From: Candidatus Omnitrophota bacterium
GTDB taxonomy: Bacteria; Omnitrophota; Gorgyraeia; Gygaellales; Profunditerraquicolaceae
Length of the DNA: 52,830 bases
NCBI GenBank assembly: GCA_023819035.1
Contig: JAMWCL010000003.1
Span: 1-52,830 of the forward strand
Direction: 5' to 3'
The number at the start of each line of letters is the position of its first letter. Position 1 is the stretch's first letter. The position numbers were made by a program, and so were the translations under genes. This document shows, in pieces, positions 1 through 52,830 of this stretch. Under the pieces are notes generated by a model. The model ran no database searches and was not told where the DNA came from. It saw only the letters and a list, made by a program, of their open reading frames with translations.

Positions 1-692
<692 letters not shown>

Positions 693-983
693 TTACTCGG
701 TAATTATTGCTAAAACATCCTCTTCTTTAATAATCAAATGCTCTTCACCCTCTATCTTAATCTCTGTACCAGAATATCTTCCATAAAGAATCCTGTCTCC
801 CACCTTTACCTCCAGAGGCTGGATCTTTCCATCCTCCAGAACCCTGCCTTTACCTACCGCAATAACCTTACCCTCCTGAGGTTTCTCTTTAGCAGTATCA
901 GGAAGAATAATCCCACCCTTAGTTTTCTCTTCTGCCTCTAAGGGCTTAACTAAGATTCTGTCTCCCAAAGGTAAAATCTTCAT
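693..983 (-). CDS. groES: Co-chaperonin GroES
   Basis: PLGDRILVK...[24 protein letters not shown]; adjacent to groEL. Confidence 0.98.
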
Positions 984-1008
984 CTTTTCTCCCTCCTTTC
1001 TTTTTATT

Positions 1009-1035
1009 TTGGCAGTTTCTCCATGAGAATGCTAA
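1009..1035. promoter_or_regulatory. CIRCE (HrcA operator) upstream of groES
   Basis: Minus strand TTAGCATTC-N9-AACTGCCAA versus consensus TTAGCACTC-N9-GAGTGCTAA; hrcA is in the window. Confidence 0.85.
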
Positions 1036-1052
1036 TTAAAACCCAAAAAATT

Positions 1053-1349
1053 TTAAGCCTGCTTCATCTTAGATTCCATCTCCAGGATTACCTTGATCCC
1101 GTCAATCTTTACCTTGCGTCTTTTCATGAGAAACCAAATATGCTTTAGTTTTTTCATCTCATTTATAGAATAAAGACGTGCGCAATGACCTTTGCGTGGC
1201 GGAGAAACGATCTTTTCCCGATCAAGCTGCTTTAGCACCCAAACAGGAATACCTAATAGCCTACAGACCACACCCGTAGGAAATATAGGTTCATCGGAAT
1301 CAAGCTTAAATTCTTCATTATTAATTACCCCTAAAACAGATCTTCTCAT
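1053..1349 (-). CDS. MerR-family (HspR-like) transcriptional regulator, paralog 1
   Basis: DEPIF...VVCRLLGIPVWVLKQLD...RLYS MerR wHTH. ATG at 1349 preferred over TTG at 1355 because of promoter position. Confidence 0.85.
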   Translation of the reverse strand: MRRSVLGVINNEEFKLDSDEPIFPTGVVCRLLGIPVWVLKQLDREKIVSPPRKGHCARLYSINEMKKLKHIWFLMKRRKVKIDGIKVILEMESKMKQA

Positions 1350-1360
1350 AAACAAAATTT

Positions 1361-1389
1361 ATTATATCAAATTTCGTGTAATTTGTCAA
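1361..1389 (-). promoter_or_regulatory. Consensus sigma70 promoter for merR-groES-groEL
   Basis: TTGACA (1389-1384), 17 bp, TGn-TATAAT (1366-1361). Confidence 0.85.
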
Positions 1390-1423
1390 GTATTTTCGTA
1401 ATTTTTTTTTCGTTTTTTGAAAT

Positions 1424-2950
1424 TTAATAATGTCGCTGGTGAGCAATCGTCATATCCAAGAATGAACGTAATCTTCTTGAACGCGATGGATGTCTTAATT
1501 TCTTTAGTGCCTTGGCTTCAATCTGTCTTACGCGTTCGCGCGTAACCTTAAATACCTTACCCACTTCTTCTAAAGTCCGCGGACAACCATCATTTAATCC
1601 AAAACGTAAGATTAAAATCTTTCTTTCTCTTTCACTGAGACTACTTAAGGCACTTTGCATCTCTTCTTTAAGCATTGCCTGCACGGTAGCATTTGCCGGA
1701 GAAATTGCCTTCCTGTCCTGAATAAAATCTCCAAAATGTGTATCCCCTTCATCACCGATGGGCGTCTGTAAAGAAATGGGCTCTTGCGCGATCTTAAGTA
1801 TTGCCTTAACCTTCTCTTGGGGTAACCTCATCTTTTGGGCGATCTCTTCGGTTGTAGGTTCCCTGCCATATTCTTGGACAAAGACCCGAGAAAATCTAAT
1901 TATCTTATTTATTGTTTCGGTCATATGCACAGGAATCCTTATTGTGCGCGCCTGGTCCGCAATCGAACGGGTTATCGCCTGTCTTATCCACCAAGTAGCG
2001 TAAGTAGAAAATTTATATCCCCTTTTATATTCAAATTTCTCTACTGCTTTCATCAAGCCAATATTACCTTCCTGAATCAAATCTAAGAAAGATAGCCCCC
2101 GATTAGTATATTTTTTAGCAATGCTAACCACTAATCTTAAATTTGCCTCCACAAGACGTTTTTTGGTGCGGTTAAATCTCATATGGGCAGACTTAATAAG
2201 CTTCATCTGCTCCTTTATTTTAGAATATGGCTCACCCAATTTTTTTAATATCTCCCTTCTGCGTCTGAGATTATGCTTCTTCTGTCGGTTGATATACTCA
2301 ATTTCTCTCAATAGATTATTTAAACGCTTTAGAACCACTTCAATCACCGAGGTGGTAAAGTTAAACCTCAAAAGAAGCTCTAAGGTCCTTGCAGGGCTGC
2401 GTGTAGATTTTATAGATTGAACAATTCTTCTGAATCTTTTAAGGATATTTCTTTTTTGAGACTTAACCTCTTCCTTTACTACATCTTCAAGGTTTATCTT
2501 ACCTTCAAAGATCTCCTTAACTACATTTAAAATTTGATTGCGTGCAAATTTTGTGCTTAACACTGCCCGTTTAAATCTCTCTTCTGCCTCTTCAATCTTA
2601 CGGGCAAGCTCTATTTCACTTTCTCGAGAAAGCAAGGAGATCGACCCCATCTGCTTAAGATACATCTTTACAGGATCGTCCAAGGGCAAGAACCTTTCTT
2701 CCATCTTTAACTGCTCAACTAAGAGCTCATCCTTAAATAAAGGAGCTTGTTTTTCAGGCAGTTTTTCTTCTTCCGATTCTACAACTGGGATATCCTTGCT
2801 TCCCAACATCTCAAATAACCTATCTATATCCTCGGAAGAGGAAACATCCTCAGGCAAGAGTTCGTTTACCTCATCATAAGTAAGAAAACCTTTTTGTTTA
2901 CCTAAGGCAATAATCTTTTCTAATTCTCTGCTGTATTCCTTCTTTCTCAT
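1424..2950 (-). CDS. rpoD: RNA polymerase primary sigma factor RpoD
   Basis: Region 1.1, [49 protein letters not shown]; follows dnaG. Confidence 0.97.
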
Positions 2951-2955
2951 ATTCC

Positions 2956-4704
2956 TTATCCTTTCTTAATTAACTGGTCAAACTCCTGAATAAGCCTTTT
3001 AAGTGTCTGTTCGTCATGTAGATCCTGTGCTTTTTTTATCTGATCATGAAGAAACTGCCTTTTTAATCTTAACCTTTGGTTCTTTAGTCGCTTGATGCAA
3101 TCCTCTAAAATCTCCTGTTTCTTCTCCGAAGATACATCAGGCAGAAAGGAAGATTCACAGATAATCCGGGAGACCTCATCTTCATTTAAATAATTTATAA
3201 GATAGCGAGGTTCAATGGTCTTGCCCTGCTCAATAAGCTCAAACATAATCGCCACGATTCGCGAAACCCGATCATCCTGAAAATCCGCTGGCTCAAGATT
3301 ATTCCTTACATATTCAATAAGTGCATTTTCTTCTAACATAAGGCGCATTAACAACCTTTCCGTAGGATTAATATTTATAGGTTTTTTCTCAATCTTCGGT
3401 TCTACCTGCGGATAGGATCTTAGCTTTATCCTTTTTATTTCCTGCCATAAGGCATCTTCTTCCACATTCAATTCCTCAGCTAAGCGTCTGATATATTCTG
3501 ATTTAAGGATGGCATTCTTAAATTTATTTATTGTGGGTAACATCTCTGAAGAGATACCTGTTTTGCCTTCGATGCTCAAAGGGTCATAGCGAGATTTTAA
3601 AACCTTTAATTTATAATCAAAAAGACTTTCTGCCCGATTGAGTTTTTCTTTAAATTTTTCTATACCAAATCTGCGCACATATAAATCCGGGTCAAAACCT
3701 TCGGGTAAAGAAACAACCCTAACATTCATCTCCTCTTCTATAAAAATATCTAAACTTCTTAAGGTAGCTAGTTGTCCTGCTTTATCCGCATCATATACCA
3801 AGATCACATTATGGGTGTATCTTTTTAATAAACGTACCTGATCATGGGTAAGCGCGGTTCCCAAAGAGGCGACAATATTATTTAGTCCTTCTTGATAAGG
3901 AATGATACAATCAAGATAACCCTCAACTATCACTACATAATCATCCTGTCTTATACTATCCTTAGTTAAATTTAATCCATAGAGATTCTTTCCTTTATTA
4001 TAGATAATCGTTTCAGGCGAATTAATATATTTGGGTAAACTGTTATCTAGTACCCTTGCCCCAAAACCAATAACCCTTGTTTTTATATCAAATATGGGAA
4101 AGATAATCCGATGGCGAAACCTATCATAATAACCACCGCCTTCTTTAGGAATTATAAGTCCGGCCTTCTCCAATAGCGAAAGGCTTATATTCTTGGCTCT
4201 TAAATACCCCATTAATGCCTCCCATCCCTCAGGAGCATAACCTAATTTAAATAACCTTAAGGTCTCTTCCTTTAGGGCTCTTTTTAAAAGATAGATCTTT
4301 GCCGCCTTTGCCTCTTCAGAATTTAAGAGATGATGATAAAAATTGGCTGCTAATTCATTTATATGATAAATCTGCATAACCATCCCTGTACTCTGCGAAT
4401 CTTTAGCTTCAGGCAAAACTACCCCTGCTTTCTTTGCCAGGGTCTTTACCGCCTCGATAAATTCCAAGCGTTCATACTGCATTAAGAACTTAAAGGCGTT
4501 CCCACTTATCCCGCAACCAAAACAGTGGTATATCTGTCGCTCAGGTGAAACCATAAAAGAAGGGGTCTTCTCATGATGAAAAGGACACAGTGCTTTAAAG
4601 TTTCTTCCTGCCCGTTTAAGGGGAATATAACCAGAAATCAATTCCACAATATCAATCCTATTTAAAATCTCCTCCAATATCTCTTGGGGAATTAGCCCTG
4701 CCAT
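2956..4704 (-). CDS. dnaG: DNA primase
   Basis: [11 protein letters not shown]...CFGC zinc domain, [13 protein letters not shown] and YDADKAG TOPRIM motifs. Confidence 0.97.
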
Positions 4705-4706
4705 CT

Positions 4707-5588
4707 TTAATATCTTTTAAAACGTCTAAATCCCGAACAGGCAAAGATATCAAATTCTTCTTTTGACTCCCTCTCAATCTTATCTAAGAGGAGATTAAGC
4801 CCTAAGGTATCCGAGGAGATATGCCCGGCAATCACTACATTAAGATTAGTATCCCTTACCTTCTTAAAATGCTCTTCACTAAGATGCATCGCTACAATTG
4901 TCCTTACCCCTACCTTAGAGAGATTCTCAAACGAGTCCTTTGGACCTTCTGTACCTCCGGTCATCTCCACAAAAATCCTTCCTGCGGTTCGGTTAGGATT
5001 TCCCAAGATTATCCGTGGACCAGCATTATTTTTCTCTGCCTCTTTATATTCGGGAATCTGATAAAGTATCTCTAAGATATCCTTAAGCTTCTTGGGCTTT
5101 TCTTTATCTAAAAGATGCTGAATAAAACTGGAGGCATGATTATCCGCAGGGGTATGCACACACATAAAAGGTATATCTAACAAAGAAGCTGTATCTACTG
5201 TGCGCATATGATTTTGCGGAAGAATTTTTCTTAAAACCTCCTGCATCCTTTCCTCTAATAGTTGTTGAGCCACATCCGCACAGATGCCTGCCTTGATTAA
5301 TAAATCTACCTGTAAACGCATTACCTCATAAAGTGAGGCATAAGCCTTCCCTTCAGGATGATGCGAAATTACCAAATCAATTCTTTTATTTCTCTTACGT
5401 AGATTATCCGCAAGTAAAAGCTCGGGGGATTCAATATCTATCCCAAGCATAATCCCTTTTACTTCTGTATCAACAGCACCATAAAGTATGGCGGTATCTT
5501 CATAAGATTTAATCTCTTGCTTTTTATCTCGCGGATCGCATTCTCTACCAAATTTTATTATCTGATTGTAAAATTTTAATAATCTCAT
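4707..5588 (-). CDS. NIF3/NGG1p-interacting factor family dinuclear metal protein
   Basis: GIDI...SHHPEG, HTPADN, MTGGTEG, AGHISSD motifs. Confidence 0.8.
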   Translation of the reverse strand: MRLLKFYNQIIKFGRECDPRDKKQEIKSYEDTAILYGAVDTEVKGIMLGIDIESPELLLADNLRKRNKRIDLVISHHPEGKAYASLYEVMRLQVDLLIKAGICADVAQQLLEERMQEVLRKILPQNHMRTVDTASLLDIPFMCVHTPADNHASSFIQHLLDKEKPKKLKDILEILYQIPEYKEAEKNNAGPRIILGNPNRTAGRIFVEMTGGTEGPKDSFENLSKVGVRTIVAMHLSEEHFKKVRDTNLNVVIAGHISSDTLGLNLLLDKIERESKEEFDIFACSGFRRFKRY

Positions 5589-5639
5589 AAGAGGTTAAAT
5601 TTTGTTAGTTATTTGGTAAAATAATTGTTTAAGAAGAAC

Positions 5640-6209
5640 TTAGGATGACTGGACTTCTTCTACCGTGGTATTAAATTTTTCGTTAGGCATAAACTTAGAA
5701 AAGATATTGTTCCATAAAAAACTATAAGTAGATGTAGCCACTTTAATTAAATGCTTTCCCGAATAAGAATTATTTACGCTGTCTTTTAGATAATCTACGC
5801 TTGAAATAAGCAATATAAAGGCAACAAGACTTACCAGTAATAAACCTTTAATTGAACTTAGAATTAAAGCTCCCCACCTATTTAATAAGGGTACTACCTC
5901 TGCTTCGATGAACCGGTCTAAACAATAGCGAAATCCAACAAATAATGCATATACCCCAATAGCCAAGATAAAAAATACCAAAAAATCCAAAAACCTCAGG
6001 GGTATCTTTTCAAGGTTAAAATGCTTACCCAGATAATCAGAAAACAAAGTATAATAATGCATGGAAATATATAGGGCAGAAAGTAGACCTAAGATCTTAA
6101 AGAGCTCGATAAATAATCCATTTTTGAAACCTAAGTAAATACTTCTTATCAAAAGTATTGCCACCAAAATATCTACCCAATTTATCTGCTGGAGAATACC
6201 TGTAATCAT
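5640..6209 (-). CDS. CvpA (colicin V production) family membrane protein
   Basis: NWVDIL...GFKNGLFIEL start, four hydrophobic segments, LNRWGAL motif. Confidence 0.8.
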   Translation of the reverse strand: MITGILQQINWVDILVAILLIRSIYLGFKNGLFIELFKILGLLSALYISMHYYTLFSDYLGKHFNLEKIPLRFLDFLVFFILAIGVYALFVGFRYCLDRFIEAEVVPLLNRWGALILSSIKGLLLVSLVAFILLISSVDYLKDSVNNSYSGKHLIKVATSTYSFLWNNIFSKFMPNEKFNTTVEEVQSS

Positions 6210-6231
6210 TATATTTAATTAAATTTATAAA

Positions 6232-6260
6232 AATATAACATATAAAAATAGGCTTGTCAA
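6232..6260 (-). promoter_or_regulatory. Sigma70 promoter for cvpA-nif3-dnaG-rpoD
   Basis: TTGACA (6260-6255, overlapping the upstream gene's TGA), 17 bp, TGn-TATATT (6237-6232). Confidence 0.65.
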
Positions 6261-7204
6261 GAAAGCGCTTTCAAGAGACTGAACCAGTGGATAGTCTCTT
6301 TAAGCCCCTCTTCTAAGCTTACCTTCACAGACCACTTAAGAAGTCTCTTCGCCTTGATAATATCGGGCTGGCGCCTTTGAGGATCATCCTCGGGAATAGG
6401 CTTAAAGACAATCTTACTTTTAGCCTGGGTTAGCTTAATTATCAAGCGTGCTAATTCTAAGATACTAATCTCTTGTGGATTACCTAAGTTTATGGGTTCA
6501 TTTATCTTAACAAACATAAGACGAAAGATTCCCTCGATCAGGTCAGTAATATAACAAAAGGAGCGGGTATGTTTACCTCTCCCATACACAGTGAGCGGAT
6601 TATTGTTTAATGCCTGAAGGATAAAATTAGGAATAACCCTTCCATCATCACTGCGCATCCTTGGACCGTAGGTATTAAATATGCGGGCAATCCTTATATC
6701 GATATTATGCACCCGATGATAAGCCATTACTAACGCCTCAGCAAAACGCTTGGATTCATCATAGCATCCCCTTACCCCTACAGGATTAACATTACCCCAG
6801 TAACTTTCCTTCTGGGGATGCACTAAAGGATCTCCATAGACCTCGGAGGTAGAGGCAAGCATAAATTTTGCTTTTTTTGCCTTCGCCAGACCTAAGCAAT
6901 TATGTGTGCCTAAAGCTCCTGACTTAAGTGTCTGAATAGGAAGCCTTAAATAATCTTTAGGTGAAGCAATGGAGGCAAAATGGAGAACATAATCAAGTCT
7001 TTCTTTTATCTGGATAAACTTTGTAATATCGTGTCTGATAAATATAAAGTTTTTATCTCTTAGAAGATGCTCTATGTTTTTTAAACTTCCTGTAATAAGA
7101 TTATCTAAACAGATAACCTTAAAGCCTTCCTTTATTAATCGATCGCAGAGATGTGAACCAATAAAACCTGCTCCTCCCGTAACTAATGCTATCTTCTTAG
7201 ACAT
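6257..7204 (-). CDS. UDP-glucuronate decarboxylase (UDP-xylose synthase-like SDR)
   Basis: [42 protein letters not shown]. Confidence 0.9.
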
Positions 7205-8132
7205 TTTCTTGAAAATACTGAACCGTTAACCTTAATCCCTCCATAAAATCTATCTTGGGCTTAAAACCTAAAAGTCTTTTTGCCTGCGAGATATCGGCAT
7301 GTGTCTTAAAGACATCGCCCGCACGGACAGGTAAAAAGACAGGATCTATCTGCTTCTTAGTTATTTTTTTAAGTATCTTTAATAATTCCAAAATAGTATA
7401 ACTTTTACCTGAGGCAATATTAAAGATATTTTTCGTTAAACTCCTTTTTGTGGCTGCTAAAAAATTTGCTTCTACTACATTAGAAACATAGGTAAAATCC
7501 CGTGACTGCTTGCCTGTGCCGTAGATAGGTGGAGACTGATCCCTTAACAGACAGCTAATAAATTTAGGAATCACCACTGCATACTCATCATCTATTGCCT
7601 GTCGCGGACCAAAAACATTAAAATACCTTAAAGATACCGTAGATAGTCCAAATTGCTTCTGATATATCTGACAATAATATTCACCCGTCAATTTAGTAAG
7701 GCCATAAGGTGAAAAGGGAGAAGGTAAAAAATCTTCTTTTTCCGGAAATCTTTTTACCTGTCCGTAAACTGAACTGGAAGAGGCAAATACAAAACGTTTT
7801 ATCCTGTTTCTCAAAGAAGCCTTAAGGAGATTTAAGGTTCCCTGAATATTTACTTCATTGTAAACCTCAGGAATCTCTAAAGACTTCGGTACGCTCCTTA
7901 AGGCTGCCTGATGTAAAACAAAATCAATGCCTCTGGTTACCTTAAAACAGGTCTCTAATGAACGGATATCACCCTGGACCAATTCTATTTTATTTAGAAC
8001 TTCTTTTAAATTCTCTTTTTTACCGGTAGAAAAATTATCTAAGACCCTTACAAAATAACCCCTCTTAACCAGATATTCTACAATATGCGAACCAATAAAA
8101 CCTGCTCCCCCGGTTACTAAAAACCGCTTCAT
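7197..8132 (-). CDS. NAD-dependent nucleotide-sugar 4-epimerase (WbpP/TviC-like)
   Basis: [42 protein letters not shown]. Confidence 0.85.
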
Positions 8133-9430
8133 AATCTTATCACCTTATCCGTTTTTATATCTTTATAGACATTGCGCGTATCAAAAATGAGCGAGGAATT
8201 TTTAAGCAAAAAATCATAATCTATATTTGTATGATCCGTAGTAATTACTGTGCAGTCAAATTTAGCCAAATTGGTTTTTTTTAAGTCTATTGATCTTAAA
8301 TTTATGTGATTAAATTTTAAATAAGGTATCAAGGGATCATGATAAAAGACAGAAGCTCCCTTATTCTTTAGAATCTCAATTATATCTAAAACCGGTGATT
8401 TTCTTAAATCCTTTATATCCTTTTTGTAGGTAACCCCCATAATGAGGATTTTAGCTTTATCTAAGCTAAGATCCTTTTCCTTAAGTATCTCGTCTAATCT
8501 CTCTACTATGTATTTGGGCATCCGGTTAATTATCCGAGAAGCCAATCTAATGAAACAGGAATTAAAGCCAAGTTTCTTTGCCTTCCAGTATAAATATAAA
8601 GGGTCTTTGGGTATGCAATGGCCTCCCACGCCCGGTCCAGGATAGAAAGGCATAAAACCAAAAGGCTTAGTTTTAGCCGCCCCAATCACCTCCCAAATAT
8701 CAATATTCATTTTTTTTGCCATCATCGCTAGTTCATCTATCATCGCAATATTTACTAGACGAAAGGTATTCTCAAGAAGCTTAACCATCTCTGCTACCCT
8801 ACAGGAAGATACTGGAATAACCTTATCAATAATCGTTTTATAAACAAGTGTGGCTAAAGATACAGAGAATTCATCTATGCCCGCGACTATCTTGGGAATA
8901 TTAGTTAAGGTGAACCTTTTGTTTCCGGGGTCTATCCTCTCAGGAGAAAAACAAAGATAAAAATCCTTTAAGCCCTTTTTCTTAAGCATAGGGAGAATGA
9001 CCTCTTCGGTGGTTCCAGGATAGGTAGTACTTTCTAAGATAATTAAGGTATGCTCTTTAATATTACCAGATATATTCTTTATCGCCTCTTTAATAAAAGA
9101 GATATCCGGATAGTATTTTCTTTTTAAAGGAGTGGGAACACAGATAAAAACTACATCGATCTGATCTAAGACCGAAAAGTTAGTGCCGACTAAAAATTTA
9201 TTTTTTTCTATAACCTTTCTTAAATCCGCATTAGAAACATCGGTTATATAACTTATCTTTCTTTTTAATCCTTTGACTCTATCCTTATCTAAATCTATAC
9301 CAAAGACTAAGAAACCTTTCTTGGCAAACTCTATCGCCAAAGGAAGGCCAACATAACCTAACCCTATTACTGCAATCTTAATCTGATGCTGAGAAACCCT
9401 TCTTTTAAATTCTTCTAAAAAATTATTCAT
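8129..9430 (-). CDS. UDP-N-acetyl-hexosamine 6-dehydrogenase (WbpA/WecC/TviB family)
   Basis: GLGYVGLP, ESTTYPGTT, SPERIDPG, GVGGHCIP. Confidence 0.9.
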   Translation of the reverse strand: MNNFLEEFKRRVSQHQIKIAVIGLGYVGLPLAIEFAKKGFLVFGIDLDKDRVKGLKRKISYITDVSNADLRKVIEKNKFLVGTNFSVLDQIDVVFICVPTPLKRKYYPDISFIKEAIKNISGNIKEHTLIILESTTYPGTTEEVILPMLKKKGLKDFYLCFSPERIDPGNKRFTLTNIPKIVAGIDEFSVSLATLVYKTIIDKVIPVSSCRVAEMVKLLENTFRLVNIAMIDELAMMAKKMNIDIWEVIGAAKTKPFGFMPFYPGPGVGGHCIPKDPLYLYWKAKKLGFNSCFIRLASRIINRMPKYIVERLDEILKEKDLSLDKAKILIMGVTYKKDIKDLRKSPVLDIIEILKNKGASVFYHDPLIPYLKFNHINLRSIDLKKTNLAKFDCTVITTDHTNIDYDFLLKNSSLIFDTRNVYKDIKTDKVIRL

Positions 9431-10736
9431 TTAAATACTTAGGCGTTTTTCTGCCTATCCCTATATAACGAAACCCAAGTTTCTCCATTGCCTTTGGTTC
9501 ATATATATTCCGACCATCAATAATTAATGGCCTTTTAAGTAACCTCTTTATCCGAAGAAAATCAAGTTCTTTAAACTCATCCCATTCGGTAATAATTACA
9601 AGGCAATCACTGTTTTTACAGACCTCATAGGCATCCCTACAAAATCTTACCTTATCTAAAATTAACCTTGCTTTTTCCATCGCATAAGGATCATATGCCT
9701 TTATAAAGGCACCCTCATTTTGTAATGCCTTAATGATATCGATGGAAGGGGCATTGCGGATATCATCAGTATTAGGTTTAAATGATAAACCTAATACCCC
9801 GATGGTCTTATCCTTAAGTATCCATAAGGTATCCTTTATCTTTTGTAAAAAAAATTCCTTCTGCTCTTCATTTATCTTTTTAACTATTTTAAGTAACTCA
9901 AAATCATAACCGATCTTTTTAGAGATATTAATAAAGGCATCGATATCCTTAGGAAAACAGGAACCACCGTAGCCTACCCCCGCATTTAAAAATGCCTTTC
10001 CAATCCTCTTATCTAAACCAATACCTTCAGCAACCTCAACTACATCTGCTCCTACCTTATCGCAGATCCTTGAGATTGCATTGATAAAGGAGATCTTGGT
10101 GGCTAAAAAAGAATTAGAGGCATGTTTAATTAGTTCGGCGGATTTAATATCCGTAATTACCAAAGGGGCTTTTAAAGGTTTATAAAGCTCAACAAGAATA
10201 TCCCTTGCCCTTTTTGATTCTACACCAATGACAATTCTATCCGGATGCATAAAATCATTTATCGCTGAGCCTTCTCTTAAAAACTCAGGATTAGAGGCGA
10301 CATCAAATTTAATCTTATCTTTAGTATAGATCTGGATTGTCTGTTTAACCCACTGTCCGGTTTCTACCGGAACTGTGGATTTCTCAACAATTAAACGATA
10401 ACCAGTCATATTTAATGCAATATTTCGGGCTATATTTTCTATACCGGTTAAATCTGCTTCTCCATCAGCAAGGGCAGGTGTGCTGATCGCAATAAATATT
10501 ACCTGGGAATTATTAACTGCCTCTTTAATACTTGAACTAAATTTTATCCTTTTATTTTTTAGATTCTTTAAGATAAATTCTTCTAAGCCAGGTTCATATA
10601 TGGGGATAACCCCTTTTTTAAGAAGGGATATCTTCTTTGTATCATTATCTATACAGATAACTTTATTACCTAACTCGGAAAAACAAGCTGTCGTTACTAA
10701 ACCCACATAACCTGCGCCAATGATTGAGATATTCAT
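9423..10736 (-). CDS. ugd: UDP-glucose 6-dehydrogenase
   Basis: GAGYVGL, KSTVPV, SNPEFLREG, GYGGSCFPKD, FKPNTDD. Confidence 0.92.
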   Translation of the reverse strand: MNISIIGAGYVGLVTTACFSELGNKVICIDNDTKKISLLKKGVIPIYEPGLEEFILKNLKNKRIKFSSSIKEAVNNSQVIFIAISTPALADGEADLTGIENIARNIALNMTGYRLIVEKSTVPVETGQWVKQTIQIYTKDKIKFDVASNPEFLREGSAINDFMHPDRIVIGVESKRARDILVELYKPLKAPLVITDIKSAELIKHASNSFLATKISFINAISRICDKVGADVVEVAEGIGLDKRIGKAFLNAGVGYGGSCFPKDIDAFINISKKIGYDFELLKIVKKINEEQKEFFLQKIKDTLWILKDKTIGVLGLSFKPNTDDIRNAPSIDIIKALQNEGAFIKAYDPYAMEKARLILDKVRFCRDAYEVCKNSDCLVIITEWDEFKELDFLRIKRLLKRPLIIDGRNIYEPKAMEKLGFRYIGIGRKTPKYLNE

Positions 10737-10753
10737 ATTTAATTGGCAATATT

Positions 10754-12874
10754 TTAGGGATTAGAAGAACTGGATTTAGGAGCATGGTAACTTTGATTAA
10801 AACTACACTCCAGCTCAGGAAACGCCTTCAGCCTAAAAACTATCCAGACTGTATGCCCTTTATCTTTCTGAATATTATAAGTAAATTCCATAATCCAGCA
10901 ATGGAGATCTCTGATAAAGGAATATTCCTGTTCTTTTAAACCTTTATTTCTTATCTGTGCAAACTGATAACGCTGGTATGTCCTAAACTTCCATTTAGGA
11001 GAAAAACGCCAATTTAACTCTGAAGTTAATTCCTTGCCTCCCCTGCGTTCATAGCGCTGACCAAAACCTAAGGATCTATCCTTGCCGAGATTTACAATGT
11101 TATCAAGATTTACCTGTTTAAAATTATCGCCGAAATGGTCATAAATAGCGTCTGCTTCAAACCTTAACCAAGCATAAGGTACCAGCTCCAGATCAAAAAG
11201 AAAATCAGAAAAACTAGAGCCACTACCGCCTTTGGGTTTAAATTTATAATCGGTAGATACTTTCAGGGTAACTAAATCAACTTTTGTAGCATCGGTTCTT
11301 TTAGTTTGAAGTTTATTTACCAATTCAATATCGATTTTGTTACTTTTAGTGATTCTGTCTATATCATCGAACTCCTGTAATTTATAGGAAGGAATGGTTG
11401 GCTGATGGATATAAGTAAATCTTAAAACAGGGCTTACTACATGCCTTAAACCATTTATATCCAAACCCAAAAAATTCGAGTTAAAATCAAATAGACGGTA
11501 GAACTTTGTGCTTAAATCTAAACCACTGTAAAACACTGTACGGGGATCTAAGGAATCCCCATTTATATCCTTTGAATAAAAGGTTTGTCTTATTCCTATA
11601 AATGGATTAAGCCATAAGAAAGATAATTTAACAGGTAAAGAGAAATGATTATATGTATCAAATCTTACTACATCCTTATCACTATCGGAAGGGGCAGGAT
11701 TTTTCTCGGTAAGGTTGGATACCATAATGCTATTTTTAAAATAAAGGGGCGTCCCATAAATCTTATATTCCGGTAAACTAAAATAAACCTCAGGTAACCT
11801 TTCCACAGTTGTATCATACCAGCGATTTACACGCTTCTGCACAAAAAGGCTTAAGCTGGCATAATCAAAGGCATGAGTAAAAAGAAGATAGGTCTTTGGT
11901 TGAATATCCTTCTCGTATTCCCTGAAGAAGTAATCTTTTAAGAAATTATGTTCACCGCCAAGTTGTCTTTTGGAATCCTGGATTTTATAATATTCCAGGT
12001 TAACATTGGTACGATTATCTATCTCCCAGCGGTGTCTCCAGCGAATAAGATAGCGCTGGAACTCACGCGGACCGGATTCCGATAATCTTCGATCTCTCTC
12101 CTGGGTATAATAGTATTTGTAATCTCCTGAGCCAAAGCAATTGGTTTTATAATTAAGACCGAAACCTTCGGCTACCCCTAAATCCTGACGCCAATCAAGA
12201 TAGATTCTACCTGAAGCATAATCCGTAAGATTATAACGCCAGGCACTAAGTAGATATGGTCCCCAATCCTTATGCTTACCAGGCATAAATTGAACATGCA
12301 TAAGCAGATCCTTAAGGCTACGACTGTAACCAGGTAAATAAAGTATAGGTAATTTACCTAAATATACTGTATCGTGTTGACTTCTTATCTTATCATTGGG
12401 GAAAATATCCAACTGCTTAGCCCCTATCCGATAATGAGGAAAATCATAACTGCAGGTAGTAGCATAACCTTTTTGTGCAACAAAATGTGTTTCATTTATC
12501 CTTTCGATTTCTTTAGCCTTACCAAAATAAGGATTCGCCCTAAACTCCGAATCAACCATGATTCCTGCTTTGGTATTAAGGTTATAGGTTAATCTTTTGC
12601 CTTCGATAATACCCCTTGAATCCTCAATTCTTACATCACCTTCTGCCTCGGCATCCTTGGTTTCTATATTAACCTTGAGTTTCCTGCAGGTCAATTTTGT
12701 TTCTTTATAAACTACAACGACATTACCTTCCGCACTTACCTCTTTACCATCTAAAGAATATTCTACCGTGTCCGCATTAACCGTCACCGATCCATCAGTT
12801 TCTGTCTGCTGGGCATAACAGACCGACAAGCTAAAGATTAAAAAAATAAAGATTAAAAAAATCTTAGACTTCAT
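10754..12874 (-). CDS. lptD: LPS-assembly outer-membrane protein LptD-like
   Basis: Signal peptide, OstA-like N-domain (VNADTVEY, AEGNV), TTC motif, long aromatic-rich beta-barrel region, late HCW motif. Confidence 0.8.
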   Translation of the reverse strand: MKSKIFLIFIFLIFSLSVCYAQQTETDGSVTVNADTVEYSLDGKEVSAEGNVVVVYKETKLTCRKLKVNIETKDAEAEGDVRIEDSRGIIEGKRLTYNLNTKAGIMVDSEFRANPYFGKAKEIERINETHFVAQKGYATTCSYDFPHYRIGAKQLDIFPNDKIRSQHDTVYLGKLPILYLPGYSRSLKDLLMHVQFMPGKHKDWGPYLLSAWRYNLTDYASGRIYLDWRQDLGVAEGFGLNYKTNCFGSGDYKYYYTQERDRRLSESGPREFQRYLIRWRHRWEIDNRTNVNLEYYKIQDSKRQLGGEHNFLKDYFFREYEKDIQPKTYLLFTHAFDYASLSLFVQKRVNRWYDTTVERLPEVYFSLPEYKIYGTPLYFKNSIMVSNLTEKNPAPSDSDKDVVRFDTYNHFSLPVKLSFLWLNPFIGIRQTFYSKDINGDSLDPRTVFYSGLDLSTKFYRLFDFNSNFLGLDINGLRHVVSPVLRFTYIHQPTIPSYKLQEFDDIDRITKSNKIDIELVNKLQTKRTDATKVDLVTLKVSTDYKFKPKGGSGSSFSDFLFDLELVPYAWLRFEADAIYDHFGDNFKQVNLDNIVNLGKDRSLGFGQRYERRGGKELTSELNWRFSPKWKFRTYQRYQFAQIRNKGLKEQEYSFIRDLHCWIMEFTYNIQKDKGHTVWIVFRLKAFPELECSFNQSYHAPKSSSSNP

Positions 12875-12875
12875 A

Positions 12876-13523
12876 TTATCTTTTGGGCACCTTCTTCCAA
12901 TCCTCTAAGAATCTCTGTATACCAATGTCCGTAAGTGGGTGCTTAAGCAACTGTTCTATTACCGCAAAGGGAACAGTAGCAATATCTGCTCCTATTCTTG
13001 CTGCTTCCAACACATGTAAAGGATTACGTACAGAAGCAACAATGATCTGGGTTTTAAATCCATAATTGCTATAGATGGTTTTTATCTGACGCACTAACTC
13101 CATTCCTTCCTGACCTATATCATCAAGCCTGCCAATAAAAGGAGAAATGTAATCTGCACCTACCTTAGCCGCTAAAAGCGCTTGATTAGGAGAAAAACAT
13201 AAAGTAACATTAGTTTTTATACCTTCGCTAGAAAGAATCTTTACTGCCTTAAGGCCCTCTTTAACCAAAGGAATCTTAATCACAATGTTTTTGGCAATCT
13301 TAGAAAGAATCTTTGCTTCTTTAACCATTGTCTGGCAATCTAAACCGATAACCTCTGCGCTTACCGGTCCTGAAACCAAGGAACAGATCTCCTTTAACAA
13401 ATCCTCGGCAGGACGCTCCTCTTTAGAAATAAGGGTGGGATTAGTAGTAACCCCATCTATAATACCTATCTTTATTGCCTCCTTTATCTCATCGATATTA
13501 GCAGTATCAATAAATATCTTCAT
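12876..13523 (-). CDS. tal: Transaldolase / fructose-6-phosphate aldolase (short TalC type)
   Basis: [20 protein letters not shown] Schiff-base Lys, SPFIGRLDD. Confidence 0.92.
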
Positions 13524-14446
13524 AACCTGCTTCCTTCCTTTACCAAAATACCTGCTCCGATTAAACCTGCATCGTTACCCAGCTTTGCCTTAAGTACTTT
13601 AACCTGCCTTGCCTGTACCATCATCGCGCGTTCTTTTATTGTCTTTCTTAATTTATCAAATAATATCTTACCTGCCTGAGCTATTCCACCCCCGATAACT
13701 ACAACCTCGGGATTAAGTAAGTTTATTATTCCTGAAAGCGCAATCCCCAATCTCCCAGCAACCCTCAACCAGATTAATCTGGCTCTTTTATCTCCTTCCC
13801 TTGCTAGTTTACTCAGTTCCTCAAGACTAATGTCTCTATTAAAAATCTTCTTTGCCTCCTTTATCACTGCTTTATTACCAATATAAGTCTCAAGACAAGC
13901 TCTTCCCCCACAATTACATAAAGGGCCTTCTTCATTTAACGGGATATGACCGATTTCTCCTGCGGAAAAACCGGAACCTCGATAAAGTATACCATTAATA
14001 ATTATTCCTCCTCCTACACCGGTTCCTAAAGTAAGACATACCGCATTCTTAAATCCCCTGGCTTTACCATACCTATATTCTGCCAGTGCCATTAAATTAG
14101 CATCGTTATCTAAGAATACAGGTAAACCTAATCTTTTTTCTAAGATCCTTTTAAGCCTTACCTTTTTAAACCCGGCAATATTAGGGAAAAAATGCACCAG
14201 TCCTTTTTTTATATCTATGGGTCCGGGTAGACCTAAACCTATCCCCAATAAATCTTTTTTAGATAATCGATTTTCTCTTATAAGTGCTTTTATAGAATTT
14301 ATAATTGCTGAGATTAATTGTTCTTTTTTAATAAAACTTCTAGTACTTAATACTTTTTTGGTTATAATCTTGTAATTAGAACCTAAAAGTCCGATCTTTA
14401 GATTTGTTCCACCTAAATCAACCCCAATGATAAAGCTTCTTTTCAT
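13520..14446 (-). CDS. ROK-family sugar kinase (glucokinase)
   Basis: [32 protein letters not shown]; no N-terminal HTH. Confidence 0.9.
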
Positions 14447-14455
14447 TTGGGTGGT

Positions 14456-14484
14456 ATTTTATACTAAACTGACTGCAATTGCAA
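14456..14484 (-). promoter_or_regulatory. Sigma70 promoter for ROK-tal-lptD-sugar operon (near-leaderless)
   Basis: TTGCAA (14484-14479), 17 bp, TAAAAT (14461-14456); 9 nt between -10 and ATG; no SD. Confidence 0.6.
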
Positions 14485-14494
14485 GGGTTTATCT

Positions 14495-15487
14495 TCAATC
14501 AGGCTTCCAAATACAGATGCGATTTCTACCCATAATTTTTGCTTTATACAGGGCTTTATCCGCATTATCCAAGATAGTCTTTGCGTCTTTACCATCTATG
14601 GGAAAAGTGGCTACACCAATACTTACAGTAAGTTTTAACTGCTCATCATAGATTTTTATTGTCTTATCTGAGATTGTTTTACGGATACGCTCAGCAGCAA
14701 ATTCTGCCTGGGGTTTATCGGTTTCAATTAAGATTAGCGAAAATTCCTCTCCTCCATATCTACCAATAATATCTATCTGTCTGATATTCTCTTTTAAGAT
14801 CTTAGCAATCTCTTTTAAAATAGCATCGCCAACTAGATGCCCATAATTATCATTAAAATATTTAAAGTGATCTATATCAATCATTAAAAAAGAAAAGTTT
14901 AAGTTAAATTTTCTTGAGCGTTCTATTTCTTCATTAAACCTCTCCATAAAAAAGCGACGCGAAAATACCTTTGTAAGGCTATCAGTAATTGCTAATTCTT
15001 GAAGCTGGCTATATAGGTGCGCTCGCTTTAAACCTAATAAAAACTGGTGAGCCAAAACAAAAAATTTATCTTTTTTATCCTGGGGAATATCCTTATATAC
15101 TAAATACCCTAAAATCCTTCTCTCTATCCTTAAAGGCATAATTCCAAAACCAGACTTTTCTAAATCCCTACTCTGTTCCTGAACAAATCGATACTCACCT
15201 ATTTTTATATATCTAGCTAACTCCTCCTTAAAAGAATTAAATATCCTTTCTTTATCTAAAGATCCGCAGATATTCCGGGTAATCTCAAATAAGGCAATCA
15301 TCTCCTCAGAGATTTCTTTTAAATTAGAGTTTTTATTCTTTAATTCAGTATTCTCTTTTAAAAGTTGATTATAGGTGTTTTGACTTTGTTTAATCTCATT
15401 ATCTATACTAACCAAAAAGCTATAAAGTTTCTTTTTTAAAAAAATAAACCAAATAAAACTTAATAATCCAAGAATCAGGTAGTACAT
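14495..15487 (-). CDS. Membrane-anchored diguanylate cyclase (TM, coiled coil, degenerate GAF, GGEEF)
   Basis: N-terminal TM, DSLT, DIDHFK, RQID I-site, RYGGEEF. Confidence 0.9.
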   Translation of the reverse strand: MYYLILGLLSFIWFIFLKKKLYSFLVSIDNEIKQSQNTYNQLLKENTELKNKNSNLKEISEEMIALFEITRNICGSLDKERIFNSFKEELARYIKIGEYRFVQEQSRDLEKSGFGIMPLRIERRILGYLVYKDIPQDKKDKFFVLAHQFLLGLKRAHLYSQLQELAITDSLTKVFSRRFFMERFNEEIERSRKFNLNFSFLMIDIDHFKYFNDNYGHLVGDAILKEIAKILKENIRQIDIIGRYGGEEFSLILIETDKPQAEFAAERIRKTISDKTIKIYDEQLKLTVSIGVATFPIDGKDAKTILDNADKALYKAKIMGRNRICIWKPD

Positions 15488-16746
15488 ACACGATTCCGCC
15501 CCTTTTGCTTTGCCTTATACATTGCCTGATCTGCTTTAATAATCAGCTCATCTTCATCCTTAGCATCTTCGGGAAAAGTACTTAAACCGACTGAGATAGT
15601 AATCCGCGTTATCTGATTCCGTAAGATTATCTTCATCTCTTCTATTATCTGACGGATCTGCTCTGAAATAACCAAAGCCTTTTTCTTATCAAAATTAGGT
15701 AGGATTACTGCAAATTCTTCCCCGCCAAAACGCCCGATTATAGAATTAGCTTCTTTAAGCGACATCAAAAGATTCTGACTTAATTCTTTTAACACAATAT
15801 CTCCTGCAGTATGCCCAAACTTATCATTGTAATGCTTAAAGTAGTCTATATCTAAGATCAAAAGAGAAACGGGATTATCTTTCCGTATAGCCCACTTAAT
15901 CTCCTGTTTTAATTTCTCTAAAAAATAACCCTTAGTGTAAAGCTTGGTTAAATCATCGTGAACTGCCAAATTCTGCATATCCGCAAAAAGCTGACTGTTC
16001 TCTATTGCCACCGCACCCAGATCAGAAAGAACAACTAAAAATCTTAAGTCATCCTGGGTATAAGAAAATGGCTCTGGACTATCCAATCTTAGTATCCCTA
16101 AGATTCTGTCTTTGGCCAAGAAAGGAGCACTAATTAAAGATGAGATCGGTCTTATATCTAAACTTCTTAATTTCTCCAAATCAAAACGAAAATCCTTCTT
16201 TATATCCTCTATAAGAAGTGGGCTACCGTGCCTTAAGACCCATAAATCAAAGATGTCACCTTCCTTTGCCTTAATAACCAAGCGGTCATTTTCTTTTTTT
16301 GTCTTTACCAATTTAAGTCTCTGAGTAAGACTATCTACAAGATAAATTACACAGACACCCTTACGCTGGCCGATAAATGAAAAAGCACTTTCCACAAGCT
16401 TCTCAGTTATGGCCTCTAAATCTAACTGTTGATTTAATGCCTCGATGATATCCTTTAAGTTCCCATAGCGCTTAATCTTTTCCTGAAGATAGGATGCCTT
16501 TTCATTCTCACGAGAATTCTCTTCGGTTAAGATATTTATCTTTCCTTGAATATCTTGGAGAATAAGATTAGAAGAGGTTCCTTTATAAGAATATCTTTTA
16601 ACCAAGTATAATGTCAGCAGGATATTTAAAAGATAAAATATTGATAATATTAATAGGGGAGAGGGCAAAAAATGGAAGATTAAATATATAGGTAGAATAA
16701 AAAGCGTAAAGCAAAGAAAAATAATCTCAATAACTAATTTAAACAG
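15475..16746 (-). CDS. Membrane-anchored GAF-GGDEF diguanylate cyclase (start uncertain: CTG 16746 or TTG 16668)
   Basis: GAF domain (SLISAPF...LGILRLDS...YTQDDLRFL), DDLT, DIDYFK, RFGGEEF. Frame is open and hydrophobic for 26 more codons up to a CTG with SD. Confidence 0.85.
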   Translation of the reverse strand: MFKLVIEIIFLCFTLFILPIYLIFHFLPSPLLILSIFYLLNILLTLYLVKRYSYKGTSSNLILQDIQGKINILTEENSRENEKASYLQEKIKRYGNLKDIIEALNQQLDLEAITEKLVESAFSFIGQRKGVCVIYLVDSLTQRLKLVKTKKENDRLVIKAKEGDIFDLWVLRHGSPLLIEDIKKDFRFDLEKLRSLDIRPISSLISAPFLAKDRILGILRLDSPEPFSYTQDDLRFLVVLSDLGAVAIENSQLFADMQNLAVHDDLTKLYTKGYFLEKLKQEIKWAIRKDNPVSLLILDIDYFKHYNDKFGHTAGDIVLKELSQNLLMSLKEANSIIGRFGGEEFAVILPNFDKKKALVISEQIRQIIEEMKIILRNQITRITISVGLSTFPEDAKDEDELIIKADQAMYKAKQKGRNRVCTT

Positions 16747-16757
16747 TTTCGTTTTCC

Positions 16758-17861
16758 TTATACGATAGTTTTCTCTGTATCTTTATCGAAAAAATGAGCT
16801 TTGCTCATATCAAAGACTAACTCCATATCCTCGCCTACCTTTGGCCGATCGTGAGCGCCCACACGAGCAACAAAAGAATGTTTTCCTGTATTCAGATAAA
16901 GATAAACCTCAGAGCCTAAGGGCTCATAGACCTCGCAGGTAACTCTTACAATATTTTCTGGAGCAACCTCAGATACAAACAGCTTATCGTAGATATCCTC
17001 TGAACGAATTCCAAAGATAATCTCTTTGCCCTCATAAGGAGCAATTGTCTCAAACATACTTTCTACTAATTTTACCTTAATCCTTCCTTCATCAAAATAA
17101 AATTTACTATTTTTTTTAATTATCCTTCCCGACATAAAATTCATAGGAGGTGAACCAATAAAGCCAGCAACAAATTTATTTGCTGGACGGTCATAAATAG
17201 TGATGGGGTCAGCTACCTGTTGAATTACCCCATCCTTCATTACCGCAATCCTGTCTCCCATGGTCATCGCTTCCACCTGATCATGGGTAACATAGATTAT
17301 GGTAGTCTGAAGACGAATATGCAATTTATGGATCTCAGTACGCATCTGAACCCTTAATTTTGCATCCAGATTACTCAATGGCTCATCAAAAAGAAATACC
17401 AAAGGTCTTCTTACAATCGCCCTTCCTACTGCTACACGCTGTCTTTCGCCGCCCGAAAGCTCTCGGGGTTTACGATTAAGAAGATTCTTTATACCCAGTA
17501 TCTCTGCTGCTTCATCCACGCGCTGAATTATTTCATGTTTAGGATATCGCTTTAGCTTCAAACCAAAAGCCATATTTTCAAATACAGTCATATGGGGATA
17601 TAGGGCATAATTTTGAAACACCATGGCAATATCACGGTCTTTTGCCGGGATATCATTTACTCGTTTATCACCGATATAAATATCCCCTGAGGTTATCTCC
17701 TCAAGACCCGCAATCATCCTTAAGGTAGTAGACTTCCCACAACCCGAAGGACCGACTAAAACCATAAACTCTCTATTCTCTACCCCTAAGCTGATATTAT
17801 CCACTGCCTTTATACCGCCAGGAAAAATCTTAGAAACATTCTTTAAACTTACTTGAGCCAT
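16758..17861 (-). CDS. Carbohydrate ABC transporter ATPase (MalK/MsmX/UgpC family)
   Basis: GPSGCGKST, FQNYALYPHM, LSGGERQR, DEPLSNLDAKLR, C-terminal TOBE region. Confidence 0.93.
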   Translation of the reverse strand: MAQVSLKNVSKIFPGGIKAVDNISLGVENREFMVLVGPSGCGKSTTLRMIAGLEEITSGDIYIGDKRVNDIPAKDRDIAMVFQNYALYPHMTVFENMAFGLKLKRYPKHEIIQRVDEAAEILGIKNLLNRKPRELSGGERQRVAVGRAIVRRPLVFLFDEPLSNLDAKLRVQMRTEIHKLHIRLQTTIIYVTHDQVEAMTMGDRIAVMKDGVIQQVADPITIYDRPANKFVAGFIGSPPMNFMSGRIIKKNSKFYFDEGRIKVKLVESMFETIAPYEGKEIIFGIRSEDIYDKLFVSEVAPENIVRVTCEVYEPLGSEVYLYLNTGKHSFVARVGAHDRPKVGEDMELVFDMSKAHFFDKDTEKTIV

Positions 17862-17869
17862 ATTTTTTT

Positions 17870-17897
17870 ATTATATACACTTAAATAAAATAGTCAA
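17870..17897 (-). promoter_or_regulatory. Sigma70 promoter for malK-like gene (leaderless candidate)
   Basis: TTGACT (17897-17892), 16 bp, TATAAT (17875-17870); 8 nt to ATG; no SD. Confidence 0.6.
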
Positions 17898-18720
17898 GTA
17901 ATCTACTTAAGGTAGCTTTTAGCTCTTTACGATGCACTATCATATCAATAAGACCGTGTTCTAATAAAAACTCTGAACGCTGAAAACCCACAGGTAATTT
18001 CTGTCTAATGGTTTGTTCAATAACCCGCGGACCAGTAAAACCAATTAAGGCCTTAGGCTCCGCAATGATTATATCTCCTAATCCTGCAAAAGAAGCCATA
18101 ACCCCTGCCATAGTAGGATTAGTCAATACCGATATATAAAGTAAATCTGCCTGATGATGAAGGGCAAGGGCATTAGCAGTCTTAGACATCTGCATAAGAC
18201 TGAACATCCCTTCATACATTCTTGCACCGCCTCCTGAACCTGAAACAATAATTAAAGGCAGTTTATTCTTTGTGGCTGCTTCAATTATTCGCGTAATCTT
18301 CTCACCTACTACCGAACCCATCGAGCCCATGATAAAACGAGAATCAGTTACACCAATTATAACCCTTTTATTATCTAAAAGACCTTCTCCAGTTACCGCT
18401 GCCTCTTTTAATCCAGTAGCAGTTTGATCCTGAACTAATTTTTCCGTATAAGCCTTTGGGCCTTTAAAATTTAAAGGATCCTGGGGTAACATATCTTTAT
18501 CGTATTCCTTAAATGTATCTTTATCTAAGAGCATATTTATCCTCTCATAAGCACCTAAGACAAAATGATAATTACACTTAGGACAAACCCATAAATTTTC
18601 TTCTAAGGTCTTATTATATAACATCTCGAAACATTCCTCGCATTTTGTCCATAGACCATCGGGGATTTCTTTCTTTTTTACCCTTACTATTGTATATTTA
18701 GGTCTACCAAAAAGTGCCAT
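17881..18720 (-). CDS. accD: Acetyl-CoA carboxylase carboxyltransferase beta subunit
   Basis: WTKCEEC...CPKC zinc finger, FIMGSMGSVVGEKI, GGARM, GFTGPRVIEQT, GFQRSEFLLEHG. Confidence 0.95.
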   Translation of the reverse strand: MALFGRPKYTIVRVKKKEIPDGLWTKCEECFEMLYNKTLEENLWVCPKCNYHFVLGAYERINMLLDKDTFKEYDKDMLPQDPLNFKGPKAYTEKLVQDQTATGLKEAAVTGEGLLDNKRVIIGVTDSRFIMGSMGSVVGEKITRIIEAATKNKLPLIIVSGSGGGARMYEGMFSLMQMSKTANALALHHQADLLYISVLTNPTMAGVMASFAGLGDIIIAEPKALIGFTGPRVIEQTIRQKLPVGFQRSEFLLEHGLIDMIVHRKELKATLSRLLDYFI

Positions 18721-18722
18721 CT

Positions 18723-20006
18723 CTATTTAAGATTAAACTTATTTATTACTAACCCTGACAAAAGCTTAGGATAAAAATAGGTTGATTTAGGGGGCATTCT
18801 TTCCTTATTTAAGGCTACAGAGATTAACTGTTCAACCCTTACCGGATTTAAAAAGAAACCGATATAGGAATCATTACTATCTACCTTTTTAATAATCTCT
18901 TCAGCATCAGGGGAAAACGTAATAAAATTTTGATCATAATGATCTAAACCTAAGATATTCTCTAAGATTATATAATTTAAAATAGAGATATTTAACCTTC
19001 TATATTCAAGAGATTTATCCAGGATAATCTTATCTAAAATTTTAACATTTTTTAAGCGAAGAAGCCAGAATGTCTTATCCCGATACATACCTAAAACATG
19101 CTCGTTTCTTCCTGCCTTTTCTTTTAGAAAGTAGAATCTCTCTTTATCCTTTATAGGCTGTAACTCAAAATAATCAGAAAGCTTACGATAAAGGTTTTTA
19201 ATATTGTAATTAGAATCTATCTTTACTAATCTATGTATAGGTAAAATAGTTAAACCCGCTGATTCTATATTAGTAAAATAACTCATAATATAGTTAAAAT
19301 CATCTTCCTTGCTTAAAGAACCATATAGGCAATTCATCTTTTGACTGTAAATAGAAGCAACTTCATAACGGTGGTGTCCATCGGCGATGAAGATATTGGT
19401 ATCTTGCATCTTTTTACATATCTGCTCGATTATCTCAGGTGAATCTATTCGCCATAATTCATTCAGAATCTTATCTTCATCAACTACACTAATAAATGGC
19501 TTTTTCTTTGAAATATAATTTTGATTTATCTGCTGAATAATCCGCTTTTTATCAGAAAAAAGAACAAATATAGGGCTGAGGTTCGCCTTTACCTCCTCTA
19601 ATAGCCGAAGTCGATCCATCTTAGGTTCTAGGTGTGTATGCTCATGAGGGAATATCGAGGGGTTATCCTCTTCTAGATGTAAGAGGGCAATGAATCCTAT
19701 GCGGGTCCTTTTTTCCCCTTTAAGATTATAACGCTGGCTGTAAAAATAAATCGCTGGCCTATCATCCTGAATAAAAATACCCTCTTTTAACCAATCCCTA
19801 AAATACATACCTGCACGCTGATACTTATCTTCATTTGGAATATCCTTTCCTAAAAGGATATAGATAAAATTGTAGGGATTAAGACTGTGATAATAGTCCT
19901 GTTTAGTCACAGAAATTATATCATAAGGCGGGCAGACGACTAAAGATAGGTCGCCAATCCTTTGTTGATTATAGATAACTGCCCTGAAGGGTTTTATCTT
20001 TGTCAA
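18723..20006 (-). CDS. DUF1015 family protein
   Basis: CPPYDII, PHEHT, IADGHHRY, MPPKSTYFYPK. Confidence 0.88.
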   Translation of the reverse strand: MTKIKPFRAVIYNQQRIGDLSLVVCPPYDIISVTKQDYYHSLNPYNFIYILLGKDIPNEDKYQRAGMYFRDWLKEGIFIQDDRPAIYFYSQRYNLKGEKRTRIGFIALLHLEEDNPSIFPHEHTHLEPKMDRLRLLEEVKANLSPIFVLFSDKKRIIQQINQNYISKKKPFISVVDEDKILNELWRIDSPEIIEQICKKMQDTNIFIADGHHRYEVASIYSQKMNCLYGSLSKEDDFNYIMSYFTNIESAGLTILPIHRLVKIDSNYNIKNLYRKLSDYFELQPIKDKERFYFLKEKAGRNEHVLGMYRDKTFWLLRLKNVKILDKIILDKSLEYRRLNISILNYIILENILGLDHYDQNFITFSPDAEEIIKKVDSNDSYIGFFLNPVRVEQLISVALNKERMPPKSTYFYPKLLSGLVINKFNLK

Positions 20007-20085
20007 CTTCTACCCCTTTTATTTTTTTTAAGCTATGATGATCTTTAAGGGTAATCTATGAACATGAGAAAAATAGGAGAACATC

Positions 20086-20337
20086 TTATTTATCTTTGCC
20101 CGGGCAACAATTAGAAGAGGATTCAGCCTTATTTGATAAATCTTCTTTAGGAGGTTTCTTCCGGTAGTCGGTAGCGTAAAAGCCTGGCCCCTTAAAGATT
20201 ATCCCTATACCCGTACCGATAAGCCGTTTAAGTTTACCATTACACTTACTACATTTCTCTAAAGGCTCATCGGTGATCTTCTGGAATGTCTCGAAAATAT
20301 CACCACAGTTTAAGCATTCGTATCCATAAGTAGGCAT
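20086..20337 (-). CDS. FmdB-family zinc-ribbon protein
   Basis: MPTYGYECLNCG...CSKC...FKGPGFYATDY; SD AAGGAG. Confidence 0.88.
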   Translation of the reverse strand: MPTYGYECLNCGDIFETFQKITDEPLEKCSKCNGKLKRLIGTGIGIIFKGPGFYATDYRKKPPKEDLSNKAESSSNCCPGKDK

Positions 20338-20359
20338 TGTGTTTCTCCTTTTTAAAAAT

Positions 20360-21514
20360 CTATTTAAAAGCGCGCTTTATTTTATCAGTAAGACTTTCTT
20401 TGTTTATCTCATCTCCTGATAATCTGGCAAATTCTTCAATAAGCTTACGTTGCTGAGGCGTAAGATGTGTAGGGATCACTACATTCACCTTTACCAATTG
20501 ATCACCTATCCCTCTTCCATGTAAGTCGGGAATCCCCTTTGCTTTAAGACGGAATATCTTACCACTCTGGGTTCCTGGGGGTATCTTCATCATTACCTTA
20601 CCATTAAGGGTGGGAACCTCAATCTCACCACCTAATATTGCTTTAACTAAACTAATGTTGATCTCAGTCAAGATATCATTATTGTGCCTTTCAAAGTAAG
20701 GATGTGGTTGGACCTCAATAATTACATATAAATCCCCTCTGCCAGCAGCACCTTGCTCACCTTCTCCTCTTATTCTTAAATGTGAACCTGTATCTACCCC
20801 TTGAGGGATCTTAACCTTAATCTTCCGCGTTACCTTTATACGACCTTCTCCGCGACAGTCTGAACAGGGAGACTGGATAATTGATCCCTCGCCCTGACAA
20901 CGATTACAAGTCCGGGAGAGTTGGAAAAAACCACTTGAGATGACCATCCGGCCCGAACCACGACATTGAGGACAGGTAATCTTCTTTGTCCCTGGTTTAG
21001 CACCTGTTCCCGAACAGGTGGAACAGAACTCATAACGCGGAATAGTTACTATCTTCTCTGTACCGGTGAGTACCTCCTCCAGGGTTACCGAAACCGTGAT
21101 CTCTAAGTCCCTGCCTCTTTTAGGGGTTCGGCGTGTGCGTCGTCCAAATATATCGAAGCCTAAATCCCCAAATATCTCATCAAAAAGACCGCCTCCAAAA
21201 CCAAAATCTGCTAAGTCCTCGAATATACTGGAGAAATCTGCTCCTTTAAAGATATCTTCGTAAGCATATCTTTGATCTATACCTGCATGTCCATACTGAT
21301 CATATAAAGCACGTTTCTGAGGGTCAGATAAGACCGCATATGCCTCAGAGATCTCCTTAAATTTTTCCTCTGCCTCTTTTTTCTGTTCAGCAGGTACACG
21401 GTCAGGATGATAGCGCAAAGCCATCTCCCGATAGGCTTTTTTTATCTCTTCCAGGGTAGCATTCTTTTTTACTCCCAATATCTCATAATAGTCGCGTTTG
21501 ATAGCCATCATCAT
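20360..21514 (-). CDS. dnaJ: Chaperone DnaJ
   Basis: J-domain with HPD, G/F region, four CxxCxGxG repeats. Confidence 0.97.
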
Positions 21515-21534
21515 CTCAGTTCAACTAAAGATAA

Positions 21535-23409
21535 TTAGCTTTTCTCATCTTCTTCTTTATACTCCGCATCAATTATATCCTCTTGTTTCTTCTTATCTTC
21601 CTCCTTAGCTCCCTCAGGCTTTTCCTGTGTTCTGCTGGTCTGAGACTGCTGGCAGGCTGAGGCTTGCTTATAAATCTCTTCGGCTAATTTATGTGAAGCC
21701 TTGGTTAAATCATCCATTGCCCGTTTAATCCTTTCGATATTTCTATCTTTTATGGCAGTCTTTAAATCATTAAGCCTCGATTCGATCTCTGCGCGCTCCT
21801 GCTGGCTAACCTTATCCCCGAATTCTTTAAGCGATCTTTCTGTAGTATAAACCAAGGTATCTGCCTGATTAATAAGCTCTACCTCCTCCTTCTTCTTTGC
21901 ATCCTCAGCAGCAAATTTCTCCGCCTCTTTAATCATCTTTTCAATCTCTTCTTTAGATAACTTCTTCGGTGCTGTAATCCGGATTGACTGTTCTTTGTTT
22001 GTACCTAAGTCTTTTGCCGAAACATGGACAATACCATTGGCATCGATATCAAAGGTTACCTCGATCTGAGGCACCCCTCGCGGTGCAGGAGGTATCCCGA
22101 TGAGATCAAACCTACCTAACTCTACATTATCATCCGCCATAGGACGTTCTCCCTGCAAAACACGGATAGTTACAGCGGTCTGATTATCTGTAGCAGTAGA
22201 GAAGATCTGAGATTTCCGGGTAGGGATAGTGGTATTTCTTTCAATTAATTTAGTAAACACACCACCTAATGTCTCTATGCCTAAGGATAAAGGAGTAACA
22301 TCTAAAAGTAAAACATCCTTCATCTCACCCTTGATAATTGCTGCCTGAATCGCCGCTCCCATCGCCACACATTCCATCGGATCAATTCCCCGTTCAATCT
22401 TTTTGCCAACATATTCTTCAACAAATCTCTGCACGCAAGGCATACGGGTAGGACCGCCTACCATAATAATCCGGTCGATATCTTGGGGTGTCAACTTCGC
22501 ATCCGCAAGCGCCTGTTCCATCGGATGACGACATCTCTCAATAATGGGTCTGACTAATTCTTCTAATTTTGCCCGCGTTATAGCCATGGTCAGATGTTTT
22601 GGCCCAGTTGCATCTGCAGTGATAAAAGGAAGATTTATATCAGTAGTCAAGGTTGAGGATAGCTCGATCTTTGCCCGCTCGGCTGCCTCACGCAATCTCT
22701 GCATAGCCATCTTATCGTTACGAAGATCAATTCCTGTTTCACGCTTAAATTGTTCAACTATATAGTTAATTAAGGCATTATCCATATCAGTACCACCTAA
22801 CTGCGTATCCCCTGAGGTAGACTTTACCTCAAAAACTCCCTGTGCCATCTCCATAATCGTAACATCTAATGTACCTCCTCCAAAATCAAAGACCATAATC
22901 TTCTGTTCCTTTTGAGATTTCTCCAGACCATATGCCAGACAGGCAGCGGTGGGTTCGTTAATTATTCTTAATACCTTAAGACCGGCAATCTCTCCAGCAT
23001 CTTTGGTTGCAGTTCTTTGATTATCATCAAAATAAGCAGGGCAAGTAATCACTGCCTCCTCAACCTTATCACCTAAATATGCCTCAGCATCCTGCTTTAT
23101 CTTCTGGAGAATAAAAGCGGAGATTTGTTGAGGGGTATATTCCTTACCAAAAACCTTAAATTTATAATCCAAACCCATCTTGCGTTTGGCAGCCATAATG
23201 GTTCCTTCGGGATTAATCGCTGCTTGTCGACGAGCAGGCTCACCTACAAGGCGTTGTCCATCTTTAGTAAAAGCAACTACCGAAGGAAATGCTTTGCCCG
23301 AAGCAACACCTGCACCTTCTGCAGAGGGAATAATTACAGGTCGACCACCCTCCATTACTGCCGCAGCGGAATTGGAGGTTCCTAAGTCAATACCGATTAC
23401 CCTTGCCAT
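21535..23409 (-). CDS. dnaK: Chaperone DnaK (Hsp70)
   Basis: [43 protein letters not shown]. Confidence 0.98.
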
Positions 23410-23432
23410 ATTACCACCTCCTTGGTAAAAAA

Positions 23433-23972
23433 CTAATCATTAGGTCTTCGAGAAACCTTTACTTTTGCGGTTCTAATTACCCGCTCATTTAATAGATAAC
23501 CCTTTTGAAATTCCTCTAATACCGTATTTTCTGGCACATCTTTATTTTCTACCTGCATCATTGCCTCATGGTAATGAGGATCAAATGCCTTACCCACTGC
23601 CTCAATCGGCTTTACCCCATATTCCTTAAGTAATTCATAAAGATGCGCCAGAATCAATTCCATTCCTTTTAAAAATGCAGAGAAATCCTGATGTTGTGTC
23701 TGAGCAAGTTCCACTGCTCGCTCCAATTCATCAAGAATATTCAATAATTCTAAGATAACACCCTCATTAGCAAACCTTATGAATTCCTGTTTTTCTTTCT
23801 CCCAGCGCTTACGGGTATTCTCAAATTCTGCCTGCAGACGTAATAATCTATCCCAATATTCCTTGGCTTTTTCTGAGTCTTCTTTTAGTTTTAAATAATC
23901 AGATTCACTTAAGGTGATAACCTTTTCTTCTTTGGTTTCAGTCTGTCGATTATTTTCTTTTTTATTTTCCAT
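23433..23972 (-). CDS. grpE: Nucleotide exchange factor GrpE
   Basis: [38 protein letters not shown]. Confidence 0.96.
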
Positions 23973-23978
23973 CTTAGA

Positions 23979-24716
23979 CTAAATCCTGTTTAAAACATCA
24001 GTCAAAACCTCAGAGATATACTCTAAAGCAGGAATAATGTGAGCGTATTCCATACGCATCGGACCTAAAACTGCGATTTTACCTGAAGGTTGATACTTAA
24101 GTTGATAGCTAGAAACTACTAAAGAACAGGAGTCCATCTCCGGACAACCCAGCTCCGGACCGATATAGACCTTTACCTTTTCCTTAAAATCTCGGTTAAT
24201 AATCTCTAATAATCTCTGTTTATCCTCCATAACACGTATCAATAAACGAATCCTTTCCAGATCATGAAACTCCGGCTGTTCAAGGATATAACTTATACCT
24301 TTATAAAAAACCTTATCCTGCCATTCTACAAAAGAAACAATCCCGGCATAATGAGTTATGGCAGAGATGATCTCGGAGGTCTGCTCTAAGATATCTTCTA
24401 ATCGTAAGATCTCTTTTTTATATTCCTTCAAAATCCTTTCTTTCTCTTCATCTAAAAGCTCCATCTGGGAAAGGAGAAAATCTACATAATAACGATACCC
24501 CTTACCTGTGGGAATCCTTCCTGAAGAGGTATGGGTATGGGTAAGATAACCGCATTCCTCTAAATCCGATAATATATTCCTTATCGTAGCAGAGCTGAGA
24601 TCAAAATCCTTGGCAATATCTTCCGAGGCGACCGGCTCTTTTTCTTTAATATAACGATCGATCACCTTACTTAGAACTGCCCTTCTTCGATTCTCGTAAT
24701 CTACTAATCTAACCAC
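23979..24716 (-). CDS. hrcA: Heat-inducible transcription repressor HrcA (short form)
   Basis: SSATIRN, HTSSGRIPT.KGYRYYVD, QPEF, LGPMRMEY; precedes grpE and has its own CIRCE. Confidence 0.92.
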   Translation of the reverse strand: MVRLVDYENRRRAVLSKVIDRYIKEKEPVASEDIAKDFDLSSATIRNILSDLEECGYLTHTHTSSGRIPTGKGYRYYVDFLLSQMELLDEEKERILKEYKKEILRLEDILEQTSEIISAITHYAGIVSFVEWQDKVFYKGISYILEQPEFHDLERIRLLIRVMEDKQRLLEIINRDFKEKVKVYIGPELGCPEMDSCSLVVSSYQLKYQPSGKIAVLGPMRMEYAHIIPALEYISEVLTDVLNRI

Positions 24717-24740
24717 AATCCTCCTTTTTTTGAACTTAAT

Positions 24741-24767
24741 TTAGCAGTCTATAATTAAGAATGCTAA
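24741..24767. promoter_or_regulatory. CIRCE upstream of hrcA
   Basis: TTAGCAGTC-N9-GAATGCTAA, beginning 6 nt after the -10 box. Confidence 0.92.
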
Positions 24768-24773
24768 ATTTTA

Positions 24774-24801
24774 ATTTTAACACAAATTAATCCTTTGTCA
24801 A
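24774..24801 (-). promoter_or_regulatory. Sigma70 promoter for hrcA-grpE-dnaK-dnaJ
   Basis: TTGACA (24801-24796, within the clpB 3' end), 16 bp, TGn-TAAAAT (24779-24774). Confidence 0.75.
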
Positions 24802-27426
24802 TCTTTCATCCTTCTGGATCTGGAATATAACCTTATTATTCTTGTCTAAATCTATCTGGATTTTATCTGCTTGCTTTAAAGAACCATCGAGTAATTTTAA
24901 GGAAAGGGGATTCTGGATATATCTCTGTATGGTCCTCTTTAATGGGCGCGCACCAAAATTAATATCAAATCCTTTATCGCAAAGAAAATCTTTTACCCTT
25001 TGGGTTATCTTAAGTTCTATCCCTATCTGAGATAGCTTCTTATAAATGGGCTTAAGCTCTAAATCTAAGATCTTGTCAATCTCCTCTTTGTTTAAGGAAT
25101 TAAAGATGATAATCTCATCTATACGATTTAAAAATTCTGGTCGGAAGAATTTTCTTACCTCTTGAAGCAATCTCTCTTTCATATCTTGATATGCTAAGTT
25201 ATCCTTTGTAGTTCTAAATCCAACTGAACCATATTGTTGAATAAGCTCTTGCCCAATATTAGAAGTCATAATAATTAATGTATTTTTAAAATTGACGGTT
25301 CTACCTTGACCATCGGTAAGCCTTCCTTCATCTAAAATCTGTAAAAGAATATTAAATACATCAGGATGCGCCTTTTCAATCTCATCTAAGAGTATTACTG
25401 CATAGGGTCTTCTTCTAATCCTTTCAGTTAGCTGTCCGCCTTCTTCATATCCTACATATCCAGGGGGAGCCCCGATGAGTCGGGAGACGCTAAATTTTTC
25501 CATATACTCAGACATATCTATTCTTACCAGAGCATTTTCATCATCGAATAAAAACCAGGCTAAGGTCTTAGCCAGCTTGGTCTTTCCCACACCTGTAGGT
25601 CCCATAAATATAAAGCTACCGATAGGGCGATTCTCATCGGAAAGCCCGGAGCGTGAACGCCTAATACAATTGGCAATGATCTCAATAGCGTGATCCTGGC
25701 CGATAACCATTTCTTTTAGACGCTCCTCCATCTTCAATAATCTTTCCGTATCGTGCTCCTTAAGTTTCGTTAAAGGGATACCTGTCCATTCTGAAACTAT
25801 CTGAGCAATATCCTCTTCCTCTACCTCTTGGCGTAACATCGGGGTCTGATTCTGGGTGATCTTCAGTTGCTCATTATAATTCTTTAACTCCTTTTCTAAT
25901 TCAATCAATCTTCCATATTTTATTTCTGCTACCTTATCTAAATCTCCCATTTTCTCTGAATTTACTGCCTCGAGCTTCAATTCCTCTATTTTCTCTTTAA
26001 TCTTTTTAATCTTTAAAATTAGTGATTTTTCCTTTTCCCATTGTTGTTTTTTATTCTCTAAGTCTTTCTTAAGTTCTCCTATCTCTTTTTCTACCTTATT
26101 TAATCTTTCAAGGCTAGATTCATCCTTTTCTTTTTTTAAGGCCTGTCTTTCTATCTCTAATTGGATAATCTTCCTTTGCACCGCATCAATTTGCTGGGGC
26201 ATACTGTCTATCTCTAAGCGAAGTCGTGATGCTGCTTCATCAATCAGATCTACTGCTTTATCAGGAAGGTGTCGGTCAGTAATATAACGTGATGAAAGTC
26301 TTGCTGCAGCAATAAGCGCTGAATCCTTAATTCTTACCCCATGATGAATCTCATATCTTTCCTTTAAGCCCCTTAAGATAGCAATGGTATCTTCTATCGT
26401 GGGCTCTTCTATAAATATGGGTTGGAATCTTCTTTCTAAGGCTCCATCCTTTTCAATATGTTTGCGATATTCATCTAAGGTAGTAGCGCCAATGCAACGT
26501 AACTTTCCTCGGGCAAGCAGAGGTTTTAACATATTAGAAGCATCAATTGCACCCTCAGCTGCACCAGCGCCCACCAAGGTATGTAACTCATCGATAAAAA
26601 GAATAATCTGGCCATTCTTATTTTCTATCTCGCGTAATACCGCCTTTAATCTATTCTCAAACTCACCGCGGAATTTTGCTCCGGCAACCAGACTCCCTAA
26701 ATCTAAGGCAATTATTCTTTTCTCCTTTAATCCTTCAGGTACATCACCTGAAACAATCCGCTGGGCTAAGCCTTCCACGATTGCAGTCTTTCCTACCCCG
26801 GGTTCACCGATTAAGACCGGATTATTTTTAGTGCGCCGGGATAAAACCTGCATTACTCGGCGTATCTCTCTATCCCGACCAATTACCGGATCAAGCTTTC
26901 CCCTTAAGGCTAAATCTGTAAGGTCTTGTCCATAGCGGGATAAGGCATTGAATTTCTCTTCAGGATTCTCATCGGTTATCCGGTGGCTACCCCTAATTTG
27001 TGCCAGGGCCATAAGTATCTTCTCTTTATCTATACCACGCCTCTTTAATTCTTGTGTAATCGAGGAGGCGCTATCGGAGAATAAAGACAAAAGAAGGTGT
27101 TCTCCTGAAAGAAACTCATCCTTTAATAATTGCGCTTCCTGGGTAGCCTGAGTAAAAAGTTGATTTGTGCGAGGAGAAAAATAGACCTGAAGAGATTTAC
27201 CGCTTACCGCAGGTTTTTTCTTAAGCTCTTCTTCAATTAATCTAATTATAGAAAAACTAGGGATACCCAGCTTATCTAAGACCAGAAGAATGATACTTTC
27301 TGATTGTCTGAGTAAGGCATAAAAGATGTGTTCGGGTTCCACCTGTTGATGGCCGGACTGCGTAGCGAAATTAATCGCTTCCTGGATTGCCTCTTGTAAT
27401 TTTACGGTTAATCTATCTAATCGCAT
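24787..27426 (-). CDS. clpB: ATP-dependent disaggregase ClpB
   Basis: Two AAA+ modules ([16 protein letters not shown]), long coiled-coil M domain, [13 protein letters not shown]. Confidence 0.96.
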
Positions 27427-27460
27427 TCCTTGCTCTCCTTGTGAAAAATAAGCCAGAAAA

Positions 27461-27973
27461 TGCCAGGGAGGTAGTTCATAATTTTATTTCACCTCTACCT
27501 TTATCTGTTTAGGTTTGGACTCTTCAGTCTTAGGGATAACTATCTCTAAGACCCCGTCCTTATAGGTTGCTTTTACCTTGGTAGTATCCGCATAAGGGGG
27601 TAAAGTGAAACTGCGTTTAAATACACCATAGAATCTCTCTATTCGGTGATAACTCTTATCCTTAACCTCTTCTTCGCGCTTCCTTTCTCCCTGAAGGGTA
27701 AGAATATCACCGGTAATAGAGATATTTATGTCTTGCTGTTTCACTCCCGGTAGATCTGCTTTAATAATTATATTCTCCTTATCCTCTGCCACATCCAAAG
27801 AAGGAGACCAGATGCCTTCTTTAGAGACCCTTTCGGGTAAGAGTTCAAGGGAAGTATCGAAGAAACGTTGGAATTCCTTTTCCAGATCAAGGAGTTCCCG
27901 GAAAGGATCCCATTCTCTACCTCTCCATTTTATGAGTGCCATATCTATCACCTCCTTTTTTACCTCCCTGGCA
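27461..27973. repeat. Perfect 13-bp inverted repeat pair flanking hsp20 (arms 27461-27473 and 27961-27973)
   Basis: TGCCAGGGAGGTA at 27461-27473 is the exact reverse complement of TACCTCCCTGGCA at 27961-27973. Confidence 0.9.
27484..27942 (-). CDS. Small heat-shock protein (Hsp20/alpha-crystallin)
   Basis: WDPFREL, ADLPG, ERFYGVFKRSFTLP, ATYKDGVLEI. ATG at 27942 with SD AAGGAGGTG (27957-27949) preferred over GTG at 27951. Confidence 0.95.
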   Translation of the reverse strand: MALIKWRGREWDPFRELLDLEKEFQRFFDTSLELLPERVSKEGIWSPSLDVAEDKENIIIKADLPGVKQQDINISITGDILTLQGERKREEEVKDKSYHRIERFYGVFKRSFTLPPYADTTKVKATYKDGVLEIVIPKTEESKPKQIKVEVK

Positions 27974-27982
27974 GCTCTTTTA

Positions 27983-28009
27983 TTAGCAGTCTGATAAATT
28001 AACTGCTAA
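27983..28009. promoter_or_regulatory. CIRCE upstream of hsp20-clpB
   Basis: TTAGCAGTC-N9-AACTGCTAA. Confidence 0.88.
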
Positions 28010-28025
28010 AGAAAACGTAAAAAAT

Positions 28026-28289
28026 TTATTCTTTGCTTTCTAATTCTAAGATTACCCTTATTCCATTAATGTTAACCCCCTTTTCTTCCATTAAGAAATG
28101 AATATATTCTAATTTTTTTATATCTTTTAAGGAATAAAGACGGATCTTCCTACCCACCCTCTTGGGACAAACGATCCCTGCCTTATCTAATTGACGCAGG
28201 GTCCAGATGGGAAGATCTACAAGTTTACTTACCACGCTGATGACATATACCGGTTCATCCGGGCTGATATGGATATCGAAGAGGGGCAT
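28026..28289 (-). CDS. MerR-family (HspR-like) transcriptional regulator, paralog 2
   Basis: DEPVYVISVVSKLVDLPIWTLRQLD...RLYS...GVNINGIRVIL resembles the HspR N-terminus; strong SD. Confidence 0.88.
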   Translation of the reverse strand: MPLFDIHISPDEPVYVISVVSKLVDLPIWTLRQLDKAGIVCPKRVGRKIRLYSLKDIKKLEYIHFLMEEKGVNINGIRVILELESKE

Positions 28290-28322
28290 CCTCCTTCCTC
28301 CTTCATCAGAAATCTCACAGAA

Positions 28323-28351
28323 AGTATAACATAAAATAATAATTTTGTCAA
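28323..28351 (-). promoter_or_regulatory. Sigma70 promoter for merR-hsp20-clpB
   Basis: TTGACA (28351-28346), 17 bp, TGn-TATACT (28328-28323). Confidence 0.8.
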
Positions 28352-28389
28352 GTTAATTTAATAAAATTTTTTAGATTATCTAATAAATT

Positions 28390-29649
28390 TTATTCTTTTA
28401 TTTGTATGTCTTTATTTTGTAATAACTTATATGAGAGGGGTTTAGGAAGGTTAACCTTAACTTTTATGTTTTTAGGGAGATACTCTATCTCTTCTACCTT
28501 TCCTTTTTTATAAAATAAATTTATTAAATCCATACGGGTGTGAGGAACAACAAATACCTGCGAACTCATCTTTGACTCAAAATTCTTCTGGATGTACTTG
28601 CAGAGAAGATCAAGGTTCTGATTAAACCTTGCTGAGATAAAGACCGGATTAATAAAATCCCTTGCTACCTTTTCTAACCAGGCGGGATTATTAATCCGAT
28701 CTATCTTGTTTAAAGCAGTGATTGTAGGTTTTGTCTCTACATTCAGGTCTTTTAATACCGCAAATACTGCCTTGCTGTGTTCGTATAATCGAGGATGGCT
28801 TACATCTAAAACATGGATAATCAAGTCTGACTCCGCAACCTCCTCTAAAGTAGCTTTAAAAGCCTCGATAAGATGATGGGGTAGATCGTTTAAAAAACCT
28901 ACCGTGTCTAAAATCACAACCTCTTCTCCATTGGGTAATTTTAAGGTCTTGGCTAAGGGATCTAAGGTGGTAAAAAGGCTGTTTTCAACCCTTTGCTCAG
29001 CCCGGGTAAGGGCATTTAAAAGGGTAGATTTTCCTGCGTTGGTATAACCTACTAAAGCTACCTGCGGGATAGCATTCCTCTTCCTTGCCTTTCTTAAGGT
29101 TAAACGATGTAATCTTAAATGCTTCAACTCGGATTTTAATTTCTCGATCCTTTTTTTGATGCGCCGGCGGTCAACCTCTAATTTCTGCTCTCCTGGACCA
29201 CGTGTCCCAATACCACCCCCCAAGCGGGAAAGGATAATCCCCTTACCCACAAGCCGGGGCATTAGATACTGTAATTGAGCAAGCTCTACCTGCATCTTTC
29301 CTTCCGGGCTTTTTGCATGAAGGGCGAATATATCTAAAATTAACTGCGTGCGGTCAATTGTCTTTTTACCAATAATCTCCTCTAAGTTCCTCTGCTGGGT
29401 ACCCGATAGATCACAACTAAAAATAACGGTATCTATATTATACTCTTTACAGATAAATGAGATCTCTTCGCTCTTGCCTTTACCGATGAAAAGATTGGGG
29501 GTAATCTTCTGGCAAAGGCAGGTTATATTATCTACTATCTCTACCCCTGAGGTGGTGGCTAACTGCTCTAATTCTTCAGCAATATCCTCCACTGGCCAAT
29601 TATCATCCTTAGTTTTAAGTTTTACCGTCACTAAGAGAGCTCTCTCCAT
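28390..29649 (-). CDS. hflX: Ribosome-splitting GTPase HflX
   Basis: DRTQLILDIF, GGGIGTRGPGE, GYTNAGKST, DTVGF, NKID. Confidence 0.96.
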   Translation of the reverse strand: MERALLVTVKLKTKDDNWPVEDIAEELEQLATTSGVEIVDNITCLCQKITPNLFIGKGKSEEISFICKEYNIDTVIFSCDLSGTQQRNLEEIIGKKTIDRTQLILDIFALHAKSPEGKMQVELAQLQYLMPRLVGKGIILSRLGGGIGTRGPGEQKLEVDRRRIKKRIEKLKSELKHLRLHRLTLRKARKRNAIPQVALVGYTNAGKSTLLNALTRAEQRVENSLFTTLDPLAKTLKLPNGEEVVILDTVGFLNDLPHHLIEAFKATLEEVAESDLIIHVLDVSHPRLYEHSKAVFAVLKDLNVETKPTITALNKIDRINNPAWLEKVARDFINPVFISARFNQNLDLLCKYIQKNFESKMSSQVFVVPHTRMDLINLFYKKGKVEEIEYLPKNIKVKVNLPKPLSYKLLQNKDIQIKE

Positions 29650-30548
29650 ATCTTCTCAGCAATCTCTTGAGGTCTTTCTTTTGCCTTTAAATCAATCCAA
29701 GTTATACGTTTATCCTTCCTAAACCAGGTCATTTGTTTTCGCGCGTAGTAGTAGGTATTTTTAGTTAAAAGTTCTTTTGTTTTCTCTAAATCATATAATC
29801 CCTCCAGATAACCTTTAATCTCCTTTAAGCCAATAGCACAAGAGGCGGTTCTACTAAGGGGTTGTTTTAATAAATTTTTCACCTCAGTAATTAATCCTAA
29901 CTTAAACATCTGTTCAACCCTTTTCTGAATTCTTTTTAAAAGCAGTTCTTTTCCCATCCTTAATCCGAAGATTTTAATCTCATATTTATTATCCAGGCCC
30001 TTTCTTTTTTTCTGTAAATAAGAGATAGGTTTTCCGGTAATCTCAAAAACCTCCAAGGCACGGATGATACGCTTTGTATCATGGGGATGAATCCTTGATG
30101 CTGACTCGGGATCAATCTCTTTTAATCTTTTATATAGGTATAAAGCTCCGAAATCCTTTGCCTGTTGATAAAGAAAAGCACGCACCTTACTATCTTTTGT
30201 CTTGATTTGAAATATCCCATCTATAACTACCGACATATATAATCCACTACCTCCTACAAAAAGGGGGGTTTTATTTTTCTTTAAAATCTCTTTAATCTTT
30301 TTTAGCGCCATCTTACGGTATTGAAAAACATCGTATTCTTTGGTAGGATAAACTATATCTATTAGATGATGGGAAACCCTTCTTCTTAAGGCAAGGTTAG
30401 GTTTAGAGGTAAGAATATCCATTTCTTTATAGACCTGCATAGAATCGCAGGAGATAATCTCGGCATTAATCTTTTCTGCTAAAATCACTCCTACCTCAGA
30501 TTTTCCTACGGCAGTAGGACCAACCAAAAAAACAATCCTTGGTTTCAT
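29631..30548 (-). CDS. miaA: tRNA dimethylallyltransferase
   Basis: GPTAVGKS, DSMQVY, GGSGLY, RIIRALEV, YARKQMTWF. Confidence 0.96.
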   Translation of the reverse strand: MKPRIVFLVGPTAVGKSEVGVILAEKINAEIISCDSMQVYKEMDILTSKPNLALRRRVSHHLIDIVYPTKEYDVFQYRKMALKKIKEILKKNKTPLFVGGSGLYMSVVIDGIFQIKTKDSKVRAFLYQQAKDFGALYLYKRLKEIDPESASRIHPHDTKRIIRALEVFEITGKPISYLQKKRKGLDNKYEIKIFGLRMGKELLLKRIQKRVEQMFKLGLITEVKNLLKQPLSRTASCAIGLKEIKGYLEGLYDLEKTKELLTKNTYYYARKQMTWFRKDKRITWIDLKAKERPQEIAEKIWRELS

Positions 30549-30557
30549 ACTAAGAAT

Positions 30558-31343
30558 CTAAGGGTATATCTTTGTAGGATAACCTTGCTGCTTTAATCTT
30601 TCCTCTAACCTTTGCGCCTCATACCGGGTTTTGAATCTACCCACCCTAACCCGATAAGAAGTTGATTCTTTTAAATTTATCTCTTCGATATAGGCAGGAT
30701 ATCCTTCTTTGATTAATCTTTCCAATAAGGTTTGAGCATTTATTTGATTAGAAAAGGCACCGACTTGGACTGTATAATAAAAATCTAAGGCATTATCTCT
30801 ATAAATTACTAAATCCGAATTCATCTTAAGTTCTAAACTTAAGGGAAATTCCTTTTCTAACCTTTTTAAATAGTCACCTATCTTCTCTATATCTCCCGTC
30901 TTAGCCCCGATTTGACTTAAACGATAATATACCAGAGCCCTAAACCTTATATAACGTGGATTATTAAGTATCTGCTGATAATAACCCTCTGCCTCTTTAA
31001 AATTACCTTTTAAAAAAAATATATCTGCTAATCCTAAGAGCGCTTCACCTTTATATCTACTTTCTTTAAATTCTTTTAGGATTATCTCAAAGATATCTGA
31101 AGCATGTAAATAATTACCATCTTTTAGATAACTTAAACCTAAAAGATAATATAATTCATCTAAATCATTAGTATCTTTTTGAATTCCTGCTAAGAGCTTT
31201 TCACCTTCTAAAATCGCCGATTTATATTCGCCTTTTAAAAGATGGGTTTTTACCCTCTCCAAATTCAAGGCATAGCTAGCAATATTAAAAACAAACAGAA
31301 CCCAGATAATTATTACCAAAAAGATTAAGATTTTAATTTTCAT
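30558..31343 (-). CDS. Exported TPR + SPOR-domain protein
   Basis: Signal peptide, TPR-like helices (YYLLGLSY, ALLGLADIFF), C-terminal YTVQVGAFS...YRVRVG SPOR domain. Confidence 0.85.
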   Translation of the reverse strand: MKIKILIFLVIIIWVLFVFNIASYALNLERVKTHLLKGEYKSAILEGEKLLAGIQKDTNDLDELYYLLGLSYLKDGNYLHASDIFEIILKEFKESRYKGEALLGLADIFFLKGNFKEAEGYYQQILNNPRYIRFRALVYYRLSQIGAKTGDIEKIGDYLKRLEKEFPLSLELKMNSDLVIYRDNALDFYYTVQVGAFSNQINAQTLLERLIKEGYPAYIEEINLKESTSYRVRVGRFKTRYEAQRLEERLKQQGYPTKIYP

Positions 31344-32466
31344 TTAATCCCTTAGAAATATTTTTCTGTAATTCTAATATTAGTCTATGTCTTCTTTCTT
31401 TCTCTTTTTTATCTACATTATCAGGGAGTTTCTCTGCCTCAGTATTTGGACGCACAGAGTATTTAAATATAAAGGCATTATTAAACTGGACATCCTTAAC
31501 TAAATTATAAGTATCTAAAAAATCTTCTTCTGTCTCAGAAGGAAAACCTACAATTATATCTGTACTTAAAGACCCTCTCTTTACAATCTTACGATATCTA
31601 TCTACCAGAGATAAATAAAAACCCCGCGTATATCCACGATTCATTAATTTTAAGATCCTATCCGAACCTGACTGAACGGGTAGATGCAGATACTGCTTAA
31701 GCTTTTGACAATCCGAAATCGCTTTAAAAAATTCCTCGGTAGCATCTTTGGGATGAGAGGTAATAAAACCAAATTCTTCCAATCCTTTAATTTCATTAAC
31801 TAACCTAATAAGTTTATTAAAATTAATGCCATCAAATTCATAAGCATTTACATTTTGACCTAATAATGTAAACTTACGGATTCCTTTATCTATGGCTTCC
31901 TCTATCTCCCTTAAAATATCTTTGTAATTTCGATTTCTTAAAGGACCTCTTACATAAGGAACTATGCAGTAAGAGCAGTAATTCGAGCAACCCTCCGAGA
32001 TAATTACATAGGCGTGCTCTTTATCCTGATAAAATCCACTGTGATAGATTTCTTCTGGACGCCAGGTTCCGTTGGTCTGCCAGATCTTTAACTGTGTAAG
32101 GGGCGATCGCTGATTAATTAGATTATCTATTATCTGAGGAATCTTACGGAGATCATTTGGTCCAACTATAAAATCAACATAGGGGGCACGTGTAAAGACC
32201 TTTTCTTTATAATTCTGCGCCATACAACCCACCAGACCTATAATTGGCCGGTTCTGTTTATCCTTTTTTTTGAAGCGACCTAATTCTGACCAGACCTTAT
32301 CCTCCGCATGCTGACGGACAGAACAAGTATTAAATAAAATCACATCTGCCTCATCGGGATTAATCGTTATTTGATAGCCATTATTAACTAATAAACCCGC
32401 AATAACCTCAGAGTCCCTTACATTCATCTGACAGCCGAAGGTATAGATATAAGTGTTAATCTTCAT
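31333..32466 (-). CDS. miaB: tRNA-2-methylthio-N6-dimethylallyladenosine synthase MiaB (no TRAM domain)
   Basis: TFGCQMN.RDSE, NTCSVR, GCMAQ, CSNYCSYC radical-SAM motif, TDIIVGFP; near miaA. Confidence 0.88.
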   Translation of the reverse strand: MKINTYIYTFGCQMNVRDSEVIAGLLVNNGYQITINPDEADVILFNTCSVRQHAEDKVWSELGRFKKKDKQNRPIIGLVGCMAQNYKEKVFTRAPYVDFIVGPNDLRKIPQIIDNLINQRSPLTQLKIWQTNGTWRPEEIYHSGFYQDKEHAYVIISEGCSNYCSYCIVPYVRGPLRNRNYKDILREIEEAIDKGIRKFTLLGQNVNAYEFDGINFNKLIRLVNEIKGLEEFGFITSHPKDATEEFFKAISDCQKLKQYLHLPVQSGSDRILKLMNRGYTRGFYLSLVDRYRKIVKRGSLSTDIIVGFPSETEEDFLDTYNLVKDVQFNNAFIFKYSVRPNTEAEKLPDNVDKKEKERRHRLILELQKNISKGLNEN

Positions 32467-32502
32467 TATTTTAAATTTAAATTAAAAGATGATCTATAAG
32501 CG

Positions 32503-33237
32503 CTAAAAGCGATATACTATACCAAAAATAAATCTTGAGATTCCATTTTTATCTACAAGGGGAGAATACTTAATCTCCTCTCCTAATAATTCATATTGGA
32601 TATCATTAATTAATGTCCAATGCCTTCCTAAAGGAACAGCAAATGTTAATCCAGTAATATAATTAACCGTATCATCGGGTTGATAAACTGAGCGCTGAGA
32701 GGTAACCTCTGAATCCTTTACGCCATAATAGTAATTCACCAAGTTATCGCTAAACCAGCTTATTCCTATATGCAAGGTAAGAAATCTTTCAAAAAATTCC
32801 TTTAAGATAAAAACACTTATCTGTTGACCTTCATGTTTATCTAAAAGATCGGTTAGGCCAGTGATAGTAAAGGTAAAGGGATTGCTATTCCATTTAACCC
32901 TTAAACCTGCCTCAAGAGTAGACTTACGATCCTGCATACCATTTAAATTAGGGCTATCATCGGAATTATAACCTGCCAAACGAACTGAATTAATAAAGCT
33001 GAATTTAAATTTATTAGTATCTATCAAATGAAAACCAAATAATGTCTGATCAATAAAGAATCTTTTATACTCTAAAGAGATTATCGGAACTGGGTAGATC
33101 TTGCTATCAACCTTAGTATAAGGACTCTGTTGATACATTACCCCCATACCAATAAAAGAATCCTTCTGAGAACAAAAGCCATCTGGATAAATAAGCAATA
33201 TAAAGGATAAAACTAAAACAAAATTTTTTTTATTCAT
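32503..33237 (-). CDS. MipA/OmpV-family outer-membrane protein
   Basis: Signal peptide, LNGMQDRK, YYYGV, SPLVDK, C-terminal YRF. Confidence 0.85.
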   Translation of the reverse strand: MNKKNFVLVLSFILLIYPDGFCSQKDSFIGMGVMYQQSPYTKVDSKIYPVPIISLEYKRFFIDQTLFGFHLIDTNKFKFSFINSVRLAGYNSDDSPNLNGMQDRKSTLEAGLRVKWNSNPFTFTITGLTDLLDKHEGQQISVFILKEFFERFLTLHIGISWFSDNLVNYYYGVKDSEVTSQRSVYQPDDTVNYITGLTFAVPLGRHWTLINDIQYELLGEEIKYSPLVDKNGISRFIFGIVYRF

Positions 33238-33259
33238 AACCCAAGCTCCTTTATAAATA

Positions 33260-33295
33260 TTAAGCCCCGCCTTTATCTTAAAAGACGGGGCTTAA
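33260..33295 (-). terminator. Stem-loop (probable intrinsic terminator or stabiliser)
   Basis: Minus strand TTAAGCCCCGTCTTT-taagat-AAAGGCGGGGCTTAA, 15-bp stem. Its single irregular pair is G:U only on the minus-strand RNA. U-tail is weak. Confidence 0.7.
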
Positions 33296-33315
33296 ATATA
33301 TATTTTACCTTGACA

Positions 33316-33999
33316 TTACTTTCTACTTTTTATACTCTCAATTAAATCATTAAGAAACTTCGCTGCCATATCTTTGCATCCTAAACCAAAGGCAAGCGCA
33401 AGAGCAAAACCTATCGCCCCTAATAATATCGCAATAATTAACTCGATGGTCTTTGTACCAATGTTAAGCTGTTCCATTGCAATAATAGAAGCAAAAATAA
33501 TCACGACTATCTCAACTAATCTACTCAATAATCTTGCCTGAGATAAACCTGCATTAATAGCTGCGGTCTGGACAATGTTCTTTAACAGAGCGCCTACAAA
33601 TATACCCAAGATTAAGATAAATATAGCAGCAATAACATTGGGGATATAAAGAACTATCTTATTTAACAAATCTGCAGCAATGGTTAGACCTATGGCATTT
33701 ACTACCACAACAAAGGTCACCAAAAGAACCAGCCAATAACAGATTACCCCGATTAACTCAGTAAGTGAATACCTTATCCCTCCTTTTACAAGAATCTCAT
33801 CTAGCTTTAGCTGTGCAGAAATATAATCGACAAATTTTACAGATTTCAGTACCTTGATGACTAGCGTTTTAATAAACTTAGAGATTACCCAGCCGATAAA
33901 AAGAATAATTACTACCAGAAGTACTTTAACAAAGAAGTGACCAATTTGGGTAAGAATCATCTTGCTAGGCTCGATTAAAATCTCTTGCCACATTCCCAT
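33316..33999 (-). CDS. Conserved TM-helix repeat membrane protein (CmpX/MscS N-terminal-like, no cytoplasmic beta domain)
   Basis: Two 'IxxxGWxIS / YIPNVIAAIFILILG' repeats, ALAFGLG motif; SD AAGGAGG. Confidence 0.75.
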   Translation of the reverse strand: MGMWQEILIEPSKMILTQIGHFFVKVLLVVIILFIGWVISKFIKTLVIKVLKSVKFVDYISAQLKLDEILVKGGIRYSLTELIGVICYWLVLLVTFVVVVNAIGLTIAADLLNKIVLYIPNVIAAIFILILGIFVGALLKNIVQTAAINAGLSQARLLSRLVEIVVIIFASIIAMEQLNIGTKTIELIIAILLGAIGFALALAFGLGCKDMAAKFLNDLIESIKSRK

Positions 34000-34022
34000 C
34001 CTCCACCTCCTTTATTTTTATA

Positions 34023-34051
34023 ACTTTATCATAATTATTAAGTTATGTCAA
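34023..34051 (-). promoter_or_regulatory. Hybrid promoter candidate for the TM-helix gene (-35 in IS left end)
   Basis: TTGACA (34051-34046), 17 bp, TGn-TAAAGT (34028-34023). Confidence 0.6.
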
Positions 34052-34725
34052 GATAAAATCAAGACTAACTGACAGCAAAGGATCTTTGTTTTCAGAAGCC
34101 AGTTATGATAAAATGTATCTTAAGAAAAGAGAATTTTAATTTTTTGTTGACCAAAGCCCTAAAAAGGATATAGTCTATGGCTCCTCCAGTAATGTATAAT
34201 GACCTATTAAAAGATATGTCCAATAAGTTTAACTATCGTTTTGGCTATGGTTCAGTATGCCAAAGAACACAACATCCTACAGGTAGCCTCTCATTTCGGT
34301 ACCTCAAGGCTCACTGTGCGAAATGGCTGTTGCGCTATGATAGATATGGCTCTAAAGGCCTAGAGGATTTATCAGGTGCGCCAAAAGTAAGACCAAACAA
34401 GATCCCTAAGGAGCTGGAAGAGAATCATTAAGCTCAGAAAAGACCTACCAGACAGATAACCGCGTAGAATTTATAGGCAGTTACAAGAAGAAAGAACGAA
34501 TTCCAATAAGGATAATTTATCGCCCTATCAGATCTTAAAACAAGAGACGCCACAGATAAACCCCAAAATACTGGCATTTCCTCCTGTTATCCTGGATAGA
34601 CTGCTTGAGCAGATTCCTATAAAAATATACATCCATTACGGCAAAACCAGAGTCAAAGAAAAAGTCGCCAGGGATGATAACTATGAATACTTATTGCGCA
34701 GGCAATTTACCATTTTATTTTGACA
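34046..34725 (+). mobile_element. Internally deleted, decayed IS481-like insertion sequence (680 bp)
   Basis: TGT...ACA ends; 14-bp terminal IR with 1 mismatch (TGTCAAGATAAAAT / ATTTTATTTTGACA); flanks AAGTTA and AAGTTT (5/6 direct repeat); transposase remnants inside. Confidence 0.75.
34177..34723 (+). pseudogene. Transposase pseudogene (HTH and C-terminal tail; catalytic core absent)
   Basis: Correcting frameshifts gives RLAMVQYAKEHNILQVASHFGTSRLTVRKWLLRYDRYGSKGLEDLSGAPKVRPNKIPKELEE-IIKLRKDLPDR*PRRIYRQLQEE joined to RTNSNKDNLSPYQILK...FPPVILDRL. Confidence 0.8.
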
Positions 34726-34748
34726 AAGTTTAATTTAGTTGTTATGAT
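34720..34748 (+). promoter_or_regulatory. Hybrid promoter candidate for comF-lptF-lptG (-35 in IS right end; leaderless)
   Basis: TTGACA (34720-34725), 17 bp, TGn-TATGAT (34743-34748); 7 nt to ATG 34756. Confidence 0.7.
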
Positions 34749-34755
34749 ATTATTC

Positions 34756-35478
34756 ATGTTAAAGGAATTCATTAATGGCTTAAAAGATATAATTTATCCA
34801 AAGGTCTGTATTAGCTGTAAGATATCGCTTAAAAATATTGCTTCGATGGATGAGATTATCTGTAATGAATGTTGGAATAAAATTCAAAGAAATCTGCCTC
34901 CCTTCTGCTATAAATGTGGTAGACATCTGGATGCAGTTATGGAAACCATCTGTAATAACTGTCTGAAGAATACCTTATATTTTGACCGTGCCTTTAGCCC
35001 CTGTGTATATGAAGGAATAATTAAGGAATTAATCCATGAATTTAAATATAAAAATAAAGACTACTTAGGATACACCTTAAGCAAACTAATGATCGAATTT
35101 ATTAAAAATTATAATTTACCAATGAATGATATAGATCTAATTATCCCTATACCCTTACATAAAACTCGATTAAGAGAAAGGGAATTTAATCAAGCCAAGA
35201 TCTTAGGTTTCTGGATTGCTAAGGAATTTAACAAGACGATGTCAGAGCAGATCTTACTGCGAAACCGTTATACTAAAACCCAGACGGAACTGGAATATCA
35301 AAAACGTAACTTAAATGTTAAGGATAGCTTCTTGGTTAGGCAAAAAGATATTATTAAAAATAAAAATCTACTGCTTGTAGATGATGTTTTAACTACAGGA
35401 GCAACTACCTCTTGGGCAGCTTATGCCTTAAAAAATTCAGGAGCAAATATGATATTTGTTTTAACTTTAGCCAGTTAA
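34756..35478 (+). CDS. comF: ComF-family double zinc ribbon + phosphoribosyltransferase-like protein
   Basis: Four CxxC pairs, PIPLH...R.FNQ, LLVDDVLTTGAT. Start moved from TTG 34720, which is the -35 box, to ATG 34756. Confidence 0.88.
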   Translation: MLKEFINGLKDIIYPKVCISCKISLKNIASMDEIICNECWNKIQRNLPPFCYKCGRHLDAVMETICNNCLKNTLYFDRAFSPCVYEGIIKELIHEFKYKNKDYLGYTLSKLMIEFIKNYNLPMNDIDLIIPIPLHKTRLREREFNQAKILGFWIAKEFNKTMSEQILLRNRYTKTQTELEYQKRNLNVKDSFLVRQKDIIKNKNLLLVDDVLTTGATTSWAAYALKNSGANMIFVLTLAS

Positions 35479-35482
35479 TCCC

Positions 35483-36586
35483 ATGAGAATACTCCGTAAT
35501 TATTTATTAAAAGAATTCATTGGCCCTTTGTTTTTGGCTCTAAGTGTGCTTACCTTCGTAATGGTCTTGGGTAATCTGATAAAGATGACTGACTTAATAA
35601 TCCGTAAAGGTATAGATCCTTATACAGTCTTAAAGCTTTTTTTATTTATGCTACCGTATCTTTTTAGTTATACCCTGCCGATGGCAGTTCTGGCTGCAAT
35701 CTTACTTGCCTTAGGTAGACTTTCGGGAGATAATGAGATTACCGCAATTAAAGCCAGTGGAATAAATTTCTTTAATCTACTATTTCCTCTTTATGTAGTA
35801 GGAATAATTTTAAGTTTAATTCTGGTAGTATTTAACACTAGAGCCATCCCTTATGCACATTACGCCTCAAGAAAGATTCTAAAAGAGATAGGAATAAAAA
35901 ATCCTACGGTAGCTTTAGAACCAGGTGTTTTTATTAATTCATTTGAAAGATATATCATATTTATCTACGAGGTTGATCAAAAGAAAAACAGACTCTATAA
36001 TGTACGTATATATGAACCCCAACCAGATGATAAACCTACCCGGACAATTGTTGCTAAAAAAGGTGAATTTATTCATATACCGGAGAAAAATCAAATAAAA
36101 TTAAAACTTATCGATGGCACATCTGACGAACCTGACCCTCAGAATCCTAAAAATTTCTATAAACTTAATTTTAAAACTTACTTTATGACCTTAAATCTTT
36201 CTAAGCTACAAAAGGAAGAGAATCTGGAGAAAAAACCAAAAGATATGACTCTCCGGGAACTAATAAATGAAATAAAGAAATTAAGAAATGAAATGATAGA
36301 ACCTTTGCCCTTTATTATCGAAATAAACAAAAAAATTGCCCTAGCCTTCTCCTGTTTCATCTTTATCCTTTTTGGTTCACCATTTGCTTTAATCACCCAG
36401 CGTCGAGAAAAATCGATTAACTTCGGTCTTACCTTCCTTATTGCAGGAATATATTATCTGATGCTTATTGGTTCAGAAGCATTAAGTCTAGAAGGGCGCC
36501 TGAATCCTACAATTGCAATATGGTTACCGAATATTTTTTTAGGTATTTTGGGTATACTGTTGACTTATAAGGTATGCCGGCTATAG
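35483..36586 (+). CDS. lptF: LPS export ABC permease LptF-like (YjgP/YjgQ family)
   Basis: ILRNYLLKE, LGRLSGDNEITAIKASG, six-TM layout with periplasmic domain, WLPN. Confidence 0.88.
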   Translation: MRILRNYLLKEFIGPLFLALSVLTFVMVLGNLIKMTDLIIRKGIDPYTVLKLFLFMLPYLFSYTLPMAVLAAILLALGRLSGDNEITAIKASGINFFNLLFPLYVVGIILSLILVVFNTRAIPYAHYASRKILKEIGIKNPTVALEPGVFINSFERYIIFIYEVDQKKNRLYNVRIYEPQPDDKPTRTIVAKKGEFIHIPEKNQIKLKLIDGTSDEPDPQNPKNFYKLNFKTYFMTLNLSKLQKEENLEKKPKDMTLRELINEIKKLRNEMIEPLPFIIEINKKIALAFSCFIFILFGSPFALITQRREKSINFGLTFLIAGIYYLMLIGSEALSLEGRLNPTIAIWLPNIFLGILGILLTYKVCRL

Positions 36587-36617
36587 TAGCTCTGTTTTAT
36601 TATACAGACTTTTAGTT

Positions 36618-37706
36618 ATGCAGATATTAGAGCGTTATATATTAAAATTCATATTGAATATCTTTTTTGGCTGTTTAATTATCTTTATCTTTCTTTACAT
36701 TATCATCGATATATTTTCACATCTTGATCAAATATTAAGGCAACAGGTAAGCTTTATTATCTTAAAACAATATTATTTTTCTTATCTACCTACTATCTTT
36801 GTACAGGTATCTCCTATTGCTGCTTTATTAGCTACACTTTATACCTTGGGAAGATTGAACAAAGATAACGAGATCATTGCCATGCGTGCATCGGGATTAA
36901 GTATCTTTCAGATAACCAAAGCGATCATGATATTTGGTCTTCTTTTAAGTCTCATTGTTTATTTGGTTGGCGAAAAATTACTGCCTGAATCCAGACAATT
37001 TTTAGAAAAAATAAAATTAGAGATGGAAGGTCAAAAGAAGAAAGAGGAAAGGGTTTTAAGCCAGCTTTCTATATACGGATTAAAAAATAGGCTCTTTTAT
37101 ATAAATAGATTTTATCCTCATGCAGATGTGATAGAGGGTATTGTTATATTAGAGCATGATAAAATGCAAAATCTCACCAAAAAAATCATTGCTGAAAAAG
37201 GAATCTACCAAAACGGGCTTTGGAAATTTTATAAAAGTATTACTTATGAGTTTGATAAAAATGGCCGGATAAAAGGGCAACCCGAATATCATGAAGAAGA
37301 GATAATGGATATAATGGAAACGCCTCAGGAGTTCTTAGAACAAAAACAAGAACCAGAATTTATGAATATAGCCCAATTAGACAATTATATCTGGAAATTA
37401 TCTCAAAGCGGAGCTACTACCATGGTTCGGAGTTTAAAGGTAGATCTTTACCGAAAGTTTACTGAACCATTTATGAATCTAATCATCATCATCATGGGAA
37501 TCCCATTCTCATTAAGGACAAAAAGAAAAGCCACTGGCCTTTCCTCAATAGGTATATCTTTTCTTTTGGGATTCTTCTATTATGGATTAAATGCCATAAG
37601 TATTGCCTTAGGTAAAACAGGTATTCTCCCTAGTTTTTTATCTGCCTGCCTTTCACATCTTATTGTTTTCTTTATCAGTCTTTACCTTCTCTATAGGATG
37701 CCTTAA
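36618..37706 (+). CDS. lptG: LPS export ABC permease LptG-like (YjgP/YjgQ family)
   Basis: ILERYI, LGRLNKDNEIIAMRASGLS; tandem paralog of the preceding gene. Confidence 0.88.
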   Translation: MQILERYILKFILNIFFGCLIIFIFLYIIIDIFSHLDQILRQQVSFIILKQYYFSYLPTIFVQVSPIAALLATLYTLGRLNKDNEIIAMRASGLSIFQITKAIMIFGLLLSLIVYLVGEKLLPESRQFLEKIKLEMEGQKKKEERVLSQLSIYGLKNRLFYINRFYPHADVIEGIVILEHDKMQNLTKKIIAEKGIYQNGLWKFYKSITYEFDKNGRIKGQPEYHEEEIMDIMETPQEFLEQKQEPEFMNIAQLDNYIWKLSQSGATTMVRSLKVDLYRKFTEPFMNLIIIIMGIPFSLRTKRKATGLSSIGISFLLGFFYYGLNAISIALGKTGILPSFLSACLSHLIVFFISLYLLYRMP

Positions 37707-38821
37707 TCTATATAGATACGGGTAATACGATTCCCTAAACCACAGACAATCTCATAAGGGATAGTACCGGAAAGTAGGGCTAATTCCTCAACAGTAATAT
37801 TAGATTTACCCTGTTTACCAATAAGAACGACCTCCTCATTAAGTCTTACAGGCAAATCTCCTATATCAACCATAATCTGATCCATACATATGCGTCCACT
37901 TATTTTGAAACGTCTTCCTTTAATTAAAACAGGAGCCAGATTAGAAAGATTTCGGGGATAACCATCACCGTATCCAATAGGTAAAACCACAATAGTAGTT
38001 TCTTTCTTAGTAATATAATCATGTCCATAACTTATACCGTAGCCCTTAGGGACCCTTTTAAAATAAACTATCTTGGTCTTAAGGCTAAGCAGGGGTTTTA
38101 ATTTTATATTTATATTCTTTTTCGGATAAAGGCCATAAATTATAAGCCCCGGTCTTACCATATTTAGATGACTTAAAGGATACTCAATTATACCGATACT
38201 GTTTGCTGCATGCTTTAAGGGTATATAGATACTCTGTTTTTCCAAGTTTTTAATTAAACTAATAAACTGATTTATCTGAGATAAGGTAAAATTTCTATCT
38301 GTATCCGCTAAAGGAAAATGGGTAAATATTCCCTCAATATTAATAAAACTTAACCGCTTTACCTTTTTGACAAATTTCTCAGCATCTTTATATAAAACCC
38401 CAAGACGGCCCATTCCTGTATCGATTTTAATATGTACATTTATAGATTTATTTTTTAATTTTGCCATATTATTTAAAGCCTCGGCCAAATCTTCGCTACA
38501 GAGGGTTGTCGTTAAGTTATACTCAAATAAAGCAGGGATGTCTTTCTTAAGTACCATACCCAATACCAGAATGGGTATCTTCATTCCTGCTTCTCTTAAA
38601 CTTATCCCCTCATCAATGGAAGCTACCCCTAAATAATCTACCCCGCATTCAACCAACTTCTTCGCTATCCTAATTATACCATGACCATAGGCATCTGCTT
38701 TTACAGTTACCATAATCTTTGTATCTGGATTTAAAAATTTTTTAATCTCTTTAAAATTATAAACCAGGTTATTTAAATTAATCTCCGCCCAGGTAGGCCG
38801 ATAACCAATTTTATCTTTCAT
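37703..38821 (-). CDS. alr: Alanine racemase
   Basis: VKADAYGHG PLP lysine, HIKIDTGMGRLG, GYGDGY, GRICMDQ. Confidence 0.97.
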   Translation of the reverse strand: MKDKIGYRPTWAEINLNNLVYNFKEIKKFLNPDTKIMVTVKADAYGHGIIRIAKKLVECGVDYLGVASIDEGISLREAGMKIPILVLGMVLKKDIPALFEYNLTTTLCSEDLAEALNNMAKLKNKSINVHIKIDTGMGRLGVLYKDAEKFVKKVKRLSFINIEGIFTHFPLADTDRNFTLSQINQFISLIKNLEKQSIYIPLKHAANSIGIIEYPLSHLNMVRPGLIIYGLYPKKNINIKLKPLLSLKTKIVYFKRVPKGYGISYGHDYITKKETTIVVLPIGYGDGYPRNLSNLAPVLIKGRRFKISGRICMDQIMVDIGDLPVRLNEEVVLIGKQGKSNITVEELALLSGTIPYEIVCGLGNRITRIYID

Positions 38822-38825
38822 ATTT

Positions 38826-39506
38826 TCATCTATTAATCTTAATTTGGCACTCTTTAGGATAAAGATAGATTGGTTTTATATCAAAAGGATTAGATAATTC
38901 CCCTTTATCTATCTTATCCTTTGCAGATAAAATAATACTGAATCCTTTTAAATACCAGTAATCTTTATCCAAAATAATAATGCCCTTTGCTGAAGAGAAA
39001 AGTTTTCTTCTATTATATAGATTTAATCCATCCCCCAGAAGTATAGTATTCTTCTTTATTTTTTTTAATAAGCTTTCTTCATCTAATAGCATATAAGGAC
39101 TTATTCTTCTTATACAGGTATTCTTTATTTTATAAATAGTGGTATAAACAAGATTCCGCTTAGCATCGATGATGGGCATTATAAAACCCGAATCTATCTT
39201 GACATTTCTTGCCAATATCTCCAAACTGGAAATGCCTATTATTGGCTTATTTAAAGCCCAGGCCATTCCTTTAATGGTACTAAGCCCTACTCTGATTCCC
39301 GTAAACGAACCCGGCCCTAAACCACAAGCCAGATAATCAATCTCACTAATATCCCAACCTAAAACCTCCAAGATCCTTTTTATTGTGGGGATAAGAATAT
39401 TTGAATTCTGTTTTGCTAACTCTAAATTATACTCGCATATTTTATCATCTTCAGCAATACCCACACAAAGAAAATTACTTGAAGTATCAATGCCTAATAT
39501 CTTCAT
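38826..39506 (-). CDS. tsaB: tRNA threonylcarbamoyladenosine biosynthesis protein TsaB
   Basis: Likely start MKILGIDTSS at 39506; GPGSFTGIRVG, IDAKR. Confidence 0.93.
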   Translation of the reverse strand: MKILGIDTSSNFLCVGIAEDDKICEYNLELAKQNSNILIPTIKRILEVLGWDISEIDYLACGLGPGSFTGIRVGLSTIKGMAWALNKPIIGISSLEILARNVKIDSGFIMPIIDAKRNLVYTTIYKIKNTCIRRISPYMLLDEESLLKKIKKNTILLGDGLNLYNRRKLFSSAKGIIILDKDYWYLKGFSIILSAKDKIDKGELSNPFDIKPIYLYPKECQIKINR

Positions 39507-39957
39507 AGATTCTTTTAAGTAATTCTTTATAGCGCCTTCCGTAAGCAATAAATTTAAGTAATCTTTTTTCTTCAGAAACAATATAAAAGTTAATCTTAAG
39601 GTATTCTTTAGGCATTAGATAATTTAATCGCTCTGCCCACTCAATCACACAGATACCCTCATTATAAAGATATTCTTCATACCCTAATAAAACTGTATCA
39701 ATTGGATTTTTAAGGCGATAAAGATCGAGATGATAAAGAAGGTTATTCTTACTTTTATATTCATGGATTAAAATAAAACTTGGGCTTTTAACTACCCAAC
39801 TTTTTATCCCTAACCCTTCTGCAATACCTTTAACTAAGACTGTCTTTCCCGAACCTAATTGACCTATAAGACAAATTATATCCCTTTTCTTTAAATACTT
39901 AGCAAGCATTCTTCCTATCTTAAGGGTATGCTCTATAGATTTAGAGATTAATTGCAT
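39487..39957 (-). CDS. tsaE: tRNA threonylcarbamoyladenosine biosynthesis ATPase TsaE
   Basis: GQLGSGKT, SPSF, HLDLYRL, IEWA. Confidence 0.95.
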   Translation of the reverse strand: MQLISKSIEHTLKIGRMLAKYLKKRDIICLIGQLGSGKTVLVKGIAEGLGIKSWVVKSPSFILIHEYKSKNNLLYHLDLYRLKNPIDTVLLGYEEYLYNEGICVIEWAERLNYLMPKEYLKINFYIVSEEKRLLKFIAYGRRYKELLKRIYEDIRH

Positions 39958-39958
39958 C

Positions 39959-40855
39959 TTAAAAATGCCGAAACCCTTTTATTTTAATAATCTTTGTTTT
40001 GCCTTGTTTATCTATTAATCTTAAACCATAATTCTTATCAACAATCTCTCCAATGGGCTTAAAGAGTTTTATTTTTTTTCTATAGATTTTTTTTGCTTCA
40101 GAAATACTAACAGTAAACAATAATTCAAAATCCTCACCCGAATAAAGTGCATCTTCTAAATCCCTTGCCTCCTTACTTAAAGGGATTAATTCCTCATATA
40201 TTATGGCTCCCCTTTTGCTTTCTTCTAATATATGGGATAAATCCTGTACTAAACCATCGGATATATCAATCATAGAATTTATTTTAAAGTTCCTTACCAA
40301 AAACCTTGCCTCTTTTATACGCGGAATAAATTCAAGATGTTTTCTAAAAATAGAGCCCCCTAGAGTTCCAGTAACGAAGATAATATCTCCTGTCTTAGCA
40401 CCGCTTCTTAACAGAAGGTTCTTTTTTTCAACCTTTCCTAAAATGCTTACATCGATAATTAATTTATCGGACCTAGTTAAATCTCCTCCTACAAGATTCA
40501 TGCGATATCTTTTAGCAATATCAAGCATACCTCTTAAAAGGTCTTGAAAAAAAACAAGTGTTTTTTTAGGGCTTATTCCTACCGAAACCAAGCAGTAACG
40601 AGGTATCCCACCACAAGCAGCGATGTCACTTAAGGATATCGCAATTGCCTTTCTCCCTATAAGGTAGGGGTCATCGGTTGGTTTAAAATCCACTCCCTCG
40701 ATAAGCATATCACAACAAAAGAGTTGATAATTAGCCCGATCTAATCTTAAAACTGCACAATCATCGCCACTTCCTTTAATCACCGATGAATCAGTTTTAA
40801 TAATACTTCTTATTTTTCTAATTAAACCAAATTCTCCTAATTTACTTAATTGCAT
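39959..40855 (-). CDS. thiL: Thiamine-monophosphate kinase
   Basis: GEFGLI, GDDCA, LSDIAACGG, GGD, IDISDGL, GEDFELLFT. Confidence 0.95.
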   Translation of the reverse strand: MQLSKLGEFGLIRKIRSIIKTDSSVIKGSGDDCAVLRLDRANYQLFCCDMLIEGVDFKPTDDPYLIGRKAIAISLSDIAACGGIPRYCLVSVGISPKKTLVFFQDLLRGMLDIAKRYRMNLVGGDLTRSDKLIIDVSILGKVEKKNLLLRSGAKTGDIIFVTGTLGGSIFRKHLEFIPRIKEARFLVRNFKINSMIDISDGLVQDLSHILEESKRGAIIYEELIPLSKEARDLEDALYSGEDFELLFTVSISEAKKIYRKKIKLFKPIGEIVDKNYGLRLIDKQGKTKIIKIKGFRHF

Positions 40856-41900
40856 TTTTATTCTTAATTATCCTTAAGATATTTTTCTTATAAGGTTTTT
40901 TTATAATTCCTTTATCTGTAATAATGGCAGTGATCAGATTATGTGGTGTTATATCAAAGGCAGGGTTGAATATCTTAATATTCTTTTTAGCAATTGGCTT
41001 TTTAAAAAATAGTTCTCTAACTTCCTTAACCGATCTTTGTTCAATAGGTATATCACCACCATCTTTACAGGAAAGATCAAAAGTAGATAAAGGGCAGGCT
41101 ACATAGAAAGGAATCCTATGATAAAAACTTAAAACTGCCAGATTATATGTTCCGATTTTGTTAGCGGTATCACCATTTATGGCAACCCTGTCCGCTCCTA
41201 CAATAACTTTATTAATCTTTTTTTTCTGCATAAGATAAGCAGCCATACTATCACAAATTAAAGTCACGTCTAATCCCTTATGCTTAAGCTCCCAAGTAGT
41301 AAGACGCGCTCCCTGAAGCATGGGTCTTGTCTCACAAACATAGACCTTTATATATTTTCCTTTTTCTTTTGCCCGATAGATTATCCCTAAAGCGGTGCCA
41401 TAATCAATGGTGGCAAAGATTCCTGTATTACAGATAGTTAAAATTGTATCATTATCTTTAATCAGTCTTGCTCCAAATTCCCCTATTCTGCGACAAGCAA
41501 TCTTATCCTCAAGAATTATCTTTTGTGTCTCATTGAAGATTATTTTTTTAAGTTCAAAAACAGGATTTTTCTTATGTTTCAAAACTTTTTTTCTTATCCG
41601 TTCCAAAGCCCAAAATAAATTTCTTGCCGTAGGACGGCTCATTGATAGATATCTTATCAGCCTATCTAATTCTTTAATAAATTGCCCGAAGTTCTTTGCC
41701 TTTGACTCTTTAATACCTAAATATAAGCCTAACCCTGCTGCACCGGCTAATGCCGGTGCCCCCCGAATCTGCATAATCTTTATTGCTTTCCATAAAGAGC
41801 TTATGTCCTTTATATAAATATACTTAAGTTTTTGAGGAAGCTTGTTCTGGTCAATGATTCTTATTGCATTATCTTTCCATGCTATAGTCTGAATATACAT
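40842..41900 (-). CDS. mtnA: S-methyl-5-thioribose-1-phosphate isomerase
   Basis: IRGAPA, RPTA.NL, TICNTG, ETRP.LQGARLT.WEL, GADR, NKIGTY, NPAFDITP. Confidence 0.94.
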   Translation of the reverse strand: MYIQTIAWKDNAIRIIDQNKLPQKLKYIYIKDISSLWKAIKIMQIRGAPALAGAAGLGLYLGIKESKAKNFGQFIKELDRLIRYLSMSRPTARNLFWALERIRKKVLKHKKNPVFELKKIIFNETQKIILEDKIACRRIGEFGARLIKDNDTILTICNTGIFATIDYGTALGIIYRAKEKGKYIKVYVCETRPMLQGARLTTWELKHKGLDVTLICDSMAAYLMQKKKINKVIVGADRVAINGDTANKIGTYNLAVLSFYHRIPFYVACPLSTFDLSCKDGGDIPIEQRSVKEVRELFFKKPIAKKNIKIFNPAFDITPHNLITAIITDKGIIKKPYKKNILRIIKNKNAIK

Positions 41901-41919
41901 AGGCCTAAAATTTATCTTT

Positions 41920-43035
41920 CTATAATCCTAAAAATCTTACTAAAAAAGCCTTCTTTACCTTTATCGCTGAGTAAGGACAGCTTTCCTGACAACAGAAACA
42001 GGATAAGCACTTAGAATAATCGATAATAATCCGCTTATCCTTTATCCTTATTGCATTTGCCGGACAAATCTGTACACAAGTTCTGCATAAAACACAGTTA
42101 TTCTTATTAATCTTAGGATAAAAATGTATAAATTTTGAAACAATCTTTATAATTAATTTAGGAATCCTTGTTTTTAAAGAAGTAGCCGGTAATTTAAAAG
42201 GTCTTTCTAAAACATTTTTTAGATCTTCGCCACAAATCTGAATAGAATTAATATCTGCTATCCCCAGTCCTCTTTCAGAAGCAATCCGGGTAGTCAAAAT
42301 ATCTAATGGTTTTAGCCCCATAATCATCGTCAAAATACTGTCTAAGGCTACTGCATCCGAGCTAGCAAGGATTAAACCTACCTTACGCAATTTTCCGGAT
42401 GTAGCTGGACCATCGGATTCCATCGCCACAATTCCATCAATAATATTTAAACTGGGTTTTACCTGTTGATATATATCCACAAGGATATTAGCAAAATCTA
42501 AATCATTAAAATATCTTTGATGTAATTTAATCTTATAAATTCCACTTACTAATCCATAAAGATTCTTAATTGCTCCGGTTAAAATAGTTAACTGATGGGT
42601 TTTAAATTTTGGTATGGAAATAAGATAATCGCATTCGTCAAGCCAGGCGGTTAAAGGAAACTTATCCCTCAAGCGTCTCTTTTCAAAATTGACCAATTCT
42701 ACATTTTCCTCTTGAGAAATCCTTTTCATCCCCGTTTTTACATATACCTCATTTATATCTGACCATTTCTCCCATGCACTTGGACTATCCCCAAGAAATA
42801 TTCTGCAGTTAATCTCTTTTAACACTCTAATTACCGCTCTAACTACCTCAGGATGGGTAGTGATGCCTGCTTCGGGTTCTTTAGCCATCAAAAGATTAGG
42901 TTTAATCAACACTTTACTTCCATAAGAGATAAATTTAGTTATTCCACCGATTAAATCCACTGCCCTTCTTACTGCTTCTTGAACTAAAGCTGGCTCATAA
43001 CCATTACATCTTACAATAGAGACCTTAGAATCCAT
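41920..43035 (-). CDS. DUF362 domain protein with C-terminal 2x[4Fe-4S] ferredoxin
   Basis: KPNLL, TTHP, PKFKTH, GAIKNLYG; CVLCRTCVQICP and CLSCFCCQESCP. Confidence 0.88.
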   Translation of the reverse strand: MDSKVSIVRCNGYEPALVQEAVRRAVDLIGGITKFISYGSKVLIKPNLLMAKEPEAGITTHPEVVRAVIRVLKEINCRIFLGDSPSAWEKWSDINEVYVKTGMKRISQEENVELVNFEKRRLRDKFPLTAWLDECDYLISIPKFKTHQLTILTGAIKNLYGLVSGIYKIKLHQRYFNDLDFANILVDIYQQVKPSLNIIDGIVAMESDGPATSGKLRKVGLILASSDAVALDSILTMIMGLKPLDILTTRIASERGLGIADINSIQICGEDLKNVLERPFKLPATSLKTRIPKLIIKIVSKFIHFYPKINKNNCVLCRTCVQICPANAIRIKDKRIIIDYSKCLSCFCCQESCPYSAIKVKKAFLVRFLGL

Positions 43036-43816
43036 AATTATTTTTTATCTTAAAAAATCTTAATGCATTATCCGTAGTAATTTTACCTACTTCCGCAAGG
43101 CTTATGCCCTTAATCCTAGCGATCTCCTCAGCAAGCATCCTTATATACATTGGTTCGTTTCTTTTTCCTCGCAATCCTTCGGGAGGTAAAAATGGTGCAT
43201 CTGTCTCTAAAAAGATTCTCTCTAAGGGTGTCAACTTAACCAATCTCCTTAAATTATCTGCTTTTTTATAAGTAATATTACAGGTAAAAGAAACAAAAAA
43301 ACCCAAATTAAGACATTCTTTTAAAAATGTTTCATCACCGGAAAAACAATGAAAGACTGCTTTAAGGGGAAGATTGTCTTTAAGAATCCTTAAGATATCA
43401 TTCCAGGCCTGGCGATTATGAATAATCAAGGGAAGATTTAAATCTTTAGCTAATCCTATTAGTTCAACAAAAAGCTCTTTTTGTTTTTCTGGTTCAGGAA
43501 CATCCCCAAAATAATCTAAACCAATCTCCCCAATAGCAACTACTTTATCTTCTCTGGCTAAATCATAAAGACTTAATCTAACCTCTTTATTGAAATCCTG
43601 CGTATAATGAGGATGGAGACCTACTGTAGCATAAATAAAATCATATTTTTTGGCAAGTTCGATTGATCTTTTCGAACCTTCTAAACTAGAACCTATATTT
43701 ACTATAAAATCTATGCCGTTGTCTTTGGCACGTTTAATAACCTTCTCAATATCTAGATTAAACTCTGGAAAATCCAGATGGCAATGCGTATCTATTAATC
43801 TTATTTCTTGGTTCAT
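43025..43816 (-). CDS. tatD: TatD-family nuclease
   Basis: DTHCHL, GLHP, GEIGLDY, HNR, HCFSG, ETDAPFL. Confidence 0.93.
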   Translation of the reverse strand: MNQEIRLIDTHCHLDFPEFNLDIEKVIKRAKDNGIDFIVNIGSSLEGSKRSIELAKKYDFIYATVGLHPHYTQDFNKEVRLSLYDLAREDKVVAIGEIGLDYFGDVPEPEKQKELFVELIGLAKDLNLPLIIHNRQAWNDILRILKDNLPLKAVFHCFSGDETFLKECLNLGFFVSFTCNITYKKADNLRRLVKLTPLERIFLETDAPFLPPEGLRGKRNEPMYIRMLAEEIARIKGISLAEVGKITTDNALRFFKIKNNYGF

Positions 43817-43835
43817 GGTTATCAGGCAAGGTTAA

Positions 43836-45338
43836 TTAAGTAGTTTTAATTCGAGGGAAAAGTGGTTTGCCCTTATTAATTTTCTCCTGACCTATCTGTT
43901 CTTTTATTAACCCTGCGGTCTGAGGTATAAAAGGATAAATAAATTCAGTAATTTTTCTTATTGTATCAATAAGCACAAAGATAAATTCTTTAAGTTCATC
44001 AGTTTTATTTTCTTTTACTAAATTCCACGGCTTTGTATCTTCAATATATTTGTTAGCCATATTAATCACTTCCCAGATATCCTCTAAGGCTAAACTAAAA
44101 TTATAATCTCTAGTTATACTTAGGCTAATTTTTAAGGTCTTAGAAAGCTCTTCTGTTTTACTAATTATCATCTTGGCCTGATTATTTTTTATCCTGTTTG
44201 GCTGAGGAGGGATTATATTCTTAAAATACTTTTCTACCATTGTCAATGTCCGGTAAACTAAATTACCGAGATCATTGGCAAGATCGGCATTTAACCTCTT
44301 CATAAATGATTCTTCAGAAAAATTACCATCCGAACCAAATGGAATATCGCGAAGAATAAAATATCTAAAGGCATCAACTCCAAACCTATCTGTCATCTCT
44401 ACAGGAGAGACTACATTACCCTTAGACTTAGACATCTTGCTTTCTCCCATAAGCCACCAGCCATGTGCAAATATTGTCTTAGGGGCAGGAATATCTAAGG
44501 CTTTAAGCATAATCGGCCAATATATTGCATGTTGTCTTAAGATATCCTTCCCAATTAATTGCAAATCTGCAGGCCACCATTCCGAATGATAATTATTCTG
44601 ACTATCAAATGAACCTACTGCACTGATATAGTTTATTAAGGCATCGAACCAAACATAGGTAACATGTCCTTTAGCAAAAGGTATAGGGATACCCCAACTT
44701 AGACGCCCCTTTGGCCTTGAGATACAAAGATCATTTAATTTATTTAATTCTAAGAACCTTAAAACCTCTTCATAACGACTTGATGGTCTTATAAAATCAG
44801 GATGTTTATTAATGTATTGAATCAACCAATCTTGATATTTAGAGAGTCTAAAAAAATAATTGGTTTCACTAATCTTCTCTAAGGGTCTTTTACAGTCAGG
44901 ACAAAGGTAAGCCACATCCTTGCTCATCGGCCAGAAGGTTTCACAGGGTGTGCAATACCAGCCTTCATATTTACCTTCATAAATATCACCTTTTTTATAG
45001 ATTATCTCTAAGGCCCTCTGGACAAACTCGGTATGTCTTCTTTCGGTAGTCCGGATAAAATCATCGTAAGAAATATCTAATCTCTGCCAAAGGTTTTTAA
45101 ACTGTAAAACCATTCTATCCACAAATTCTTGAGCAGTTAATCCTTCTGCTTCTGCTTGTCTTTGAATCTTCTGTCCATGCTCATCTGTGCCGGTAAGAAA
45201 CCAAACATTCTCTTTACCTAATAAATTTCGCATATACCTAGCTAAGCAATCCGCAGCAATCGTGGTATAAGAATGCCCTATATGGGGTGAAGCATTTACA
45301 TAGTATAAAGGGGTAGTAATATAGAATTTATCTGCCAT
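43836..45338 (-). CDS. metG: Methionine--tRNA ligase (short form without C-terminal dimerisation domain)
   Basis: YYVNASPHIGH, GTDEHG, one zinc knuckle, YVWFDAL, KMSKS. Confidence 0.96.
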   Translation of the reverse strand: MADKFYITTPLYYVNASPHIGHSYTTIAADCLARYMRNLLGKENVWFLTGTDEHGQKIQRQAEAEGLTAQEFVDRMVLQFKNLWQRLDISYDDFIRTTERRHTEFVQRALEIIYKKGDIYEGKYEGWYCTPCETFWPMSKDVAYLCPDCKRPLEKISETNYFFRLSKYQDWLIQYINKHPDFIRPSSRYEEVLRFLELNKLNDLCISRPKGRLSWGIPIPFAKGHVTYVWFDALINYISAVGSFDSQNNYHSEWWPADLQLIGKDILRQHAIYWPIMLKALDIPAPKTIFAHGWWLMGESKMSKSKGNVVSPVEMTDRFGVDAFRYFILRDIPFGSDGNFSEESFMKRLNADLANDLGNLVYRTLTMVEKYFKNIIPPQPNRIKNNQAKMIISKTEELSKTLKISLSITRDYNFSLALEDIWEVINMANKYIEDTKPWNLVKENKTDELKEFIFVLIDTIRKITEFIYPFIPQTAGLIKEQIGQEKINKGKPLFPRIKTT

Positions 45339-46131
45339 CTCTTTCCTTATAATCTATCTTAATCTGTATCTGTGCCCCACCTTCCAATTCTACCGTAACC
45401 ATACGTTTAAAAACATCGACACTAATAACCTTACCTCTTCCCTGGGCTGTATTTATACGTTCCCCCTCACGAGGAAGACCTTTAGATAAAATTTTATAGG
45501 TTTCGTACTCAAAGGAAAGACAACACATCAATCTTCCACAAACCCCAGAAAGCTTAGGTGGATTCAGAGGCAATCCTTCCTCTTTAGCCATCTTTATTGT
45601 TACAGGTTCAAAATCTTTTAAAAATGTGGTACAGCAAAGCGCCCTACCACAGGAGCCAAAACCACCAAAAAGCTTTGCTTCATCCCTGACCCCTATCTGC
45701 CTTAATTCTATTCTTGCTTTAAAGACCTTGGCTAAATCTTTAACTAAATTCCTAAAATCTACCCTTCCTTCAGCAGTAAAATAGAATATGATTTTTGAGC
45801 GATCGAATGAATACTCTGCCTTTATTAACTTCATAGAAAGTTTGTGTTCTTGTATCTTTTCTAAACATATACTAAATGCTTCTTTAGATTTTAAGCGATT
45901 CTCCTGAATCTGCTTTAAATCAGACTCCTCAGCCTTACGTAATATCTTTCTGGGGGTCTCTTTTGTTTTAATCTCCGGAGGGACATTCTTAGGAGAAATA
46001 ATCTGCCCATAGTCTAAACCCCGATCATGCTCTAAAATAACATAATCGCCTTCTTTAAGTTCTAAGTTACCTGCATCGCAAAGATAAATCTGTCCTGCAT
46101 CTCTTAATCTTACTGAAATTATGTTTTCCAT
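45328..46131 (-). CDS. PSP1-domain protein (YaaT/RicT family)
   Basis: RVDFRNLVKDL, RIELRQIGVRDEAK, CGRALCC, CGRLMCCL. Confidence 0.92.
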   Translation of the reverse strand: MENIISVRLRDAGQIYLCDAGNLELKEGDYVILEHDRGLDYGQIISPKNVPPEIKTKETPRKILRKAEESDLKQIQENRLKSKEAFSICLEKIQEHKLSMKLIKAEYSFDRSKIIFYFTAEGRVDFRNLVKDLAKVFKARIELRQIGVRDEAKLFGGFGSCGRALCCTTFLKDFEPVTIKMAKEEGLPLNPPKLSGVCGRLMCCLSFEYETYKILSKGLPREGERINTAQGRGKVISVDVFKRMVTVELEGGAQIQIKIDYKERDGR

Positions 46132-47081
46132 AGCTCTGTCTTGATAGCCGAGATTAAAAGTTTAGGATTAACATTCTGTTCTAAATAAAGTAATGAATCA
46201 GAAAGAAAGTTAATTATCTGATCTAGCTCTATAAAGGAATATTTATTCATTGTCTTTAAAAGGATATCCAGACGATCTATATTAATAATTTCTGAATGCC
46301 TAATTCCCGTTTTAATTAGATACAGATCCCTGAACCAAGAGAGCAAAATATTTATATAATTGCGCAGATCTTGCCTGTTTCCAAAAGAGATTCTTTGCGA
46401 ATCCCCAATCTTTTCTGATAAAAATTCATCAATAATTCTATTTTTATAATTTAATATATCGGTGTCTTTTAAGGTTAATGTTTTACCAATCCTTCCTTCA
46501 AAAAAATATGCTAAAAAATGTGCCTGATAGGTATCAAGTTTATATTCTTTTATCAGCATCTCTTTAAGTGCCGTTCTTTTTAAGGGATAGAACCTAAAGA
46601 TCTGACAGCGTGAGATTATCGTTTTAAATAATAAATAAGGTGTCGAGGTAATTAAAATTATTAAACTTTTCTGTGGTGGCTCCTCAAGTATTTTTAAAAT
46701 AGCATTACCTGCTTCAGAGGTTAAATTATGAACATTATCCAGGATAAAAACTTTAATTTTTGCTTCATAGGGCTTAAGATAAATTTGGGTCTTTAGTTGG
46801 CGAATCTGATCTATCTTTATTGATTCGGATTCCGAATCTTCGATAAGAAAAAAATCAGGATATTGTCTTTTATCAATCCTTGTACAATTTAAACAGAGAT
46901 CGCAAGAATCATCTTGAGCCTGCTGACAATTTATAGCCTTTGCTAAATTAATAGCTACGCTTTTTTTTCCAATCCCCTCGGGACCGATAAAAAGAAGGCC
47001 CCTTTGTAAATCTGATTTTTTAATATATTCCTTTAAAAACCTTATCGTTCTATCTTGTCCTTTTATCTGGGAAAGAGCCAT
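46119..47081 (-). CDS. holB: DNA polymerase III delta' subunit
   Basis: GPEGIGK, zinc cysteines, IKIDQIR, LKILEEPP, TIISRC; tmk-holB order. Confidence 0.92.
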   Translation of the reverse strand: MALSQIKGQDRTIRFLKEYIKKSDLQRGLLFIGPEGIGKKSVAINLAKAINCQQAQDDSCDLCLNCTRIDKRQYPDFFLIEDSESESIKIDQIRQLKTQIYLKPYEAKIKVFILDNVHNLTSEAGNAILKILEEPPQKSLIILITSTPYLLFKTIISRCQIFRFYPLKRTALKEMLIKEYKLDTYQAHFLAYFFEGRIGKTLTLKDTDILNYKNRIIDEFLSEKIGDSQRISFGNRQDLRNYINILLSWFRDLYLIKTGIRHSEIINIDRLDILLKTMNKYSFIELDQIINFLSDSLLYLEQNVNPKLLISAIKTELWKT

Positions 47082-47712
47082 GCCATTTTAATAAAAAACT
47101 ATTAACTATCTCTCTAATTTTTTGTTGTGTCCTTTTTTTATCCTTATCTACCTTAACTAATTTTATTCTCTCAGGATCCTGAAGAACAAGTCTTAAGTAT
47201 CCCTTTCTTACCCTTATATGATAACGATAAGACCTTCTTTCTATACGATCCTTTATAGGCTTTCGCTTTTCTAAACATTTTTTTACCGGTAAATCTAAAA
47301 AAATAGTTAAATCCGGTTTTATACCTAAGGTAACTAATTTTCCTAAAAATCTGATCACCTTAAGTTCTACACCTAAACCATATCCTTGATAAGCAAATGT
47401 GGAATCCAAAAAGCGGTCGCAGATAACAATCCTTCCTTGCCTAAGTGCAGGTTGAATAACCTTATAAACCAATTCTGCTCTAGCAGTCATATAAAGTAAT
47501 GTTTCACCAAGAGAAGTGATTTCATTCCGAGGATCTAAAAGGATCTTTCTAATCTTTTCACCCACCCGAGTATCCCCCGGCTCGCGGAGATAAATCACCG
47601 GATAGCCCTTATCTTTTAAATATCTATAAAGCAATCTTGACTGCGTACTTTTACCACAACCTTCGGAACCTTCAAAGGTAATTAATATACCTCTTATAGT
47701 TTTCTTCGCCAA
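47050..47712 (-). CDS. tmk: Thymidylate kinase
   Basis: FEGSEGCGKSTQ, REPG, DRFLDST.AYQG. Confidence 0.96.
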   Translation of the reverse strand: MAKKTIRGILITFEGSEGCGKSTQSRLLYRYLKDKGYPVIYLREPGDTRVGEKIRKILLDPRNEITSLGETLLYMTARAELVYKVIQPALRQGRIVICDRFLDSTFAYQGYGLGVELKVIRFLGKLVTLGIKPDLTIFLDLPVKKCLEKRKPIKDRIERRSYRYHIRVRKGYLRLVLQDPERIKLVKVDKDKKRTQQKIREIVNSFLLKWHGSFPDKRTR

Positions 47713-49082
47713 GTGGTGCCCTCCTTAGTATCCTCTAAAATTATACCTTTTTGCTCTAATTCCTTTCTAATTCTATCTGCTTCTTTAAAGTCACCTCTTT
47801 TCCGAGCATTATTTCGTTTGCCAATCAAAGTCTTTATCTCCTCAGAGAGGGTATCAAATGAGATATTACTTAAACTTAAACCGAAAATCTTCTTAAATTC
47901 CTCTAAAAGGATCTTTGCCTTTAATATAAAATTTAAATTATCTATATTTTTATTTGTGAGATTGACCAAATCGAATATAACTGCTAAAGCCTTAGGGGTA
48001 TTAAAATCATCATCCATTGCCTCAATGAATCTATTTTTAAGGTCATGAATTGGAACAACATCCTGCTTAAGATTATATACCGCAGGCATTCTCTGATTGA
48101 TCTTAACCAATAAAATCAAGATTCTTTCTAAGGCATGTACTGTTTCTTTTATCTTCTCTTCCGTATAATCAATAGGTTGTGAATAATGCGCAGAGAGGAA
48201 AAACAATTTTAAGATATCAGGTTCTTTATATCTTGCAATAAAATCTTTTATAGAGATAAAATTCCCTAAGGACTTAGCCATTTTCTGTCCATTAATCGTT
48301 AATAACCCATGATGAATCCAGTATCTTGCAAATGGTTTTTTTGTTATCGACTCTGTCTGGGCAATCTCATTTTCATGATGTGGAAAGATTAAATCCCGAC
48401 CGCCTCCATGAATATCTAAAGTCTCAGTTTTAAGAAACTTCTGCGACATCACCGAACACTCTATATGCCAACCCGGTCTTCCTTTACCCCAAGGGCTGGT
48501 CCAGGCAGGTTCATCGGGCTTAGATATCTTCCATAAGGCAAAGTCTAAAGGGTCGCGTTTTTTCTCATCCGGCTCGATCCGCACCCCTTTAATCATCTGA
48601 TCTATACCCTGTCCGGATAATTTCCCATATTCCCTAAACTGTCTAACTTTAAAATATACACCACTTTCAGTAATATAAGCGTAGCCCTGATCAATTAATT
48701 TTTTTATATATTCAATCATCTCGGAGATATTCTCTGTAGCGCATGGTTCATAATCTGCTTTATCTATATTAAGAAGTTTTAGGTCTTCGTGATAGCTATC
48801 AATATATTTCTTTACTAAATCCTTCCAGCTTATCTTAAGCTCATTAGCGCGATTAATAATTTTATCGTCAATATCGGTAATATTACGCACAAAATTTACC
48901 TTAAAACCCTTATACCTTAAGTATCTTGTAATTACATCAAAGATATAAAGACTTCGGGCATGACCGATATGACTTTCATCGTATACCGTAACCCCACAGG
49001 TATAGATATTCACCTGGGGAGGGTTTAAAGGAATAAACTCTTCTTTCTTACGACTTAAAGAATTATATAGATAGATAGCCAT
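47694..49082 (-). CDS. cysS: Cysteine--tRNA ligase
   Basis: CGVTVYD, HIGH, GRPGWHIECS, FPHHENE, KMAKS. Confidence 0.97.
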   Translation of the reverse strand: MAIYLYNSLSRKKEEFIPLNPPQVNIYTCGVTVYDESHIGHARSLYIFDVITRYLRYKGFKVNFVRNITDIDDKIINRANELKISWKDLVKKYIDSYHEDLKLLNIDKADYEPCATENISEMIEYIKKLIDQGYAYITESGVYFKVRQFREYGKLSGQGIDQMIKGVRIEPDEKKRDPLDFALWKISKPDEPAWTSPWGKGRPGWHIECSVMSQKFLKTETLDIHGGGRDLIFPHHENEIAQTESITKKPFARYWIHHGLLTINGQKMAKSLGNFISIKDFIARYKEPDILKLFFLSAHYSQPIDYTEEKIKETVHALERILILLVKINQRMPAVYNLKQDVVPIHDLKNRFIEAMDDDFNTPKALAVIFDLVNLTNKNIDNLNFILKAKILLEEFKKIFGLSLSNISFDTLSEEIKTLIGKRNNARKRGDFKEADRIRKELEQKGIILEDTKEGTTWRRKL

Positions 49083-49083
49083 A

Positions 49084-49767
49084 TCATAATTTTTTCTCTA
49101 ATTTTTCGATGCGCTTTTGAAGCTCTTCTATCATTTCTATAACAGGATCCAAGATATGAATGTGATCTAAGCTAACCTCTATCTTTTTACCATTCTGTTT
49201 AGTAATCCTGCCTGGAATCCCTACCACGGTAGAATTTGGTGGAACATCCTTAATTACTACTGCATTTGCTCCGATATAGGAATTATCGCCAATAGTAATA
49301 TCTCCTAATACCTTTGCACCGCAACCAATAACTACATTATTACCAATTGTCGGATGCCTTTTTCCTTTCTGAAGACCTGTACCGCCTAAGGTAACCCCTT
49401 GATATAATAATACATTATCCTTTATTACTGTTGTCTCTCCAATTACCACCCCCATACCGTGATCAATAAAAAGTCCCTTTCCAATCTGTGCTCCAGGATG
49501 TATCTCAATCCCGGTTAACCAACGGGAGATCTGACTAATTAAACGCGCGATAAAGAATAATCTTAACTTATAAAAGAAATGGGCAATACGATGGCTTACA
49601 ATTGCATGTAAACTTTGATAAAGAAAAAGCACCTCAAAAAAGTTTCTTGCAGCAGGATCCTTCTTTAAGGCAGCCTTAATTTCTCTTTGAAAAAAGATAG
49701 CAATAAGAATAAATTTAATAATTGCCAGGATAATAATTATAATTAATATCTTTAATGCCAAAAACAT
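49084..49767 (-). CDS. cysE: Serine O-acetyltransferase with hydrophobic N-terminal extension
   Basis: [33 protein letters not shown]...RHPT; next to cysS. Confidence 0.92.
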
Positions 49768-49770
49768 ATC

Positions 49771-50253
49771 TTATACCTCCTTGGTTAATGTCACCACCGC
49801 ATACGAAGCGATCGCCTCTTTTCTACCAATCTCACCTAAGCCTTCGTTGGTCTTTGCTTTAATACTAATACAGTCCTGATTAACTCCGAGAATTTGACCT
49901 ATTCTTTCTTTTATCTGGTTTTTAAAAGGTGAAAGGATTGGTTCTTGGGCAATTATTACCGTATCCAGATTATTTATATAGAATCCTTTTTCTTTTACTA
50001 AGTTATTTACCCTTTTTAATAATTCTATACTAGAAATATTGTGATATTCAGGATAACTGTCTGGAAAATGCTGACCGATATCTACCTCACCTATAGCACC
50101 TAAGAGCGCATCACAGATAGCATGCAGCAATACATCACCATCAGAATGCCCGAGTAAACCTTTTAAATAAGGAATCTCTACCCCACCGATAAATAACCTG
50201 CGTCCCTCTACCAAACGATGAATATCATAACCCATTCCTATACGGTAATTCAT
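49771..50253 (-). CDS. ispF: 2-C-methyl-D-erythritol 2,4-cyclodiphosphate synthase
   Basis: GYDIH, GHSDGDVLLHA, DIG.HFPD, KAKTNE. Confidence 0.96.
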   Translation of the reverse strand: MNYRIGMGYDIHRLVEGRRLFIGGVEIPYLKGLLGHSDGDVLLHAICDALLGAIGEVDIGQHFPDSYPEYHNISSIELLKRVNNLVKEKGFYINNLDTVIIAQEPILSPFKNQIKERIGQILGVNQDCISIKAKTNEGLGEIGRKEAIASYAVVTLTKEV

Positions 50254-50258
50254 AATTA

Positions 50259-50951
50259 TTATTTTGTTAAATTTGCAATCGCTTTAGCAAATATCAGATC
50301 TTCCGAAGTGGTGATCTTAATATTCTTATATGAGCCGAAAACAACAGCTGGTTTAACCCCTAATTTCTCCACCAATGCTGAATCATCAGTAACATCGATA
50401 TTACCAAATTGTTGATATGCTTTAAGAATCAGTTCTTTTCTAAAAACCTGGGGGGTCTGGATCTCCCAGAGATTATCCCTTGATAGCGTTTCTTCAACAG
50501 TAACTTTATCCGCTTTTATCTTAACCTGCTTAACCGTAGCCTTCACTGGCACACCCAAGATTGCTGCACCACAATCATTTGCCTCTTCTATTAATGTAGA
50601 AATAAGCTTATGATTAATAAATGGCCTTACCCCATCATGAATCAATACTAATTTTGTATCTTTATTTATTAACTTAAGCCCTGCTTTAACTGAGTCCTGT
50701 CGCCTTATTCCTCCTAAGACTACTGCCTTTATCTTTCCGATCCTATATTTTTTTATCTTATGAATAATTGCTTCCTTATTCATTCTATTAACCACTACTA
50801 TAATCTCACCTATGCGGGGATGATTAGCTAATACCTTAAGACACTGAATGATTATTGGTTGATTATTAATTCTTATTAAAGGTTTAGGTATTTTTAGCTT
50901 GCTCCTTACTCCTTTGCCAGCAGCAAGGACTATAGCAGTTACCGAGATCAT
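50259..50951 (-). CDS. ispD: 2-C-methyl-D-erythritol 4-phosphate cytidylyltransferase
   Basis: [34 protein letters not shown]. Confidence 0.95.
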
Positions 50952-51928
50952 TTGACTAACCTAGTAAAGATCATCCTACCTGCTTGGGTCTGTAATACCG
51001 AGGTGACTACTACCTTTACCTCCTGTCCAATGTAACGGCGCGCTTCCTCAACTACCACCATCGTCCCATCATCAAGGTAACCGACTGCCTGATTATATTC
51101 CTTGCCCTCTTTAATTAATTTAATCTCCATCTCCTCGCCCGGAAAGACTACAGGTTTTAGGGCATTGGCTAATTCATTTATATTGAGGACTCTTACCTCC
51201 TGGAGACTAGCTACACGGTTAAGATTAAAATCTACAGTTAATATCCTTGCATCCAAAAGCTTAGCCAGCTTTACTAATTTAGTATCTACATCAGGAAGCT
51301 CGGGAAAGTCCTCTTCATGCAAGGTTATACCCTGACCGATCTCCTTTTGGATGATATGCAAGATATCCAGGCCACGCCTTCCTCTTTGGCGCTTTATAGG
51401 ATCGGTGGAATCAGCGATCTGCTGTAATTCTCTTAAAACGAATTTCGGGATAACAATCTTACCTTCAATAAATCTCGTCTTACAAATATCTACTATTCTA
51501 CCATCGATAATCACACTTGTATCAAGGATAATTACCTCTTCACTTTGGGCTTGACGTTTAAGTCTTATATAAGGAATAATGATATTAAATTCGTCTTTGC
51601 CTCTTAAAGCTAAAACCATCCCTAAATAACAAAAAATTAAGATTGAACTAACACGGATAAGATTAAGTGTATCCGCAGATATCCGTAAAAGACTTACTGC
51701 ATCAGTAACCAATTTTGCAATAATTAATCCCAAGATTAAACCAAATACTGAACTGGATAATCCTCTTACTGAAACACGTCGCATCATTGTCTCCAAACCA
51801 ATAACTAAAAGACCAGCTAAAGCACCAATAAAAACCCCTAAAATACCTTTTCCCATTGGCTCTAAGGTAAAAAAACCGATAAAAATACTGCCAATAATAA
51901 AAAGAATCCTGACGAATAATAAATTCAT
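50948..51928 (-). CDS. Membrane PIN/TRAM domain protein (YacL family)
   Basis: N-terminal TMs, [42 protein letters not shown]. Confidence 0.92.
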
Positions 51929-51946
51929 TGTATATTCTCCTCCTTT

Positions 51947-52830
51947 CTATTTAGATAATCCGATTATATCTATTGCTTCTTTTAATGTAGAAACACCAAC
52001 CAATTCCATATTCGATTTCTTGCTCTGCTTATTAATTAATTCTGATTTTAAATAATGATTAAGATTTCTAAAGTTATTTTTTGGTAATACGCAATACTTA
52101 AATCCTAATCTCTCTGCCTCATTAATACGGAGAATAACCTGAGAAACACTTCTTATCTCTCCCGAAAGACCAATCTCACCAAAGACTACCGTCTCTGATT
52201 TAATCGGTCTTTCTCCAAAGGCAGAACTAACTGCTAAGGCTACAGCTAAATCTGCAGCAGGATCCTCTATCTTTATTCCACCCGCTACATTGATAAATAT
52301 ATCTTCATTTATAAGATTAAGACCAATTCTTTTTTCTAAAACCGCAACTAATAAACTTAACCGATTAAAATCAAAACCCTGAGCCCTTCTCCGTGCATAG
52401 CCAAAACTAGATCTGCTTACTAAAGCCTGTACCTCTACCAGAAGTGGTCGCGAGCCCTCCAAAAGACAGGTAACCACTGAACCCGGGACATCAGTAGGCC
52501 TTTCTGATAAGAATAGCTGTGAAGGATTCTTGACCTCCTTCAGACCTATCTGTGTCATCTCAAATACCCCGATCTCATTAGTTGAGCCAAATCTATTTTT
52601 TACTGCCCGCAAGATCCGGTAAGTAGAGAATCTATCTCCTTCAAAATAAAGTACGGTATCAACAATATGTTCTAAGACCCTTGGTCCGGCAAGCGTACCT
52701 TCTTTAGTTACATGACCGATAATAAAGACAGATATCCCTTTTGTCTTTGCTAATTGCGTAAGAATACCAGCACATTCCCTTACCTGACTGACACTACCCG
52801 GCGAAGAATTAATGGAAGGCTCAAAAAGCA
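51947..52830 (-). CDS. radA: DNA repair protein RadA/Sms, 3' part (start lies beyond window end)
   Basis: Frame continues upstream of the tracked ORF: IGHVTKEGTLAGPRVLEHIVDTVLYFEG...KNRFG; Lon-like C-domain. Confidence 0.96.
   Translation of the reverse strand, partial: LFEPSINSSPGSVSQVRECAGILTQLAKTKGISVFIIGHVTKEGTLAGPRVLEHIVDTVLYFEGDRFSTYRILRAVKNRFGSTNEIGVFEMTQIGLKEVKNPSQLFLSERPTDVPGSVVTCLLEGSRPLLVEVQALVSRSSFGYARRRAQGFDFNRLSLLVAVLEKRIGLNLINEDIFINVAGGIKIEDPAADLAVALAVSSAFGERPIKSETVVFGEIGLSGEIRSVSQVILRINEAERLGFKYCVLPKNNFRNLNHYLKSELINKQSKKSNMELVGVSTLKEAIDIIGLSK

Follow-up and report, generated by a model that had tools for sequence, protein, structure and literature searches.

Organisation of the hsp20 locus

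The window, by which we mean the whole 52,830-nt stretch of Candidatus Omnitrophota DNA analysed here, houses a heat-shock supercluster in which the order runs miaB, a tol-pal-like gene, miaA, hflX, an hspR-like gene, a CIRCE element, hsp20, clpB, a promoter, a second CIRCE, hrcA, grpE, dnaK and dnaJ. All genes at the hsp20 locus lie on the minus strand, and its features are given below in the direction of transcription.

28323..28351, minus strand: sigma-70-type promoter (TTGACA, 17 nt, TATACT with TG) before the hspR-like gene; 11 of 12 consensus matches, by consensus only
28026..28289, minus strand: gene for a MerR-family, HspR-like regulator of 87 aa, upstream of CIRCE-hsp20 (PF13411, E 5e-12)
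28019..28028, minus strand: candidate -10 (TAAATT) with a T-run, lying across the hspR stop codon; probably the promoter of hsp20
27983..28009, minus strand: CIRCE-like operator, a 9-N9-9 inverted repeat (HrcA site) and probably a transcribed part of the 5'UTR; 3 mismatches against the CIRCE consensus
27961..27973, minus strand: 5' arm of the predicted long-range helix, mRNA UGCCAGGGAGGUA (sequence, fold, conservation, covariation)
27948..27955, minus strand: true Shine-Dalgarno sequence (SD) GGAGGUGA (also given as GGAGGTGA), outside the helix; read from the sequence and conserved in a nine-locus alignment
27484..27942, minus strand: hsp20 coding sequence, 152 aa, ATG at 27942, TAA at 27486-27484; the loop of the predicted helix
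27461..27473, minus strand: 3' arm of the predicted long-range helix, mRNA UACCUCCCUGGCA (sequence, fold, conservation, covariation)
27441..27460, minus strand: U-rich spacer UUUUCUGGCUUAUUUUUCAC immediately 3' of the 3' arm, read from the sequence
24787..27426, minus strand: clpB, with its SD at 27433-27440 and ATG at 27426 (Pfam/NCBIfam match)
23979..24801, minus strand: promoter (24774-24801), second CIRCE (24741-24767) and hrcA (23979-24716), followed by grpE, dnaK and dnaJ

The assignment of Hsp20 comes from a match to PF00011 (E 4e-25). The 87-aa regulator scores 79 bits against the HspR model, under that model's cut-off of 105; an HspR-like gene occurs in 29 of 41 related genomes and is the conserved upstream neighbour of the CIRCE-hsp20 unit. 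Both elements of a CIRCE/HrcA regulon are in place, a CIRCE-like site upstream of hsp20 and hrcA itself. The candidate -10 of hsp20 was not called by the consensus promoter scan; its hexamer (TAAATT or TAAAAT) and T-run, about 12 nt upstream of CIRCE, are conserved in relatives and correspond to the -10 of clear TTGACA-N17-TAAAAT promoters that precede CIRCE in four more distant loci (L023, L024, L029 and L111). Because this candidate lies upstream of CIRCE, both CIRCE and the 5' arm are probably transcribed, from a start placed by consensus only. The 57-nt spacer between hsp20 and clpB contains neither promoter nor CIRCE, by consensus scan or by eye, so that clpB is presumably read from the hsp20 transcript.

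A perfect complementarity encloses the coding sequence

The thirteen letters TGCCAGGGAGGTA at 27461-27473 of the plus strand are the complement of the 3' arm, and their exact reverse complement at 27961-27973 is the 5' arm; an inverted-repeat search returns the two as an inverted repeat of 13 nt, complementary at 100%, whose arms are 487 nt apart. The 5' arm follows the CIRCE-like repeat by 9 nt and precedes the SD by about 3-4 nt (AAAA), the 3' arm begins 10 nt after the TAA stop, and a U-rich stretch of 34 nt, with the clpB SD inside it, separates the 3' arm from the clpB ATG. An initial annotation of this DNA had reported the complementarity, had given these spacings as 9, 3, 10 and 34 nt and had judged a chance match unlikely. 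The spacings all hold on re-reading the sequence, and the 13/13 match is real: with one mismatch allowed, the window contains no match besides the two arms, at least two matches arise in none of 100 dinucleotide shuffles of it, and the 1.25-Mb assembly holds just these two exact copies, together with three one-mismatch sites elsewhere. The long-range stem also appears in the minimum-free-energy fold of the 611-nt transcript. That the complementarity is far beyond chance follows from the relatives of this locus, in which the same pairing recurs with different letters.

Helices that flank genes are not a genome-wide habit. When 1150 crude open reading frames of at least 90 aa were scanned in the same genome, 8 had a helix score (defined below) of 30 or more, where shuffled partners predict 2.7, and hsp20 ranked second among them. 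The frame ranked first, C30:511-2187, was set aside as a case of a different kind, being a membrane-protein gene beside a tandem repeat.

Pairing is conserved while its letters are replaced

Loci carrying hsp20 were drawn from related genomes, from a set with a single genome for each species (best 80 of 286) and from metagenomes (best 80 of 380), and 143 of 169 were kept once duplicates and loci with cut flanks had been dropped. For each, the best contiguous helix between the 80 nt before the start codon and the 70 nt after the stop codon was scored (G-C 3, A-U 2, G-U 1), and all mismatched combinations of 5' and 3' flanks (n = 20,306) served as the control. This score replaced an earlier one, RNAduplex energies of the 80-nt upstream against the 70-nt downstream flanks, in which our locus came out only at 4 of 142 and which proved too noisy because long interior loops are allowed.

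Non-cognate flanks score 18.4 on average, with a 99th percentile of 29 and a 99.9th percentile of 34. Of the 17 non-redundant loci whose Hsp20 is 61% or more identical, 16 have cognate flanks that form a helix of 11-22 bp, scoring 30-54; the sole exception is L009 with a score of 19. The independent count is somewhat below 16 because L097/L098 and L099/L100 are near-duplicates. Among the 126 more distant loci only two reach a score of 30 (L031 with 15 bp, L037 with 16 bp), and their helices sit in different, unrelated gene contexts.

The sequences that pair are far less constant than the pairing. The arms fall into at least five unrelated types: a UGCC-purine type in nine loci, a second type in L097-L100, and single unrelated sequences in L102, L103 and L022, where the arms extend into the right half of CIRCE. 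An example is the comparison of L097 with L102, whose Hsp20 proteins are identical at 141 of 153 positions and whose coding sequences agree at 405 of 459; their arms are without recognisable similarity, and each pair is perfectly complementary. Arm sequences turn over much faster than the coding sequence that they enclose. In L102, L103 and L022 the 3' arms are inverted copies of the 5'UTR, including part of CIRCE, and given these copies and the fast turnover we may speculate that new arms originate as small inverted duplications that selection then preserves.

Compensatory covariation, to which the initial annotation had looked in hsp20 orthologues, is borne out within the commonest type. In a MAFFT alignment of the nine UGCC-type mRNAs both arms are in register for eight, the ninth (L019) being off by one alignment column, which counts against the helix. 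Across 13 pairs and nine sequences, standard pairs fill 88% of cells (77.5% in shuffles), 9 of the 13 pairs have changed on both sides (4.2 in shuffles) and the covariation score is 0.419 (0.227 in shuffles). None of 500 shuffles reaches the paired fraction, the count of two-sided changes or the covariation score, a count that is not a probability because the nine sequences are related. Controls in which the partner was slid by 1-3 columns, leaving 33-62% of cells paired, and the recurrence of unrelated helix types point the same way.

G-U pairs favour a helix on the mRNA strand. With internal G-U pairs counted, the helix of L019 measures 15 bp in the sense and 6 bp in the antisense reading, and that of L008 14 bp and 8 bp; these two loci provide most of the strand test. 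Five more loci have near-terminal G-U pairs, and the antisense reading gains terminal pairs only, in four loci (L006, L102, L103 and L031). Judged on these comparisons of sequence, a selected RNA helix is very probably real, and concerted mutation, through template switching between the inverted repeats, could have contributed to the complementarity.

Placement of the arms, neighbouring genes and local substitutes

The position of the arms relative to the translation signals is kept along with the pairing. In all 16 loci the true SD lies outside the helix: the 5' arm stops short of the ATG by 18-36 nt, and an A-rich linker whose length varies stands between arm and SD. From the stop codon to the 3' arm the distance is 9-12 nt in 10 of 16 loci; it is 4-7 nt in L100 (4 nt) and L017, and 15-28 nt in L007, L018, L102 and L022. 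An inner extension of the L018 helix begins 3 nt after the stop, and this locus together with L100 means that clearance from the ribosome is not a strict rule.

The neighbourhood is constant in part. The order and orientation hspR-hsp20-clpB/groES hold in 17 of 17 syntenic loci, with clpB downstream of hsp20 in 11 of 16 and groES in 5 of 16, so that the helix travels with hsp20 and not with its neighbour genes. The hsp20 unit itself is present in 2 of 24 genomes of the same family. Thirty related hspR-CIRCE loci comprise 12 in which CIRCE leads directly to clpB without hsp20, six with hsp20, 11 with other downstream genes and one that is cut. No conserved hairpin lies between CIRCE and clpB in the 12 loci without hsp20, and on this ground an origin by insertion of hsp20 into an ancestral hairpin is rejected.

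In place of the long-range helix, two syntenic loci, L009 and L010, carry local hairpins of very high stability that begin 6-10 nt after the stop. The post-stop structure of L009 reaches -45.9 kcal/mol (z -5.5) and the stem of L010 has 13 bp (z -5.05); neither hairpin is followed by a U-tract, and L009 has an additional local hairpin of 11 bp at the position of the 5' arm. What the loci conserve is thus a strong stem immediately behind the stop codon of hsp20, whose partner strand is, in most lineages, the 5'UTR.

What the helix may do

The structure is well supported, and it is an effect on mRNA decay or processing that we infer from it. We tentatively propose, by analogy with systems discussed below, that the helix acts as a stabilising or processing boundary enclosing the cistron, a reading that we regard as plausible if somewhat short of probable, and our best guess is that it sets Hsp20 output apart from that of the downstream gene. 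The host transcript would be controlled by CIRCE and HrcA and would run into clpB or, in other lineages, groES. On pairing of the arms in the mRNA, SD, open reading frame and stop codon would be closed into a loop of about 490 nt; this should be compatible with translation, because the helix lies just beyond the reach of ribosomes initiating on its 5' side and terminating on its 3' side. Genes for RNase Y, RNase E/G and PNPase are present, and one for RNase J was looked for and not found. RNase Y and RNase E/G, both single-strand endonucleases, would cut in the A/U-rich spacer, 3'-to-5' exonucleases, PNPase among them, would be halted by the stem that follows the stop codon, on the 3' side of hsp20, and the pairing would tie up the 5'UTR, shielding it from RNase Y and RNase E/G. 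The hsp20 segment could in this way outlast the downstream segment, giving an excess of Hsp20 over ClpB or GroES, and the yield of Hsp20 would be set independently of the downstream chaperone gene. The initial annotation had suggested that Hsp20 is uncoupled from ClpB; the separate output of Hsp20 stays as the best guess, while the link to clpB is not essential, groES taking its place in part of the loci. The preference for a long-range partner over a local hairpin is unexplained by such a boundary.

The alternatives are taken here in order of weight: an attenuator, a translation aid, an SD switch or thermometer, a DNA-level or mutational origin, an RNase III-type site and the masking of Rho. 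The first two would amount to active long-range control of a kind undescribed in bacteria, whether by a split terminator or attenuator or by a closed loop that returns terminating ribosomes to the SD, and such control we consider doubtful. If it were true, the 5' and 3' ends of one cistron would communicate, setting the ratio of Hsp20 to ClpB or GroES.

In a gene-spanning split attenuator, the 3' arm and the U-tract would be the downstream half of a terminator and the 5'UTR its upstream half, and the state of the 5'UTR would decide what RNA polymerase does past hsp20. That the halves are divided in this manner is rather unlikely, and so is the corollary that a fraction of transcripts ends after hsp20 according to whether the 5' arm is free or bound. 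The 3' arm has no local partner, neither clpB nor groES has its own promoter in the short spacer, and a U-tract directly follows the G+C-rich 3' arm at our locus and in L097-L100, L096 and L019. The 8 nt after the stem hold 3.9 T on average against a background of 2.6, and five or more T in 6 of 17 loci, ours among them; this tract is nevertheless poor or absent in the other 11, L103 has an A-tract there, and the replacement hairpins of L009 and L010 also do without one. Intrinsic terminators have a G+C-rich stem with a short loop of 3-8 nt. A consensus scan finds none at our locus, where the stem is G+C-rich but the 487-nt loop is far outside known terminator geometry, and in this genome hairpins with T-tracts are no more frequent behind stop codons (30/1166) than in coding controls (36/1168). 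The gene for Rho is present, which also counts against an attenuator.

A closed-loop translation aid would bring the stop codon beside the SD, so that terminating ribosomes or their subunits re-initiate on hsp20 and more Hsp20 is made under stress. The distances suit it: 4-20 nt separate the SD from the 5' arm, the 3' arm usually lies 10-12 nt beyond the stop, and the SD is free and next to the A-rich linker. The local hairpins of L009 and L010, however, substitute for the helix without joining the ends of the cistron, and to our knowledge re-initiation of this kind has no bacterial precedent; we consider it improbable.

The initial annotation had proposed, among other roles, a thermometer or a switch in which the 3' arm alternates between an SD-like 5' arm and the real SD, and this reading is largely refuted by the comparison of loci and now looks very unlikely. 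The 5' arm of our locus does contain GGGAGG, and the real SD, as the annotation had noted, or that of clpB could serve as partner of the 3' arm; anti-SD-like sequences far downstream are, moreover, reported to be able to repress mRNAs of B. subtilis (PMC12697547). These motifs belong to the UGCC type alone, and neither the SD/anti-SD content of the arms nor the alternative pairing is conserved: the arms of 7 of 16 loci (L097-L100, L102, L103 and L022) have no such motif, and the real SD stays outside the helix throughout. As for temperature, the stems are perfect and are predicted to be stable to 85 °C. In all 18 loci modelled the helix is part of the predicted minimum-free-energy fold, with a mean pair probability of 0.75-1.0 at 37, 55, 70 and 85 °C, the values modelled for 85 °C being 0.75-0.97. 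An Rfam scan of positions 27000-28600 with E up to 10 returned no ROSE element or other thermometer, only chance-level matches to miRNA and snoRNA families.

A feature of the DNA without a role in RNA could take the form of an invertible segment, of the terminal repeats of a cassette or of inverted repeats maintained by template switching, and the first two had been offered as an alternative from the start. The resemblance of the 3' arms of L102, L103 and L022 to an inverted duplication of the 5'UTR and part of CIRCE would fit, as would the patchy distribution of the hsp20 unit within its family and its place before clpB in some genomes and groES in others. Gene order and orientation are nonetheless constant in every syntenic locus, and the arms differ between lineages, so that no single protein-binding sequence is kept. 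G-U pairs inside the helix are confined to the sense strand, flanking repeats are no habit of the genome, and the neighbours examined (chaperone, tRNA-modification and GTPase genes) include no recombinase, in agreement with the initial annotation. We regard a purely DNA-level origin as highly improbable.

A double-strand processing site, also raised by the initial annotation, would have RNase III cut the helix and so excise or destroy the hsp20 segment. The helices of L102, L018 and L022 (17-25 bp) are long enough, and icaR offers a precedent (PMC3868564), but many helices have merely 11-14 bp. Searched with the RNase III model TIGR02191, 41 genomes of the order, of which 21 reach 90% completeness or more, yield no such gene, an absence that in metagenome-assembled genomes is not proof, and PF14622 has no match in our own genome; the chance that RNase III acts here seems slight indeed. 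Scarcely more can be said for a C-rich 3' arm that serves as a Rho loading site masked by the 5' arm, with clpB readthrough depending on the pairing: Rho is present, the commonest helix type has 3' arms rich in C and poor in G, and intrinsic terminators are not evident in the genome, yet the other helix types are not C-rich.

Comparison with known systems

Pairing of a bacterial mRNA's 5'UTR with its 3'UTR is documented in only a handful of instances (such as hbs, icaR and the hok-type toxins), each established by mutagenesis in one species. Searches of the literature for an hsp20 5'/3'-UTR helix, for long-range UTR pairing in small heat-shock genes and for the Omnitrophota heat-shock response found no description. 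That pairing of this general kind exists is known; what is new is its cistron-enclosing form within an operon, its association with a heat-shock gene, the breadth of its natural covariation and its setting in an order whose searched genomes yielded no RNase III.

The closest known system is probably hbs of B. subtilis, in which a 14-bp interaction between 5' and 3' UTR is reported to limit cleavage by RNase Y (Braun, Durand, Condon 2017, PMC5737220). The likeness extends to a perfect helix of about 14 bp reaching from the 5'UTR to just past the open reading frame, with 13 bp at our locus and 11-22 bp in 15 relatives. As described there, hbs is a small, highly expressed gene whose pairing coexists with translation and limits the access of RNase Y, an enzyme whose gene is present here too. 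The 3' element of hbs is placed just upstream of a canonical terminator on a monocistronic mRNA, whereas the Omnitrophota hsp20 loci have their next gene within 34-60 nt and show no evident terminator. The evidence also differs in kind, being covariation across lineages for hsp20 and mutagenesis for hbs.

In icaR of S. aureus a 3' motif is described as covering the SD, blocking translation and creating an RNase III site (PMC3868564). As in that mRNA, a pyrimidine-rich 3' element pairs with a purine-rich element in the 5'UTR of the same molecule; unlike it, hsp20 pairs upstream of the SD, its motif content is not conserved and the order apparently lacks the nuclease. A second parallel is offered by the intergenic stem-loops of operons, which are reported to direct selective RNA processing and stabilisation (PMC4423207, PMC10667835), a stable stem after the upstream cistron setting mRNA stability and stoichiometry relative to the genes downstream. 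The local stems of L009 and L010 are exactly of this type. The known cases are local hairpins, whereas the partner strand of the hsp20 stem lies some 490 nt away in the 5'UTR.

Whole genes enclosed by a helix between their flanks are familiar from the fold-back of hok-family mRNAs and from the stems flanking 16S and 23S rRNA. Those serve to keep a toxin mRNA inert or to mature rRNA through RNase III; here, by contrast, the enclosed gene encodes a chaperone, its SD is free and RNase III was not found. With ROSE and fourU elements the hsp20 helix shares the presence of a post-transcriptional RNA structure at a small heat-shock gene, and little else: those are local, imperfect hairpins that hold the SD or AUG and melt at mild heat, and the hsp20 helix is none of these.

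Set beside these systems, the hsp20 helix is among the better comparative cases for selection on whole-cistron mRNA loops, since its arm letters have been replaced completely while pairing and position were kept, across many lineages of an uncultured phylum. Whether or not it bounds the cistron as we propose, it would make a simple and portable object on which to test how a loop affects decay, processing, termination and translation, the more useful in an order apparently without RNase III and without visible intrinsic terminators.

Distribution of the hsp20 unit and the composition of its 3' arm

Own-type hsp20 is patchily distributed, being found in 2 of 24 genomes of the family to which the organism belongs, yet its closest homologue (83%) lies in another family of the same order, a combination suggesting that the hsp20 unit has been lost or transferred. 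Among more distant, Omnitrophota-like loci, L024, L029, L111, L025, L108 and L031 each have a tandem pair of hsp20 paralogues following a single CIRCE, the HrcA operator. With the exception of L031, no helix pairing the 5'UTR with the 3' flank, and so enclosing the coding region, was predicted at these tandem loci.

In L102, L103 and L022, loci from related genomes or metagenomes, the 3' arm in the hsp20 3' flank contains, in inverted orientation, a copy of CIRCE's right half. At the DNA level, a CIRCE half-site is thus also found downstream of hsp20; at the RNA level, the CIRCE hairpin and the predicted long-range helix would be mutually exclusive. Elsewhere in the organism's own genome (G000, C30:400-2300), a tandem repeat with a unit of ~ 16 nt lies downstream of the gene for a 559-aa polytopic membrane protein, NADH-dehydrogenase/antiporter-like as judged by eye; one of the repeat copies shows complementarity to 23 nt of sequence ahead of that gene.

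RNA decay and transcription termination

A search for RNase III (TIGR02191) in 41 genomes from this Omnitrophota order, the own genome and 40 related ones, found the gene in none; 21 of these genomes are at least 90% complete. Searches of the own genome likewise returned no match to PF14622 or to RNase J. Genes for RNase Y, RNase E/G, PNPase and Rho are all present there. Across the whole genome, sites combining a hairpin with a T-tract, based on crude ORF calls, were not enriched past stop codons (30/1166, against 36/1168 in coding controls), and canonical intrinsic terminators seem to be little used by this organism.

HspR-like genes adjoining CIRCE operators

Two modules in the window share a single plan, in which an HspR-like MerR gene is followed by CIRCE and then by a chaperone gene:

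28026-28289, HspR-like MerR gene (hspR)
27983-28009, minus strand, CIRCE, followed by hsp20-clpB
1068-1307, HspR-like MerR gene
1009-1035, CIRCE
693-983, groES

In both, the operator lies ~ 20 nt past the stop codon of the HspR-like gene, and 29 of 41 relatives likewise have an HspR-like gene with CIRCE after it. The hspR stop codon is overlapped by a conserved TAAATT/TAAAAT hexamer and a run of 6-8 T (28019-28028), kept at the same place in L007-L022 and L178-L205. This hexamer is probably the -10 element of the CIRCE-controlled promoter, the -35 of which would consequently fall within the hspR coding sequence. It is unusual for an HspR-type gene to sit directly on an HrcA-type operator, and this adjacency suggests that control is coupled.
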